Below are positions 1 through 64,000 of a stretch of 64,000 bases of DNA, piece by piece. The position numbers were made by a program, and so were the translations under genes. Below the pieces are notes generated by a model. That model saw only the letters and a program-made list of their open reading frames with translations, ran no database searches and had not been told where the DNA came from. Where the stretch lies: assembly GCF_054482525.1 (NCBI RefSeq), contig NZ_CM137006.1; one strand, 5' to 3'. How positions within the stretch are numbered: position 1 is the first letter of the stretch; every line of letters begins with the position of its first letter.

Positions 1-200
1 CGTGGCAAGGGCCGGTAGAGCAGCATCCTCTGGTGAATTATCTCGACCATGAAGGTGGCGCGTTATCGAACCCAACGCCAGAGCACTATCTGCCGTTGTT
101 GTATGTGTTAGGTGCGTGGGATGGGCAGGAGCCAATTACCATTCCGGTCGATGGTATAGAAATGGGCAGTTTAAGTATGCTGTCGGTGCAGATAGGTTAA
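1..200 (+). CDS. ygiD: 3' end of ygiD-like extradiol dioxygenase (partial; codons in phase with position 3, stop 198-200)
   Basis: Open frame ending TAA 198-200 translates ...HPLVNYLDHEGGALSNPTPEHYLPLLYVLGAWDGQEPITIPVDGIEMGSLSMLSVQIG; assignment by recognition and synteny next to ygiC. Confidence 0.6.
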   Translation, partial: WQGPVEQHPLVNYLDHEGGALSNPTPEHYLPLLYVLGAWDGQEPITIPVDGIEMGSLSMLSVQIG

Positions 201-206
201 TAAAAG

Positions 207-237
207 AACCCGAAGCCAGAATGACTGGCTTCGGGTG
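207..237. terminator. Stem-loop between convergent ygiD and dsbI (acccgaagccag / ctggcttcgggt)
   Basis: Perfect inverted repeat seen directly in sequence between two convergent stops. Confidence 0.6.
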
Positions 238-245
238 TTGCTGAG

Positions 246-917
246 TTAGCCTCTGATGATTTTAAGCGCCCATGCGCCACTCATAATGACCAGCAGCACC
301 AGACACATACCAAAAGCCAGCATACAAGCCTGAGCCATATTCATAAAATGCCATGGTGGTAGCAGATACCAGCCTTCAGATTGCTGATACATTTCCACAA
401 ACCACTGTTGCGTGCTGCTCAGTGTGACGCCATCAGGAACGATTGGTGCGTCATAGCCACAATCCCCGGTAGGCTTGAACCAATTTGGTGCCCACTGTGC
501 CAGCGGCAGGTTAAAGGGAAAAGTTGGATCGGTAGAGCAACCCTGTACGCCAAACAGTGAATCGGGATCCGGATTATGTACTGCATGGTGGATATCGTTC
601 AGTTTGAGCGAAAACTTCAGTCCCAAAATGCTGCCGTAAAATGCCATCACGCAGCCAATTAGCTTTAGGATGATGTTCTTTGGGTTGATCGCTGCAACCA
701 ATCCTCCAATAACCATCACAAACATGGCGTAGCGAATGTATACACATTGCTCACAGGGTGCCATGTAGAGATAGATCTGGAAGAAAGAGTGCGCCAGGAT
801 AATTAACGCGCCCATCGCAACGGCCATTAACAACCACAACAAGCGTTGCTCCTGCCATCTGACCAGTGTGTCAACTGGTGATGTGCGAAGATCTTTCCAC
901 ATTCCCTTAATACCCAT
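246..917 (-). CDS. dsbI: DsbB-family membrane thiol oxidase DsbI
   Basis: 223-aa ORF, multi-helix hydrophobic protein with paired Cys; last gene of assT-dsbL-dsbI arrangement. Confidence 0.8.
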
Positions 918-931
918 AGCCTGTTTCCCTG

Positions 932-1600
932 TTATTTGCTTGCTAACTCGCGGATAAGGTCTGCCATTGAGTCAATAGATTTAATACTCTTGGTGTAGAT
1001 CAGGTATTTACCATTGACGACATACGCCGGAACGCCCTGGATTTTTGCAACTTCATAAGAGGCTTTCCATTTTTCCAGCGTTTCTTGAACTGCAGGCTCT
1101 TTCAGCGCGGCTTCAAAATCGGCCTGACTCATACCTGCGGCGTCCAGTCCGGTTTTGATAAAGGCAGCCGGATCTTTACCATCAGACCAGCGTTCTTTTT
1201 TGTCATGATAAGCCGCGTAATAAGCAAACTTGGCTTTCTTAAACTGAGAGTTAGCATCAAATAATGAAATACCTGCTGCTTTATCTTTATTGATCAAGAC
1301 CGCAAAGACTTCGCTTGCTTGTTTGCCGTATTCACCTTTTGTTTCCAGATGGAATGGAGTAAAAGCAACGATATCTTTCACTTTTTCCGATACCGGACCG
1401 GTAACCGCTTTGTCGTACTTGTAACAGAACGGGCAGGCGTAGCTGAATACCTTAATCAGCGTTTTGTCTGCATTCGGAATAGGTTTTTCCAGAACCATGT
1501 AATCCGTGCCTTCGGTAAATGCAGAAGCGGTAAATGAAACAGCCAAAGCTGCGGTAAGCAGTATGCTTTTAAATAGTGATGAGATCCCTAATTTCGACAT
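932..1600 (-). CDS. dsbL: Periplasmic thiol:disulfide oxidoreductase DsbL (DsbA-like)
   Basis: 222-aa ORF with signal peptide and CPFC active-site motif ([11 protein letters not shown]). Confidence 0.85.
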
Positions 1601-1617
1601 TTTTATTCCCTTCTTAA

Positions 1618-3414
1618 TTATTTGAACATCTGTTGTGGACGGACTAACAATGCACGATAGTGAGTCTGATTGGGTTTATCTGACAGCACGTCGATTTCCA
1701 CTTTCACTTCTTTGGTTTTGTAATCGATTTCGTTCAACTTACCGACGGTTGGCTGCCCGACATCGAACAAATGAATAGAACCACCGAAGCCAAACATGGT
1801 GTTACGGTCGGCTTGATATTCAATGATGGAGGTGATTGGGCTATAGAAATCGTAGCCACGTTCTTTACCGTATTCCCACACTTGCTGAACGGTGCCTTTC
1901 TTCTCATCAATCTTATATTCCACAAAGCGGGAGTATTTCATGGTTGGTAAGGCAGGTTGTTCCAGATGACGCCCATCGCCATTATCAAAAATGGTGAGCG
2001 TTCCTTTGCTGGAAATCCAGGCGGTATGCTGGGTGTAGGTAAAGTCGAAGTCTGAGTTTTCGCACAGGCCATTTTCGTTACAGGTAATTGGCTTACCGTT
2101 AGCATCAACCGGTTTCAGCAGCTTGCTGGCCAGCGGTTTTTCCCAACCTTTAGAGGGCGCAAGGATCCATTTCACTTGCTTATCACGACCAATCTTCACA
2201 ACACCCTGGTGACGAGAAGAGAGAATAATTGAGTCATCTTTTGCGTCATAAGCGATGGAATTAACGTGCGCCCAGTTACGGCCTGGCCCTACACCCAGAG
2301 CGTCGCCGAACGGTGTATCTGGTTCCAGTTTTGCCTGTTGTCCTGCATGGGCAAGGTCAACGTTAACGCAAACTGCACCTGCATCCAGCGCGCCGAGCAG
2401 TGCATCGCGTTTCGGATCGAGGATCTTCGTCAGATCCCATACATCGACAACGCGACCAGATTTATCGACTTCGAGGATATGGTCACGAATGGTGGTGACG
2501 TGTACGCCGTCATCGCGACGGTAATTGCTCTTACCTACGCGCAACAATACTGTGCCATTTGGCGTCTCAATGGATTCATGAGTAGCGTCAGCAAATCCGC
2601 GCGGTAGTTTGTGATCTTCGAGCACCTGCCCCATCATGTCGAACTCGTACCAGTGCTGACCTTGTACAGCGGTAAAGGTGCCGCGTGGCGTTTCGCGGAT
2701 ACCCATCAGATAACCACGCTTGTTGATATCGCGGTCACGACCATCGTAGAAAGTGTCTTGATCCAGCCACCAGCGGTATTCACCTTCGGTATCGACGATG
2801 AAAGTAAAGGGCGCGATATCAAAAGGGAGTGCGCCAGTTGCCGGACCCGCATCAAGGATACCGGCATTTTTATCTTTCTCACCATGCCAGTGGAGATCGG
2901 AACCTTGGGCGGTAAAGGTGTGGGTATTAACCAGATAGAGGCGATCTTCAAAACCTGGCGCGACTTTAACGACTTTGGTTTGCTGTAGGTCGGAGATGGA
3001 GCGGTTATCCATGTAATTGTTGACGATGGCCGAAGTGTGCACCACATAATCATCTTTCATGACCTTGCCGTTTTCTTTCCACTCAACGGTCACTTTGTTA
3101 GCAAATTTCTGATAAAGACCAAAAATCGGTACACCATCGTAAGTTTTTAGTGATTCCTGACCCACGGGATAGCTGATTTCTACGCCTTTTTCGCCCTTCC
3201 CATGGACGGTAACTTTGACGTCAGAAATAACATGGCTATCTAAGTCAACCAAAGCGGTCAGTGGTGCATTGCCGTAGGGATCGACAATGACCGCACCCAG
3301 TTGCCCGGCAGGCGGCGCTGGTTTAAAACCCGCAGCCATCACCCCCGATGCTGACAAACCCAGGGTTATCGCCACAGTTCCGGCTACGAGTGTTTTTCTA
3401 TATTTATCAAACAT
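1618..3414 (-). CDS. assT: Periplasmic arylsulfate sulfotransferase
   Basis: 598-aa ORF with signal peptide; sequence recognised as ASST family; operon with dsbL/dsbI. Confidence 0.85.
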   Translation of the reverse strand: MFDKYRKTLVAGTVAITLGLSASGVMAAGFKPAPPAGQLGAVIVDPYGNAPLTALVDLDSHVISDVKVTVHGKGEKGVEISYPVGQESLKTYDGVPIFGLYQKFANKVTVEWKENGKVMKDDYVVHTSAIVNNYMDNRSISDLQQTKVVKVAPGFEDRLYLVNTHTFTAQGSDLHWHGEKDKNAGILDAGPATGALPFDIAPFTFIVDTEGEYRWWLDQDTFYDGRDRDINKRGYLMGIRETPRGTFTAVQGQHWYEFDMMGQVLEDHKLPRGFADATHESIETPNGTVLLRVGKSNYRRDDGVHVTTIRDHILEVDKSGRVVDVWDLTKILDPKRDALLGALDAGAVCVNVDLAHAGQQAKLEPDTPFGDALGVGPGRNWAHVNSIAYDAKDDSIILSSRHQGVVKIGRDKQVKWILAPSKGWEKPLASKLLKPVDANGKPITCNENGLCENSDFDFTYTQHTAWISSKGTLTIFDNGDGRHLEQPALPTMKYSRFVEYKIDEKKGTVQQVWEYGKERGYDFYSPITSIIEYQADRNTMFGFGGSIHLFDVGQPTVGKLNEIDYKTKEVKVEIDVLSDKPNQTHYRALLVRPQQMFK

Positions 3415-3864
3415 GGATATATCTCCTTATATAACGCAAATATATAATAATGATGAATATCGACTGTTGAGAGGGTGCTAATAAATTCGTTACGTGAATA
3501 TAAATATTAATTCAATAAAGAGTGAGAATGCTTTTGTGTTTCTTTTAAATATGTTGTTATTCGGTGAAACAAATATTTATGTTTAATGGATAGTAGGTGG
3601 GCAATATATCAATCACAATGTTCAATACTGTGTAGTGTGATCCCTGCAACATTGTTTTTTAATTATTAAATTTAAATCTGGTGAGATAAAAGTAAAGTAT
3701 TTAAATAATATCAAATAGTTATGTTGTGATGTATTCATTTACTTTAATTACAATATCGCTTGCATATGACGATTTAACATTAAATTGAGTATTAATGTTA
3801 AATAAAGGTTGGATATGTATGCGTTTATATATTGATGGGAATTATGAATGGTGGATTATAAGAG

Positions 3865-3887
3865 ATTGCCCCGCTTATCGGGGCAAT
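3865..3887. terminator. Hairpin attgccccg-ctta-tcggggcaat just downstream of ygiC
   Basis: Perfect 9-bp inverted repeat immediately 3' of the ygiC stop. Confidence 0.5.
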
Positions 3888-3898
3888 ATTAAGCTGTA

Positions 3899-5059
3899 TT
3901 ACTCAACAAAAATATGCGGATAAAACCGAGACATATCCTGGGTGATCAATGCACGGTCTTCACGAATGCCAATTCCGGCAGGTTGATCGTTCACCAGCCA
4001 GCTACCAATCAGCATATAGCTGTCGCCGAATTTCGGTAACGGGTGGAATTGCTGAACAATCATCCCTTCTTCGCCATACGGACCTTCCGCTGCTTCAATG
4101 GTTTTGCCGTTCTCAATGATCGACACGTTTGCGCCTTCACGGGAGAAGATCGGTTTAACCACATATTTTTCCATTTGCGGATGATCATCTTCCGCAAAAT
4201 AAGCGGGCAGCAGGTTCGGGTGATTCGGGAACATCTCCCACAGTAGCGGTAGAAGCGCTTTGTTGGAGATAATGCTCTTCCACGCCGGTTCCAGCCAGCG
4301 TACGCCTGCATCCTCCAGCTTGGTGGAGAACATCTCACGCAACATAAATTCCCACGGATACAGCTTGAACAGGTTGGAAATCACCTGATCCTGTAAATCC
4401 GTGAACTGACCTTTTTCACCTAACCCGATATCGTCGATGTAGAGGAACTCGGTAGCGATTTCAGCTTCCGTCGCGCAGTCCTGCAAATACTGAATGGTTC
4501 CGCGATCTTCCACCGTGTCGCGACAGCAGGTGAGATGCAGCAACTGGAAGCCATACTGTTCACGCAGCTCAACGAAGCGATCGATCAGCTTTTCTTGCAA
4601 ACTGTTAAACTGGTCGCTGCCCTCCGGCAAGTTACCGGCGTTAAGCTGATCTTCCAGCCAGATCCACTGAAAGAACGCCGCCTCGTATAGTGACGTTGGC
4701 GTATCGGCGTTATTTTCCAGAAGTTTAGGTTCGCCAGTGCCATCCCACGCCAGATCAAGACGCGAATAAAGCGATGGCTGGTGCGTCAGCCATGACTGGC
4801 GCACAAAACTCCAGGTGTGTTTTGGTATGCGGAATTTGGTCATCAGCTCATCGCTGGCGATCACTTTTTCCACCACTTTCAGGCACATCTGGTGCAGTTC
4901 GGCGGTGACTTCTTCCAGCTTTTCAACCTGAGCGAGGGTCAACTTGTAGTAAGCATCTTCACACCAGTACGGCTCGCCGTACATGGTGTGAAAATTGAAA
5001 CCGTATTCGTGGGCTTTTTCGCGCCAGTCCGGGCGCTCGGTAATACTGACTCTTTCCAT
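3899..5059 (-). CDS. ygiC: Glutathionylspermidine synthase-like ATP-grasp protein YgiC
   Basis: 386-aa ORF; homologous to synthetase half of Gss; tolC-ygiB-ygiC order. Confidence 0.9.
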
Positions 5060-5064
5060 CGGTA

Positions 5065-5736
5065 TCAGCCACCCATTGAACGAGAAGAGGTGCCGGTTGC
5101 GCTACGCTGCATAGTGCTTTGTTTGGCAACAGATTCACCAAAACCGCCACGGGTAACGGTAGTGGTGGTCGCCGGTTTTGGTGCCATTGCCGTCTTCGGT
5201 ACGGTCATGGTGCGGCCTGGCTGGGCTGCGCCATAGTTTTTACCCGTCGCGTCGGTATATTTACCGTAAGCCGGGCTGGCTGGGTTTTTCGAGGAGAACA
5301 GCGGCTGCTGTGCAAATCCCGCGCCGCCGCCCATCAGACGCCCCATCATGTAACCGGCCATCAGCGGCATCCAGAAACTCCCGCTGGATTGCTGGGCCTG
5401 CGCCTGGTTTTCCGGTGCCATGCCAGCCTGGGCTGGTGCCTGCTGGCACTGACCTTCGCCAAATTCAGCAATACAGTCTTCACGAGTGGCGTATTTCGGC
5501 GCAGTACGTTCGGCTTCTTTCAGCGCATTGTTGTACGCAGTGGTACATTCGGCGCTTTTGCCTGGGTTTGCAGCTGAACAGTCGTCAGCATTTTGATAGA
5601 GAGACACTGTTTCATCACTCTTTTCACAGCCAGCCAGCATAAAAACAGTGGCAACCGCGAGAGCGACTGGTGTCAGATGGCGTGCGCTCCAGTTTTTGCG
5701 GAACGATGCGTGGCGTATGGATTTTGTCCGTTTCAT
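5065..5736 (-). CDS. ygiB: DUF1190 lipoprotein-like protein YgiB
   Basis: ORF track 5065..5769; start trimmed to MKRTKSIRH (223 aa) by recognition; Gly/Ala/Gln-rich. Confidence 0.85.
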
Positions 5737-5883
5737 TTTTGTCTTCCGGGACCAGTGGTAAATACCCATCAGAATAGAGGATGGCTGGTCGAAATTGAAG
5801 CGAGAAGGGGGAAGAATGCGGCAGATAACCCGTATCTTTACGTTGCCTTACGTTCAGACGGGGCCGAAGCCCCGTCGTCGTCA

Positions 5884-7365
5884 TCAGTTACGGAAAGGGT
5901 TATGACCGTTACTGGTGGTAGTGCGTGCGGATGTTTGCTGAACGACGGGTGCCGGGCTATCAGGCGCATAACCATCAGCAATAGCATTCTGTTCCGGCGT
6001 TTGCGGGGCAACGTTTTCCGGATTAGTGGAAACCGGTTTGCTCAGCGCATTGTTCAGTGCCAGCAGATCCTGCTCGTTCAACGTACCCAGAGCTGACTTA
6101 ATATTCAACTGGTTAATCAGGTAGTTATAACGCGCATTTGCCAGCTCTTGCTTAGCGTTGTACAGCGTGGTAGTCGCATCCAACACATCAACAATGGTAC
6201 GCGTACCAACCGAGTAACCCGCTTCCATCGCGTCTAATGAGCTTTGAGCGGAAACTACGGCTTGTTTGTAGGCGTTAATGCTACTGATAGAAGCATTAAT
6301 GTTGTTGAAGGAGGAACGTACGGTTTGTACGACGCTACGATGCGCGCTTTCCAGTTGCTCGCTGGCACCAACAAAGTTGTACTGGGCCTGTTTCACCTGC
6401 GAGTTAACCATTCCGCCCTGATAAATCGGCAGCGAGAAGCTCAGGCCAACTTTGTTCTGGCCCATATTGCTATCGTCATACTGGGTACCAGCGGCACCAC
6501 GGGTTTTCGAACCGCTATAAGAGGTGTCAGAAATCCCGGTAGAAGCCGTTAAATCCAGAGTCGGTAAGTGACCATCCTGCGCCTGGCGAATTTGCTCGCG
6601 CGCCAGGTCCTGGCTCAAGCGCGCCTGTAACAACGACAGGTTGCGTTTTTCGGCTTCTTTCAGCAGCGTGTTAACCGGCTGTGGTTTGTCGGTTTTAAAG
6701 TTTTCGACATTCAGCGCCGCCAGTTCCGGATAGTAGTTACCGGTGATCTGGCGCAGCTGCTCTACCGCGTTATCAAGGTTATTACGTGCGGTCACTTCGT
6801 TCGCCAGCACGGTATCGTACTGTGCGCGGGCGTTCTGCACGTCAGTGATCGCTACCAGGCCCACGTTAAAACGTTGGGTGGTTTGATCTAATTGACGGTA
6901 GATCGCTTCTTTTTGCGCCTGTGTATAGGAAAGAACGTCAATAGCATTCAACACGTTGAAATAAGCGGTCGCGGTGTTGAGGATCAAGGTTTGTTGATCG
7001 GTCTGATACGTGACGTCCTGAATCCCAGCTGCTTTTTCCTGCAGCGTTAACGCACGCCATTTCGACATATCAAAAATGGATTGAGTTAACTGCAGGGACG
7101 CACTGGTCGCGTTAGAGTTGATGCCGTTCGCGTCGCGGTAGCCGTTGCTATAGGTGTAATCTGCACCTAAACCTAGCTGTGGCAGTAATGGACTGCGCGC
7201 TTCATTAATTTTTTCAAAGGCAGCATCACGATCGGCGGCAGACTTACGCAATTCCGGGTTACTAAGGCGTGCTTGCTGATAAACTTGCATCAGGTTCTCG
7301 GCCTGGCTCAACGAACTGAACCCAGAAAGGCTCAGGCCGATAAGAATGGGGAGCAATTTCTTCAT
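5884..7365 (-). CDS. tolC: Outer membrane efflux channel TolC
   Basis: ORF track 5884..7404; start trimmed to MKKLLPILIGLSLSGFSSLSQA signal peptide (493 aa). Confidence 0.95.
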   Translation of the reverse strand: MKKLLPILIGLSLSGFSSLSQAENLMQVYQQARLSNPELRKSAADRDAAFEKINEARSPLLPQLGLGADYTYSNGYRDANGINSNATSASLQLTQSIFDMSKWRALTLQEKAAGIQDVTYQTDQQTLILNTATAYFNVLNAIDVLSYTQAQKEAIYRQLDQTTQRFNVGLVAITDVQNARAQYDTVLANEVTARNNLDNAVEQLRQITGNYYPELAALNVENFKTDKPQPVNTLLKEAEKRNLSLLQARLSQDLAREQIRQAQDGHLPTLDLTASTGISDTSYSGSKTRGAAGTQYDDSNMGQNKVGLSFSLPIYQGGMVNSQVKQAQYNFVGASEQLESAHRSVVQTVRSSFNNINASISSINAYKQAVVSAQSSLDAMEAGYSVGTRTIVDVLDATTTLYNAKQELANARYNYLINQLNIKSALGTLNEQDLLALNNALSKPVSTNPENVAPQTPEQNAIADGYAPDSPAPVVQQTSARTTTSNGHNPFRN

Positions 7366-7569
7366 TTGCATTCCTTGTGGTGAAGCAGTATTTAGCGCGA
7401 TCAAACTGTAAAATTATTGCGGATTCTAGCAGAAGCCGCTACCGCAAAAGGTTGGCGTTACGTGCCATAGGGCGTTAATGTGCCTCAATTTAACACATGA
7501 CTGCTCAAACGGCAGTCAAACGTCGCTGAAATTCACATTTAATTCACTATTAGTGCCAGGACATTAACA

Positions 7570-8199
7570 ATGCTTAAGCCAGACAACCTGCCCGTTACAT
7601 TTGGCAAAAACGATGTAGAAATTATTGCACGAGAAACACTTTATCGCGGCTTTTTTTCATTAGATCTTTATAGATTTCGTCATCGTCTATTCAACGGGCA
7701 AATGAGTCATGAGGTACGGCGGGAAATTTTTGAGCGCGGTCACGCCGCAGTCTTGCTACCCTTTGACCCAGTGCGTGATGAAGTTGTGCTGATTGAGCAG
7801 ATTCGAATTGCCGCGTACGACACTAGCGAAACCCCCTGGCTACTGGAGATGGTTGCCGGAATGATTGAAGAGGGTGAAAGTGTGGAAGATGTTGCCCGTC
7901 GCGAAGCGATTGAAGAGGCGGGGCTGATAGTCAAACGGACCAAACCGGTGTTAAGTTTCCTGGCAAGCCCGGGGGGCACCAGTGAGCGTTCGTCAATTAT
8001 GGTGGGCGAAGTGGACGCCACGACCGCAAGCGGTATTCACGGTCTGGCTGATGAAAACGAAGATATTCGCGTTCATGTGGTAAGCCGGGAACAGGCATAC
8101 CAGTGGGTAGAAGAGGGGAAAATCGACAACGCAGCGTCGGTCATCGCTTTGCAATGGCTGCAGCTGCATCATCAAGCGTTAAAAAATGAGTGGGCATAA
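7570..8199 (+). CDS. nudF: ADP-ribose pyrophosphatase (Nudix)
   Basis: 209-aa ORF with Nudix box; divergent from tolC. Confidence 0.9.
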   Translation: MLKPDNLPVTFGKNDVEIIARETLYRGFFSLDLYRFRHRLFNGQMSHEVRREIFERGHAAVLLPFDPVRDEVVLIEQIRIAAYDTSETPWLLEMVAGMIEEGESVEDVARREAIEEAGLIVKRTKPVLSFLASPGGTSERSSIMVGEVDATTASGIHGLADENEDIRVHVVSREQAYQWVEEGKIDNAASVIALQWLQLHHQALKNEWA

Positions 8200-8622
8200 A
8201 TGAAGCGTTACACACCTGACTTTCCTGAAATGATGCGCCTGTGCGAGATGAACTTTTCACAATTGCGCCGTTTGTTACCGCGCAATGACGCACCCGGCGA
8301 AACTGTAAGCTATCAGGTGGCAAACGCACAATATCGGCTGACGATTGTGGAATCGACCCGATACACTACCCTGGTGACAATAGAACAGACTGCGCCCGCG
8401 ATCAGTTACTGGAGCCTTCCGTCAATGACGGTGCGTCTGTATCATGACGCGGTGGTGGCTGAAGTGTGTTCAAGCCAGCAGATTTTTCGCTTCAAAGCGC
8501 GGTATGATTATCCTAATAAAAAGTTGCATCAACGCGACGAAAAGCATCAAATTAATCAGTTTTTAGCGGACTGGTTGCGATACTGTTTAGCACATGGAGC
8601 GATGGCGATTCCGGTTTATTAG
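8200..8622 (+). CDS. yqiB: DUF1249 protein YqiB
   Basis: 140-aa ORF starting immediately after nudF stop. Confidence 0.85.
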
Positions 8623-8646
8623 CGTCGTGAAACCTAAGGACACCAT

Positions 8647-9474
8647 TTGGAAAGCCTGTTAACCCTTCCTCTGGCTGGTGAGGCCAGAGTCAGGATTTTA
8701 CAAATTACCGACACTCACCTGTTTGCACAAAAGCACGAAGCCCTGTTAGGGGTAAACACCTGGGAAAGCTACCAGGCGGTGCTGGAGGCGATTCGGCCAC
8801 ACCAGCACGAATTCGACCTGATTGTCGCGACAGGTGATTTAGCGCAGGATCAATCCTCTGCGGCCTATCAGCATTTCGCTGAAGGCATCGCAAGTTTTCG
8901 TGCGCCCTGCGTCTGGCTGCCGGGCAACCACGATTTCCAGCCCGCGATGTACAGCGCGTTACAGGATGCGGGTATCTCCCCGGCGAAGCGGGTGTTTATT
9001 GGTGAGCAATGGCAAATCCTGTTGCTGGATAGCCAGGTGTTTGGCGTGCCGCACGGTGAGCTGAGCGAGTTTCAGCTTGAGTGGCTGGAACGTAAACTGG
9101 CCGATGCGCCAGAACGCCATACGTTGCTGCTGCTGCATCATCATCCGCTACCTGCGGGTTGTAGTTGGCTTGATCAACACAGCCTGCGTAACGCGGGCGA
9201 ACTGGATACCGTGCTGGCGAAGTTTCCGCACGTCAAATACTTGCTGTGCGGTCATATTCATCAGGAGCTGGATCTCGACTGGAACGGTCGCCGCTTGCTG
9301 GCAACGCCGTCGACCTGTGTGCAGTTTAAGCCGCACTGTTCTAACTTTACGCTGGACACCATCGCGCCCGGCTGGCGTACTCTCGAGTTACATGCTGATG
9401 GCACGCTGACCACCGAGGTGCATCGCCTGGCGGACGCACGCTTCCAACCTGATACCGCTTCAGAAGGCTACTGA
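8647..9474 (+). CDS. cpdA: 3',5'-cyclic AMP phosphodiesterase
   Basis: 275-aa metallophosphoesterase ORF (DTHLF, GNHD motifs); apparent TTG start. Confidence 0.9.
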
Positions 9475-10055
9475 TGTCTACGCTTCTTTATTTACACGGT
9501 TTCAACAGCTCGCCGCGCTCTGCAAAAGCGAGCTTGTTAAAAAACTGGTTGGCGGAACATCACCCTGACGTAGAGATGATCATTCCGCAGTTGCCGCCGT
9601 ATCCTTCCGATGCGGCAGAACTGCTGGAATCCATTGTCCTGGAACATGGCGGCGATTCGCTGGGTATTGTCGGTTCGTCACTGGGGGGATATTACGCCAC
9701 CTGGTTGTCGCAATGTTTTATGCTGCCCGCAGTGGTGGTAAACCCGGCGGTGCGCCCGTTTGAACTGCTGACGGACTATCTCGGTCAGAACGAGAACCCC
9801 TACACCGGGCAGCAATATGTGCTAGAGTCACGCCATATTTACGATCTCAAAGTCATGCAGATTGACCCGCTGGAAGCGCCGGATTTGATCTGGCTGCTGC
9901 AACAGACGGGAGATGAAGTGCTGGATTACCGCCAGGCGGTGGCGTACTACGCTTCCTGCCGCCAGACTGTCATAGAAGGCGGCAACCACGCATTCACGGG
10001 CTTCGAAGATTATTTCAACCCGATCGTCGATTTTCTTGGTCTGCACCATCTCTGA
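9474..10055 (+). CDS. yqiA: Esterase YqiA (alpha/beta hydrolase)
   Basis: 193-aa ORF, start overlaps cpdA stop (TGATG). Confidence 0.9.
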
Positions 10056-10080
10056 CGATCAACTCGAATTGCTAACTTAA

Positions 10081-11976
<1,896 letters not shown>

Positions 11977-12004
11977 TAATCCTCCCGCCAGAAGAATAAA
12001 AAAT

Positions 12005-12037
12005 AGCCCGGTATACAAGTGTATACCGGGCTTTTTT
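12005..12037. terminator. Bidirectional rho-independent terminator (agcccggtatac..gtataccgggct + T-run)
   Basis: Perfect stem followed by TTTTTT between convergent parE and receptor gene. Confidence 0.75.
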
Positions 12038-12039
12038 GA

Positions 12040-14181
12040 TCAAAATTCCATTTTCACCGTGAATTGCACTTCACGCGGATCGCCAATCTGATTCCCCAGA
12101 TTATTTGTGGCGATGGAAGAGGTGTAATACGTTTTATCAAACAGGTTTTTGACGTTTAATTGCAGTGTGACCGGATACTGCAATTTCATTTTGTATGCAG
12201 CGAAGGCATCGGCAACGAAATAGCCTGGCAGATAATAGTCAGCCCCATTGGTTGCCGAACGACGGCTTACGCCATGTCCACCACCGCCAAACGTCAGTGT
12301 GTTATTGCCAGGCATGTTATGAATGTCATAAGTCAGGAATAGCGAACCGGTATGACGAGGAACATTCGGCAATGGTTTCCCTGCATAATCAGGATCCTCC
12401 AGAACCTTAGCATCGGTATAGCCGTAGCTGGCAATGATATTAATGTTTTCAGTTAATGCTCCCGCAAGGTCGACTTCTACCCCTCTTGAACGAACACGGC
12501 CTGCCGTTTTGGCAATGCTTTCATCACCAATACTTTCGGTATACAACACGTTACGTTTATGGATATCAAACAGCGCAATATCTGCGGTGATACCATCGAA
12601 TAGCTCGAATTTTGCCCCGACTTCGTAAGCATTAGATGATTCCGGTGGAAGATCGCCAATGTAGCTGGCAATTGACGACTGCGGCATAAATGTTTGCGAA
12701 TAATTGGCAAATAAGGATACCGATGGCGTCAGTTTGTAGACTAACCCCAGTTTGGGCGTCCATTGTTCATCGCGGCTGTCAGTATTGACATTAAAAGGAC
12801 GGCCTTTACCCGCATACTGCGTGTAATACTGATAGCGGATCCCGGCGACGGCAATCCAGTTATCGGTCAGATAGAGCGCGTCCTGTGCATACGCTGAGTA
12901 GCTCTCCTGTTTGATCGTCTGATCACTGTCCGACGCCGAAACCGTTGTGCATTTGCTGGTATTGCCATAAACGGGGTTGTAGATATTGAAATCTTTAGCG
13001 TTTTTACAGCGAATCATATCTGTGCGCAGAAGATCATAATATTCATATGACACCCCACCCAGAATCTCATTATAGAACCCAGCAATATCAGCATTCCCTT
13101 GCAGATCCGCACGAGTAGAATGCATACGCTGGGTAGATCCCTGAGTTGCATCAACACGCCGTGTCAGCGTTCCTGTCGTTGCATCATACGCGGTAACGCG
13201 AGCCTGATTGTCGCTGTATTTATCCTGGCTGTAGCTGTAATCAAAGCGCGCTGTCCACTGGCTATTGAGATGATATTCTGCGTTGAGTTGCGCCAGATCG
13301 GACTGACCATCTGTAATATTAAACGGTTCGTCAAAACGTATTTTTCGATCAACGTTTACGGGCTGTTTCGTCGTAAGGTCGAAAATCGTTCCACGATCGA
13401 ACGGAGTTTTATAGTCCCGATGGGAATAGAGCATGGTTACTGTTGCATTATCACCAAACCAGGTGAGTGACGGGGCAATAAATGTACTGCGCTCTTTACC
13501 GAAGTTTCGCCAGTAATCTTCATCCTGCACTTCCCCCGTCAGGCGGTATGCCAGCTGAGTGCCTTCAATGGGACCTGTGATATCAAGTTGCCCAGTGCCT
13601 CCGCCAAAACTGGAGGACGTGGCTGAGACAGAACCATGGAATGTTTTTTCCGGGCGCTTGGTCACGACGTTAATCAATCCACCAGGATCGAGAATGCCAT
13701 ACAGCGTGGAGGCCGGACCTTTTAGCACTTCCACACGTTCTGTGGCGGCGTTGAAACTGCGAGGAAGTACAGTTCGCAGGCCGTTGGTCATGATGGAGCC
13801 ATCCCGGTTTGCGCCAAACCCACGGCGTACAAAAGCATCCTGAGTCCCGCCTAATGTATTGGTCTGTACCACGTTACTGACGTTATAAAGCGCCTCATCC
13901 AGCGTTGTCGCATTCTGGTTTTCCAGAACCTGATCGCTAACCGTATTGACCACCTGCGGGATATCCAGCATCGGCATATCGGTTAATGTCGCCGTAGAGG
14001 TGCTCAGAGGTTGATAACCATCGGTTGCCTCAGTTGCGGTATTTGCATCTGCTGTAACAGTGATTGTTTCGCCATCTTTGGTCGTTACAGAGTCTGTTGC
14101 ATGAATCATCGGTGCCGCAAAAAGCAGTGAAAAGAGCGCCCGACCTTTGAGTCCTGAGAATGAAGGTGTGAACATAGCCAT
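12040..14181 (-). CDS. TonB-dependent outer membrane siderophore receptor (Fit-like, FitA?)
   Basis: 713-aa ORF with signal peptide, plug region and C-terminal terminal-Phe beta-barrel; divergent from ABC importer operon. Confidence 0.85.
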   Translation of the reverse strand: MAMFTPSFSGLKGRALFSLLFAAPMIHATDSVTTKDGETITVTADANTATEATDGYQPLSTSTATLTDMPMLDIPQVVNTVSDQVLENQNATTLDEALYNVSNVVQTNTLGGTQDAFVRRGFGANRDGSIMTNGLRTVLPRSFNAATERVEVLKGPASTLYGILDPGGLINVVTKRPEKTFHGSVSATSSSFGGGTGQLDITGPIEGTQLAYRLTGEVQDEDYWRNFGKERSTFIAPSLTWFGDNATVTMLYSHRDYKTPFDRGTIFDLTTKQPVNVDRKIRFDEPFNITDGQSDLAQLNAEYHLNSQWTARFDYSYSQDKYSDNQARVTAYDATTGTLTRRVDATQGSTQRMHSTRADLQGNADIAGFYNEILGGVSYEYYDLLRTDMIRCKNAKDFNIYNPVYGNTSKCTTVSASDSDQTIKQESYSAYAQDALYLTDNWIAVAGIRYQYYTQYAGKGRPFNVNTDSRDEQWTPKLGLVYKLTPSVSLFANYSQTFMPQSSIASYIGDLPPESSNAYEVGAKFELFDGITADIALFDIHKRNVLYTESIGDESIAKTAGRVRSRGVEVDLAGALTENINIIASYGYTDAKVLEDPDYAGKPLPNVPRHTGSLFLTYDIHNMPGNNTLTFGGGGHGVSRRSATNGADYYLPGYFVADAFAAYKMKLQYPVTLQLNVKNLFDKTYYTSSIATNNLGNQIGDPREVQFTVKMEF

Positions 14182-14278
14182 TTAGTCTGTTATCCCAAAA
14201 ACTCGCGGATTGTCGCGAGTGAAAATTGTTTCTTATTGCTCACTAAGCACTATCCGTTTGTTATTTCACCATCGGATA

Positions 14279-14302
14279 TGTAATTGAGAATCATTCAATC
14301 AT
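14279..14302. promoter_or_regulatory. Candidate Fur box in divergent promoter region
   Basis: taattgagaatcattcaatc resembles GATAATGATAATCATTATC (about 13/19 by eye); AT-rich divergent region. Confidence 0.3.
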
Positions 14303-14554
14303 GCGGTGATGTAGTAGTAAATGAGAAATAACAAAAAATTGCTACATGTGTTTTTATGAGAGGTTAATGCAATTCAATTGATGGTAATTTATTAATATTT
14401 AATGGTTTTATTTTTATCTTTAAAAATATTTCACCTGTTATTTACCTTGTTTTTGTGTGGCTTTTAACTGCTTGACTACTACATTTTGTGGCGTCAAACT
14501 CTCAAAGGAGAATGAGTTTTATTTTTGTTTGTCTTTGATTAAGTTGGCGTACAC

Positions 14555-15364
14555 GTGGCACATAACGCAAAAGGGCAGGGGCTGATCCTCGACAATGTTT
14601 CTGCCGGGTATCACAAGAAAATCATTGTTGATGGTGTTTCTTTCTCCGTTCCCACAGAAAAAATGACCGTTCTGGTTGGGGCAAACGGCTGTGGAAAGTC
14701 GACGTTGCTCAGCACCATTGCACGTATCTTGCAACCCATGGGCGGTTCGATATTGCTGGATGGTAAAGCGATTCACGAGCAACCAACGAAAGCGTTATCC
14801 CGTAGACTTGGGATCTTGCCGCAGTCGCCATTATTGCCGGAGGGCTTAACCGTTTATGAACTGGTGTCGCGTGGGCGTTTTCCCTGGCAGAATTTCATTC
14901 GTCAATGGAGCGACGCCGATGAGCTGGCGGTAGAAGAGGCCCTGAAATTAACGGGTACGCAGGAGTTTGCACATTTACCTGTTGAAAAACTCTCTGGTGG
15001 GCAGCGCCAGCGTTGCTGGATTGCGATGGTGTTGGCGCAAAAGACGCCTTATATCCTGCTGGATGAACCCACAACCTGGCTTGATTTACGTTATCAGGTT
15101 GAAATTCTTGAGTTATTACATGATTTAACACGTCATCACGGGCGTACAGTCGTCGTGGTGTTGCATGATCTGAATTTTGCCGTCAATTATGGCGATACGT
15201 TGATATTTTTACGCCAGGGGAAAGTGGTGCGTGTGTTGAATGAGGGGGAGCATTGCACGCCTGAGCTGGTAAAAGCGGTCTTTGACGTTGATGTTCACGC
15301 ATCAATAAATCCTCTGACGGGAAAGCCGTTCTTCATGCCGTTTCGTGGTGTAGAAAAAGTATGA
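14555..15364 (+). CDS. Iron-siderophore ABC transporter ATP-binding protein (FhuC/FecE-like)
   Basis: 269-aa ORF with Walker A GANGCGKST and LSGGQRQR signature; GTG start forced by in-frame stop at 14540. Confidence 0.85.
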   Translation: MAHNAKGQGLILDNVSAGYHKKIIVDGVSFSVPTEKMTVLVGANGCGKSTLLSTIARILQPMGGSILLDGKAIHEQPTKALSRRLGILPQSPLLPEGLTVYELVSRGRFPWQNFIRQWSDADELAVEEALKLTGTQEFAHLPVEKLSGGQRQRCWIAMVLAQKTPYILLDEPTTWLDLRYQVEILELLHDLTRHHGRTVVVVLHDLNFAVNYGDTLIFLRQGKVVRVLNEGEHCTPELVKAVFDVDVHASINPLTGKPFFMPFRGVEKV

Positions 15365-16344
15365 TGCGCACAGGGCTGGTTACTGTAATTTTCCTCGCCT
15401 TACTGCTGGTGGGATGCGTGGTATATCCAGGGATTGGTGCCCGATTTATTGCACCACAAACGGTATTGCAGGCATTTCTTCATTTTGAACCGCAAAACTT
15501 CGATCACAACGTAATTGTAAGACTCCGTTTGCCGCGTTTAGCGGCAGCATTGCTTACCGGTGCTTCTCTTGGAGTTGCTGGTGCTTTGTTGCAGGCTGTC
15601 ATTCGTAACCCATTGGGGGAGCCACATATTTTAGGCTTAAATGCCGGAGCCGCTCTTGCTGTCGTTGCTGCCAGTGCGCTTGGGCTGGCCTTTCCGGTTG
15701 GACGCCCACTGCTGGCATCTACGGGCGGCGCGTTATTGTTCCTGTTGATATTGCTGCTTTCCTCCGCAGGGCGTTCAGGGTTAACGCCAATGAAAGTTAC
15801 TTTATGCGGCGTGGCGCTATCGGCGTTCGTGTCCTCAATAACGGCTGCAATCCTGATTCTTGACGAACAAACACTGCTGGCGATGCGGACATGGCTAGCA
15901 GGTGATTTAGCGGGGCAGGATTGGGCGACGCTGGGTACGTCCGCCTGGTTTTCTCTGGGGGGATTTGTGTTAGCCCTTTACCTTGCACCCTCCCTTAACA
16001 TGTTGGCACTGGGCGATCGCATGGCGCAGGGGCTGGGCGTCTCTGTACTCCGCACGCGAACATTCACCCTGCTTGCGATCGCGTTGCTCTGTGGCGCAGC
16101 CGTATCGATTGCTGGCCCCATTGGTTTTGTCGGCCTGCTAGTACCGCAGATTGTCCGGCGTCTGGTATCAGCGGATCTGCGCGTTCTGCTCCCTCTTTCA
16201 GCTTGTGTCGGCGCACTTTTGTTATTACTGGCAGATATTATTGCCCGTACGCTTTTCACGCCCCATGAATTAGCGACCGGTGTCATGACGGCGTTAGTTG
16301 GTGCGCCTGTTTTTGTCATTATGGCGACGAGGATGTTCAAATGA
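15361..16344 (+). CDS. FecCD-family ABC permease
   Basis: 327-aa hydrophobic ORF, 4-nt overlap with upstream ATPase gene. Confidence 0.85.
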   Translation: MMRTGLVTVIFLALLLVGCVVYPGIGARFIAPQTVLQAFLHFEPQNFDHNVIVRLRLPRLAAALLTGASLGVAGALLQAVIRNPLGEPHILGLNAGAALAVVAASALGLAFPVGRPLLASTGGALLFLLILLLSSAGRSGLTPMKVTLCGVALSAFVSSITAAILILDEQTLLAMRTWLAGDLAGQDWATLGTSAWFSLGGFVLALYLAPSLNMLALGDRMAQGLGVSVLRTRTFTLLAIALLCGAAVSIAGPIGFVGLLVPQIVRRLVSADLRVLLPLSACVGALLLLLADIIARTLFTPHELATGVMTALVGAPVFVIMATRMFK

Positions 16345-17390
16345 GTCGGATAATGAACGTCGGGCTACGCCCACTACGTGTTGGTAAGTTTTCGACACTG
16401 GTACGCCCTAAAAATCTGCTGTTGCTTGGTGGGCTGTTTCTGTTTGCGGTTGGAATACTGATATTCGGTCTGATGCAGGGTTCTTTCTCTGTTCCGGCAT
16501 CGGAAGTAGGACGAGCGTTGTTTGCTCCAGAAAACGTAAGCACAGACGCACGTTATATTGTGCAGGATATTCGCTTGCCGAGAGTCATCATGGCATTGCT
16601 ATGCGGGGCCATGTTAGGTATGGCAGGGGCCGCAATGCAATCCATTGCACGTAACGGCCTTGCCGATCCTGGGTTAATCGGCGTCAAAGAAGGATGTAGC
16701 GTGGCTGTGCTGTGGCTGATTTTCCAGTTTCCAATGCTGGGAGTGTTCTGGCGTCCAGTGGCTGGTCTTGCTGGTGGCCTGTTGGTGGCTTTAATCGTGA
16801 TTTTTTGTGCGCGCGATATTTCCCGCCCGCGATTTGTTCTGATTGGTATTGGTGTTTCCTGGTTTTTCGCCGCCGGTATCGGTGTATTTATGACCACTGC
16901 AGATGTTCGAGATGTACAAACTGCATTGATGTGGTTATCGGGAAGCCTGCATGCAGCTAACTGGATGTTAGTCGGTATTTCAGCCTGTTGGATGTTGCCA
17001 GCCGCTCTTTTATTGCTGTTCACCGCCAGGACGGCGGATATCGCTCTGCTTGGTCATCAGGTTGCAACCGGGTTAGGGGTGAATAGTTCTCGTCTGGCGT
17101 TGTTACGTGTCGCCGCACCCATAATCCTGACAGCCGTCTGCGTTTCGTGTGTTGGTAACATCGGTTTTGTCGGATTGATAGCACCCCATATATCACGTTT
17201 TATGCTACGTGGCGGGCAGACGACATTACTGCTGGGGAGCGCGGTATCGGGGGCGTTGTTAGTTATTCTGGCGGATAGCATTGGTCGTTTGGCTTTTTTG
17301 CCTTTGCAACTGCCTGCCGGAATCATTATCTCACTGATTGGTGGACCATTTTTTTTGCTACTGCTCTGGCAGCGCAGGAACAGTTTTTAA
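16341..17390 (+). CDS. FecCD-family ABC permease (second)
   Basis: 349-aa hydrophobic ORF, overlaps previous permease stop. Confidence 0.85.
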   Translation: MSRIMNVGLRPLRVGKFSTLVRPKNLLLLGGLFLFAVGILIFGLMQGSFSVPASEVGRALFAPENVSTDARYIVQDIRLPRVIMALLCGAMLGMAGAAMQSIARNGLADPGLIGVKEGCSVAVLWLIFQFPMLGVFWRPVAGLAGGLLVALIVIFCARDISRPRFVLIGIGVSWFFAAGIGVFMTTADVRDVQTALMWLSGSLHAANWMLVGISACWMLPAALLLLFTARTADIALLGHQVATGLGVNSSRLALLRVAAPIILTAVCVSCVGNIGFVGLIAPHISRFMLRGGQTTLLLGSAVSGALLVILADSIGRLAFLPLQLPAGIIISLIGGPFFLLLLWQRRNSF

Positions 17391-17400
17391 CGGGAGTTAT

Positions 17401-18348
17401 ATGCGTTTATTTTTTTCTCTGCTGATACTGTTGTCATTTTTTTCCCGTGCAACAGAACCTGTTCAGGTATTTACTGATGATTTAGGGCGCAAAGTCACTG
17501 TTCCTGCTCATCCAAAGAGAATTGTCTCTTTACACGATCTTGATATCACTATTCCTCTGATTGAGCTCGGTGTACCTCCTGTCGCCAGCCACGGGCGAAC
17601 TCGGCCTGACGGTAGCCATTTCATTCGATCTGGCGCGTTATTGACAGGTGTCGACTTTGATAATTCATCGATCGCCTTTATTGGTACCGCTGATATTGAT
17701 ATTGAAGCGATTGTGGCGGCAAAGCCTGACTTGATCATCACAGAACCGACCCGTAATACGCCCATTGAACAACTTGAAAAAATTGCGCCCACGGTGAGCA
17801 TTGATCATCTCAAAGGGGGCGCGCCAGAAATCTATCGCAAGCTGGCAGAACTTACAGGAACGCAGTCGCAGCTGGCGATACTTGAACGCCGCTATCAGGC
17901 ACAAATCAATGCGCTGAAGGCGACGCTGGACAGCCAAAAAATAACGGTATCGGTGATTCAGGCAAACCAGGGAAAAATTAATGTGATGCATAGCTATCAT
18001 TCGCTGGGGCGGGTATTACGCGATGCTGGTTTTCGTTTTCCGCCGCTGATTGAGAGCATTCCTGAAGGTGGGCGAATGGATGTGAGCGCGGAGCGTTTAC
18101 CTGAACTGGATGCCGATTTTGTTTTTGCAACCTGGCGCGGTGACACCGGTGGTAAACCTCAGGATGAGCTGGCAGCAATGGAAAAAGTCATGCCGGGATG
18201 GTGTCAGTTTCTGACTGCCTGTCGTTCCGGGCGTTATGTGCTGATTTCTCGTGAAGAGGCAATTTCTAACTCCTTTGCATCACTGGGGCTGATGGCTGCG
18301 CAGATACAATCACAAATTGCAGGGCGACCTCTACCGGAGGCTAAATGA
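17401..18348 (+). CDS. Periplasmic siderophore-binding protein (cluster A SBP)
   Basis: ORF track 17338..18348; start trimmed to MRLFFSLLILLSFFSRA signal peptide preceded by GGGAG. Confidence 0.8.
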   Translation: MRLFFSLLILLSFFSRATEPVQVFTDDLGRKVTVPAHPKRIVSLHDLDITIPLIELGVPPVASHGRTRPDGSHFIRSGALLTGVDFDNSSIAFIGTADIDIEAIVAAKPDLIITEPTRNTPIEQLEKIAPTVSIDHLKGGAPEIYRKLAELTGTQSQLAILERRYQAQINALKATLDSQKITVSVIQANQGKINVMHSYHSLGRVLRDAGFRFPPLIESIPEGGRMDVSAERLPELDADFVFATWRGDTGGKPQDELAAMEKVMPGWCQFLTACRSGRYVLISREEAISNSFASLGLMAAQIQSQIAGRPLPEAK

Positions 18349-19232
18349 TCCAGAAAGATAAAGCGCGGGTTGATATTTTTGGTGAGCGTTTTCGCACTCG
18401 CGCGAGTCAGTTAACGCCTGGGTTAAGAGCTGTCGCCAGCTACATTAATGAGCATCGTGAAGTGGTACTCGAGCAAACGGCGATGGAAATTGCGGCCACG
18501 TTGAACACTTCCGATGCCACAGTTATCAGGGCTATACAGGCCCTGGGGTTTGCCGGGCTGCGTGATCTGAAACGCACTCTGGAACAGTGGCTTGGTCCAG
18601 CCCTTAGTTCCAGCGAAAAGATGTCTACGACGGTGAGTAACTTGACGAGCGATGTTAACACCGCAATCGACTTTGTTCTTGAAGGGCATTTGTATACCTG
18701 TAATGTCCTGTCAGAGCCTGAAAACCGCCACGCGCTTGCGCAAGCTGTAGCGTTGTTGGTGCAGGCACGGCAAGTCGCAATTTTTGGCATTGGCGCTTCG
18801 GGTATTCTGGCGGACTATACCGCACGACTATTCAACCGCATAGGTTTGCCTGCCACGGCACTAAACCGTACGGGGATTGGCCTTGCCGAGCAACTGATCG
18901 CGCTTCAACGTGGCGATGTTCTGATCATGATGGCGCAAAAATCTGCGCACCGGGAAGGGCTGACAACGCTTCGTGAGGCGAGGCGGCTGGGGATCCCTGT
19001 TATTTTGCTGACAAACGCGCTGGATTCGCGTTTTAGCAAAGACGCCAGTATCGTGATTCATGTTCCGCGCGGGGATGAAAAAGGGAAAACGCCGCTACAT
19101 GGTACGGTATTGTTGTGTCTGGAAATGATTGTCTGGTCGGTAGCTTCCGCAGTGCCGCAGCGTGCGGTTAAAACCATTAAGCGAATTAACGATTTCCATC
19201 GAGGACTGAAAACGGGAAGAAAGAATGGCTAA
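18345..19232 (+). CDS. RpiR/MurR-family transcriptional regulator (HTH + SIS domain)
   Basis: 295-aa ORF; N-terminal HTH, C-terminal SIS-like phosphosugar-binding region; start overlaps binding-protein stop (ATGA). Confidence 0.75.
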   Translation: MIQKDKARVDIFGERFRTRASQLTPGLRAVASYINEHREVVLEQTAMEIAATLNTSDATVIRAIQALGFAGLRDLKRTLEQWLGPALSSSEKMSTTVSNLTSDVNTAIDFVLEGHLYTCNVLSEPENRHALAQAVALLVQARQVAIFGIGASGILADYTARLFNRIGLPATALNRTGIGLAEQLIALQRGDVLIMMAQKSAHREGLTTLREARRLGIPVILLTNALDSRFSKDASIVIHVPRGDEKGKTPLHGTVLLCLEMIVWSVASAVPQRAVKTIKRINDFHRGLKTGRKNG

Positions 19233-19276
19233 TCTGGGCTGAGACCGGTAGCAACACCGGCCTCTTTTCAGGAATG

Positions 19277-19591
19277 TTAAATCCCCGGTTGCAGGATGCG
19301 GATATTCATCTCCAGCACATCGCCTTTTACGGCCTCGCTGTACGCTTTCATGTGCGGGGTCTGCAAGTGCGCTTCAAGATGCGCGATGCTTTCCCACTGC
19401 TCAATCATCACGATAGAATCCGGTGCCATAGACTGGAAACTCACGCCAGCAGCGCAATCCACCATTGGCGCATAGCCGTGGCAACCTTCTTCTTTCAGTA
19501 CGGTTGGAACGATTTTAGCAAACTGATCCAACACTGCCTGACGGTGATGTTGACCAGGACGAGTACGGATTTCTGCGATTACTGTAATCAT
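19277..19591 (-). CDS. ygiN: Quinol monooxygenase YgiN
   Basis: 104-aa ORF recognised. Confidence 0.9.
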   Translation of the reverse strand: MITVIAEIRTRPGQHHRQAVLDQFAKIVPTVLKEEGCHGYAPMVDCAAGVSFQSMAPDSIVMIEQWESIAHLEAHLQTPHMKAYSEAVKGDVLEMNIRILQPGI

Positions 19592-19621
19592 GGTTAACTC
19601 CTTCTAAAGCCAGAGCTCTAG

Positions 19622-20203
19622 TTAACCAAAAATTTCCACAAGATGCTTGCGATATTCTTCAGTATAGCGGGGAACATCAGGCATTTTTATCACGTCATTA
19701 GCGATAAATGTCGGCAGCGGTTCCATGCCAAGGAATTGGTTTGCTTTATGGAACGGCAGGTACACACCGTCAACACCAACGCCGTGGAAGAACTGATCTT
19801 TTTCGGTGAAGGCTTCCATTGGTGCGTTCCAGGTCAGAGAAAGCATATATTTTTTGCCCTGTACCAGGCCGCCGGAGCCGTATTTTTTCGACGGATCTTT
19901 GCGGGTACGACCATCGCTGGCATACAGCGTCCCGTGACCTTCGGTGAATACATCATCAATGTATTTTTTCACTGTCCACGGCGCGCCCATCCACCAGCCT
20001 GGCATCTGCCAGATCACCGCATCAGCCCAGAGAAAGTTTTGTACTTCCGCTTTGACATCGTAGTCGCTGTCGGCGCGAACGATGCGGACATCATGCCCGA
20101 GGTCGCGCAGTGTGCCATCCGCGACTTCGGTCAGGGTGTCGTTCAGTTGACCATTGGAGTGGGCGAATTTTTTCGCGCCGTTGATAATCAGGATGTTGCT
20201 CAT
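19622..20203 (-). CDS. mdaB: NADPH:quinone oxidoreductase MdaB
   Basis: 193-aa ORF recognised. Confidence 0.9.
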   Translation of the reverse strand: MSNILIINGAKKFAHSNGQLNDTLTEVADGTLRDLGHDVRIVRADSDYDVKAEVQNFLWADAVIWQMPGWWMGAPWTVKKYIDDVFTEGHGTLYASDGRTRKDPSKKYGSGGLVQGKKYMLSLTWNAPMEAFTEKDQFFHGVGVDGVYLPFHKANQFLGMEPLPTFIANDVIKMPDVPRYTEEYRKHLVEIFG

Positions 20204-20312
20204 TTTTTAACCTCAAGGTGAGACGTTTGCCGACTATAGTACGTCACAGAGCGGTACGGTGAAATTAGCAAAATGTGCAAAGTCTTTTGCGAATTTAGCA
20301 AAAGTCTTACCC

Positions 20313-21662
20313 TTACCAGCTTATCTTCGCCTCAAATCCACCTTGTTCCGCATTCCCAAATTCAACATTCATGTCATGCAGCTTGGCGATTCGCTGGACA
20401 ATCGATAGCCCAAGTCCACTGCCGGTAGCGGTTTGTCCGGGTGGGCGATAGAAGCGTTCGCCAATTCTCGCCAGTGCCTCTGGTGTCACACCGGGGCCGT
20501 TATCCCTCACGATGAAATTATCGGCATTCAGCGTGACGTCTACCACGCTACCTTGTGAACTGTAACGCACGGCGTTATCCAGCAAATTTCGCACCAACAA
20601 ACTTAGCAATAGCGGTTGTCCGGTGCGTTTGATGCCGTTGGCATTGAGTGTCAGTCGCACGTCAATGTTCGCCTGCTGCGCCGTGTGGTAAATATCCATC
20701 ACCGACGATTGCAGGAGATCTTCAAGCGGGATCTCCGCGACGTCCTGAAGGTTATCCAGTGAGTCCAGCCGCGATAGCGTGAGCAGTTGATCAACCAGAC
20801 GAGTAGCGCGATCGATCCCGGAATGTAATTGAAGCAGCGCTTTTTTCCGCGCCTGCGGATCATCGTCAGAGAGCTGCGCAACTTCGGTTTGCACTTTCAG
20901 CGCCGTTAACGGGCTACGAAGTTCGTGAGCTGCGTCGGAGGTAAAGCGTCGTTCACGAACCATCATCGCATGTGTGCGGGCGAACAGTTGATTCAACGAC
21001 TCAACCAGTGGACGCACTTCGCTGGGTACGCCCGTCGCGTTTAGTGGTTTTTCCGAGTCAGGGTCACGCATACGTAGTGCCAGCGCCAGTTTGTTCAGCG
21101 GCGCGAGTTCACGACCCAGTAGTACCATCATGATGATTAACATAATCGGCAGTGCGACAAGCCACGGGAGCAATTGTCCGGCAACAATCGCCAGCGCCAT
21201 GTCTTCACGGTATTCCCATTCCTGACCCACAACGATGCGATATTTGCCATCAGGTGAGGTCATCCAGACAAAACGCCAGGGATCGTCTTCACCGACCAGT
21301 TGCCCGTCAGCAAAACCTTCCCGCTGATAGCTATAGGGAATATCTTCTCCGTTATCGCCATCGTTAAGGACCATTCTGCCGTCGTGAGTAAAGATGGCAA
21401 AGGTCAGCGCATCGTCATCAACATGACCGTGTTTTAATTTATTTGGCGTCTGTGCCATGCGATCTGCCGCGTTGATTTCGTTGAGATCGAGCGTACTTAA
21501 CCGTTTGGCAAACAGCATCAGTTGGGTGTCGAACAACTCATCGACGTTATCCGTTGTTTGTTTCCAGGCGACAAAGCTGGAAAGCAGCCAGGTCACCGAG
21601 GCCAGAATTAAAAAGATTAGCGTCAGCCTGACTCGCAGACTAAGACGTTGGGTAAATTTCAT
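20313..21662 (-). CDS. qseC: Sensor histidine kinase QseC
   Basis: 449-aa ORF, two TM segments, H-box AAHELRSPL. Confidence 0.9.
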
Positions 21663-22318
21663 TTCTCACCTAATGTGTAGCCAATACCATGAACGGTACG
21701 AATAAAATCACTGCCGAGTTTGCGTCGCAGATGATGCACATGCACTTCAACGGCATTACTGGTGACCTCTTCGTCCCAGGTATACAGTTTCTCTTCAATC
21801 AGTTTGCGCGGCAGTACCCGACCAGCGTTACGCATCAGTAATTCCAGCAGGGCAAATTCTTTTGGTTTCAGCGTTAAGGGTTCGCCAGTCAGTGTGGCGA
21901 TACGTTTGCCGGGGTCGAGCATGACGTTGCCGTGGCGCAGCTCGTTGCTGGCCTGGCCGTTGGTTCGGCGCATCAGAGCTTCCAGCCTGGCGGCGACTTC
22001 TATCAACGCAAAAGGTTTACACAGATAATCGTCAGCTCCCAGGCGCAGCCCTTCTACACGTTCCGCCAGCGCATCGCGCGCGGTCAGGATCAATACCGGC
22101 TCACGCTGACCTTTTTCTCGCCATTCGCGCAAAATATCGCGACCATCCATGCCTGGTAAGGTTAAATCCAGGATCACCGCATCATAAGGCGCGCTATATA
22201 GCGCCTCTTTTCCCTGACGACCTTGTGTAAACCAGTCGACGCTAAAACCCATTTTACTAAGGCCCGTTTTGATGCCGTCGCCAATCAGCATGTCATCTTC
22301 TATCAGTAAAATTCGCAT
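21659..22318 (-). CDS. qseB: Response regulator QseB (OmpR family)
   Basis: 219-aa ORF; overlaps qseC start. Confidence 0.9.
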
Positions 22319-22469
22319 TTTTTCATCCCTGCGATAACCGTATTTGCTGCCAGTAAACCGTGTTGTAACGCGCTCTGTACAGCATTAAATTTTATTTTTT
22401 TCCCTTAAGAAGTTGTTAAGGACTATCTTGTTAAATGCTCGGAAACAGACATTAAAGGGAGTAATAAAC

Positions 22470-22862
22470 ATGAAAAAATTCGCAGCAGTAATCGCAGTAA
22501 TGGCCCTGTGCAGTGCACCGGTGATGGCAGCAGAGCAGGGAGGTTTTTCTGGCCCATCGGCAACGCAAAGTCAGGCCGGAGGATTCCAGGGGCCGAACGG
22601 CAGCGTAACGACCGTAGAAAGCGCAAAATCCCTGCGTGACGACACCTGGGTAACCCTGCGCGGCAATATCGTTGAACGCATCTCTGACGATCTCTACGTG
22701 TTCAAAGATGCCAGCGGTACTATCAATGTGGATATCGATCACAAACGCTGGAACGGCGTGACGGTGACGCCGAAAGATACGGTTGAGATTCAGGGTGAAG
22801 TCGATAAAGACTGGAACTCTGTTGAAATTGACGTCAAACAGATCCGCAAAGTAAATCCGTAA
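22470..22862 (+). CDS. ygiW: Periplasmic BOF/OB-fold protein YgiW (VisP)
   Basis: ORF track 22413..22862; start trimmed to MKKFAAVIAVMALCSAPVMA (130 aa). Confidence 0.85.
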   Translation: MKKFAAVIAVMALCSAPVMAAEQGGFSGPSATQSQAGGFQGPNGSVTTVESAKSLRDDTWVTLRGNIVERISDDLYVFKDASGTINVDIDHKRWNGVTVTPKDTVEIQGEVDKDWNSVEIDVKQIRKVNP

Positions 22863-22914
22863 TTGTTACCGCTCCCGGGACGCGTTCCCGGGAATAATTT
22901 CGCAGGGAGGCAAA

Positions 22915-23397
22915 ATGACAAACCTGACACTGGATGTAAATATTATCGATTTCCCATCAATCCCTGTGGCGATGTTGCCGCACCGTTGTAGCCCTGAGTT
23001 GCTCAACTACAGCGTGGCGAAATTTATCATGTGGCGTAAAGAGACGGGGCTTTCTCCTGTTAACCAAAGCCAGACTTTTGGCGTCGCCTGGGACGACCCT
23101 GCCACCACCGCACCAGAAGCGTTTCGCTTTGATATCTGCGGCAGCGTTAGCGAACCGATCCCCGATAATCGTTATGGCGTAAGTAATGGTGAACTTACCG
23201 GTGGACGTTATGCTGTGGCCCGCCATGTTGGCGAGCTGGACGATATTTCACACACGATATGGGGCATCATTCGCCACTGGCTTCCGGCAAGCGGCGAAAA
23301 AATGCGCAAAGCCCCGATCCTGTTTCACTACACCAATCTTGCCGAAGGGATGACAGAGCAGCGACTGGAAACGGATGTTTATGTACCGTTAGCGTGA
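22915..23397 (+). CDS. ygiV: GyrI-like / AraC effector-domain protein YgiV
   Basis: 160-aa ORF recognised. Confidence 0.8.
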   Translation: MTNLTLDVNIIDFPSIPVAMLPHRCSPELLNYSVAKFIMWRKETGLSPVNQSQTFGVAWDDPATTAPEAFRFDICGSVSEPIPDNRYGVSNGELTGGRYAVARHVGELDDISHTIWGIIRHWLPASGEKMRKAPILFHYTNLAEGMTEQRLETDVYVPLA

Positions 23398-23505
23398 TGG
23401 GGAATCTTTACCGGAGTGTGAGCCAAATCACTCGCGATAAGTTTGAGCGAACAATGCCACAGGCGTATTGTTGTTGGGCTTATAATTTCTCCGGTAAGGA
23501 ATACC

Positions 23506-25113
23506 ATGTATACGCGAAATTTATTATGGCTGGTCAGCCTGGTAAGTGCGGCTCCTCTCTACGCTGCTGACGTTCCCGCCAACACACCGCTCGCCCCGCA
23601 ACAAGTCTTTCGTTACAACAATCATAGCGACCCAGGCACGCTCGACCCGCAAAAGGTAGAGGAGAATACTGCCGCGCAGATTGTGCTGGATCTGTTTGAA
23701 GGTCTGGTATGGATGGACGGTGAAGGCCAGGTGCAGCCCGCTCAGGCTGAACGCTGGGAGATACTGGACGGCGGCAAGCGCTATATTTTCCATCTGCGTA
23801 GCGGTTTGCAGTGGTCAGACGGTCAGCCTCTGACGGCAGAGGATTTTGTCCTCGGCTGGCAGCGCGCGGTTGACCCGAAAACGGCAAGCCCTTTTGCTGG
23901 CTATCTGGCACAGGCGCACATTAACAATGCCGCGGCTATTGTTGCGGGTAAAGCAGATGTTACATCGCTGGGTGTCAAAGCGACGGATGATCGTACTCTT
24001 GAAGTTACGCTTGGGCAGCCAGTTCCTTGGTTCACGACGATGCTCACCTGGCCGACGCTGTTCCCGGTTCCTCATCATGTCATCGCTAAACATGGCGATA
24101 GCTGGAGTAAGCCAGAGAACATGGTTTACAACGGTGCCTTTGTGCTTGATCAGTGGGTAGTTAACGAAAAGATTACTGCACGCAAAAATCCAAAGTACCG
24201 CGATGCGCAACATACAGTATTGCAACAGGTTGAGTATCTGGCGCTGGATAATTCGGTCACCGGCTATAACCGCTATCGCGCGGGAGAGGTCGATCTCACC
24301 TGGGTTCCGGCGCAGCAAATTCCCGCCATTGAATAATCACTGCCTGGCGAGCTACGAATTATCCCGCGTCTGAACAGCGAATATTACAACTTTAACCTTG
24401 AGAAACCGCCATTTAACGATGTGCGGGTGCGTCGGGCGCTATATCTTACGGTTGATCGACAGCTTATTGCGCAAAAGGTACTGGGGTTGAGAACGCCCGC
24501 AACCACGCTGACGCCGCCAGAGGTAAAAGGCTTTAGCGCGACGACGTTCGATGAACTGCAAAAGCCAATGAGTGAGCGTGTCGCGATGGCAAAAGCCTTG
24601 CTCAAACAGGCGGGATACGACGCCTCTCATCCGCTACGCTTTGAGCTGTTCTACAACAAGTACGATCTGCATGAAAAGACCGCGATAGTGTTGTCTTCCG
24701 AATGGAAAAAATGGCTGGGTGCACAGGTGACGCTGCGCACAATGGAGTGGAAAACCTATCTTGATGCCCGACGAGCCGGTGATTTCATGCTGTCTCGGCA
24801 GTCGTGGGATGCGACGTACAATGATGCTTCCAGCTTCCTGAACACGCTCAAAAGCGATAGTGAAGAAAACGTCGGTCACTGGAAAAATGCGCAGTATGAC
24901 GCCTTACTAAACCAGGCCACGCAGATCACTGATGCGACAAAGCGTAATGCGTTGTATCAGCAGGCAGAAGTGATCATCAACCAGCAGGCACCGCTGATTC
25001 CTATCTACTATCAGCCGTTAATCAAACTACTTAAACCCTACGTTGGCGGTTTTCCGCTGCATAATCCCCAGGATTATGTCTACAGCAAAGAGTTGTATAT
25101 CAAGACACATTGA
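23506..25113 (+). pseudogene. ygiS: ygiS (OppA-like periplasmic binding protein) interrupted by in-frame TAA at 24334-24336
   Basis: ORFs 23443..24336 and 24421..25113 are in the same frame, separated only by one stop codon; combined length 535 codons. Confidence 0.8.
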
Positions 25114-25250
25114 TGTCTTTATCGCCGCCGGAGCACGTCCGGCGGCGCTATTCACGCTGATCTCCTGTGACTCGACGCGGCAGATAATGTAGTATCTCCG
25201 GCAATATTGCCCCTTTGAAGGCTGGCGAATAAGTTGAGGAATCAGAATTA

Positions 25251-27509
25251 ATGAGCGATATGGCAGAGCGCCTTGCGCTACATGAATTTACGGAAAACGC
25301 CTACTTAAACTACTCCATGTACGTGATCATGGACCGTGCGTTGCCGTTTATTGGCGATGGTCTGAAACCTGTTCAGCGCCGCATTGTGTATGCGATGTCT
25401 GAGCTGGGCCTGAATGCCAGCGCCAAATTTAAAAAATCGGCCCGTACCGTCGGTGACGTACTGGGTAAATACCATCCGCACGGCGATATCGCCTGTTATG
25501 AAGCGATGGTCCTGATGGCGCAGCCGTTCTCTTACCGTTATCCGCTGGTTGATGGTCAGGGGAACTGGGGTGCGCCGGACGATCCGAAATCGTTCGCGGC
25601 AATGCGTTACACCGAATCCCGGTTGTCGAAATATTCCGAGCTGCTATTGAGCGAGCTGGGGCAGGGGACGGCTGACTGGGTGCCAAACTTCGACGGCACT
25701 TTGCAGGAGCCGAAAATGCTGCCTGCCCGTCTGCCAAACATTTTGCTTAACGGCACCACCGGTATTGCCGTCGGCATGGCGACCGATATTCCACCGCATA
25801 ACCTGCGTGAAGTGGCTCAGGCGGCAATTGCCTTAATCGACCAGCCGAAAACCACGCTCGATCAGCTGCTGGATATCGTGCAGGGGCCGGATTATCCGAC
25901 TGAAGCGGAAATTATCACTTCGCGCGCCGAGATTCGTAAAATCTACGAGAACGGACGTGGTTCAGTGCGTATGCGCGCGGTTTGGAAGAAAGAAGATGGC
26001 GCGGTGGTTATCAGCGCATTGCCGCATCAGGTTTCAGGTGCGCGTGTACTGGAGCAAATTGCTGCGCAAATGCGCAACAAAAAGCTGCCGATGGTTGACG
26101 ATCTGCGCGATGAATCTGACCACGAGAACCCGACCCGTCTGGTGATTGTGCCGCGTTCCAACCGCGTGGATATGGATCAGGTGATGAACCACCTCTTCGC
26201 TACCACCGATCTGGAAAAGAGCTATCGCATTAACCTCAATATGATCGGTCTGGATGGTCGTCCGGCGGTGAAAAACCTGCTGGAAATCCTCTCCGAATGG
26301 CTGGTGTTCCGCCGCGATACCGTGCGCCGCCGACTGAACTATCGTCTGGAGAAAGTCCTCAAGCGCCTGCATATCCTCGAAGGTTTGCTGGTGGCGTTTC
26401 TCAATATCGACGAAGTGATTGAGATCATTCGTAATGAAGATGAACCGAAACCGGCGCTGATGTCGCGGTTTGGCCTTACGGAAACCCAGGCGGAAGCGAT
26501 CCTCGAACTGAAACTGCGTCATCTTGCCAAACTGGAAGAGATGAAGATTCGCGGTGAGCAGAGTGAGCTGGAAAAAGAGCGCGACCAGTTGCAGGGCATT
26601 TTGGCTTCCGAGCGTAAAATGAATAACCTGCTGAAGAAAGAACTGCAGGCAGACGCGCAAGCCTACGGTGACGAACGTCGTTCGCCGTTGCAGGAACGCG
26701 AAGAAGCGAAAGCGATGAGCGAGCACGACATGCTGCCGTCTGAACCTGTCACCATTGTGCTGTCGCAGATGGGCTGGGTACGCAGCGCTAAAGGCCATGA
26801 TATCGACGCGCCGGGCCTGAATTATAAAGCGGGCGATAGCTTCAAAGCGGCGGTGAAAGGTAAGAGCAACCAACCGGTAGTGTTTGTTGATTCCACCGGT
26901 CGTAGCTATGCCATCGACCCGATTACGCTGCCGTCGGCGCGTGGTCAGGGCGAACCGCTCACCGGCAAATTAACGTTGCCGCCTGGAGCGACCGTTGACC
27001 ATATGCTGATGGAAAGCGACGATCAGAAACTGCTGATGGCTTCCGATGCGGGTTACGGTTTCGTCTGCACCTTTAACGATCTGGTGGCGCGTAACCGTGC
27101 AGGTAAGGCTTTGATCACCTTACCGGAAAATGCCCATGTTATGCCGCCGGTGGTGATTGAGGATGCTTCCGATATGCTGCTGGCAATCACTCAGGCAGGC
27201 CGTATGTTGATGTTCCCGGTAAGCGATCTGCCGCAGTTGTCGAAGGGCAAAGGCAATAAGATTATCAACATTCCGTCGGCAGAAGCCGCGCGTGGCGAGG
27301 ATGGTCTGGCGCAACTGTACGTTCTACCACCGCAAAGCACGCTGACCATTCATGTTGGGAAACGCAAAATTAAACTGCGTCCGGAAGAGCTACAGAAAGT
27401 CACTGGCGAACGTGGACGCCGCGGTACGTTGATGCGCGGTTTGCAGCGTATCGATCGTGTTGAGATCGACTCTCCTCGCCGTGCCAGCAGCGGTGATAGC
27501 GAAGAGTAA
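25251..27509 (+). CDS. parC: DNA topoisomerase IV subunit A
   Basis: 752-aa ORF recognised. Confidence 0.95.
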
Positions 27510-27550
27510 TATGCCGGGGAGGGCGCTGTTTCCTCCCGCTTGCAAGGAAC

Positions 27551-27580
27551 GCCGGATGAAACGTTAAGTCGTCATCCGGC
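27551..27580. repeat. REP-like palindrome (gccggatga...tcatccggc)
   Basis: Inverted repeat with GCCGGATG / CATCCGGC arms downstream of parC. Confidence 0.55.
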
Positions 27581-27742
27581 AGCGTATTCAACCCCCGGAA
27601 ACGATAAAAATTCCCTTGAAACCGTTGTTTATTCATGCGTTGCGATTAACAATACGCTTTTCCAGAGAGCTGCTTTTAACAATGCCCTAACCTGATTTCA
27701 GGTGACGTACAATGCCAGTCTCTCAGACCTTCAGAGGGTGTT

Positions 27743-28480
27743 ATGCTATATATCTTTCGTCTTATTATTACCGTGATTTACAGCATTTTAGTCTGTGTAT
27801 TCGGCTCCATTTACTGCCTTTTCAGCCCGCGTAATCCGAAACATGTGGCCACCTTTGGGCATATGTTTGGCCGTCTTGCGCCGCTGTTCGGCCTGAAAGT
27901 GGAGTGCCGCAAACCTGCAGACGCTGAAAGTTACGGCAATGCTATCTATATCGCTAACCACCAGAACAACTATGACATGGTGACAGCATCGAACATTGTG
28001 CAACCGCCGACGGTAACGGTTGGTAAAAAGAGCTTGCTGTGGATCCCCTTCTTCGGGCAGTTGTACTGGTTAACCGGTAACTTATTGATCGACAGAAACA
28101 ATCGCACTAAAGCTCACGGCACTATTGCGGAAGTCGTGAATCACTTCAAAAAACGCCGTATTTCCATCTGGATGTTCCCGGAAGGAACCCGCAGCCGTGG
28201 TCGCGGCCTGCTACCGTTCAAGACCGGGGCATTTCACGCGGCAATTGCGGCGGGCGTCCCGATTATTCCCGTGTGCGTCTCTACAACTTCGAATAAGATT
28301 AATCTTAATCGGCTACACAACGGTCTGGTGATTGTCGAAATGCTGCCGCCAATTGACGTCAGTCAGTATGGCAAAGATCAGGTTCGCGAGTTGGCTGCCC
28401 ATTGTCGTTCGATAATGGAACAAAAAATCGCTGAGCTCGATAAAGAAGTCGCAGAGCGCGAAGCCGCCGGAAAAGTTTAA
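27743..28480 (+). CDS. plsC: 1-acyl-sn-glycerol-3-phosphate acyltransferase
   Basis: 245-aa ORF with HQNNYD acyltransferase motif. Confidence 0.95.
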   Translation: MLYIFRLIITVIYSILVCVFGSIYCLFSPRNPKHVATFGHMFGRLAPLFGLKVECRKPADAESYGNAIYIANHQNNYDMVTASNIVQPPTVTVGKKSLLWIPFFGQLYWLTGNLLIDRNNRTKAHGTIAEVVNHFKKRRISIWMFPEGTRSRGRGLLPFKTGAFHAAIAAGVPIIPVCVSTTSNKINLNRLHNGLVIVEMLPPIDVSQYGKDQVRELAAHCRSIMEQKIAELDKEVAEREAAGKV

Positions 28481-28554
28481 GTCGGCAATCTGTATTTTTG
28501 CGGGGAACACTTTCCTGCACGGTATTACTTTAGCCAGTTTTACATGGAGCAAAT

Positions 28555-29967
28555 ATGTCAATCAGTCGGCGTCAGTTCATTCAGGCATCGGGGATTGCAC
28601 TTTGTGCAGGCGCTGTTCCCCTGAAGGCCAGCGCAGCCGGGCAACAGCAACCGCTACCCGTTCCGCCGCTACTTGAATCTCGCCGTGGGCAACCGCTGTT
28701 TATGACTGTACAACGTGCGCACTGGTCATTTACGCCAGGGACACGCGCGTCGGTCTGGGGAATCAATGGTCGTTACCTGGGGCCGACTATCCGCGTCTGG
28801 AAGGGCGACGATGTTAAGCTTATTTACAGCAACCGCCTGACAGAAAATGTCTCAATGACGGTGGCCGGGCTACAGGTACCAGGCCCGCTGATGGGCGGTC
28901 CGGCACGGATGATGTCGCCAAACGCTGACTGGGCACCCGTACTGCCCATTCGCCAGAACGCAGCTACTCTGTGGTATCACGCCAATACTCCCAACCGCAC
29001 GGCTCAGCAGGTCTATAACGGCCTTGCCGGAATGTGGCTGGTGGAAGATGAAGTCAGCAAGTCGCTGCCTATCCCCAACCATTATGGTGTGGATGATTTT
29101 CCGGTCATTATCCAGGATAAACGGCTGGATAACTTTGGTACGCCAGAATACAACGAACCGGGAAGCGGCGGCTTTGTTGGTGATACGCTGCTGGTTAACG
29201 GTGTACAAAGCCCGTACGTTGAAGTCTCGCGTGGCTGGGTGCGCTTGCGACTGCTGAACGCGTCGAACTCTCGTCGCTATCAACTACAGATGAACGATGG
29301 TCGCCCGTTACATGTGATTTCTGGCGATCAGGGATTCCTGCCTGCTCCTGTATCGGTGAAGCAACTTTCGCTGGCACCGGGCGAGCGCCGCGAGATTCTG
29401 GTGGATATGAGCAACGGCGATGAAGTGTCGATCACCTGTGGCGAAGCGGCGAGCATTGTTGATCGTATTCGTGGCTTCTTTGAGCCATCCAGTATTCTGG
29501 TTTCTACCCTGGTGCTAACGCTGCGCCCAACCGGCCTTCTGCCGCTGGTCACAGACAGTCTTCCGATGCGCTTGCTGCCAACTGAAATCATGGCTGGTTC
29601 GCCAATTCGCAGTCGCGATATCAGTCTGGGTGATGACCCGGGTATTAATGGACAGCTGTGGGACGTCAACCGTATTGATGTCACCGCGCAGCAAGGAACG
29701 TGGGAACGCTGGACGGTACGCGCGGACGAGCCGCAAGCGTTCCATATTGAAGGCGTAATGTTCCAGATCCGTAGCGTGAATGGCGCGATGCCGTTCCCGG
29801 AAGACAGAGGCTGGAAAGATACCGTTTGGGTTGACGGACAAGTGGAGCTGCTTGTTTATTTCGGTCAGCCTTCCTGGGCGCACTTCCCGTTCTACTTCAA
29901 CAGTCAGACGCTGGAAATGGCGGACCGTGGCTCGATTGGGCAACTGTTGGTCAATCCGGTACCGTAA
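28555..29967 (+). CDS. ftsP: Cell division protein FtsP (SufI), multicopper-oxidase fold, Tat substrate
   Basis: 470-aa ORF with twin-arginine signal SRRQFIQASG. Confidence 0.95.
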   Translation: MSISRRQFIQASGIALCAGAVPLKASAAGQQQPLPVPPLLESRRGQPLFMTVQRAHWSFTPGTRASVWGINGRYLGPTIRVWKGDDVKLIYSNRLTENVSMTVAGLQVPGPLMGGPARMMSPNADWAPVLPIRQNAATLWYHANTPNRTAQQVYNGLAGMWLVEDEVSKSLPIPNHYGVDDFPVIIQDKRLDNFGTPEYNEPGSGGFVGDTLLVNGVQSPYVEVSRGWVRLRLLNASNSRRYQLQMNDGRPLHVISGDQGFLPAPVSVKQLSLAPGERREILVDMSNGDEVSITCGEAASIVDRIRGFFEPSSILVSTLVLTLRPTGLLPLVTDSLPMRLLPTEIMAGSPIRSRDISLGDDPGINGQLWDVNRIDVTAQQGTWERWTVRADEPQAFHIEGVMFQIRSVNGAMPFPEDRGWKDTVWVDGQVELLVYFGQPSWAHFPFYFNSQTLEMADRGSIGQLLVNPVP

Positions 29968-30077
29968 TCTTCATACTCGCCCGAGGAGGGCGAGTATGGA
30001 ATACCTTTCGATTTCTCTTTCGTTCCGGCTTATAATCCCCGGCCTTTGATTATTTTTTTATCATTTCTGGAAGCAAA

Positions 30078-32297
30078 ATGAGCTCTATCTCCCTGATCCA
30101 ACCGGATCGCGACCTGTTCTCCTGGCCGCAGTACTGGGCCGCCTGTTTTGGACCGGCACCGTTTTTGCCGATGTCTCGTGAAGAGATGGATCAACTTGGC
30201 TGGGATAGCTGCGACATCATTTTGGTTACTGGCGACGCGTATGTCGATCACCCAAGCTTCGGGATGGCGATTTGCGGTCGTATGCTGGAAGCGCAGGGCT
30301 TTCGCGTCGGGATCATCGCCCAGCCGGACTGGAGCAGCAAAGACGACTTTATGCGTCTGGGTAAACCGAATCTGTTTTTCGGTGTTACTGCTGGCAACAT
30401 GGATTCGATGATCAACCGTTATACCGCCGATCGCCGTTTACGTCATGACGATGCCTACACGCCGGATAACGTCGCGGGTAAGCGCCCGGATCGCGCCACA
30501 CTGGTTTATACCCAGCGTTGTAAAGAGGCGTGGAAAGATGTACCGGTGATCCTCGGCGGTATTGAGGCTAGTCTGCGCCGTACCGCGCATTATGATTACT
30601 GGTCCGATACCGTGCGCCGTTCCGTGCTGGTGGATTCGAAAGCCGACATGCTGATGTTTGGTAACGGTGAGCGTCCGCTGGTGGAAGTGGCGCATCGTCT
30701 GGCGATGGGCGAGCCAATTAGTGAAATCCGCGATGTGCGTAATACCGCGATTATCGTGAAAGAGGCGCTGCCTGGCTGGAGCGGCGTGGATTCCACCCGT
30801 CTTGATACCCCTGGAAAAATCGACCCAATCCCGCATCCGTATGGTGAAGATTTGCCGTGCGCGGATAACAAACCGGTGGCACCGAAAAAGCAGGAAGCCA
30901 AAGCCGTAACCGTGCAGCCACCGCGCCCGAAACCGTGGGAAAAAACCTACGTGTTGCTGCCTTCTTTCGAGAAAGTGAAGGGCGATAAAGTGCTGTACGC
31001 CCATGCTTCGCGTATTCTGCACCACGAAACCAACCCAGGCTGTGCCCGCGCATTGATGCAAAAACACGGCGACCGCTATGTGTGGATCAACCCGCCTGCT
31101 ATTCCGCTTTCTACCGAAGAGATGGACAGCGTTTTTGCGCTGCCATACAAGCGCGTGCCACATCCGGCCTATGGCAATGCCCGTATTCCGGCTTACGAAA
31201 TGATCCGTTTTTCGGTCAACATTATGCGTGGCTGCTTTGGCGGCTGCTCTTTCTGTTCTATCACCGAGCACGAAGGGCGCATTATTCAGAGCCGTTCCGA
31301 AGATTCGATCATTAATGAGATCGAAGCGATCCGCGACACCGTTCCAGGTTTTACGGGCGTGATTTCCGATCTTGGTGGGCCAACTGCCAACATGTATATG
31401 TTGCGCTGCAAATCGCCACGCGCTGAACAAACTTGTCGCCGTTTGTCGTGCGTTTATCCGGATATTTGTCCGCACATGGACACGAACCACGAACCAACGA
31501 TCAACCTCTATCGCCGTGCGCGTGATCTGAAAGGCATTAAAAAGATCCTGATTGCCTCTGGTGTGCGTTATGACATAGCCGTAGAAGATCCGCGCTATAT
31601 CAAAGAACTGGCGACCCATCACGTCGGCGGTTATCTGAAGATTGCCCCGGAACATACCGAAGAAGGGCCGTTATCGAAGATGATGAAGCCGGGCATGGGC
31701 AGCTATGACCGCTTTAAAGAGCTGTTCGATACTTACTCAAAACAGGCAGGTAAAGAGCAGTATCTGATCCCCTATTTCATCTCCGCGCACCCCGGTACGC
31801 GTGATGAAGATATGGTGAATCTGGCGCTGTGGCTGAAAAAGCACCGCTTCCGCCTCGACCAGGTGCAGAACTTCTATCCGTCGCCGCTGGCGAACTCAAC
31901 CACCATGTATTACACCGGGAAAAACCCGCTGGCGAAGATTGGTTATAAGAGCGAAGACGTCTTCGTACCGAAGGGCGACAAACAGCGTCGTTTGCATAAA
32001 GCGTTGTTGCGTTACCACGATCCGGCAAACTGGCCGTTAATCCGCCAGGCGCTGGAAGCGATGGGCAAAAAGCATCTGATTGGCAGCCGTCGCGATTGCT
32101 TAGTGCCTGCGCCAACCATTGAAGAGATGCGTGAAGCTCGTCGCCAGAACCGCAATACCCGTCCGGCGTTGACGAAACATACGCCGATGGCGACCCAGCG
32201 TCAGACGCCTGCTACGGCAAAAAAAGCGTCGTCTACGCAATCTCGTCCGGTGAATGCTGGTGCGAAGAAACGGCCTAAAGCGGCGGTTGGACGTTAA
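30078..32297 (+). CDS. ygiQ: Radical SAM protein YgiQ (UPF0313)
   Basis: 739-aa ORF with CFGGCSFC radical-SAM cysteine motif. Confidence 0.9.
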
Positions 32298-32302
32298 AAA
32301 AT

Positions 32303-32339
32303 ATCCCCGGCAACTGACACGCTACCGGGGATTTTTTTA
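32303..32339. terminator. Bidirectional rho-independent terminator (atccccgg...ccggggat + T-run)
   Basis: Inverted repeat plus TTTTTTT between convergent ygiQ and yqhH. Confidence 0.75.
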
Positions 32340-32597
32340 TCATTCTGCGTACATACGCAAGCAGCGCAGGCAATCAAAATAGTCCTGAGCATCAAGACGC
32401 GTATTGGCTCTGTTAGCTTCGGATTTGGCAGCATAGATTTGTGGGCGTAGTGCTTTCATATCCTGCTCAAGCCGGGCGATTTTGGCATTTAATGTTTGCA
32501 CATTGCTCGCCAGCTGATTGACCTTTTGCTCATTGACGCAGCCACTGAGCAAGCAGGTTGCCAGAACAACAGCTCCCACGGTGAAAATCGTTTTCAT
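32340..32597 (-). CDS. yqhH: Lpp-like outer membrane lipoprotein YqhH
   Basis: 85-aa ORF, lipobox LSGC, coiled-coil. Confidence 0.85.
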
Positions 32598-32647
32598 ATA
32601 GTGTTCCCTTTTATTTATTGTTCCGGCTAATTGTTATTTAATTCAGC

Positions 32648-33574
32648 TCATTGCTTTAATCTGGCGGCAGTTTTTGCCTCAATCTGCTTAAGTAGGCTGC
32701 CGCTGTTCGGGCGGATAAAATCAGCGATTTCCCACTTGCCTTCGCGCCGCTGTAAAACCAGTTCTTGCTCTTCGTTGTTGCCATTGGTCAGCGTAAAACG
32801 AACATGAATGCGGGCGGAATCGGCGGTTTTCTCCAGGACTCGAATTTCATCAACGCGTGAAAATAGCGACTCTTCGCCAAAACAGATCGGATTGTCGTAA
32901 ATAAATTGCCGTTCTATTTGCATATCTTCATCGGGATTATTGGCCGTCTTGAAGGTGGTTTTATAGAAGGCATTAACCGCCTGGCGGTAAGAGTCGGAAA
33001 CCACCCACGTCCACGGCCAGCTATAATCAGCAATATGTTCAAAGAGTTCGGCAACAAAGGCTTCCGGCTGTTCTTTTTGCAACGAAGCTAAAGCGGCCAG
33101 CGTTTTTTCATTCTCGCTATTAACTGCTTGTAAGACGCTGCCATGATTGCTGACAATATCGTCAATGACCCAACGACCATTTTCCGCCACCATTTTCAGT
33201 GTCTGCGTGGTCTTTTCTTTATCATCTTTAAAGATACGAAAGCGCACAACGGCATCGGCATGATCGGCGTCAGTTTGGGTTATCGCAACGCTTTCTAGCA
33301 CCAGATCGCCAAAATCCTGACAATCACAAACCGGATCATAATCCAGCCAGCCAATATTGCCCGGCAGCGTAAGATTGTCGTTCAGGGTAAGCGCCTGTTG
33401 AATACGCGCAGAAGTTATCGCCCGCTCTCCAGTTTCACCAAAATAAGGGGCAGTGGCATCTGATTTATAGTTCTGATAAATATGCCGGACTGTTTGTTCT
33501 ACGGTCTGTGAGGGGGGCTGTGCGTGTACGGTAAAACTTGCCAGGGCTGCTAAAAACAGAAGTATTATTTTCAT
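32648..33574 (-). CDS. yqhG: DUF3828 periplasmic protein YqhG
   Basis: 308-aa ORF with signal peptide. Confidence 0.85.
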   Translation of the reverse strand: MKIILLFLAALASFTVHAQPPSQTVEQTVRHIYQNYKSDATAPYFGETGERAITSARIQQALTLNDNLTLPGNIGWLDYDPVCDCQDFGDLVLESVAITQTDADHADAVVRFRIFKDDKEKTTQTLKMVAENGRWVIDDIVSNHGSVLQAVNSENEKTLAALASLQKEQPEAFVAELFEHIADYSWPWTWVVSDSYRQAVNAFYKTTFKTANNPDEDMQIERQFIYDNPICFGEESLFSRVDEIRVLEKTADSARIHVRFTLTNGNNEEQELVLQRREGKWEIADFIRPNSGSLLKQIEAKTAARLKQ

Positions 33575-33773
33575 CTGTTTTTCACCTCTCCGTTGCGTTT
33601 ATCCCGGATATAGATGAGTTGTTCTTTTAAGAGCTTCCGGCTCTGCATGATGATGTCCTTATATTTGGCATTCCTGAACAAGGAAGAGTAACAACGGGCG
33701 GGACGCGAGGGGAATAAATGATTTCTGAAAAGTCCGGTAGCGGAACATTACCGCCACCGGGAGAATTTGCATG

Positions 33774-34601
33774 TTAGCCGCCGAACTGGTCAGGATCGGG
33801 ACCGAGACGCTTGCCCTGATCGAGTTTTGCAATTTCGCCGAGTTCGTCTTTGTCGAGACGGAAATCCCAGACATCAAAGTTTTCGGCAATACGTGAAGGT
33901 GTGACCGATTTCGGGATCACCACCAGGCCGCTATCCAGATGCCAGCGGATAACAATCTGCGCCGGGGTTTTGCCGTATTTATCTGCCAGATCGCGAATGA
34001 CTTTCTGATCGAAAACGCCTTTCCCTCCTTGCGCTAATGGGCTCCAGGATTCGGTCTGGATTTTGTGTGTCGCGTTCCAGGCGTGTAGCTGGCGTTGTTG
34101 CATCAGCGGATGAAGTTCGATCTGGTTTATCACAGGCGTCACGCCAGTTTCATCAATCAGGCGTTGCAGGTGATGGATCTGGAAGTTGCACACGCCGATG
34201 CTTTTGATTAATCCCTCTTTTTGCAATTCGATCATGCCTTTCCATGCTTCGACATAATGGTCGATAGCGGGAACGGGCCAGTGCATTAAGTAGAGGTCGA
34301 TATAATCAAGCTGGAGTTTTTTCAGGCTGTCGAGCAGGGCTTCGCGGGGGCGCTTGTGGTCGTCGTTCCACAGCTTAGTGGTGATGAACAGTTCTTCTCT
34401 GTTGACTGAGGCATTTTTCAGGGCTTTGCCGACACCTTCTTCGTTCTTGTAGGCCGCGGCGGTATCAATCGAGCGATAACCCACTTCTAACGCTTTTTGA
34501 ATGGCGGTGATTACTTCCTCATTACTTGCTTGCCAGACGCCCAGTCCCAGCTGGGGCATGACATTGCCATCCTGTAGCTTAATAACGGTTGGATTAGCCA
34601 T
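33774..34601 (-). CDS. dkgA: 2,5-diketo-D-gluconate reductase A / methylglyoxal reductase (AKR)
   Basis: 275-aa aldo-keto reductase ORF recognised. Confidence 0.9.
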   Translation of the reverse strand: MANPTVIKLQDGNVMPQLGLGVWQASNEEVITAIQKALEVGYRSIDTAAAYKNEEGVGKALKNASVNREELFITTKLWNDDHKRPREALLDSLKKLQLDYIDLYLMHWPVPAIDHYVEAWKGMIELQKEGLIKSIGVCNFQIHHLQRLIDETGVTPVINQIELHPLMQQRQLHAWNATHKIQTESWSPLAQGGKGVFDQKVIRDLADKYGKTPAQIVIRWHLDSGLVVIPKSVTPSRIAENFDVWDFRLDKDELGEIAKLDQGKRLGPDPDQFGG

Positions 34602-34705
34602 ACGTTCCTCCTTTATATGAACTCACCGGAGCAGGCTCCGGTGAGGTGTTGTGAACTTAAGTCTGGACGAAATGCCCGAAAACGAAAGTTTGAGGCGTAA
34701 AAAGC

Positions 34706-35869
34706 TTAGCGGGCGGCTTCGTATATACGGCGGCTGACATCCAACGTAATGTCATGATTTTCGCCCAGTTGGGTCATGCCGTGCTCTTCCAGTTTTTTCA
34801 GCAAAGCCGGGATGGAGCTGCCGTCCAGACCGTAGTCGGAGAGGTGGGTCGGCACGCCTAATTGCTCAAAGAAATTGCGGGTTGCGGCAATCGCGGCGTC
34901 AATACGCTCATCGTCGGAACCTTCAGTGATGTTCCAGACGCGTTCAGCATATTGCAGCAGCTTAGCGCGCTTGGTATCGCGTTTTTCATTCCACAGTGCA
35001 GGCAGGACGATAGCCAGTGTTTGTGCGTGATCCAGACCGTGCATCGCAGTCAGTTCGTGGCCCAGCATATGCGTTGCCCAGTCCTGCGGTACGCCAGCGC
35101 CGATCAAACCGTTCAGCGCCTGAGTCGCCGCCCACATAACGTTGGCGCGCACATCGTAGTTTTCTGGCTCTTTCAGGGCTTTCGGACCATCTTCGATCAG
35201 CGTCAACAAAATGCCTTCTGCGAAACGGTCCTGAATTTTGGCATCAACCGGTTTGGTAACATACTGTTCCACGGTGTGCACAAAGGCATCCACTACACCG
35301 TTAGCCACCTGACGCGGCGGCAGGGTGTAGGTATAAACCGGATCGAGCACGGCAAATACCGGCTGAACATGGGCAGAATGGAATGCCTGCTTGTCGCCTG
35401 TGGTTTTACGGGAGATCACCGCGCCTGCGTTGGATTCTGAACCGGTTGCTGGCAGCGTCAGCACACAGCCCATCGGGATGGCGCTTTTAATCTCTTTACC
35501 GCCCGTTTGCAGAATGTGCCACGGATCGATATTTTCCGGATAGTTAGCCGCTGCGGCGATAAATTTGGTGCCGTCCAGTACAGAACCGCCGCCAACCGCC
35601 AGCAGGAAAGTCACTTTTTGTTCGCGAACCAGTTTCACGGCGTTCATCAGCGTTTCATAAGCCGGGTTTGGCTCAATACCGCCAAATTCCAGCACGTCCA
35701 TGCCTTTCAGGGCATCCAGAACTTGATCGAGAACGCCGGTTTTTTTCACGCTGCCGCCGCCGTAGGTAATCAATACGCGAGCATCGTGAGGAATTTGTTC
35801 GCGTAAACCAGCGATTGCGCCTTTACCAAACAGAATGCGGGTTGGGGTGTGCAGATTAAAGTTGTTCAT
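34706..35869 (-). CDS. yqhD: NADPH-dependent aldehyde reductase YqhD (iron-containing ADH)
   Basis: ORF track 34706..35893; start trimmed to [15 protein letters not shown] (387 aa). Confidence 0.9.
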
Positions 35870-36005
35870 TACTTGCTCCCTTTGCTGGGTCAATATGAGG
35901 GCAGAGATCGGTCTGCCTGATGTTTTTCATTGTGGTCGCCAGCGCCGTACCTCTCAATGCTCATTTCTGCCAATGTCTTGCCTATTTCTCCAGAGTGCTG
36001 GAGAA

Positions 36006-36962
36006 ATGCTACAAAATTGCGCACAATCAAATTGCCGCATTATTCCTAAGAAATTACGCGATATGAAACGTGAAGAGATTTGCCGCTTGCTGGCGGATAA
36101 AGTTAATAAACTGAAAAATAAAGAAAATAGTTTGTCAGAGCTGTTGCCCGATGTGCGTTTGTTGTATGGCGAGACGCCTTTCGCACGCACACCGGTGATG
36201 TACGAGCCTGGCATCATAATTCTCTTTTCCGGACATAAAATCGGTTATATCAATGAACGCGTGTTTCGTTATGATGCCAATGAATACCTGCTGCTGACGG
36301 TGCCGTTGCCGTTTGAGTGCGAAACCTATGCCACGTCAGAGGTGCCGCTGGCAGGGTTGCGTCTCAATGTCGATATTTTGCAGTTACAGGAACTGTTGAT
36401 GGACATTGGCGAAGATGAGCATTTCCAGCCGTCGATGGCAGCCAGCGGGATTAACTCTGCCACGTTATCAGAAGAGATTTTATGCGCGGCGGAGCGGTTA
36501 CTCGACGTGATGGAGCGACCGCTGGATGCGCGTATTCTCGGCAAACAGATCATCCGCGAAATTCTGTACTACGTGCTGACCGGACCTTGCGGTGGCGCGT
36601 TACTGGCACTGGTCAGCCGCCAGACTCACTTCAGCCTGATTAGCCGCGTGCTGAAACGGATTGAGAATAAATACACCGAAAACCTGAGCGTCGAGCAACT
36701 GGCGGCAGAAGCCAACATGAGCGTATCGGCGTTCCACCATAATTTTAAGTCTGTCACCAGCACCTCGCCGTTGCAGTATTTGAAGAATTACCGTCTGCAT
36801 AAGGCGCGGATGATGATCATCCACGACGGCATGAAAGCCAGTGCGGCAGCGATGCGCGTCGGTTACGAAAGCGCATCGCAATTTAGCCGTGAGTTTAAAC
36901 GTTACTTTGGTGTGACGCCGGGGGAAGATGCGGCAAGAATGCGGGCGATGCAGGGGTATTAA
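36006..36962 (+). CDS. yqhC: AraC-family activator YqhC
   Basis: ORF track 35835..36962; start trimmed to [10 protein letters not shown] (318 aa); C-terminal AraC HTH. Confidence 0.85.
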
Positions 36963-37001
36963 ATACGTTCCCGGTACAGCAGCCGGGAACGGGGAAAATC
37001 G

Positions 37002-37661
37002 TCAGGCGTTACAGTATTTTTTTTTAATCACCACAAACAGCGTGCCTAACAAGCCAGCGGTTAACAAGGCAATTGGCAGGATCATCAGGAACGTCATTAC
37101 CTGATCTTCATGGCGTTTAACGAACGGAATCATGCTTAAGGCATAGCCGAAACTGGTTACTACGCTGACCCACAGCAATCCGCTTAACCAGTTGAAAAAC
37201 TGGAAACGGCGGTTTGGCAGACCGGAAATTCCCGCCATGGTTGGCAGCAACGTACGGACAAATGCAAGAAAACGTCCAGCCAGCAGCGCCAGCAGACCGT
37301 GGCGGTCAAACATGCAGGTGGCGCGCTGGTGATATTTAGCAGGAAGCTGTGCCAGCCAGCCTTTCACCGTTTTGGTATTCCCTAACCAGCGCCCCTGAAT
37401 ATAACTTAACCAGCAGCCCAGACTTGCTGCGGCGGTCAGAATCGCAATCGTAGGCAGAAAATCCATAACCCCCTGGGCAATCAATGCGCCAGCCAATATC
37501 AACAAGCTGTCGCCTGGCAAAAATGAGGCGGGCAGCAGGCCGTTTTCTAAAAACAGCGTGGCAAACATGACAAAGTAAACAACGCTAACAATATGAGGAT
37601 CCGCCAGCGCGGCAAAGTCGTGTTGCCAGAGCGCAGCGATGATATCTTGAATAACAGCCAT
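37002..37661 (-). CDS. yghB: DedA-family inner membrane protein YghB
   Basis: 219-aa hydrophobic ORF recognised. Confidence 0.9.
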
Positions 37662-37800
37662 GGACTTTCCTGTGGAACAGCGTTTAAGCCTTTATCTGCC
37701 TATTGTACTCCTGAATCGTCCGGGACGCCTTGATCCCGGACGCAACAATTTAAGACTTTTCACAATAAAATGTCTGCAAAATTGTCCAAAAGTGGCAATG

Positions 37801-38988
37801 TTATACAATTCGCGCAAAACCGGCGTCCAGATCGGCAATCAGATCGTCGACATCTTCCAGACCAATATGCAGGCGAATCAAGGTCCCGCTAAAATCGATC
37901 TCGCCTTGTGGACGAATGGCGGCGATATGTTCTGGTTGATTTGCCAGGATCAACGATTCATAACCGCCCCACGAGTAGGCCATGCTGAATAAACTGAAGT
38001 TATCCAGATAGTTCACCAGCTCTTCATCATTGAGTTTTTTCTTAAGCACAAAGGAAAATAGCCCGCTGCTACCTGTAAAGTCTCGTTTCCAGAATTCGTG
38101 GCCTTTACTGCCAGGCAGAGCAGGGTGGTTAACTCGCGCTACTTGCGGATGTTCTGCCAGCCATTCAGCCACTTTCAGACTGCTTTCATGATGTTGACGC
38201 AGGCGAACACCCAAAGTGCGCAGGCCACGGCTGGTTATATAGGCGGTATCGGCATCGACCATCTGCCCCATCAGATAGGCATTCTCCCGCAGCTGCTCCC
38301 AGCAACGGGCATTGCATACGGCAGTACCAATCATCGCATCTGAATGCCCCACCAGATATTTGGTGGCTGCCTGAATGGAAACATCAATGCCAAAATCCAG
38401 CGCCTTAAACAGCACACCGGCCGCCCAGGTGTTATCGATCATAATGATGGCATCCGGCACCACACTGCGCACGGCGGCAACAATCGCCGGAACGTCGTGG
38501 ACTTCCATGGTGATGGAGCCTGGGGATTCCAGAAACACGATTTTAGTGTTTGGCTGCACATGTTTAACGATATTTGCGCCAATCAGCGGATCAAACCACG
38601 ATGTCGTTACGCCCAGTTTGCTGAGGATTTTGCTACAGAAATCCTGACTCGGTTCATAGGCGGTGTTGGTCATCAACACATGATCGCCCTGTTCGACAAA
38701 AGCAAGAATAGAATTAGCAACCGCCGCCGCCCCGCAGGGGAACAGCACGCAGCCTGCGCCACCCTCCAGTTCGCACATCGCTTGTTGTAAGGAAAAATGG
38801 GTTAACGTTCCGCGCCGTCCATAAAACAACTCGCCATTGGCGCGATTGCGCGTCGCGTGTTTTTTGGCTTCCACACTGTCAAAGACCAGCGAAGAAGCGC
38901 GCTGAATCACGCTATTTACCGCGCCGAGAGTGTATTTTTTGCTGCGTCCTGCGTTCACCAGTTGAGTATCAAGCTTTTTGTCCGCCAT
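37801..38988 (-). CDS. metC: Cystathionine beta-lyase
   Basis: ORF track 37801..39123; start trimmed to [15 protein letters not shown] (395 aa); PLP lysine motif region. Confidence 0.95.
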
Positions 38989-39239
38989 GTCGGGATTCCT
39001 GTTTTTATACGTCTGGATGTCTAAACTAGCATGAATATTCGCGGGCGCATCCTGAAGAATTGGCATAAAGCAGAAAATTTTCGCAAATGGCGTGCTGGTG
39101 ACTTTTTTACTGCGTAAACGCAAGGAAAAGAAAGCAAAGGTACGGCAGTATGCAAATAGTAATGAGAACGACTATCAATTCGACGTCGTTTTGATATTAT
39201 TATGCGCAGATTTTGTGACTTGCGTCCTGGAGATACACA

Positions 39240-39974
39240 GTGGGTAATAATTTAATGCAGACGGACCTTTCCGTCTGGGGTATGTATCAGCACGCCGATA
39301 TTGTCGTTAAGTGCGTGATGATTGGGCTTATTTTGGCCTCCGTAGTCACCTGGGCAATCTTCTTCAGTAAGAGCGTAGAGTTCTTCAATCAGAAGCGTCG
39401 CCTTAAGCGCGAGCAGCAACTGCTGGCTGAAGCGCGTTCCTTAAACCAGGCCAACGATATCGCCGCTGATTTTGGTAGCAAAAGCTTAAGCCTGCATTTG
39501 CTCAATGAAGCGCAGAATGAGCTGGAACTGTCAGAAGGCAGCGACGATAACGAAGGTATTAAAGAACGTACCAGCTTCCGTCTGGAGCGTCGGGTCGCCG
39601 CAGTAGGTCGTCAAATGGGCCGCGGTAACGGCTATCTGGCAACCATCGGCGCGATTTCGCCGTTCGTTGGTCTGTTTGGTACGGTCTGGGGCATCATGAA
39701 CAGCTTTATTGGTATCGCGCAAACGCAGACCACTAACCTGGCAGTCGTTGCGCCGGGTATCGCAGAAGCTCTGTTAGCAACGGCAATCGGCCTCGTGGCA
39801 GCGATTCCGGCGGTCGTTATCTATAACGTATTTGCACGCCAGATTGGCGGCTTTAAAGCGATGCTGGGTGATGTTGCAGCGCAGGTATTGTTGCTGCAAA
39901 GCCGTGACCTGGATCTGGAAGCCAGCGCCGCTGCGCATCCGGTTCGTGTCGCACAAAAATTACGCGCAGGATAA
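39240..39974 (+). CDS. exbB: TonB-system energiser ExbB
   Basis: 244-aa ORF recognised. Confidence 0.95.
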   Translation: MGNNLMQTDLSVWGMYQHADIVVKCVMIGLILASVVTWAIFFSKSVEFFNQKRRLKREQQLLAEARSLNQANDIAADFGSKSLSLHLLNEAQNELELSEGSDDNEGIKERTSFRLERRVAAVGRQMGRGNGYLATIGAISPFVGLFGTVWGIMNSFIGIAQTQTTNLAVVAPGIAEALLATAIGLVAAIPAVVIYNVFARQIGGFKAMLGDVAAQVLLLQSRDLDLEASAAAHPVRVAQKLRAG

Positions 39975-39980
39975 TGTCCG

Positions 39981-40406
39981 ATGGCAATGCATCTTAACGA
40001 AAACCTCGACGATAATGGCGAAATGCATGATATCAACGTGACGCCGTTTATCGACGTGATGTTGGTTCTGCTGATTATCTTTATGGTGGCGGCACCGTTA
40101 GCGACGGTAGATGTGAAGGTGAACTTGCCTGCTTCTACCAGCACGCCGCAGCCGCGCCCGGAAAAACCGGTTTATCTGTCGGTGAAGGCGGACAACTCGA
40201 TGTTTATCGGTAACGATCCGGTCACCGATGAAACAATGGTTACGGCGCTGAATGCGTTAACTGAAGGTAAGAAAGACACCACCATCTTCTTCCGTGCGGA
40301 TAAAACCGTCGATTACGAGACGTTGATGAAGGTAATGGATACGCTGCATCAGGCGGGTTATCTGAAGATAGGTCTGGTCGGCGAAGAAACCGCCAAAGCG
40401 AAATAA
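39981..40406 (+). CDS. exbD: TonB-system energiser ExbD
   Basis: 141-aa ORF recognised. Confidence 0.95.
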   Translation: MAMHLNENLDDNGEMHDINVTPFIDVMLVLLIIFMVAAPLATVDVKVNLPASTSTPQPRPEKPVYLSVKADNSMFIGNDPVTDETMVTALNALTEGKKDTTIFFRADKTVDYETLMKVMDTLHQAGYLKIGLVGEETAKAK

Positions 40407-40411
40407 AAATG

Positions 40412-40446
40412 ATGCCCGGTTGCTTTTCACAACCGGGCATTTTTTT
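40412..40446. terminator. Bidirectional rho-independent terminator (gcccggttg...caaccgggc + T-run)
   Basis: Inverted repeat plus TTTTTTT between convergent exbD and yghA. Confidence 0.75.
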
Positions 40447-41329
40447 AACCTAAATGCTCGCCGCCGCACACACCGTGCACTTCTGCGGTGACGTAGCTCG
40501 ACTCCTGACTTGCCAGATAAACATATACAGGGGCCAGTTCCGCCGGTTGCCCCGCACGCTTCATCGGCGTTTTCTGACCAAACTGCGGGATCTTATCCTG
40601 CGTCTGTCCGCCGGAAATTTGCAGTGCTGTCCAGATCGGGCCTGGCGCGACAATATTCACCCGAATACCTTTCTCCGCGACCTGTTTTGCCAGGCCTCGG
40701 CTGTAGTTCAGAATCGCCGCCTTCGTAGCCGCATAGTCCAGTAAATGCGGGCTTGGCTGGTATGCCTGGATTGACGAAGTGGTGATGATACTGGCACCTT
40801 TCGGTAGCAGGGGTATCGCTTCCTGGGTTAGCCAGAACAGCGCGAAAACGTTAATGGCAAAGGTCTTTTGAAACTGTTCGCTGGTGAGGTCTGCAATATC
40901 AGGAATGGCAACCTGTTTCCCGGCGACCAGCGCCATAATATCCAGCCCGCCTAACGCCTTGTGCGCTTCGTGAACCAGCGAACGGGCGAATTTCTCATCG
41001 CTTAAATCGCCTGGCAGCAGAACGGCTTTGCGTCCGCATTCTTCAATGATCTTTTTCACATCCTGAGCGTCTTGTTCTTCTACGGGAAGATAACTAATCG
41101 CCACGTCAGCCCCTTCACGCGCGTAAGCAATGGCGGCAGCGCGACCGATTCCGGAATCGCCCCCTGTCACCAGTGCTTTACGATCTTTCAGGCGACCGCT
41201 ACCAACATAGGTTTTCTCGCCGCAATCCGGTACCGGTGTCATCTTCGCCTGGATGCCTGGCGTCGGTTGTTTCTGTTTGGGATATTCACCAGTGTAATAC
41301 TGCGTGGTCGGGTCTTTTAAATGAGACAT
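40445..41329 (-). CDS. yghA: SDR-family oxidoreductase YghA
   Basis: 294-aa ORF with TGGDSGIG Rossmann motif. Confidence 0.9.
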
Positions 41330-41450
41330 CGTTTTTCTCCCTTCAGGTTCAACGTCCTTTAAGGGTAGACGCTCTCGATGCGTTGATAAGGGAACCAGGA
41401 AGATCCCTAAACCTCGGATTTATGCGACAAAGGTTTAACGGATATGTTGA

Positions 41451-42014
<564 letters not shown>

Positions 42015-42053
42015 TCTGATTCGGGCGCGGTTCTCGCGCCCGTTATTAACAGG

Positions 42054-43094
42054 TCATTTATCGGAAGACGCCTGCCACAGATTCAGCTCGCCATCGGCGA
42101 TATGCTGATCAATCTGCGCCAGCTCCTCGGTGCTAAATGTCAGATTATTCAGCGCCTGCACGTTCTCCTCAAGTTGCTCCGCGCGGCTGGCACCAATCAA
42201 TACCGACGTCACTCGCTCATCTTTCAGCAACCAGCTTAACGCCATTTGCGCCATTGATTGTCCACGCTGCTGTGCCATTTCATTCAATAAGCGCAGGCTG
42301 TTGAGGTTGGCTTCGGTGAGCATTTTCGGCGTCAGACCACGAACTTTATTCCCTTCACGATGCATCCGTGAATCTTGCGGAATGCCGTTGAGATATTTTC
42401 CGGTCAGCAATCCCTGAGCCAGAGGAGTAAAGGCAATGCAGCCCACGCCGTTATTTTGCAGGGTATCCAGCAGGCCGCTTTTATCCACCCAGCGGTTCAG
42501 TAAATTGTACGAAGGTTGATGAATTAACAGCGGAATTTTCCACTCGCGCAGTAACTCGACCATTTTTTGCGTCCGCTCTGGCGAGTAAGAGGAGATCCCG
42601 ACATACAGCGCCTTACCGCTTTGTACCGCATGAGCCAGCGCAGAGGCGGTTTCTTCCATCGGCGTATTTTCATCGACGCGATGAGAGTAAAAGATATCGA
42701 CATACTCAAGCCCCATACGCTTCAGGCTTTGGTCGAGGCTGGCGAGCAGGTATTTACGTGAACCGCCAGAGCCGTAAGGGCCGGGCCACATATCGTAGCC
42801 AGCCTTGGTAGAGATAATCAGTTCATCGCGATAAGCGGCAAAATCCTCCCGCAGCAGGCGACCAAAGTTCTCTTCTGCGCTTCCTGGAGGCGGCCCGTAA
42901 TTATTGGCTAAATCAAAGTGCGTAATGCCCAAATCAAACGCTTTACGCAGGATCGCACGCTGTGATTCCAGCGCGTTAACGTGACCGAAATTGTGCCATA
43001 AACCGAGCGATAACGCGGGCAGGCGCAAACCACTTTTTCCGCAATAGCGGTACTGCATCTGCCCGTAACGTTCGGGATTCGCTAACCAGACCAT
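42054..43094 (-). CDS. gpr: L-glyceraldehyde 3-phosphate reductase (AKR)
   Basis: 346-aa ORF recognised (yghZ). Confidence 0.9.
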   Translation of the reverse strand: MVWLANPERYGQMQYRYCGKSGLRLPALSLGLWHNFGHVNALESQRAILRKAFDLGITHFDLANNYGPPPGSAEENFGRLLREDFAAYRDELIISTKAGYDMWPGPYGSGGSRKYLLASLDQSLKRMGLEYVDIFYSHRVDENTPMEETASALAHAVQSGKALYVGISSYSPERTQKMVELLREWKIPLLIHQPSYNLLNRWVDKSGLLDTLQNNGVGCIAFTPLAQGLLTGKYLNGIPQDSRMHREGNKVRGLTPKMLTEANLNSLRLLNEMAQQRGQSMAQMALSWLLKDERVTSVLIGASRAEQLEENVQALNNLTFSTEELAQIDQHIADGELNLWQASSDK

Positions 43095-43250
43095 GACCTC
43101 TCCTTTCCACCGTTCAATTTCGAAACAATGTTTCTAGTTTAGCGATTCGCCAGCGCGTATCCCGTAGTCTGGCTCACAGAGTGACGAAAAACTGGGCAAA
43201 AACACGTGCTTATGCTTTGCTTAAAAAAACACCAGCTGAGGAGTGCAACG

Positions 43251-44138
43251 ATGCCGCGTTTAACCGCCAAAGATTTCCCACAAGAGTTGCTGGATTACTA
43301 CGACTATTACGCTCACGGGAAAATCTCGAAACGTGAGTTCCTCAACCTTGCGGCGAAGTATGCGGTGGGCGGGATGACGGCATTAGCGTTGTTTGATTTG
43401 CTCAAGCCAAATTATGCGCTGGCGACTCAGGTAGAGTTTACCGACCCGGAAATTGTTGCTGAGTACATCACGTATCCTTCGCCAAATGGTCACGGCGAGG
43501 TGCGGGGTTATCTGGTGAAGCCCGCAAAGATGAGCGGCAAAACGCCAGCCGTGGTGGTGGTGCATGAGAATCGTGGACTGAATCCGTATATCGAAGATGT
43601 GGCACGGCGAGTGGCGAAGGCGGGGTATATCGCCCTGGCTCCTGACGGCTTAAGTTCCGTTGGAGGTTATCCGGGTAATGATGATAAAGGTCGTGAGCTG
43701 CAACAGCAGGTTGATCCAACCAAACTGATGAATGATTTCTTTGCCGCAATTGAGTTTATGCAAAGCTATCCGCAAGCGACAGGCAAAGTGGGTATTACTG
43801 GATTTTGCTATGGCGGTGGCGTATCGAACGCGGCAGCGGTCGCTTACCCGGAACTGGCCTGCGCGGTGCCGTTTTATGGTCGTCAGGCACCCACTGCCGA
43901 TGTGGCGAAGATTGAAGCGCCTTTACTACTCCACTACGCGGAACTGGACACCCGAATCAACGAGGGCTGGCCTGCTTACGAGGCGGCGTTGAAAGCCAAT
44001 AATAAGGTCTATGAGGCGTATATCTATCCGGGGGTTAATCACGGATTCCATAATGATTCCACGCCCCGTTATGACAAATCTGCCGCCGATCTTGCCTGGC
44101 AAAGGACGCTGAAATGGTTCGATAAATATCTCTCCTGA
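43251..44138 (+). CDS. yghX: Dienelactone hydrolase family protein YghX (intact here)
   Basis: ORF track 43206..44138; likely start MPRLTAKDF; alpha/beta hydrolase. Confidence 0.75.
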   Translation: MPRLTAKDFPQELLDYYDYYAHGKISKREFLNLAAKYAVGGMTALALFDLLKPNYALATQVEFTDPEIVAEYITYPSPNGHGEVRGYLVKPAKMSGKTPAVVVVHENRGLNPYIEDVARRVAKAGYIALAPDGLSSVGGYPGNDDKGRELQQQVDPTKLMNDFFAAIEFMQSYPQATGKVGITGFCYGGGVSNAAAVAYPELACAVPFYGRQAPTADVAKIEAPLLLHYAELDTRINEGWPAYEAALKANNKVYEAYIYPGVNHGFHNDSTPRYDKSAADLAWQRTLKWFDKYLS

Positions 44139-44218
44139 TGGGTTTATCTCTTACAGGATTACGTCTTAAACAAGCATGAAAAAATAGCGTGCGCAAATGT
44201 CGTTCTTTGCCTAAAATA

Positions 44219-44244
44219 TCGCTATATATGACAATATATAGCGA
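44219..44244. promoter_or_regulatory. Perfect 11-bp inverted repeat tcgctatatat-gaca-atatatagcga upstream of yghW
   Basis: Seen directly; ends 13 bp before yghW start codon. Confidence 0.4.
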
Positions 44245-44256
44245 ATGAGGTGAACG

Positions 44257-44544
44257 ATGAATAACCATTTTGGTAAAGGCTTAATGGCGGGATTAAAAGC
44301 AACGCATGCCGACAGTGCGGTTAATGTGACAAAATTCTGTGCCGATTATAAACGCGGTTTTGTATTAGGCTACTCACACCGGATGTACGAAAAGACCGGA
44401 GATCGCCAGCTTAGCGCCTGGGAAGCGGGTATTCTGACGCGCCGTTATGGACTGGATAAAGAGATGGTAATGGATTTCTTTCGTGAGAATAATTCCTGTT
44501 CTACGTTGCGCTTTTTTATGGCCGGTTATCGCCTAGAAAATTGA
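44257..44544 (+). CDS. yghW: DUF2623 protein YghW
   Basis: 95-aa ORF recognised. Confidence 0.8.
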
Positions 44545-44732
44545 TCAAACATACGTATTATCTTGCTTTAATTAATTACACTAATGCTTCTTCCCTTCGT
44601 TTTAGTGCCCCGCCGCAGTATCATGATATCGATAACCATAATAAATGTGTGGTAAATGGCGCATCGATCGCATTATTGATTTTGCGATTGAGGCAAAATA
44701 TATGCCAGGTCTTCGCAACGGAATAACTATAA

Positions 44733-45851
44733 ATGACTGGAGATAACACCCTCATCCATTCTCACGGCATTAACCGTCGTGATTTCATGAAGCTTTGTGC
44801 AGCATTAGCCGCCACCATGGGGTTAAGTAGCAAAGCCGCTGCAGAGATGGCCGAATCGGTTACTAACCCGCAGCGTCCGCCAGTTATCTGGATTGGCGCG
44901 CAGGAGTGTACCGGTTGTACGGAATCTCTGCTTCGTGCAACGCATCCAACGGTAGAAAACCTCGTGCTGGAGACTATCTCTCTGGAGTATCACGAAGTGC
45001 TTTCCGCCGCCTTCGGTCATCAGGTCGAAGAGAACAAACATAACGCTCTCGAGAAGTACAAAGGGCAGTATGTGTTAGTGGTGGATGGTTCCATCCCATT
45101 AAAAGATAACGGTATTTATTGCATGGTTGCCGGTGAGCCGATTGTGGATCACATCCGCAAAGCGGCGGAAGGCGCAGCAGCCATTATCGCTATCGGTTCC
45201 TGCTCTGCGTGGGGCGGTGTTGCCGCGGCTGGGGTTAACCCAACTGGCGCGGTCAGTCTGCAAGAAGTTCTGCCAGGCAAAACTGTAATCAACATTCCTG
45301 GCTGCCCGCCGAACCCGCACAACTTTCTAGCGACCGTTGCGCACATCATCACTTACGGCAAGCCGCCGAAACTGGATGACAAAAACCGTCCGACTTTCGC
45401 CTACGGTCGTCTGATTCACGAACACTGCGAACGTCGCCCGCACTTCGATGCTGGTCGTTTTGCCAAAGAGTTCGGTGATGAAGGCCACCGCGAAGGCTGG
45501 TGCCTGTACCACCTCGGCTGTAAAGGGCCAGAAACTTACGGCAACTGCTCAACGCTGCAATTCTGCGATGTTGGCGGTGTGTGGCCGGTGGCGATTGGTC
45601 ACCCGTGCTATGGCTGTAACGAAGAAGGTATCGGCTTCCATAAAGGCATCCATCAGCTTGCCAACGTCGAAAACCAGACTCCGCGTTCACAGAAACCGGA
45701 TGTTAACGCTAAAGAAGGCGGCAACGTCTCGGCAGGCGCTATTGGTTTGCTCGGCGGTGTGGTTGGGCTGGTTGCCGGTGTCAGCGTGATGGCGGTGCGT
45801 GAACTGGGTCGTCAGCAAAAGAAAGATAACGCTGACTCACGGGGAGAATAA
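44733..45851 (+). CDS. hybO: Hydrogenase-2 small subunit (Tat signal)
   Basis: 372-aa ORF with RRDFMK twin-arginine motif and C-terminal TM anchor. Confidence 0.95.
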
Positions 45852-45853
45852 CC

Positions 45854-46840
45854 GTGAACAGACGTAATTTTATTAAAGCAGCCTCCTGCGGGGCATTGCT
45901 GACGGGCGCGCTGCCGTCTGTCAGTCATGCGGCTGCTGAAAACCGCCCGCCAATTCCGGGATCGCTGGGGATGTTGTACGACTCGACCTTGTGCGTTGGC
46001 TGCCAGGCGTGCGTCACCAAGTGTCAGGATATCAATTTCCCTGAACGTAACCCGCAAGGGGAACAGACCTGGTCGAACAACGACAAACTGTCGCCGTACA
46101 CCAATAACATCATTCAGGTGTGGACCAGCGGCACAGGGGTCAACAAAGACCAGGAGGAGAACGGCTACGCGTACATTAAGAAACAGTGTATGCACTGCGT
46201 CGATCCGAACTGTGTCTCTGTGTGCCCGGTCTCTGCACTGAAAAAAGATCCGAAAACCGGCATTGTCCATTACGACAAAGATGTGTGCACCGGCTGCCGT
46301 TACTGCATGGTCGCCTGCCCATACAATGTGCCGAAGTACGACTACAACAACCCGTTTGGTGCGCTGCATAAGTGCGAGCTGTGCAACCAGAAAGGTGTGG
46401 AACGTCTCGATAAAGGCGGTCTGCCTGGCTGCGTAGAAGTGTGCCCGGCGGGCGCGGTGATTTTTGGTACGCGTGAAGAGCTGATGGCGGAGGCGAAAAA
46501 ACGTCTGGCGCTGAAGCCGGGCAGCGAATACCACTATCCGCGTCAGACGCTGAAATCTGGCGACACTTACCTGCATACGGTGCCGAAATATTATCCGCAT
46601 CTGTACGGCGAGAAAGAGGGCGGCGGTACTCAGGTTCTGGTACTGACGGGTGTGCCTTATGAAAATCTCGACCTGCCGAAACTGGACGATCTTTCTACTG
46701 GTGCGCGTTCCGAAAATATTCAACACACCTTGTATAAAGGCATGATGCTACCACTGGCTGTGCTGGCGGGCTTAACCGTGCTGGTTCGTCGCAACACTAA
46801 AAACGACCATCACGACGGAGGAGACGATCATGAGTCATGA
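45854..46840 (+). CDS. hybA: Hydrogenase-2 ferredoxin-type 4Fe-4S subunit
   Basis: 328-aa ORF with multiple CxxCxxCxxxCP clusters. Confidence 0.95.
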
Positions 46841-57972: not shown

Positions 57973-58220
57973 TATTTATTCTCCAGCCATGGAAGTAGAG
58001 TTTCCATTAATTGCGCAGGGGTTTTGACATCCAGCAGAATATTAATAGGAATGGAAATATCGAATCTGTCTTCCAGCATCATTAAGAGATCCATCACTTT
58101 GATCGACTCCAGGCCAAGATCGTTGACGAGATCGCTGTCGGGCTTAATTTCCACACCGTTTTCGACCAAATCCTGTAAACAGGAAAGGATGTAATCCATT
58201 ACTATTTCACGATTTACCAT
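57972..58220 (-). CDS. Acyl carrier protein-like
   Basis: 82-aa acidic ORF with DLGLESIK phosphopantetheine-site-like motif. Confidence 0.7.
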   Translation of the reverse strand: MVNREIVMDYILSCLQDLVENGVEIKPDSDLVNDLGLESIKVMDLLMMLEDRFDISIPINILLDVKTPAQLMETLLPWLENK

Positions 58221-58251
58221 AGAAACGTTAACACACCTTTAAACAAGACAA

Positions 58252-59166
58252 TCAAAATAGCCCGTTGCGTAATGCGTGTTCCAGGCTAATCCCGGGAAAC
58301 CAATTAATATCTTCAGAAATACGGTTATTACTTGCCGACCAGTCGGCGTGGGTTAATTCACGAATTTTCGAGCGGGTCAGCATAGGTTCTTTACCTGCCA
58401 GGCGACTCAACGCGGTACTGATATCCGCAAGGCCGGTGAGTACCGGCAGAGGAATGCCAACCATTCGCACGGAACCGCAACGGGCGTCGGCGGCAAGTTG
58501 CTGTACGCGTTGCCAGTCATAGCCGCCGACGACGCCATCGCATAATTCATAGGTTTGCGTCTGTATAGTTTCGGCGCTTAACCACTGACCCACTGCTTGC
58601 GCGAAATCGGTGACGTGCAGAAAAGAGAGCTGTGTATCTGGCGCACCAAGTCGTGGCAGCAGGCCGCGCAGCATCCAGTCAAACAGCGGTTTTAACTCTT
58701 TATCGCCGGGACCATACACGGCTGTCGGGCGAAAAACGCCCAGCGTAATTTCGTCCGCCATTGCTGCCAGTCGTTGCTCGGCGACGTATTTGGATTTTGC
58801 ATACCAGGAGAGCTCGGGATGGCGCGCCGCCAGCGAAGAGATAAACAGAAAACGTTGGCAAAAGCCGCTCTCTTTTGCTGCTTGCATCAGGCGCAGGCTG
58901 CCGTCAACGTTACAGCGGGTGAAAATCTCTTCTTTGTGCCCGCGCACTTGCCCGGCGCAATGGACCACTACGCTGGCTCCGGCAACCAGCTCGCTAAGTG
59001 AATGAGTATCTTCCAGCGAACCGCGCACCCAGGTGAGATTATCATTGACGTGAGCGCGGGCAGTACGCGTCAATGCGCGAACGTGAAAGCCGCGGGCGAG
59101 CAGGTTATCGATAATATATTTACCGATAAACCCGGTAGCGCCCGTCACCGCGACAGTTTGATTCAT
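58252..59166 (-). CDS. NAD(P)-dependent epimerase/dehydratase-family reductase (extended SDR)
   Basis: 304-aa ORF with N-terminal GATGFIG Rossmann motif and YxxxK; 4-nt overlap with upstream ligase gene. Confidence 0.8.
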   Translation of the reverse strand: MNQTVAVTGATGFIGKYIIDNLLARGFHVRALTRTARAHVNDNLTWVRGSLEDTHSLSELVAGASVVVHCAGQVRGHKEEIFTRCNVDGSLRLMQAAKESGFCQRFLFISSLAARHPELSWYAKSKYVAEQRLAAMADEITLGVFRPTAVYGPGDKELKPLFDWMLRGLLPRLGAPDTQLSFLHVTDFAQAVGQWLSAETIQTQTYELCDGVVGGYDWQRVQQLAADARCGSVRMVGIPLPVLTGLADISTALSRLAGKEPMLTRSKIRELTHADWSASNNRISEDINWFPGISLEHALRNGLF

Positions 59167-60914
59167 GCCAGGGATTCCTGCACATTAAGACTGGCAGCAT
59201 AAGCCTTCTGATAACGTTTTTTCGCTTCCGCACGGGCAGGCTTGCCGGAGGACGTTCGGGGAATACTGTGGGGCGGCAACAGATCGATAGCCGCGGTCAC
59301 GCCAAATTCGCTTTGGATCCGTGCCGCCAGCGCGTGGATAAGCTGCCCGCGACGTTCTTCGTCGCTGATCCGACACTGGATCTGCAAAATGATTTTTTCC
59401 TGGGCGGTAACAAAAGCAATCGCATCGCCAGAATGAATTTCCGGTTCCTGTTCCGCTATATATTCAATATCCTGCGGCCAGATATTACGGCCACGAATAA
59501 TAATCAGATCTTTAATGCGTCCGGTGACATACAGATAACCGTCCAGCAGATAACCGAGGTCGCCGGTGTCTAACCAGCCCGTCGCGGCAATCTCGTCTTG
59601 CGAAACCTGGTCGCCAAAGTAACCGCTCATCAGACTGGGACCGGAGATGCAAATATGGCCTACCACACGTTCCGCGACCGGCATACCTGCTTCATTGCGG
59701 ATTTCAATACCATGTTCCGGCAACGCTTTGCCGCAGTTGACGAAAGTCGATACGGCGCGTGTCTCTGCACCCGGCGCGACGGCTTTACCCTGATATTCGA
59801 GGATGTCGCGATCCACTTCGTTAACCACAACCCCGGAGGCTTCATCAGAGAAGCTGACAGCCAGCGCATTTTCTGCCAGTCCGTAGCACGGCATGAAAGT
59901 TTTATCGTCAAAGTTGACCTGACGGAAACATTCAGCGAATTGATGGAGTTGTTCTGCGGAGATGGGTTCTGCACCAATACCAGCGACGCGCCAGCAGGAA
60001 AGATCCAGTTCAGCGAGATCTTTTTCATTCACGCGGCGCTGGCACAATTCATAGCCAAACGGCGGCGCAACGGAAACGGTGCCGCGATTTTTACTGATCA
60101 ATTTAAGCCATTGCAGAGGACGCATGGCAAAATCCTGAGTGCGCAAATAATCTACTGAGAGTTGCGTGGCGACGGGGGTCAGGAGAAAGCCGACCAGTCC
60201 CATATCATGGTAGAAAGGCAGCCAGGAGACGCAGCGGTCGCCAGGGCGTAATTTTATGCCATCGTGGCTTATAGCACGTAGATTAGCCATCACTTCGCGA
60301 TGGGTGATAATGACGCCACGGGGAAAACGGGTGCTGCCGGAGGTGTACTGGAGGTAGGCGATATCGTTCGGAACTGGACGCTGGAGCGCAACATCGGCTT
60401 CCGGTAATGCCTTAAACCAGGCGTGGCTTAAAACATGTAATTCGGGGTTGTTGTTATGCGTCGCGGCATTGACCAGTGGCAACCACTCATCACCAGTGAT
60501 AATGGCTGCGGGCTGGCAACTTGCCAGTAAACCCTGCAGCTTGGCGCTCCAGGAATCCCGCTGACCGACGCCCATGGGAATCGCCAACGGGACGGCGACT
60601 AAGCCGGCATACTGGCAGGCAAAAAAAGCCTCTACGAACCCGCTACTGGTTTCGGCAATCAGTGCCACGCGATCGCCTTTTTTCAGGTTTAGCGATAACA
60701 ACCGCTTCGCACCAGCTTCGGCACGCGCTTTTAACGTCTGATATTCCAGTTGATCTTCAAGTTGGCAACGTCTGTCATAAAAATTCATTCCAGCGCTACT
60801 CAGAGCGGCATAGTCCAAAGCATCAACCAGCGTTGGAAAATCGGCATAGCGCATAGGTAGGGAATGCGTAAAGATTTTATTAGACATATACACCACGAAA
60901 AAATTGGATATCAA
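59163..60914 (-). CDS. Fatty acyl-AMP ligase / acyl-CoA synthetase family (start uncertain: M1 at 60914 or M10 at 60887)
   Basis: 583-aa ORF with AMP-binding core YTSGSTRFPRG and C-terminal SSGK; resembles FAAL enzymes. Confidence 0.8.
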   Translation of the reverse strand: MISNFFVVYMSNKIFTHSLPMRYADFPTLVDALDYAALSSAGMNFYDRRCQLEDQLEYQTLKARAEAGAKRLLSLNLKKGDRVALIAETSSGFVEAFFACQYAGLVAVPLAIPMGVGQRDSWSAKLQGLLASCQPAAIITGDEWLPLVNAATHNNNPELHVLSHAWFKALPEADVALQRPVPNDIAYLQYTSGSTRFPRGVIITHREVMANLRAISHDGIKLRPGDRCVSWLPFYHDMGLVGFLLTPVATQLSVDYLRTQDFAMRPLQWLKLISKNRGTVSVAPPFGYELCQRRVNEKDLAELDLSCWRVAGIGAEPISAEQLHQFAECFRQVNFDDKTFMPCYGLAENALAVSFSDEASGVVVNEVDRDILEYQGKAVAPGAETRAVSTFVNCGKALPEHGIEIRNEAGMPVAERVVGHICISGPSLMSGYFGDQVSQDEIAATGWLDTGDLGYLLDGYLYVTGRIKDLIIIRGRNIWPQDIEYIAEQEPEIHSGDAIAFVTAQEKIILQIQCRISDEERRGQLIHALAARIQSEFGVTAAIDLLPPHSIPRTSSGKPARAEAKKRYQKAYAASLNVQESLA

Positions 60915-61257
60915 AAATAAAATGACAATAATGCGGTGGATTATATAGGCATAAAAGATAAATGAGATAGTATTTTCATCAGTGTGAAAATGAACATTGA
61001 TTTAAATAATGAATTTGAGTTTTTTGTTTTTATTGTGAATGATATTTAATTTATGAATATATTAAGAAGGAGCCTTGTCCGGTCGCCTTAAATCGACAAA
61101 AGGCATTGTGGCGCTTCTGTGTAGTCTCTGACCTTATCGTAATCATTAATAAATACTATTTATTCGTCGTTTGTATTCATTGGGTTGATTATTAAGGTGC
61201 CGTTCGTTGCTGTTGCAACCTGTTTGTCACCGTTAATTATTTGTTACCCACAGAACT

Positions 61258-62400
61258 ATGGAATGCGATCTGCTGATGATTAAAATTGAAAAAGTAATTA
61301 ATAAAAATGACCTTAAGGCATTTATCGCTTTTCCGTCATCACTTTATCCCGACGATCCAAACTGGATACCCCCTTTATTCATTGAACGCAACGAGCATTT
61401 GTCTGCGAAAAATCCGGGGACGGACCATATCATCTGGCAGGCGTGGGTGGCAAAAAAAGCGGGGCAGATAGTTGGGCGTATTACCGCGCAAATAGATACC
61501 TTGCACCGCGAGCGTTACGGCAAAGATACCGGTCATTTCGGCATGATTGACGCCATTGATGATCCGCAGGTTTTTGCCGCGTTGTTTGGCGCAGCGGAAG
61601 CGTGGTTGAAGTCACAAGGTGCAAGTAAGATCAGCGGGCCTTTCAGCCTGAATATCAATCAGGAAAGCGGATTACTGATTGAAGGTTTTGACACTCCGCC
61701 CTGTGCGATGATGCCACACGGCAAACCGTGGTATGCCGCGCATATTGAACAACTGGGTTATCACAAAGGCATTGATTTACTGGCGTGGTGGATGCAGCGA
61801 ACCGATCTCACTTTCTCTCCGGCGCTAAAAAAACTGATGGATCAGGTGCGCAAAAAGGTGACCATTCGCTGCATCAATCGTCAGCGGTTTGCCGAAGAGA
61901 TGCAGATCCTGCGTGAGATTTTCAACTCTGGCTGGCAGCACAACTGGGGATTTGTGCCGTTTACCGAACATGAATTCGCGACCATGGGCGATCAACTTAA
62001 ATATCTGGTGCCGGACGATATGATCTATATCGCTGAGATTGATTCTGCACCCTGCGCGTTTATTGTCGGCTTGCCGAACATCAACGAGGCGATTGCCGAT
62101 CTGAACGGATCGCTCTTTCCCTTCGGCTGGGCAAAATTGCTGTGGCGTTTGAAAGTCAGCGGTGTGCGAACTGCGCGAGTACCGCTGATGGGCGTGCGCG
62201 ACGAGTATCAGTTCAGCCGCATCGGCCCGGTGATTGCGCTGTTATTGATTGAAGCCTTACGCGATCCGTTTGCCCGCCGGAAGATCGATGCGCTGGAGAT
62301 GTCATGGATCCTCGAAACCAATACAGGCATGAATAACATGCTGGAACGCATTGGGGCGGAGCCGTACAAGCGTTACCGATTGTATGAAAAGCAAATTTAA
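61258..62400 (+). CDS. yghO: YghO family protein, intact (function unknown; possible N-acyltransferase-like fold)
   Basis: 380-aa ORF recognised as YghO; divergent from ligase operon. Confidence 0.7.
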   Translation: MECDLLMIKIEKVINKNDLKAFIAFPSSLYPDDPNWIPPLFIERNEHLSAKNPGTDHIIWQAWVAKKAGQIVGRITAQIDTLHRERYGKDTGHFGMIDAIDDPQVFAALFGAAEAWLKSQGASKISGPFSLNINQESGLLIEGFDTPPCAMMPHGKPWYAAHIEQLGYHKGIDLLAWWMQRTDLTFSPALKKLMDQVRKKVTIRCINRQRFAEEMQILREIFNSGWQHNWGFVPFTEHEFATMGDQLKYLVPDDMIYIAEIDSAPCAFIVGLPNINEAIADLNGSLFPFGWAKLLWRLKVSGVRTARVPLMGVRDEYQFSRIGPVIALLLIEALRDPFARRKIDALEMSWILETNTGMNNMLERIGAEPYKRYRLYEKQI

Positions 62401-62406
62401 TACCAG

Positions 62407-63171
62407 CTAACTCAGGTTCATCTCCAGCGGCACCGCCGAGCGAATCAAATGGTGGCCTTCCAGCTCGATATCGTGGAGATTCTTTTTCACGGTCCGCACA
62501 TGATCGCGTGCTGCGCGCTGGGCGACGTGCGGCAGCCGCTGCAACACCGCGTTGTAGATCCGCGCATGCTGGCGATCGATCTGCTTTTTTTGCTGTGGTC
62601 GATGGTAGAGATTATTTACGCTGGCAAACACTGAATTAAACATCAGATCGGTCAATGATTGCAGCGTAAACACCAGCACCTGATTGTGAGAAGCCTGACA
62701 AATGGCGAGATGGAAAGCGTGATCCAACTGCGCATGTTCGATCAGCGAAATCTCTTTGTTATTCTCACTGGCGGCGAGCATTTTTTCATAACAGCGAGTT
62801 ATCACAACAAAATCAGCCTGCGTTCCCAGCGTTGCCGCCAGCCTTGCCGATTCGCCCTCCAGTAATGCGCGAACGTCGAGCAGATCGTACAGCGTTCGCG
62901 GCTGCGTGCTGAACAGATGAATTAGCGGGCTGGTGTCCTGCACCCGATTAAGCCGTGCGACACGAGAATCGCGACCCTGCGCCGTTTCAATAATCCCGCG
63001 CCCGCGCAGCACGGTCAGCCCTTCACGCAGTGCGGAGCGTGAGAAGCCGAGCTTTTCACACAGTCGACGTTCCGAGGGAAGCGGCTGACCGACCTTCAGT
63101 ACGCCGTCGATAATTAACCGTTCGATACTCTCTGCAACCACTTCGCAAATAGGGCGACGTTCATCTTTCAT
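62407..63171 (-). CDS. glcC: GntR/FadR-family glycolate regulator
   Basis: ORF track 62407..63231; start trimmed to MKDERRPICEVV (254 aa). Confidence 0.9.
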   Translation of the reverse strand: MKDERRPICEVVAESIERLIIDGVLKVGQPLPSERRLCEKLGFSRSALREGLTVLRGRGIIETAQGRDSRVARLNRVQDTSPLIHLFSTQPRTLYDLLDVRALLEGESARLAATLGTQADFVVITRCYEKMLAASENNKEISLIEHAQLDHAFHLAICQASHNQVLVFTLQSLTDLMFNSVFASVNNLYHRPQQKKQIDRQHARIYNAVLQRLPHVAQRAARDHVRTVKKNLHDIELEGHHLIRSAVPLEMNLS

Positions 63172-63421
63172 TCCCGGACCTCGTGCACAGGTAGGACCAA
63201 TTTTTCTGTTCTTAACTCGCAAAACACGCACATCACGTAAGTGATTATGTTACATCAATTTAACATTGAGTTAACCAAGACAAGGTCACAGAGCTGGAAA
63301 AAAAATGGTCTGACCGGTAGCTAAAGAGATAGACGAAAACGAAAAGCCCGCTTAATAACTGTTCACAGAAGCAGCGCGCAAAAATCAGCTGCCACACAAC
63401 ACAACAAAGCGAAGCCTACTC

Positions 63422-64000
63422 ATGAGCATCTTGTACGAAGAGCGTCTTGATGGCGCTTTACCCGATGTCGACCGCACATCGGTACTGATGGCACTGCGTG
63501 AGCATGTCCCTGGACTTGAGATCCTGCATACCGATGAGGAGATCATTCCTTACGAGTGTGACGGGTTGAGCGCGTATCGCACGCGTCCATTACTGGTTGT
63601 TCTGCCTAAGCAGATGGAACAGGTGACGGCGATTCTGGCTGTCTGCCACCGCCTGCGTGTGCCGGTGGTGACCCGTGGTGCAGGCACCGGGCTTTCTGGT
63701 GGCGCGCTGCCGCTGGAAAAAGGTGTGTTGTTGGTGATGGCGCGCTTTAAAGAGATCCTCGACATTAACCCCGTTGGTCGCCGCGCGCGCGTGCAGCCGG
63801 GCGTGCGTAACCTGGCGATCTCCCAGGCCGTTGCGCCGCATAATCTCTATTACGCGCCGGATCCTTCCTCACAAATCGCCTGCTCGATTGGCGGCAATGT
63901 GGCGGAAAATGCCGGCGGCGTCCACTGCCTGAAATATGGTCTGACCGTACATAACCTGCTGAAAATTGAAGTGCAAACGCTGGATGGCGAGGCGCTGACG
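63422..64000 (+). CDS. glcD: Glycolate oxidase FAD-binding subunit (partial, 5' part)
   Basis: ORF from ATG 63422 translating MSILYEERLDGALPDV...; runs off window end. Confidence 0.9.
   Translation, partial: MSILYEERLDGALPDVDRTSVLMALREHVPGLEILHTDEEIIPYECDGLSAYRTRPLLVVLPKQMEQVTAILAVCHRLRVPVVTRGAGTGLSGGALPLEKGVLLVMARFKEILDINPVGRRARVQPGVRNLAISQAVAPHNLYYAPDPSSQIACSIGGNVAENAGGVHCLKYGLTVHNLLKIEVQTLDGEALT

What the first reader, a model, noticed from the sequence alone, without database searches (positions are those of the whole stretch)
44219..44244. Perfect 11-bp palindrome directly upstream of yghW
tcgctatatat-gaca-atatatagcga is a perfect inverted repeat with a 4-bp spacer, ending 13 bp before the yghW start codon, in the region between yghX and the hyb operon. 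The symmetry suggests a dimeric regulator operator, or an attenuator hairpin, controlling yghW.
Basis: seen in the sequence. Interest (0 to 1): 0.35.

Follow-up and report, generated by a model that had tools for sequence, protein, structure and literature searches.

The report
ModE molybdate operator at yghW promoter
The palindrome is a near-perfect binding site for ModE, the molybdate-sensing regulator of E. coli, lying on the yghW promoter; it is real and strongly conserved, but ModE control at the yghW locus has already been published.

Summary
In detail: TCGCTATATAT-GACA-ATATATAGCGA at 44219-44244 is a perfect 11+11 inverted repeat, 12 nt before the yghW ATG. Read as half-sites with a 6-bp spacer (44218-44245, ATCGCTATATA-TGACAA-TATATAGCGAa), it matches the published E. 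coli ModE consensus ATCGNTATATA-N6-TATATANCGAT at 21 of 22 specified positions. That is better than the matches I found in the K-12 modA and moaA upstream regions (18/22 each). A box with at most 3 mismatches, always with a 6-bp spacer, precedes yghW in all 80 other Enterobacteriaceae species examined, although the neighbouring genes differ. The only freely varying arm position is the consensus 'N'. It varies without compensation, and predicted hairpin stability ranges from -12.9 to -5.2 kcal/mol. So selection acts on DNA sequence, not RNA pairing. The box abuts the Shine-Dalgarno sequence, so for any yghW promoter it lies at or downstream of about -15, which is a repressor position. A Salmonella transcriptome study groups yghW with modABC in a 'molybdate' module. 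The likely mechanism is that molybdate-bound ModE dimer represses yghW, with derepression under molybdenum starvation. ModE control at this locus was already published (Kurata et al. 2013, yghW/morA). Verdict: real, operator reading supported, hairpin reading rejected, already known, low interest.

The parts
44218..44245 (.). ModE box: ATCGCTATATA-TGACAA-TATATAGCGAa, two 11-bp half-sites with a 6-bp spacer.
   Evidence: It matches the consensus ATCGNTATATA-N6-TATATANCGAT (PMC545781) at 21/22 specified positions. The sequence is identical in K-12. A box is present upstream of yghW in all 80 related loci.
44218..44228 (.). Left half-site ATCGCTATATA
   Evidence: Alignment columns 13-23 of A2. 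C15, G16, T18, T20 and T22 are invariant; T14, A19, A21 and A23 are at least 90% conserved.
44229..44234 (.). 6-bp spacer TGACAA (the consensus N6)
   Evidence: The length is 6 in all 81 sequences. The sequence varies within Escherichia (TGACAA, TGTTTA, TTTTTG, TTGTAA, TAATTA, TGGCGA). In at least 90% of the 81 aligned sequences (nearly all of the non-Escherichia ones) its first three bases are ATT, which completes a + strand TATAAT.
44235..44245 (.). Right half-site TATATAGCGAa
   Evidence: Alignment columns 30-40 of A2. T30, A33, T34, A35 and G38 are invariant. The last base is A here, where the consensus has T.
44207..44235 (+). Candidate sigma-70 promoter of yghW: TTGCCT (44207-44212), 17 nt, GACAAT (44230-44235). 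Its -10 hexamer lies inside the ModE box.
   Evidence: The RpoD-holoenzyme genomic SELEX paper lists this promoter for yghW (PMC3946193). My relaxed scan recovers it at 8/12. It is a prediction; no transcription start site data were available here.
44233..44261 (-). Candidate minus-strand promoter: TTCATC (44261-44256), 17 nt, TATATT (44238-44233). Its -10 hexamer also lies inside the box.
   Evidence: Relaxed consensus scan, 8/12. It could correspond to the ModE-controlled antisense promoter (morA) of Kurata et al. 2013, but that paper could not be read here.
44247..44252 (+). Shine-Dalgarno region GAGGTG of yghW
   Evidence: Read directly from the sequence. A purine-rich GRGG block occupies this place in the alignment.
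44257..44544 (+). yghW, a 95-aa DUF2623 protein and the conserved downstream target of the box
   Evidence: PF11115, E=5.5e-53. RefSeq annotates it as yghW.
44213..44217 (.). Conserved A-rich tract immediately upstream of the box. On the minus strand it reads as a U-run following the hairpin.
   Evidence: Columns 9-10 of A2 are at least 90% A. The terminator-like scan hits the minus strand only. Its function is unexplained.
44222..44302 (-). 26-codon TTG-initiated ORF antisense to yghW codons 1-16, with its stop codon inside the box. It is a possible antisense peptide gene and its membership of this system is uncertain.
   Evidence: The ORF is open with TTG only in the window, L002, L003 and L004 (Escherichia). 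Elsewhere it is lost or changed.

Best explanation
The palindrome is a high-affinity operator for ModE, the homodimeric molybdate-sensing transcription factor. [quoted passage not shown] Each monomer reads one half-site (ATCGnTATATA), and the half-sites are separated by a fixed 6-bp spacer. The box sits directly against the yghW ribosome-binding site and overlaps the candidate -10 hexamer. Molybdate-bound ModE would therefore occlude RNA polymerase, or block elongation from any upstream start, and repress yghW. When molybdate is scarce, ModE's DNA affinity falls and yghW is derepressed together with modABC. Shown here: the sequence match, the family-wide conservation, the DNA-level rather than RNA-level constraint, and the geometry. 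Taken from literature: the ModE consensus, ModE's properties, co-expression of yghW with modABC in Salmonella, and the existence of a 2013 ModE genomic SELEX paper naming yghW/morA. Inferred: the direction of regulation (repression) and the exact promoter.
For: (1) The box matches the E. coli ModE consensus ATCGNTATATA-[N6]-TATATANCGAT (PMC545781) at 21/22 positions. The best matches in the K-12 modA and moaA upstream regions score only 18/22. They lie where I recall the footprinted operators lying, but I did not check them against footprint coordinates.
(2) This is the only such site in the 64-kb window; the next best has 4 mismatches. The 24-nt core pattern with 0 mismatches has 0.11 expected matches even when 3 mismatches are allowed.
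(3) All 80 orthologous loci plus the window carry a box with at most 3/22 mismatches. 48 are perfect, the spacer is always 6, and the box ends 10-21 nt before the start codon, except 73 nt in one locus. Conservation collapses outside the box.
(4) The flanking genes differ among genera: yghX, a chemoreceptor gene, divergent gpr or a divergent small membrane-protein gene upstream; hybO or convergent yghU downstream. The box therefore travels with yghW.
(5) The only freely variable arm position is the consensus N, and it is unpaired in 31 of 77 distinct sequences.
(6) The Shine-Dalgarno sequence starts 2 nt after the box. For any yghW transcript the box centre is therefore at or downstream of about -15, a repressor position. 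This resembles modA (box 17 nt before the ATG) and differs from moaA (173 nt before the ATG, ModE-activated).
(7) The Salmonella Typhimurium 'molybdate iModulon' contains modA, modB, modC and yghW (PMC9764980).
(8) Two papers cite Kurata et al. [quoted passage not shown]
Against: No binding or expression experiment could be run or read here. The primary paper (Kurata 2013) is not in the library. As I recall its abstract, it assigns the ModE-controlled promoter at this locus to the strand antisense to yghW (morA), not to yghW itself. The E. coli + strand -10 candidates are weak: TATATG in the box, or GACAAT, which becomes GGCGAT in strain 6817. No transcription start site data were available. 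iModulon membership is a correlation, and the sign of the yghW weight was not retrievable. The presence of modE in the 80 other genomes was assumed, not checked.
Confidence: 0.9

Rival explanations
1. In E. coli the same ModE box mainly, or additionally, controls a minus-strand promoter that drives an antisense gene (morA), rather than yghW. ModE would then be a regulator of antisense transcription at this locus. This reading is compatible with the box being a ModE operator. It competes only over which gene is the target.
For: Kurata et al. 2013 is cited for a 'yghW/morA' overlapping pair under ModE control. My recollection of the abstract is that the morA promoter is on the strand antisense to yghW. 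In this window the best -10-like hexamer in the box is on the minus strand (TATATT with TTCATC at 17 nt). A 26-codon TTG ORF antisense to the yghW 5' end exists.
Against: The antisense ORF is kept only in Escherichia. In contrast, the box and yghW are linked at a fixed short distance in 81 of 81 genomes. Outside Escherichia the asymmetric conservation of spacer bases ATT creates TATAAT on the yghW strand, while the mirror positions vary. Salmonella data report yghW mRNA itself in the molybdate module.
Confidence: 0.3
2. The palindrome acts as an RNA hairpin in the yghW 5' leader, as an attenuator or a translational or stability element next to the Shine-Dalgarno sequence.
For: The 26-nt hairpin is predicted to be stable in E. 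coli (-12.9 kcal/mol, z=-5.4). In a 91-nt context an outer helix pairs upstream CUUUGCC with the Shine-Dalgarno region. Read-through transcripts from yghX would contain it.
Against: There is no compensatory pattern. 10 of 11 pairs are essentially invariant in sequence. The one variable pair is broken in 31 of 77 sequences. Stability drops to -5.2 kcal/mol in the commonest non-Escherichia variant, whose ModE match is perfect. No U-run follows on the + strand. There is no Rfam match. The candidate -10 hexamers lie inside the palindrome, so a transcript from yghW's own promoter would lack the 5' arm.
Confidence: 0.04
3. The palindrome plus the adjacent T-run on the minus strand is an intrinsic terminator for antisense or convergent transcription coming through yghW.
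For: The terminator-like scan hits the minus strand: 11-pair stem, then TATTTTAG. The A-tract upstream of the box, which is a U-run on the minus strand, is at least 90% conserved at two positions. In Citrobacter it reads TTTTTTAA after the stem. The stop codon of the antisense TTG ORF lies in the stem.
Against: The stem has only 3 G-C pairs and is very AU-rich. Its stability is not conserved. Sequence-level invariance of the arms is not needed for a terminator. Convergent minus-strand genes downstream of yghW exist only in some genera.
Confidence: 0.06
4. The box is the operator of some other dimeric regulator, for example YghW repressing its own gene.
For: No regulator gene is linked to yghW in any context, which is the pattern expected for autoregulation by the small product itself.
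Against: The half-sites match ModE almost perfectly. The YghW model (pLDDT 88.6) is a six-helix bundle or solenoid. It has no helix-turn-helix or ribbon-helix-helix match and no significant structural neighbour. No NCBIfam or DNA-binding Pfam domain was found.
Confidence: 0.02

Closest known systems
ModE operator of the modABC promoter (E. coli)
   Same: It has the same inverted-repeat architecture: CGnTATAT half-sites with a 6-bp gap between the 11-bp half-sites. It occupies the same position immediately upstream of the ribosome-binding site (box ends 17 nt before the modA ATG, 11 nt before the yghW ATG). The inferred logic is the same, namely repression by molybdate-ModE. yghW is in the same expression module as modABC in Salmonella.
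   Different: The yghW box is much closer to the consensus: 21/22 against 18/22. The best match in the modA upstream region, gTCGTTATATtGTCGCCTAcATAACGtT, is an imperfect palindrome with almost no hairpin potential (-2.2 kcal/mol). The regulated product, YghW, has no known role in molybdenum metabolism.
ModE activation site of the moaABCDE S1 promoter (E. coli)
   Same: It has the same half-site motif and spacer: gaCGCTATATACATGATTAcATAGCGAa, 18/22.
   Different: [quoted passage not shown] The yghW box cannot occupy an activator position for yghW because it abuts the Shine-Dalgarno sequence.
yghW/morA locus of Kurata et al. 2013 (ModE genomic SELEX)
   Same: The locus and the regulator are the same. 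This is presumably the very site that paper recovered.
   Different: As I recall the abstract (the paper was not readable here), it attributes ModE control to a novel antisense gene, morA. The comparative data here point to yghW as the conserved target across Enterobacteriaceae.
Other TATATA-rich palindromic operators (LexA SOS box CTGT-N8-ACAG; NrdR box acaCwAtATaTwGtgt)
   Same: These are AT-rich alternating cores flanked by short G/C-containing specificity bases and bound by dimers. This comparison comes from my own knowledge.
   Different: The specificity bases differ (CGnT versus CTGT or CAC), and so does the overall length (24-28 bp with a 6-bp free spacer versus 16 bp). The box is not a match to either.

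Membership tests
ModE-binding site (ModE box) | Inverted repeat matching ATCGNTATATA-N6-TATATANCGAT | tested here: met
   21/22 specified positions at 44218-44245. The 24-nt core CGNTATATA-N6-TATATANCG matches with 0 mismatches. The consensus comes from PMC545781.
ModE-binding site (ModE box) | Fixed 6-bp spacer between the 11-bp half-sites | tested here: met
   With spacers of 5, 7 or 8 the best scores are 5 or more mismatches. The spacer is 6 in all 81 orthologous sequences.
ModE-binding site (ModE box) | Resemblance to ModE sites at known ModE-regulated operons of E. coli | tested here: met
   The best matches in the K-12 modA (L081 445-472) and moaA (L083 244-271) upstream regions share the CGnTATAT...AcATAnCG frame. 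I did not check these against footprint coordinates.
ModE-binding site (ModE box) | Target gene responds to molybdate or ModE | tested here: inconclusive
   The only support is from literature. yghW is listed with modABC in the Salmonella 'molybdate iModulon'. Gene weights were not retrievable. No E. coli expression data were accessible.
ModE-binding site (ModE box) | Physical binding by ModE, enhanced by molybdate | not testable with these tools
   The title of Kurata et al. 2013 and two citing papers indicate direct ModE control at yghW/morA. The paper itself is not held.
ModE-binding site (ModE box) | Site conserved in orthologous promoters of genomes that encode ModE | tested here: met
   81 of 81 sequences have at most 3 mismatches. 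The presence of modE in those genomes was assumed, not checked.
cis-regulatory RNA hairpin / attenuator | Base pairs maintained by compensatory change; structure rather than sequence conserved | tested here: not met
   10 of 11 pairs are essentially invariant in sequence (at most 2 of 77 differ) or vary mostly without compensation. The one freely variable pair (columns 17 and 36) is unpaired in 31 of 77 sequences. Free energy ranges from -12.9 to -5.2 kcal/mol. No Rfam family matches.
Rho-independent terminator | G+C-rich stem followed by a U-run on the transcribed strand | tested here: inconclusive
   On the + strand no U-run follows, so the feature is not met. On the - strand the scan passes (11 pairs, 3 G-C, 5 T in 8). 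However, the stem is AU-rich and there is no 3'-end evidence.

The most novel reading that the evidence does not exclude
yghW, not the Escherichia-specific antisense morA, is the ancient and conserved target of this operator. The yghW box matches the ModE consensus better than the modA and moaA sites. That would make YghW, a 95-aa all-helical protein with no structural relatives, a core molybdenum-starvation protein of Enterobacteriaceae with an as yet unknown role in molybdate or molybdenum-cofactor homeostasis. A second ModE-like box in front of a nearby periplasmic binding-protein gene in Lelliottia and Leclercia hints that the enterobacterial ModE regulon is larger than described.
Probability: 0.4. 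Interest if true: 0.4.

Novelty: already known. Interest (0 to 1): 0.12.

Why it matters
The palindrome itself settles nothing new. The ModE consensus has been known for over twenty years, and ModE control at the yghW locus was published in 2013. The residual value is twofold. First, it gives a clear example of how to separate a protein operator from an RNA hairpin by comparative sequence alone: invariant half-sites, a free 'N' position and spacer, and non-conserved folding energy. Second, it points at YghW (DUF2623) as a probable molybdenum-starvation-induced protein of unknown function, conserved with its operator across at least 20 named enterobacterial genera. This is a cheap and specific lead for anyone studying molybdenum homeostasis.

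Tried and rejected
- Rfam scan of 43900-44900 at E up to 10: only two chance-level hits elsewhere, nothing at the palindrome.
- A linked regulator gene: none was found. The neighbourhoods differ between genera.
- Attempts to open the primary literature all failed: Studholme & Pau 2003, Anderson 2000 and Kurata 2013, tried by DOI, PMID and PMC id.
- Text searches with 'ModE' are swamped by the English word 'mode'. A search for b2998/DUF2623/STM3142 returned only noise.
- The supplements of the Salmonella iModulon paper do not contain yghW or 'molybdate'.
- A second ModE box within or downstream of yghW that could serve an antisense promoter: none has fewer than 8/22 mismatches between 44257 and 44750.
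- The strict sigma-70 scan found no promoter at the box. Only a relaxed scan recovers 8/12 candidates on both strands.
- A genome-wide count of ModE boxes in E. coli could not be done with the available tools.

Full report
OBSERVATION. The window is E. coli. A 461-nt query around the site is 100% identical to several RefSeq chromosomes and is present in 5,422 of 5,426 complete genomes, annotated yghX and yghW. At 44219-44244 the sequence is TCGCTATATAT-GACA-ATATATAGCGA, a perfect 11+11 inverted repeat with a 4-nt centre. The yghW ATG is at 44257, so 12 nt separate them. GAGG at 44247-44250 is the Shine-Dalgarno sequence. yghX (43206-44138, intact here but a pseudogene in K-12) lies upstream and hybO (44733-) lies downstream. 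Perfect repeats of this size average 0.12 per dinucleotide-preserving shuffle of the window, against 8 distinct ones in the real sequence. The repeat is therefore not chance, though palindromes as such are not rare here.

WHAT IT IS. I collected yghW orthologues from one genome per species (80 loci from Escherichia, Citrobacter, Klebsiella, Raoultella, Kluyvera, Kosakonia, Salmonella, Cedecea, Buttiauxella, Shimwellia and others). The palindrome proved to be an island of near-invariant sequence in otherwise diverged upstream regions. A literature lead then identified it. A Salmonella transcriptome decomposition lists yghW with modA, modB and modC in a 'molybdate iModulon' (PMC9764980). The E. 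coli consensus for the molybdate regulator ModE is given as ATCGNTATATA-[N6]-TATATANCGAT (PMC545781, citing Studholme & Pau 2003). Re-read with a 6-bp spacer, window 44218-44245 is ATCGCTATATA-TGACAA-TATATAGCGAa, which is 21 of 22 specified positions. The sequence is identical in K-12. For comparison, the best matches in the K-12 modA upstream region (gTCGTTATATtGTCGCCTAcATAACGtT) and moaA upstream region (gaCGCTATATACATGATTAcATAGCGAa) score 18/22. In the whole 64-kb window the next best site has 4 mismatches.

CONSERVATION. All 81 sequences have a box with at most 3/22 mismatches: 48 perfect, 21 with one, 10 with two, 2 with three. The spacer is always 6 bp. The box ends 10-21 nt before the start codon, except 73 nt in one locus with an insertion. 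In 408 kb of fetched flanks only two other sites reach 5 or fewer mismatches (see 'In passing'). Gene neighbourhoods differ. Upstream there is yghX, a chemoreceptor gene, divergent gpr or a divergent small membrane-protein gene. Downstream there is hybO or convergent yghU. Box and yghW therefore form one mobile unit with its own promoter, and no regulator gene is linked to it.

DNA SITE OR RNA HAIRPIN. On the 81-sequence alignment, ten of the eleven arm pairs are essentially invariant in sequence or vary mostly without compensation. The one freely varying pair is exactly the consensus 'N' (alignment columns 17 and 36). It occurs as C-G 29, U-G 10, U-A 6, A-U 1 and unpaired 31 of 77 distinct sequences. 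Predicted hairpin energy is -12.9 kcal/mol in this window and -12.4 in Citrobacter. It is only -5.2 in the Kluyvera-type variant, the commonest among the non-Escherichia sequences, whose match to the ModE consensus is perfect. No U-run follows on the + strand, and Rfam has no match. Selection is thus on base identity in two half-sites with a free spacer and a free 'N', which is the signature of a protein operator.

HOW IT PROBABLY WORKS. [quoted passage not shown] It acts as activator or repressor, and it binds DNA more tightly with molybdate (PMC12327845). That it acts as a homodimer is from my own knowledge. The box ends 1 nt before the Shine-Dalgarno region, so every yghW mRNA must start at or before about 44246. 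The box centre (44231.5) is therefore at or downstream of about -15 for any yghW promoter. That is an occlusion or roadblock position, not an activator position. This mirrors modA (box 17 nt before the ATG). [quoted passage not shown] The RpoD-holoenzyme SELEX catalogue predicts the yghW promoter as TTGCCT-17-GACAAT (PMC3946193). That places the -35 at 44207-44212 and the -10 at 44230-44235, inside the box. In at least 90% of the aligned sequences (nearly all of the non-Escherichia ones) the first three spacer bases are ATT, completing a consensus TATAAT on the yghW strand, while the mirror spacer positions vary. I therefore conclude that molybdate-ModE represses yghW and that yghW is derepressed with modABC under molybdenum starvation. 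The direction of regulation is inferred, not shown.

WHAT IS ALREADY KNOWN, AND A CAVEAT. Two papers cite Kurata et al. [quoted passage not shown] RegulonDB 11 cites the same paper, though in what context I did not see. I could not open the paper. As I recall its abstract, genomic SELEX with ModE recovered this locus, and the ModE-dependent promoter was assigned to the strand antisense to yghW, driving a short peptide gene with an unusual start codon. In this window the better -10-like hexamer in the box is indeed on the minus strand (TATATT, with TTCATC 17 nt upstream). A 26-codon TTG ORF runs antisense to yghW codons 1-16 and stops inside the box (44302-44222). That ORF is kept only in Escherichia, whereas the box-yghW linkage is family-wide. 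My reading is that yghW is the conserved target and that any antisense gene is a lineage-specific addition. The two readings are not mutually exclusive, and only strand-specific start-site and reporter data can apportion them.

OTHER RIVALS. A minus-strand intrinsic terminator is formally suggested by the scan and by the conserved A-tract just upstream of the box. However, the stem is AU-rich, its stability is not conserved, and there is no 3'-end evidence. YghW as an autorepressor is unlikely. Its AlphaFold model (pLDDT 88.6, six helices) has no DNA-binding fold and no significant neighbour.

IN PASSING. The two non-yghW boxes lie 12-14 nt upstream of the ATG of a Peripla_BP_2 ABC substrate-binding protein, about 2.2 kb downstream of yghW, in Lelliottia (L036) and Leclercia (L053). 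One O157:H7 assembly (ATCC 43889) has a deletion of about 80 nt that removes the left half-site and the promoter region. Within E. coli the half-sites are constant while the spacer varies (TGACAA here and in K-12, TGGCGA in strain 6817, TTTTTG and TTGTAA in two other Escherichia-group genomes, L002 and L003).

VERDICT. The 'dimeric regulator operator' reading is supported and the regulator is ModE. The hairpin reading is rejected. The element is a textbook ModE box at a locus already tied to ModE in the literature, so novelty is 'already known' and interest is low. The only open and mildly interesting thread is the unknown function of YghW as a probable molybdenum-starvation protein.

Noticed in passing
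L036:4746-4773 and L053:4597-4624: A second ModE-consensus-like box (3/22 mismatches) lies 12-14 nt before the ATG of a Peripla_BP_2 (PF01497) ABC substrate-binding protein gene, about 2.2 kb downstream of yghW, in Lelliottia nimipressuralis and a Leclercia MAG. It is a candidate extra ModE regulon member. It may be related to the uncharacterised STM genes in the Salmonella molybdate iModulon, but this was not verified.
   Followed up: partly
L085:1500-1535 (E. coli ATCC 43889, NZ_CP015853.1): This O157:H7 assembly has a deletion of about 80 nt between the yghX stop and yghW. It removes the left half-site and the candidate -35, leaving ...cttacGATATATATCGAATGAGG. It is the only one of 5,421 matching genomes whose best match to the 76-nt query covers less than 80% of it.
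   Followed up: partly
window 44222-44302 (-): A 26-codon TTG-initiated ORF runs antisense to the first 16 codons of yghW, and its stop codon lies inside the ModE box. It is open with TTG only in Escherichia-group genomes. It is a possible candidate for the published antisense peptide MorA, but the paper could not be read to check.
   Followed up: partly
window 44229-44234 and alignment A2 columns 24-29: The 6-bp spacer of the box is hypervariable within Escherichia (TGACAA, TGTTTA, TTTTTG, TTGTAA, TAATTA, TGGCGA). In at least 90% of the aligned sequences (nearly all of the non-Escherichia ones) its first three bases are ATT, giving a perfect TATAAT on the yghW strand. Escherichia appears to have rewired the -10 element.
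   Followed up: partly
window 44213-44217; alignment A2 columns 8-12: An A-rich tract immediately upstream of the box is conserved across genera (two columns at least 90% A). The ModE consensus does not require it, and the modA and moaA sites lack it. On the minus strand it forms a U-run after the hairpin. Its function is unexplained.
   Followed up: no
[not shown]
   Followed up: partly
window 43206-44138: yghX (dienelactone hydrolase family, with an N-terminal YqhI-like segment) is an intact 310-codon ORF in this strain. In K-12 MG1655 it is annotated as a pseudogene with a separate yqhI CDS.
   Followed up: no
window 44200-44260 (+ strand RNA fold): If transcribed from upstream, for example by read-through from yghX, the E. 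coli sequence is predicted to pair CUUUGCC (44205-44211) with the Shine-Dalgarno region around the central hairpin (-28.4 kcal/mol for 91 nt, z=-4.4). The upstream arm is not conserved outside Escherichia and Citrobacter.
   Followed up: no
window 208-236, 3772-3803, 12005-12032, 29972-29998, 34622-34645, 40412-40440, 54295-54327: Seven other perfect inverted repeats of at least 11 bp with a spacer of at most 10 nt are present in the window. They are probably terminators or REP-like elements, but they were not examined.
   Followed up: no
window 3809-3836: The weak second-best match to the ModE consensus in the window is TTGGATATGTATGCGTTTATATATTGAT (4/22 mismatches), in the intergenic region between two minus-strand ORFs (1618-3414 and 3899-5059). 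It is probably chance.
   Followed up: no

Follow-up and report, generated by a model that had tools for sequence, protein, structure and literature searches.

An AT-Rich Divergent Spacer with a Conserved aasR-Proximal Block in the Sphingolipid Gene Cluster of Escherichia coli

Introduction

Most Escherichia coli strains carry a complete sphingolipid pathway, K-12 having lost the locus and being unable to make sphingolipids, and this raises the question of when the chromosomal genes are expressed and which sequence decides it. No report of when these genes are expressed was found, and published expression data for the locus, as well as a transcription start, a promoter activity or a regulator for the spacer described here, were likewise searched for and not found. 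The genes concerned form two divergent units on either side of an AT-rich spacer, which must therefore carry the promoters and the 5' leaders of both and represents the place where expression of the E. coli sphingolipid genes is decided. The spacer was analysed here within a stretch of 64,000 nucleotides (contig NZ_CM137006.1 of assembly GCF_054482525.1), hereafter referred to as the window. A first-pass annotation, made from the letters alone, had described positions 60915–61257 as an AT-rich divergent control region between yghO and a "ligase operon", had regarded it as typical of H-NS-silenced, horizontally acquired promoters, and had suggested that the operon may be cryptic under laboratory conditions.

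Results

Gene Content of the Two Divergent Units

The sequence of the window corresponds to E. coli chromosomes. Where other genomes are 100% identical to it over positions 60700–61500, the minus strand carries spt and the genes for an acyl carrier protein, an NAD-dependent epimerase/dehydratase and a fatty acyl-AMP ligase, and the plus strand carries yghQ, a hypothetical gene, a ytfJ-like gene, lptF and lptG; on the right side, yghO (plus strand) is followed by glcC. In the window, the ligase gene (59163–60887, minus strand) corresponds to aasR, the fatty acyl-AMP ligase acting as specialised acyl-ACP synthetase of sphingolipid synthesis (874 bits against NF006624; PMC9386255). The second gene of the operon, cerR/epi (58252–59166, minus strand), codes for an NAD-dependent epimerase/dehydratase-family reductase, identified by family match and with a role proposed in PMC9386255, and acpR (57972–58220, minus strand; 249 nt, G+C 0.41) codes for a specialised acyl carrier protein, also identified by family match. 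On the opposite side of the spacer, yghO (61258–62400, plus strand) is the homologue of the Caulobacter N-acyltransferase/bacterial ceramide synthase (aca/bCerS), according to the aca (CC_1154) assignment of PMC9386255. Pfam and NCBIfam family searches support the identities of the ligase, the reductase and the carrier protein; for YghO, zero matches were obtained in either collection.

The "ligase operon" is hence aasR-cerR-acpR(-spt) and, with yghO, it constitutes the published E. coli sphingolipid (dihydroceramide) cluster. All five genes of the Caulobacter-type set (spt, acpR, aasR, cerR/epi and aca/bCerS) are present in relatives whose spacer region (60700–61500) is 100% identical to that of the window, and in CFT073. 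In BL21(DE3) the corresponding locus tags are ECD_02851 (aasR), ECD_02852 (epi/cerR), ECD_02853 (acpR), ECD_02854 (spt) and ECD_02850 (yghO = aca) (PMC9386255). Co-expression of AasREc, AcpREc and SPTEc yields 3-oxo-sphinganine, the roles of ECD_02852 and yghO (ECD_02850) being proposals only in the same work (PMC9386255). The UTI89 locus, with its LptF/G homologues, was drawn in a 2026 preprint (bioRxiv 10.64898/2026.04.12.717747). The gene set equals that of the Caulobacter crescentus sphingolipid locus (spt, acpR, aasR, cerR/epi, bcerS/aca and the LptF/G paralogues); unlike in C. crescentus, in Enterobacterales aasR-cerR-acpR-spt form one operon, divergent from yghO over a long AT-rich spacer. 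No publication was found either on the regulation of the spacer or on chromosomal sphingolipid production by E. coli.

Base Composition of the Spacer

The 343 bp comprised between 60915 and 61257 have a G+C content of 0.318 (31.8%), against 0.512 (51.2%) for the whole window, and contain numerous A/T runs of 6–13 bp, thus bearing out the description as an AT-rich stretch with A/T tracts; that of a divergent control region stands as well, since genes on opposite strands (aasR on the minus, yghO on the plus) flank it. A G+C content of 0.318 or lower was observed in just 1.05% of the 343-bp windows within the 64 kb, distributed over five separate troughs, and the lowest 343-bp value at the spacer was 0.292. 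The TpA step is twofold enriched, with a frequency of 0.093 in the spacer and 0.045 window-wide. An A+T content well above average over a few hundred bp, combined with abundant TpA steps, is the composition expected of an H-NS-bound region.

To compare the spacer with others in the window, use was made of the annotation of a relative, strain 2452; this strain has the left IS1 junction in common and differs in other parts, for which reason its gene coordinates were re-mapped by BLAST. The window contains 23 true intergenic spacers of 100 bp or more (median G+C ≈0.45). In this set the aasR–yghO spacer has the third lowest G+C and, of the three lowest, the greatest length, and comparable values are shown by gss–pitB (0.296) and yghT–yghS (0.295). 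The spacer is clearly AT-rich, yet not unique, and an AT-rich divergent promoter region is by itself a commonplace feature.

Start Codons of aasR and yghO

The left edge at 60915 results from a TTG-initiated ORF extension of the ligase gene. The TTG at 60914 ("M1") is the first start codon past a stop and is used by no annotation, PGAP placing the start at ATG 60887 (M10) in some genomes and at ATG 60854 (M21) in others. An ATG at the M10 position, together with the N-terminal peptide MSxxxxTHSLPMRYADF (MS..(T)HSLPMRYADF), is conserved across genera in about 40 loci, and residue 6 of the M10 protein corresponds to position 4 of the NF006624 profile, the start of the profile falling 2–3 residues earlier. 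On account of the cross-genus conservation of ATG and peptide and of the profile alignment, ATG 60887 is the supported aasR start, and the TTG was rejected as an ORF-extension artefact. An ambiguity of the ligase start, previously indicated as M1 versus M10, does exist, in the form of the M10 and M21 starts used by PGAP; the TTG drops out as an alternative. The supported start moves the left edge to 60888, and the non-coding spacer (60888–61257) measures 370 bp with a G+C content of 0.316, enclosing the stretch 60915–61257.

The start of yghO is also ambiguous, either 61258 (M1) or 61276 (M7), a point overlooked in the first-pass annotation. All E. coli annotations use 61258. Outside Escherichia only the ATG equivalent to 61276 is conserved, preceded by a TAAGG ribosome-binding site that is absent from E. 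coli, and within Escherichia codons 3–4 of yghO show non-synonymous variation. If the M7 ATG is the one used, the spacer ends at 61275 and measures 388 bp.

Distribution and Origin of the Locus

Of 5426 complete E. coli genomes, 4134 (≈76%) contain the spacer (query 60855–61300) over nearly its full length, mostly with 95–99% identity, and the cluster occupies the same site, adjoining glcC, in E. whittamii and in the cryptic Escherichia clades. The G+C content of the cluster genes ranges from 0.41 to 0.54 (0.46–0.54 without the short acpR, which has 0.406) and GC3 from 0.48 to 0.61, resembling the adjacent glc genes. The divergent layout aasR-cerR-acpR-spt/yghO was retrieved at 40 loci in more than 15 enterobacterial genera and in Pseudomonas, including Escherichia, Shimwellia, Citrobacter, Pluralibacter, Pseudocitrobacter, Serratia, Tatumella, Klebsiella indica, Erwinia, Rosenbergiella, Rahnella, Cedecea, Sodalis, Hafnia and Pantoea; the spacers at these 40 loci are 270–1095 bp long, with a G+C content invariably below that of the locus. 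Neither atypical composition nor sporadic distribution nor mobility-gene borders, by which a recent acquisition is recognised, were found, and the IS elements at the locus cause deletions rather than forming island borders. A horizontal acquisition of the kind that would draw H-NS to the region does not agree with normal gene G+C content, presence in 4134 genomes and the identical site in the cryptic clades: the sphingolipid module in Escherichia is old and mostly vertically inherited, with no recent AT-rich import, and its AT-richness is confined to the spacer.

The K-12 yghO locus (yghQ'-IS5-yghO) has the same yghO gene and the same glcC neighbour; missing from it are all of the spacer, the aasR-spt operon in full and the first ≈40 nt of yghO, and homology is found only from window position 61298 onward. 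The left side is replaced by IS5 and a truncated yghQ, the absence thus corresponding to an IS5-associated deletion. Because K-12 is devoid of the region, H-NS and transcription-start data sets obtained in K-12 are uninformative for the spacer.

Conservation within the Spacer

Six diverse E. coli and four sister-clade sequences were aligned (n = 10), and three parts could be distinguished. Block A (60888–61010, minus strand), adjacent to aasR and presumed to contain its promoter and 5'UTR, is conserved, with 10 variable sites out of 123 (pi 0.037). Block B (61011–61140) is the hypervariable centre, showing two divergent haplotypes and 73 variable sites out of 130 (pi 0.22), and includes a locally G+C-richer stretch (61066–61130). 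Block C (61141–61257, plus strand), on the yghO side, varies at an approximately neutral rate (50 of 117 sites, pi 0.15). As a term of comparison, third codon positions of the flanking genes were variable at 106 of 254 sites (pi 0.13–0.16), and codon positions 1+2 had a pi of 0.02–0.03. The variability of Block A is about that of codon positions 1 and 2 and fourfold below that of synonymous sites (Fisher p = 2e-12 against third codon positions, in the ten Escherichia sequences). The lowest variation was observed at 60825–60975, where 6 of 151 sites are variable (p = 4e-19), a stretch that reaches the first ≈20 codons of aasR. Block A is partly alignable with the corresponding sequences of Pseudocitrobacter and Citrobacter.

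As judged from these alignments, the ≈125–150 bp adjoining or overlapping the aasR start are evidently under strong purifying selection, the centre of the spacer appearing free to vary. Such a strong constraint indicates sequence-specific control on the aasR side, beyond A+T content.

Promoter, Motif, RNA and ORF Predictions

In a weight-matrix scan of both strands from 60860 to 61300, the best sigma-70-like score was assigned to a site inside Block A with a perfect TATAAT as predicted −10 element (60940–60945, minus strand), invariant in the ten-sequence alignment and paired, over a spacer of 17, with a weak −35 (ATCTCA, 60968–60963). If this site is used, transcription of aasR would start near 60933, leaving a 5'UTR of ≈46 nt. 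A separate and stricter consensus promoter scan left the TATAAT site uncalled and returned no more sites than in shuffled sequence, so that the position of the aasR promoter is one that we infer. On the yghO strand, Block C should hold the yghO promoter and 5'UTR; weak sigma-70 candidates only were found there, with no strong promoter or Shine-Dalgarno match. Block C also contains an ArcA-like direct repeat, GTTAATTATTTGTTA (61232–61246), with 2 mismatches (P ≈0.01 uncorrected, 19 motifs tested), which is not significant once the 19 tests are corrected for. Consensus scans for H-NS, Fur, PhoB, PhoP, CRP, FNR, IHF, Lrp and FadR, and for FabR, CpxR, OmpR, RcsB, sigma-E, sigma-54 and ops, gave no match in the spacer beyond chance. 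At 68% A+T, the occurrence of a perfect TATAAT by chance is not rare.

No Rfam match at E ≤ 1 was found in the window from 60000 to 62000, nor any in four loci of other genera, and the folding energy of the aasR leader was no better than that of shuffled sequences (z = −0.6). An AU-rich inverted repeat (60874–60892/60905–60923), able to pair the leader with the start codon, was considered and discarded, the pairing being lost in Pseudocitrobacter. The search for a conserved small ORF in the spacer gave none, ORFs of 21–32 codons being located in the variable blocks; a 12-codon uORF, MKILSHLSFMPI (60979–60941, aasR strand), was also set aside, as it is not conserved outside Escherichia and has no Shine-Dalgarno sequence.

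The longer spacers of the other genera have conserved elements of their own, namely AGCCATAGATT adjoining aasR, TAAACAGTA...AAAAGTGAA and GCATTwAGTGGTAAA, again with no Rfam match. An equivalence of the E. coli block with the TTCACT-N17-TACTGT and GCATTwAGTGGTAAA elements of these genera was evaluated and not retained: the E. coli TTCACA and TACTAT are spaced ≈7 bp shorter, and promoter homology is thus not established.

H-NS Occupancy in CFT073

Published ChIP data, which had been indicated as a check of the silencing proposal, are available for CFT073 as gene-level H-NS calls, obtained in MOPS rich defined medium with glucose at an OD600 of ≈0.4 (PMC9765446). CFT073 has an intact cluster and a spacer (NC_004431.1, about 3,544,845–3,545,220) 98.9% identical to that of the window. 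Between kpsM and c3752, only c3714 (249 nt), yghS and yghT are listed as H-NS-bound (PMC9765446, Data set S1, sheet 1E). Being the sole 249-nt gene in that interval, c3714 is the acpR orthologue, and it is the only gene of the cluster listed as bound, with a wild-type occupancy of 0.216 (PMC9765446). Genes unlisted as bound are yghO, aasR, cerR, spt, pitB and gss (PMC9765446).

The CFT073 values are averages per gene, in which short genes in or near AT-rich patches are flagged and long genes are diluted, so that a patch confined to the spacer is not readable from the table. The fact that aasR and yghO are unlisted argues against an H-NS filament spreading from the spacer over the flanking genes. 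On the other hand, acpR is called bound although its 343-bp G+C falls no lower than 0.40, and the spacer reaches 0.29, which makes a patch on the spacer likely; on the basis of its A+T content and of the acpR call, a local H-NS patch is plausible.

The predictive value of A+T content was calibrated on the first 150 kb of CFT073, where six zones have a 343-bp G+C of 0.32 or lower. Four of the six flank a gene called bound, and for five the H-NS signal is raised in one or more of the flanking genes; caiT/fixA show a signal of 5.6/6.6, raised and below the calling level, and dapB/carA are at background (0.72/0.73) despite a G+C content of 0.283 in the dapB–carA spacer. With such a mixed calibration, A+T content alone is suggestive and not decisive. 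The match of the spacer to the published high-affinity H-NS motif was no better than that of shuffled sequences, and no publication on H-NS at the yghO/aasR locus was found. In A+T content and size the spacer is comparable with H-NS-bound AT-rich regions of E. coli (e.g., leuO, caiT–fixA, bglG and proV), the lowest 343-bp G+C being 0.289 for caiT–fixA, 0.254 for leuL–leuO and 0.292 for the aasR–yghO spacer. Unlike those regions, its flanking genes are off the CFT073 bound list and one third of its length is under sequence-specific constraint.

Expression of the Chromosomal Cluster

BL21(DE3) carries the chromosomal cluster, and in this strain neither empty vectors nor SPTEc alone nor AcpR plus SPT led to 3-oxo-sphinganine (PMC9386255); for the product to form, AasR, AcpR and SPT all had to be plasmid-supplied (PMC9386255). 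Once 3-oxo-sphinganine was supplied, compounds migrating like sphinganine and ceramide appeared in BL21(DE3), "possibly by intrinsic enzymes" (PMC9386255); if intrinsic enzymes are indeed responsible, the chromosomal cerR and yghO would be expressed to some degree. Chromosomal expression appears too low in ordinary culture for a detectable product. As to the suggested crypticity of the operon in the laboratory, low expression is plausible in view of the missing product in BL21(DE3), and complete silence is at odds with the products tentatively attributed to intrinsic enzymes.

Discussion

We interpret the spacer as a tripartite region holding the divergent promoters and leaders of the E. coli sphingolipid cluster, in which the constrained aasR-side block holds the aasR promoter, and we assign to this reading a probability of roughly 0.7. 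As such, it belongs to the very familiar class of AT-rich divergent promoter regions and is itself uncharacterised. The aasR-side block would comprise the promoter (TATAAT at 60945–60940 with its weak −35), the ≈46-nt leader and the translation-initiation region. The weak −35, considered together with the invariance of the site, suggests dependence of the aasR promoter on an activator or on a particular condition. A local H-NS patch on the 68% A+T, TpA-rich spacer may contribute by keeping basal expression low and, if H-NS is present on the spacer, it would not spread over the flanking genes.

A different account, in which an AT-rich promoter region came in by horizontal transfer and is coated by H-NS, which silences both transcription units in the laboratory, appears unlikely to us as a whole. 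The 68% A+T over 370 bp and the twofold TpA enrichment speak for it, as do the CFT073 zones of similar composition, five of six flanking a gene with raised signal and four of six a gene called bound, the binding of H-NS inside the cluster at acpR and also at yghS/yghT, and the failure of the chromosomal genes to yield a product in BL21(DE3); the patchy distribution of the cluster in Enterobacterales would even allow for an ancient transfer of the module. The same CFT073 data, however, leave yghO, aasR, cerR and spt off the bound list, the equally AT-rich dapB–carA spacer (0.283) is flanked by background genes, and the high-affinity motif is matched no better than by shuffled sequences. Normal composition of the gene bodies, presence in 76% of the complete genomes and occupation of the same site in the sister clades do not fit a recent arrival, and strong purifying selection on 125–150 bp indicates specific sequence requirements in addition to A+T content. 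Partial support is thus the most that can be granted to the combination of H-NS and horizontal transfer, its AT-richness and probable low expression holding, its recent acquisition failing and any occupancy certainly being not extensive.

It might also be supposed that the spacer is neutral filler which drifted towards A+T around minimal constitutive promoters, its AT-richness having no regulatory meaning. Blocks B and C, varying at or above the synonymous rate, would conform to this, and so would the lack of any corrected transcription-factor match, the number of promoter sites, no higher than in shuffled sequence, and the three of 23 spacers in the window that are about equally AT-rich. Yet Block A is fourfold less variable than synonymous sites (p ≈1e-12 to 1e-19), and a long AT-rich divergent spacer has been kept in more than 15 genera, among which separate motifs (GCATTwAGTGGTAAA, AAAAGTGAA and TAAACAGTA) are conserved; neutral drift is therefore very improbable as an explanation of the whole. 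Slightly less probable still is that the conserved block encodes a small RNA, a riboswitch-like leader or a leader peptide, with MKILSHLSFMPI as candidate uORF. The invariance over 60825–60975, which extends to synonymous positions in the first aasR codons, and the AU-rich inverted repeat that could pair the leader with the start codon would be in line with such a product, but Rfam gave no match at E ≤ 1, the fold has a z of −0.6, the uORF is preserved neither in Pseudocitrobacter nor in Citrobacter and is without Shine-Dalgarno sequence, the pairing is lost in Pseudocitrobacter, and the invariant columns give no covariation evidence.

Within the divergent promoter and leader reading, a more specific hypothesis can be tentatively advanced, at odds somewhat short of even, namely that the ≈150 bp from 60825 to 60975 act as a dedicated cis-regulatory switch, made of an activator-dependent promoter and its leader and possibly opposing a local H-NS patch, with ceramide synthesis being turned on only under a specific condition. 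If so, the factor binding 60825–60975 would reveal whether most E. coli strains make sphingolipids and, if they do, when. The present analysis adds that K-12 data sets are inapplicable to this locus, that in CFT073 H-NS does not blanket the flanking genes, and that the start-codon assignment needed correction, and it designates the ≈125–150 bp next to aasR as the selected part of the spacer, providing a concrete experimental target.

The strain from which the window derives is itself affected by a deletion to the left of acpR. An IS1 element (57117–57884, minus strand; 768 bp, with both terminal inverted repeats present) sits 87 bp past acpR and bridges the operon remnant and a fragment of yghS. 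Homology to an intact cluster restarts, by blastn, at 57885, the IS1-side end of the remnant of spt (serine palmitoyltransferase; 57885–57971, minus strand); only the first 88 nt of spt survive (57885–57972), with a 1-nt overlap with the acpR stop codon. The remaining part of spt, lptG2, lptF2, the ytfJ-like gene, the hypothetical gene, yghQ, yghR and part of yghS have been deleted. Having lost nearly all of spt and the transport genes to IS1, this strain has a genetically dead sphingolipid pathway; the identical IS1 junction occurs in just five of the 5426 complete genomes.

Start codon of yghO and the aasR–yghO spacer

The start of yghO is ambiguous (61258-61276), since E. coli annotations place it at ATG 61258, whereas in other genera only the ATG corresponding to position 61276, coding for the seventh residue (M7) of the annotated YghO, is kept. 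In these genera a TAAGG ribosome-binding site precedes the equivalent of ATG 61276, a site that Escherichia has lost; a good Shine-Dalgarno sequence is missing at both E. coli start candidates (61258 and 61276). Just upstream of yghO, a direct repeat resembling an ArcA box was observed (GTTAATTATTTGTTA, nt 61232-61246; CGTTA/TGTTA, 11 bp apart), with two mismatches to the consensus and P ~0.01 before correction for the 19 motifs. Within Escherichia the second repeat is invariant and the first variable.

Comparison was extended to the aasR–yghO spacers of loci other than E. coli (L007, L009, L011, L012, L019, L021, L022, L026, L027, L035-L038, L040, L043, L044 and L046). In these other Enterobacterales the spacer is 500-1100 bp long and contains conserved blocks which E. 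coli either lacks or has only in unrecognisable form. One of them, AGCCATAGATTcAAA, adjoins aasR; another, cTTAAACA..TAAACAGTA.CCGGAAG..AAAAGTGAA, reads TTCACT-N17-TACTGT on the aasR strand and is promoter-like; a further one is AAAGCATTwAGTGGTAAAA. No match for the conserved blocks of these spacers was retrieved from Rfam.

Homologues of yghO were also encountered elsewhere. A 430-bp contig of a Macrococcus assembly (L045) shows 99% identity to E. coli yghO and is probably a contamination. A second yghO paralogue (74% identity) is present in Shimwellia pseudoproteus (L030), where no other cluster genes were detected within 8 kb on either side of it.

H-NS binding and AT-rich spacers

The published CFT073 ChIP-seq list of H-NS-bound genes includes only one member of the cluster, acpR, a short intra-operon gene with a G+C content of 0.41 (occupancy 0.216; L057 27886-28134, orthologous to window positions 57972-58220). 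Such an intragenic H-NS patch, lying just upstream of spt, might alter elongation into spt. The gss–pitB (54279-54569; G+C 0.296) and yghT–yghS (56811-56983; G+C 0.295) spacers equal the aasR–yghO spacer (60888-61257) in AT-richness; in CFT073, yghS and yghT are called H-NS bound, pitB and gss are not.

Deletions, insertions and decay of the cluster

In the window, an IS1 element (57117-57884) lies between a remnant of spt (57885-57972) and a fragment of yghS (56984-57115). The IS1-mediated deletion has removed the remainder of spt, lptG2, lptF2, a ytfJ-like gene, one hypothetical gene, yghQ, yghR and part of yghS, and its junction is common to only 5 of 5426 complete genomes. Consequently, this strain's sphingolipid pathway is genetically inactive.

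Other strains carry lesions of their own. In strain DA33135, whose spacer is 100% identical to that of the window, the annotation lists the ligase gene aasR (L001 7467-9155) as a pseudogene containing an internal stop, a further sign of cluster decay in individual lineages. Strain PCP06238 has an insertion of ~777 bp in the spacer region. In some strains an IS1 has entered the spacer itself. That of strain 2452 (L056 ~10924, about window 60924) is located between the aasR start and the putative aasR -10 (TATAAT, 60945-60940, minus strand) and is joined to kpsM/T-like ABC genes, which leaves the strain without yghO and the glc operon. Otherwise similar to the window, this strain is devoid of two of its blocks: 246-3414, with dsbI-like and dsbA/dsbL-like genes and a 598-aa ORF, and 12040-19232, between parE and ygiN, with a TonB-dependent siderophore receptor, an Fe-siderophore ABC transporter and an RpiR-family regulator. 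Each block includes one of the five AT-rich troughs of the window (about 3.5 kb and 14.2 kb).

Follow-up and report, generated by a model that had tools for sequence, protein, structure and literature searches.

yghO lies on the E. coli chromosome within the window, by which we mean the whole 64,000-nt stretch that was analysed (contig NZ_CM137006.1 of assembly GCF_054482525.1). The genes around it are ordered gss, pitB, yghT, IS1, an acyl carrier protein (ACP) gene, an epimerase-family gene, a fatty acyl-AMP ligase gene, yghO, and glcC (Table 1). A first-pass annotation had described a full 380-aa YghO reading frame, transcribed divergently from the ligase operon across a shared AT-rich spacer, and both statements are correct. 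The frame is the same as that of the PGAP entry "protein YghO" (WP_001300526.1), which has identical coordinates in strain 20A24, a strain whose sequence is 100% identical to the window over positions 56000–63300. The ligase, reductase, and ACP genes are also equal in length to their PGAP annotation, and the spacer measures 370 bp if the PGAP start of the ligase is taken. A promoter and terminator scan of the spacer returned two sites, which is not above the 3.3 ± 1.9 expected by chance, and no Rfam RNA family was found within positions 60500–62600. The glcC gene was considered as a partner of yghO and rejected; the flank beyond yghO differs in Serratia, where the glcC side is not kept, and glcC is therefore placed outside the yghO system. 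The annotated GlcC has 254 aa and ends at 63171; the longest open reading frame of glcC (62407–63231, GTG start, 274 aa) is 20 codons longer, a start-codon artefact of the reading frame listing and no real difference.

Table 1. Features of the yghO region, in positions of the window.
Feature	Position	Strand	Description
yghT	56118..56810	-	P-loop protein of dTMP-kinase type; outer edge of the locus
yghS remnant	56984..57116	+	About the first 44 codons
IS1A	57117..57884	-	768 bp, inverted repeats at both ends
spt (serine palmitoyltransferase) remnant	57885..57972	-	First 88 nt only
acpR	57972..58220	-	Specialised acyl carrier protein AcpR, 82 aa
cerR	58252..59166	-	NAD-dependent epimerase/dehydratase-family reductase, CerR/Epi homologue, 304 aa
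aasR	59163..60914	-	Fatty acyl-AMP ligase AasR, specialised acyl-ACP synthetase; NF006624, 874 bits; PGAP start 60887 gives 574 aa
Divergent AT-rich intergenic region	60915..61257		343 bp between the longest ORFs; 31.8% GC against 51.2% for the window
yghO	61258..62400	+	380 aa longest ORF, ATG 61258 to stop 62400; predicted tandem-GNAT N-acyltransferase, bCerS/CC_1154 homologue
K-12 IS5 junction equivalent	61297..61298		K-12 native sequence only from 61298 on
glcC	62407..63171	-	Glycolate regulator, convergent with yghO

In Serratia, Pluralibacter, Erwinia, Hafnia, and further genera of the Enterobacterales, YghO orthologues have 374 aa and begin at the residue equivalent to Met-7 (ATG 61276), which defines a conserved core of 374 aa; the six additional N-terminal codons are specific to E. 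coli. In most of the loci examined from other genera (window 61230–61276 compared with L004 and L007–L023) the ATG equivalent to 61276 has an AAGG Shine-Dalgarno-like motif upstream. The motif has been lost in E. coli, where a new in-frame ATG has arisen 18 nt further upstream, at 61258, so that the E. coli start, at 61258 or 61276, is uncertain. For the coding sequence, dN/dS is 0.04–0.07 (about 0.05) in comparison with other Enterobacterales.

The operon facing yghO is broken in the window, a point that the first-pass annotation overlooked. The flanks of IS1A correspond to positions 1542 and 9001 of the intact locus of strain MSB1_7A (L002), placing the IS1 element where 7,458 bp would otherwise lie. 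Lost with that segment are yghS from about codon 45, yghR, yghQ, a hypothetical gene, a YtfJ-family gene, the lptF-like and lptG-like genes, and all of spt apart from 88 nt. The first enzyme of the pathway (Spt) is thus gone, with yghO, aasR, cerR, and acpR intact, and the same arrangement is common to 40 of the 5,426 complete E. coli genomes. Because spt and the exporter genes were deleted by IS1, YghO is probably without an endogenous substrate in this strain. YghO of the window lineage is a well-preserved predicted enzyme, and it should remain inactive in cells that receive no sphingoid base.

The K-12 copy, which the first-pass annotation had described as disrupted near an IS5, was compared with the window by pairwise alignment, and the description proved accurate. 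In MG1655, IS5LO (3130146–3131340) overlaps the 5' end of the annotated yghO (b2981), a 390-aa frame that carries the description "putative DNA-binding transcriptional regulator" and extends 70 nt into the element. The K-12 matches (H53 and H54) cover positions 41–1143 of the yghO query; the native start of the gene (40 nt) and all sequence preceding it are absent, and K-12 yghO is therefore not the full-length native gene. Relative to the intact MSB1_7A locus, 8,389 bp are missing from K-12 and IS5 stands in their place. This loss comprises the 3' end of yghQ, the hypothetical gene, the YtfJ-family gene, the lptF-like and lptG-like genes, spt, the ACP, reductase, and ligase genes, the spacer including the promoter region, and 40 nt at the start of yghO. 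The N-terminus annotated for the K-12 protein, MMNPVLWLQMTNMISYQGLVRTFL, is encoded by IS5, and the residues replaced include the first β-strand of the AlphaFold2 model; in a K-12 derivative, PGAP calls a 378-aa version of YghO. The native part of the K-12 gene differs from the window by four synonymous and no nonsynonymous substitutions, which indicates that the IS5 event is recent. K-12 yghO is thus an IS5 chimera, still annotated as a gene and lacking its own promoter and start, and is the remnant of an 8.4-kb deletion that took the whole sphingolipid locus. The window strain lost spt to IS1 independently of K-12.

Further insertion sequence events are seen at the locus. Strain ETEC1746 (L090), which lacks yghO, carries an IS1 together with a large deletion that reaches the fec island and pheV, and in strain 2023CK-01509 (H81) an IS1 lies inside spt. 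With the IS5 and 8.4-kb deletion of K-12 (L001/L003) and the IS1 of the window, the locus has been struck by insertion sequences repeatedly and independently.

Linkage within the species was counted in the 5,426 complete E. coli genomes with a coverage threshold of at least 80%. The yghO query matched 4,548 genomes (4,529 at or above the threshold), the ACP-reductase-ligase block 4,167 (4,108), spt 4,134 (4,093), and a query spanning the ligase, spacer, and yghO junction 4,555 (4,091). With 4,091 junction genomes against 4,108 operon genomes, essentially every genome that has the operon has yghO beside it, so the two do co-occur and the tie between yghO and the ligase operon pathway suggested by the first-pass annotation is borne out. 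In about 75% of the complete genomes, spt, the operon, and yghO are all retained. A further group of about 460 genomes has yghO without the junction or operon, and these are mostly K-12 laboratory strains among the matches listed; yghO is absent from about 870 complete genomes (about 16%). An intact yghO, present in about 75% of complete genomes, is therefore the norm in E. coli, with K-12 as the exception; being the majority state, the intact gene of the window is not remarkable.

Outside E. coli, yghO and aasR-cerR-acpR-spt are likewise paired divergently in Serratia, Erwinia, Hafnia, Pseudomonas, Salinisphaera, and Desulfobacterales metagenome-assembled genomes (MAGs), so that the arrangement is conserved. 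The wider scan took one genome per species, used a 12-sequence alignment as query, and gave 80 loci at 47–96% identity, which were searched by tblastn with MSB1_7A proteins as queries; 60 of them had at least 6 kb of upstream sequence and were treated as informative. The adjacent divergent ligase is present in 38 of these 60, ligase, reductase, ACP, and spt occur all together in 37, and lptF/G-like genes are found in 40. At least one gene of the sphingolipid locus is present in 59 of the 60 informative loci, and the sole exception is a second copy in Shimwellia. This paralogue of Shimwellia pseudoproteus (L020) is 73–75% identical and has no sphingolipid-related neighbours within about 9–10 kb; the canonical copy (L007) is present in the same genome. 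Thus spt and cerR accompany yghO in the species and in the family, as they do bCerS/Aca; in the window cerR is present and spt is reduced to 88 nt.

Fusions and other arrangements occur among further members of the family. The metagenomic fusion P0191 (L086, 8001–10823) joins a YghO-like domain to an AMP-binding ligase, and the metagenomic fusion P0132 (L087, 8001–9893) joins a fatty-acid/sphingolipid hydroxylase to a YghO-like domain. Both fusions agree with the linkage described above. No spt was found near either fusion gene within their loci. An ACP gene and a ketoacyl synthase gene lie directly downstream of P0132, and in the metagenomic protein P0121 the entire YghO-like unit occurs twice in tandem. 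The distant member P0131 has a divergent ligase-reductase pair on one side and genes for an NTP transferase, a DAGK_cat kinase, LptF/G-like proteins, and an ABC transporter on the other.

YghO on its own has no Pfam or NCBIfam match at E ≤ 0.01, DNA-binding families included, and a sequence profile search of the PDB gave marginal GNAT matches only (best E = 0.003). The family comprises 6,480 clusters at 50% identity (E ≤ 1e-3), with members typically of 370–400 aa, and the cluster representatives closest to YghO are mostly MAG proteins. Pfam GNAT (PF00583) is matched by 68 of 82 aligned members, so that GNAT membership is visible through the family and the predicted structure, and not in the domain scan of YghO itself. 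The AlphaFold2 model of the 374-residue protein, built on the family alignment, has a pLDDT of 96.7 and a pTM of 0.93 and consists of two GNAT-type α/β domains that fill the whole chain. The CoA-binding part of the GNAT fold is matched in the C-terminal domain. The best Foldseek matches in the PDB are tandem GNATs, namely 2wpw (clavulanate pathway), 5kf1 (glucosamine N-acetyltransferase), 7q3a (MAB_4324), MshD (1ozp, mycothiol synthase), VipF, and Eis, with E values of 1e-15 to 1e-9. All of the best 50 structural matches listed are GNAT-fold acyl or aminoacyl transferases or uncharacterised proteins, and none is a DNA-binding protein. The solved tandem GNATs (MshD 1ozp/2c27, 2wpw, 5kf1, MAB_4324 7q3a, and Eis) have the two-GNAT-domain architecture in common with YghO at TM scores of about 0.55–0.63 but are only 9–16% identical to it in sequence. 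Their acceptors are sugars, thiols, or aminoglycosides, which receive acetyl or other short acyl groups; in contrast to what is proposed here for YghO, no enzyme of this set is an N-acyltransferase of lipids or has a link to spt. YghO therefore resembles bCerS/Aca in having a GNAT acyltransferase fold and neither a transmembrane nor a DNA-binding domain. Proteins 47–63% identical to YghO over about 373 aa are found in loci of Pseudomonas, Nitrosomonas, Salinisphaera, Methylotenera, and Desulfobacterales MAGs in which spt, acpR, cerR, aasR, or lptF/G-like genes are also present, in keeping with homology to bCerS/Aca.

Taken with this fold and gene neighbourhood, the homology makes it probable that YghO is the ceramide synthase of the locus pathway, an orthologue of bCerS/Aca that would N-acylate the long-chain base made by Spt. 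In Caulobacter crescentus the corresponding gene is CC_1154 (CCNA_01212), named cerS or bcerS, and dihydroceramide formation has been shown experimentally to depend on it. Padilla-Gómez et al. 2022 (PMC9386255) demonstrated biochemically that AcpR (ECD_02853), AasR (ECD_02851), and SPT (ECD_02854) of E. coli BL21(DE3) make 3-oxo-sphinganine. In their Figure 9 legend the gene is given as "aca: CC_1154, yghO ECD_02850", their Table S2 reports 44% identity, 98% coverage, and E 1e-107 between CC_1154 and ECD_02850 (yghO), and Nitrosomonas eutropha Neut_1100 is also entered as an aca orthologue (PMC9386255). When SPT, AcpR, and AasR were overexpressed in BL21(DE3), compounds migrating like sphinganine and ceramide appeared, which the authors credited to the host proteins ECD_02852 and ECD_02850 (PMC9386255). 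The homology of YghO and the organisation of the locus were thus already published in 2022, and our finding is an ordinary one with nothing new in kind. It does, however, correct the misleading K-12 annotation of YghO as a regulator.

The published homology between YghO and Caulobacter bCerS/Aca spans the full length, and the literature calls the latter an N-acyltransferase, as the GNAT-type fold of YghO also suggests. The two loci are alike in containing spt, acpR, cerR, aasR, and lptF/G paralogues. They differ in arrangement, yghO being directly divergent from aasR in E. coli whereas the Caulobacter gene stands several genes off and adjoins lptG2/lptF2, and in accessory genes, the E. coli locus having the YghR/S/T P-loop kinases and YghQ where Caulobacter has the CpgABC head-group genes instead. 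Unlike the Caulobacter bCerS locus, the window has lost its spt partner gene. Eukaryotic ceramide synthases (Lag1p/CerS, TLC-domain proteins) catalyse the same overall reaction, the N-acylation of a sphingoid base. They are, however, polytopic membrane proteins of unrelated fold, whereas YghO and bCerS are soluble or peripheral GNAT proteins.

In the pathway that we propose for an intact locus, AasR would load a fatty acid onto the dedicated carrier AcpR, and Spt would condense the acyl-AcpR with serine to give 3-oxo-sphinganine. YghO would then add the second acyl chain at the amino group, and CerR would reduce the 3-keto group, either before or after the YghO step. The LptF/G-like permeases and the flippase-like protein YghQ may move the lipid outward. 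We infer the activity of YghO, its acyl donor, native expression of the locus, and native sphingolipid synthesis in E. coli from these comparisons. A 2026 preprint draws the locus of E. coli UTI89 and shows that Caulobacter requires its LptF2/G2 paralogues during synthesis of anionic sphingolipid.

The first-pass annotation had offered YghO as either a regulator or an accessory enzyme of the pathway, and the two halves of that suggestion fare differently. The enzyme half is supported by the tandem-GNAT fold and the homology to bCerS. A DNA-binding transcriptional regulator of the divergent operon, as the b2981 annotation has it, is extremely improbable: a few database entries for YghO homologues are likewise named "DNA-binding protein", and a divergent arrangement is common for a regulator and the gene that it controls, but neither a helix-turn-helix nor any other DNA-binding family is found for YghO in Pfam or NCBIfam, and the Caulobacter homologue is a structural gene of ceramide synthesis. 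The absence of DNA-binding proteins from the best structural matches weighs in the same direction, and since the two GNAT-type domains occupy the entire model, no chain is left over for a DNA-binding domain and the regulator annotation is unsupported.

The acceptor might instead be an amine other than a sphingoid base, which YghO would N-acylate together with the ligase and ACP, or YghO might have a second role independent of spt. The Shimwellia paralogue and the P0191 and P0132 fusions, which sit in loci without a nearby spt, speak for this, as does the keeping of yghO without spt in K-12 and in the window. We nevertheless consider it unlikely. Wherever enough flanking sequence is available, relatives at 47% identity or more all lie in sphingolipid-type loci, bar the one paralogue, and the retention in K-12 and the window looks recent by the substitution counts given above, so that it is uninformative on selection for a second function. 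In addition, K-12 YghO, in its IS5-chimeric form, was one of the proteins overexpressed in the lysine-acetyltransferase screen of Christensen et al. 2018, in which the four KATs identified were other proteins (RimI, YiaC, YjaB, and PhnO). It could also be argued that E. coli no longer expresses or is losing the entire locus, together with yghO, and that the frame is intact by chance. The repeated insertions and deletions (IS5 in K-12, IS1 in the window and in ETEC1746, and IS1 inside spt of 2023CK-01509), the proportion of genomes that lack yghO, and the AT-rich spacer with no consensus promoter above chance all fit such a scenario. It is very improbable, however, given the low dN/dS maintained over long divergence, the retention of spt, operon, and yghO by about three-quarters of complete genomes, and the activity of the expressed E. 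coli SPT, AcpR, and AasR proteins.

Assignment of YghO as a ceramide synthase of the sphingolipid pathway is accordingly the reading that we carry forward. No natively made E. coli sphingolipid was reported in the literature searched. Around three-quarters of E. coli and many other Enterobacterales (Serratia, Erwinia, Hafnia, Citrobacter, and Pluralibacter) carry the complete locus under purifying selection. As a possibility that falls a little short of probable, these bacteria may therefore conditionally make a ceramide-based outer-membrane lipid, for which YghO would be the ceramide synthase, the P-loop kinases YghR/S/T, which lack a counterpart in Caulobacter, would provide the head group, and the LptF/G paralogues would serve in export, with the IS5 event masking the lipid in K-12. 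If this is true, the loss of the locus to IS5 kept the lipid out of sight through decades of K-12-based research on E. coli lipids. For work on the question of E. coli sphingolipids, the usable strains are those with an intact junction, about 75% of complete genomes, which excludes both the window lineage and K-12.

YghT, YghS, and YghR are three paralogous P-loop proteins of dTMP-kinase type (L002, 544–2913) that travel with the sphingolipid locus in Enterobacterales, and proteins of this type are also seen in one Pseudomonas and one Methylotenera locus (loci L009, L010, L013, L017, L021, L024, L028, and L034). Since they are not of the DAGK_cat type of the ceramide kinase CpgB, the head-group chemistry of E. 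coli, if any, probably differs from that of Caulobacter. Serratia liquefaciens has the same divergent pair as E. coli, with DAGK and MatE genes, and not glcC, on the other flank. There, a 120-aa gene of the prokaryotic diacylglycerol-kinase family lies directly downstream of yghO on the same strand (L004/L005, 11352–11716), and its product is a possible lipid-kinase partner.
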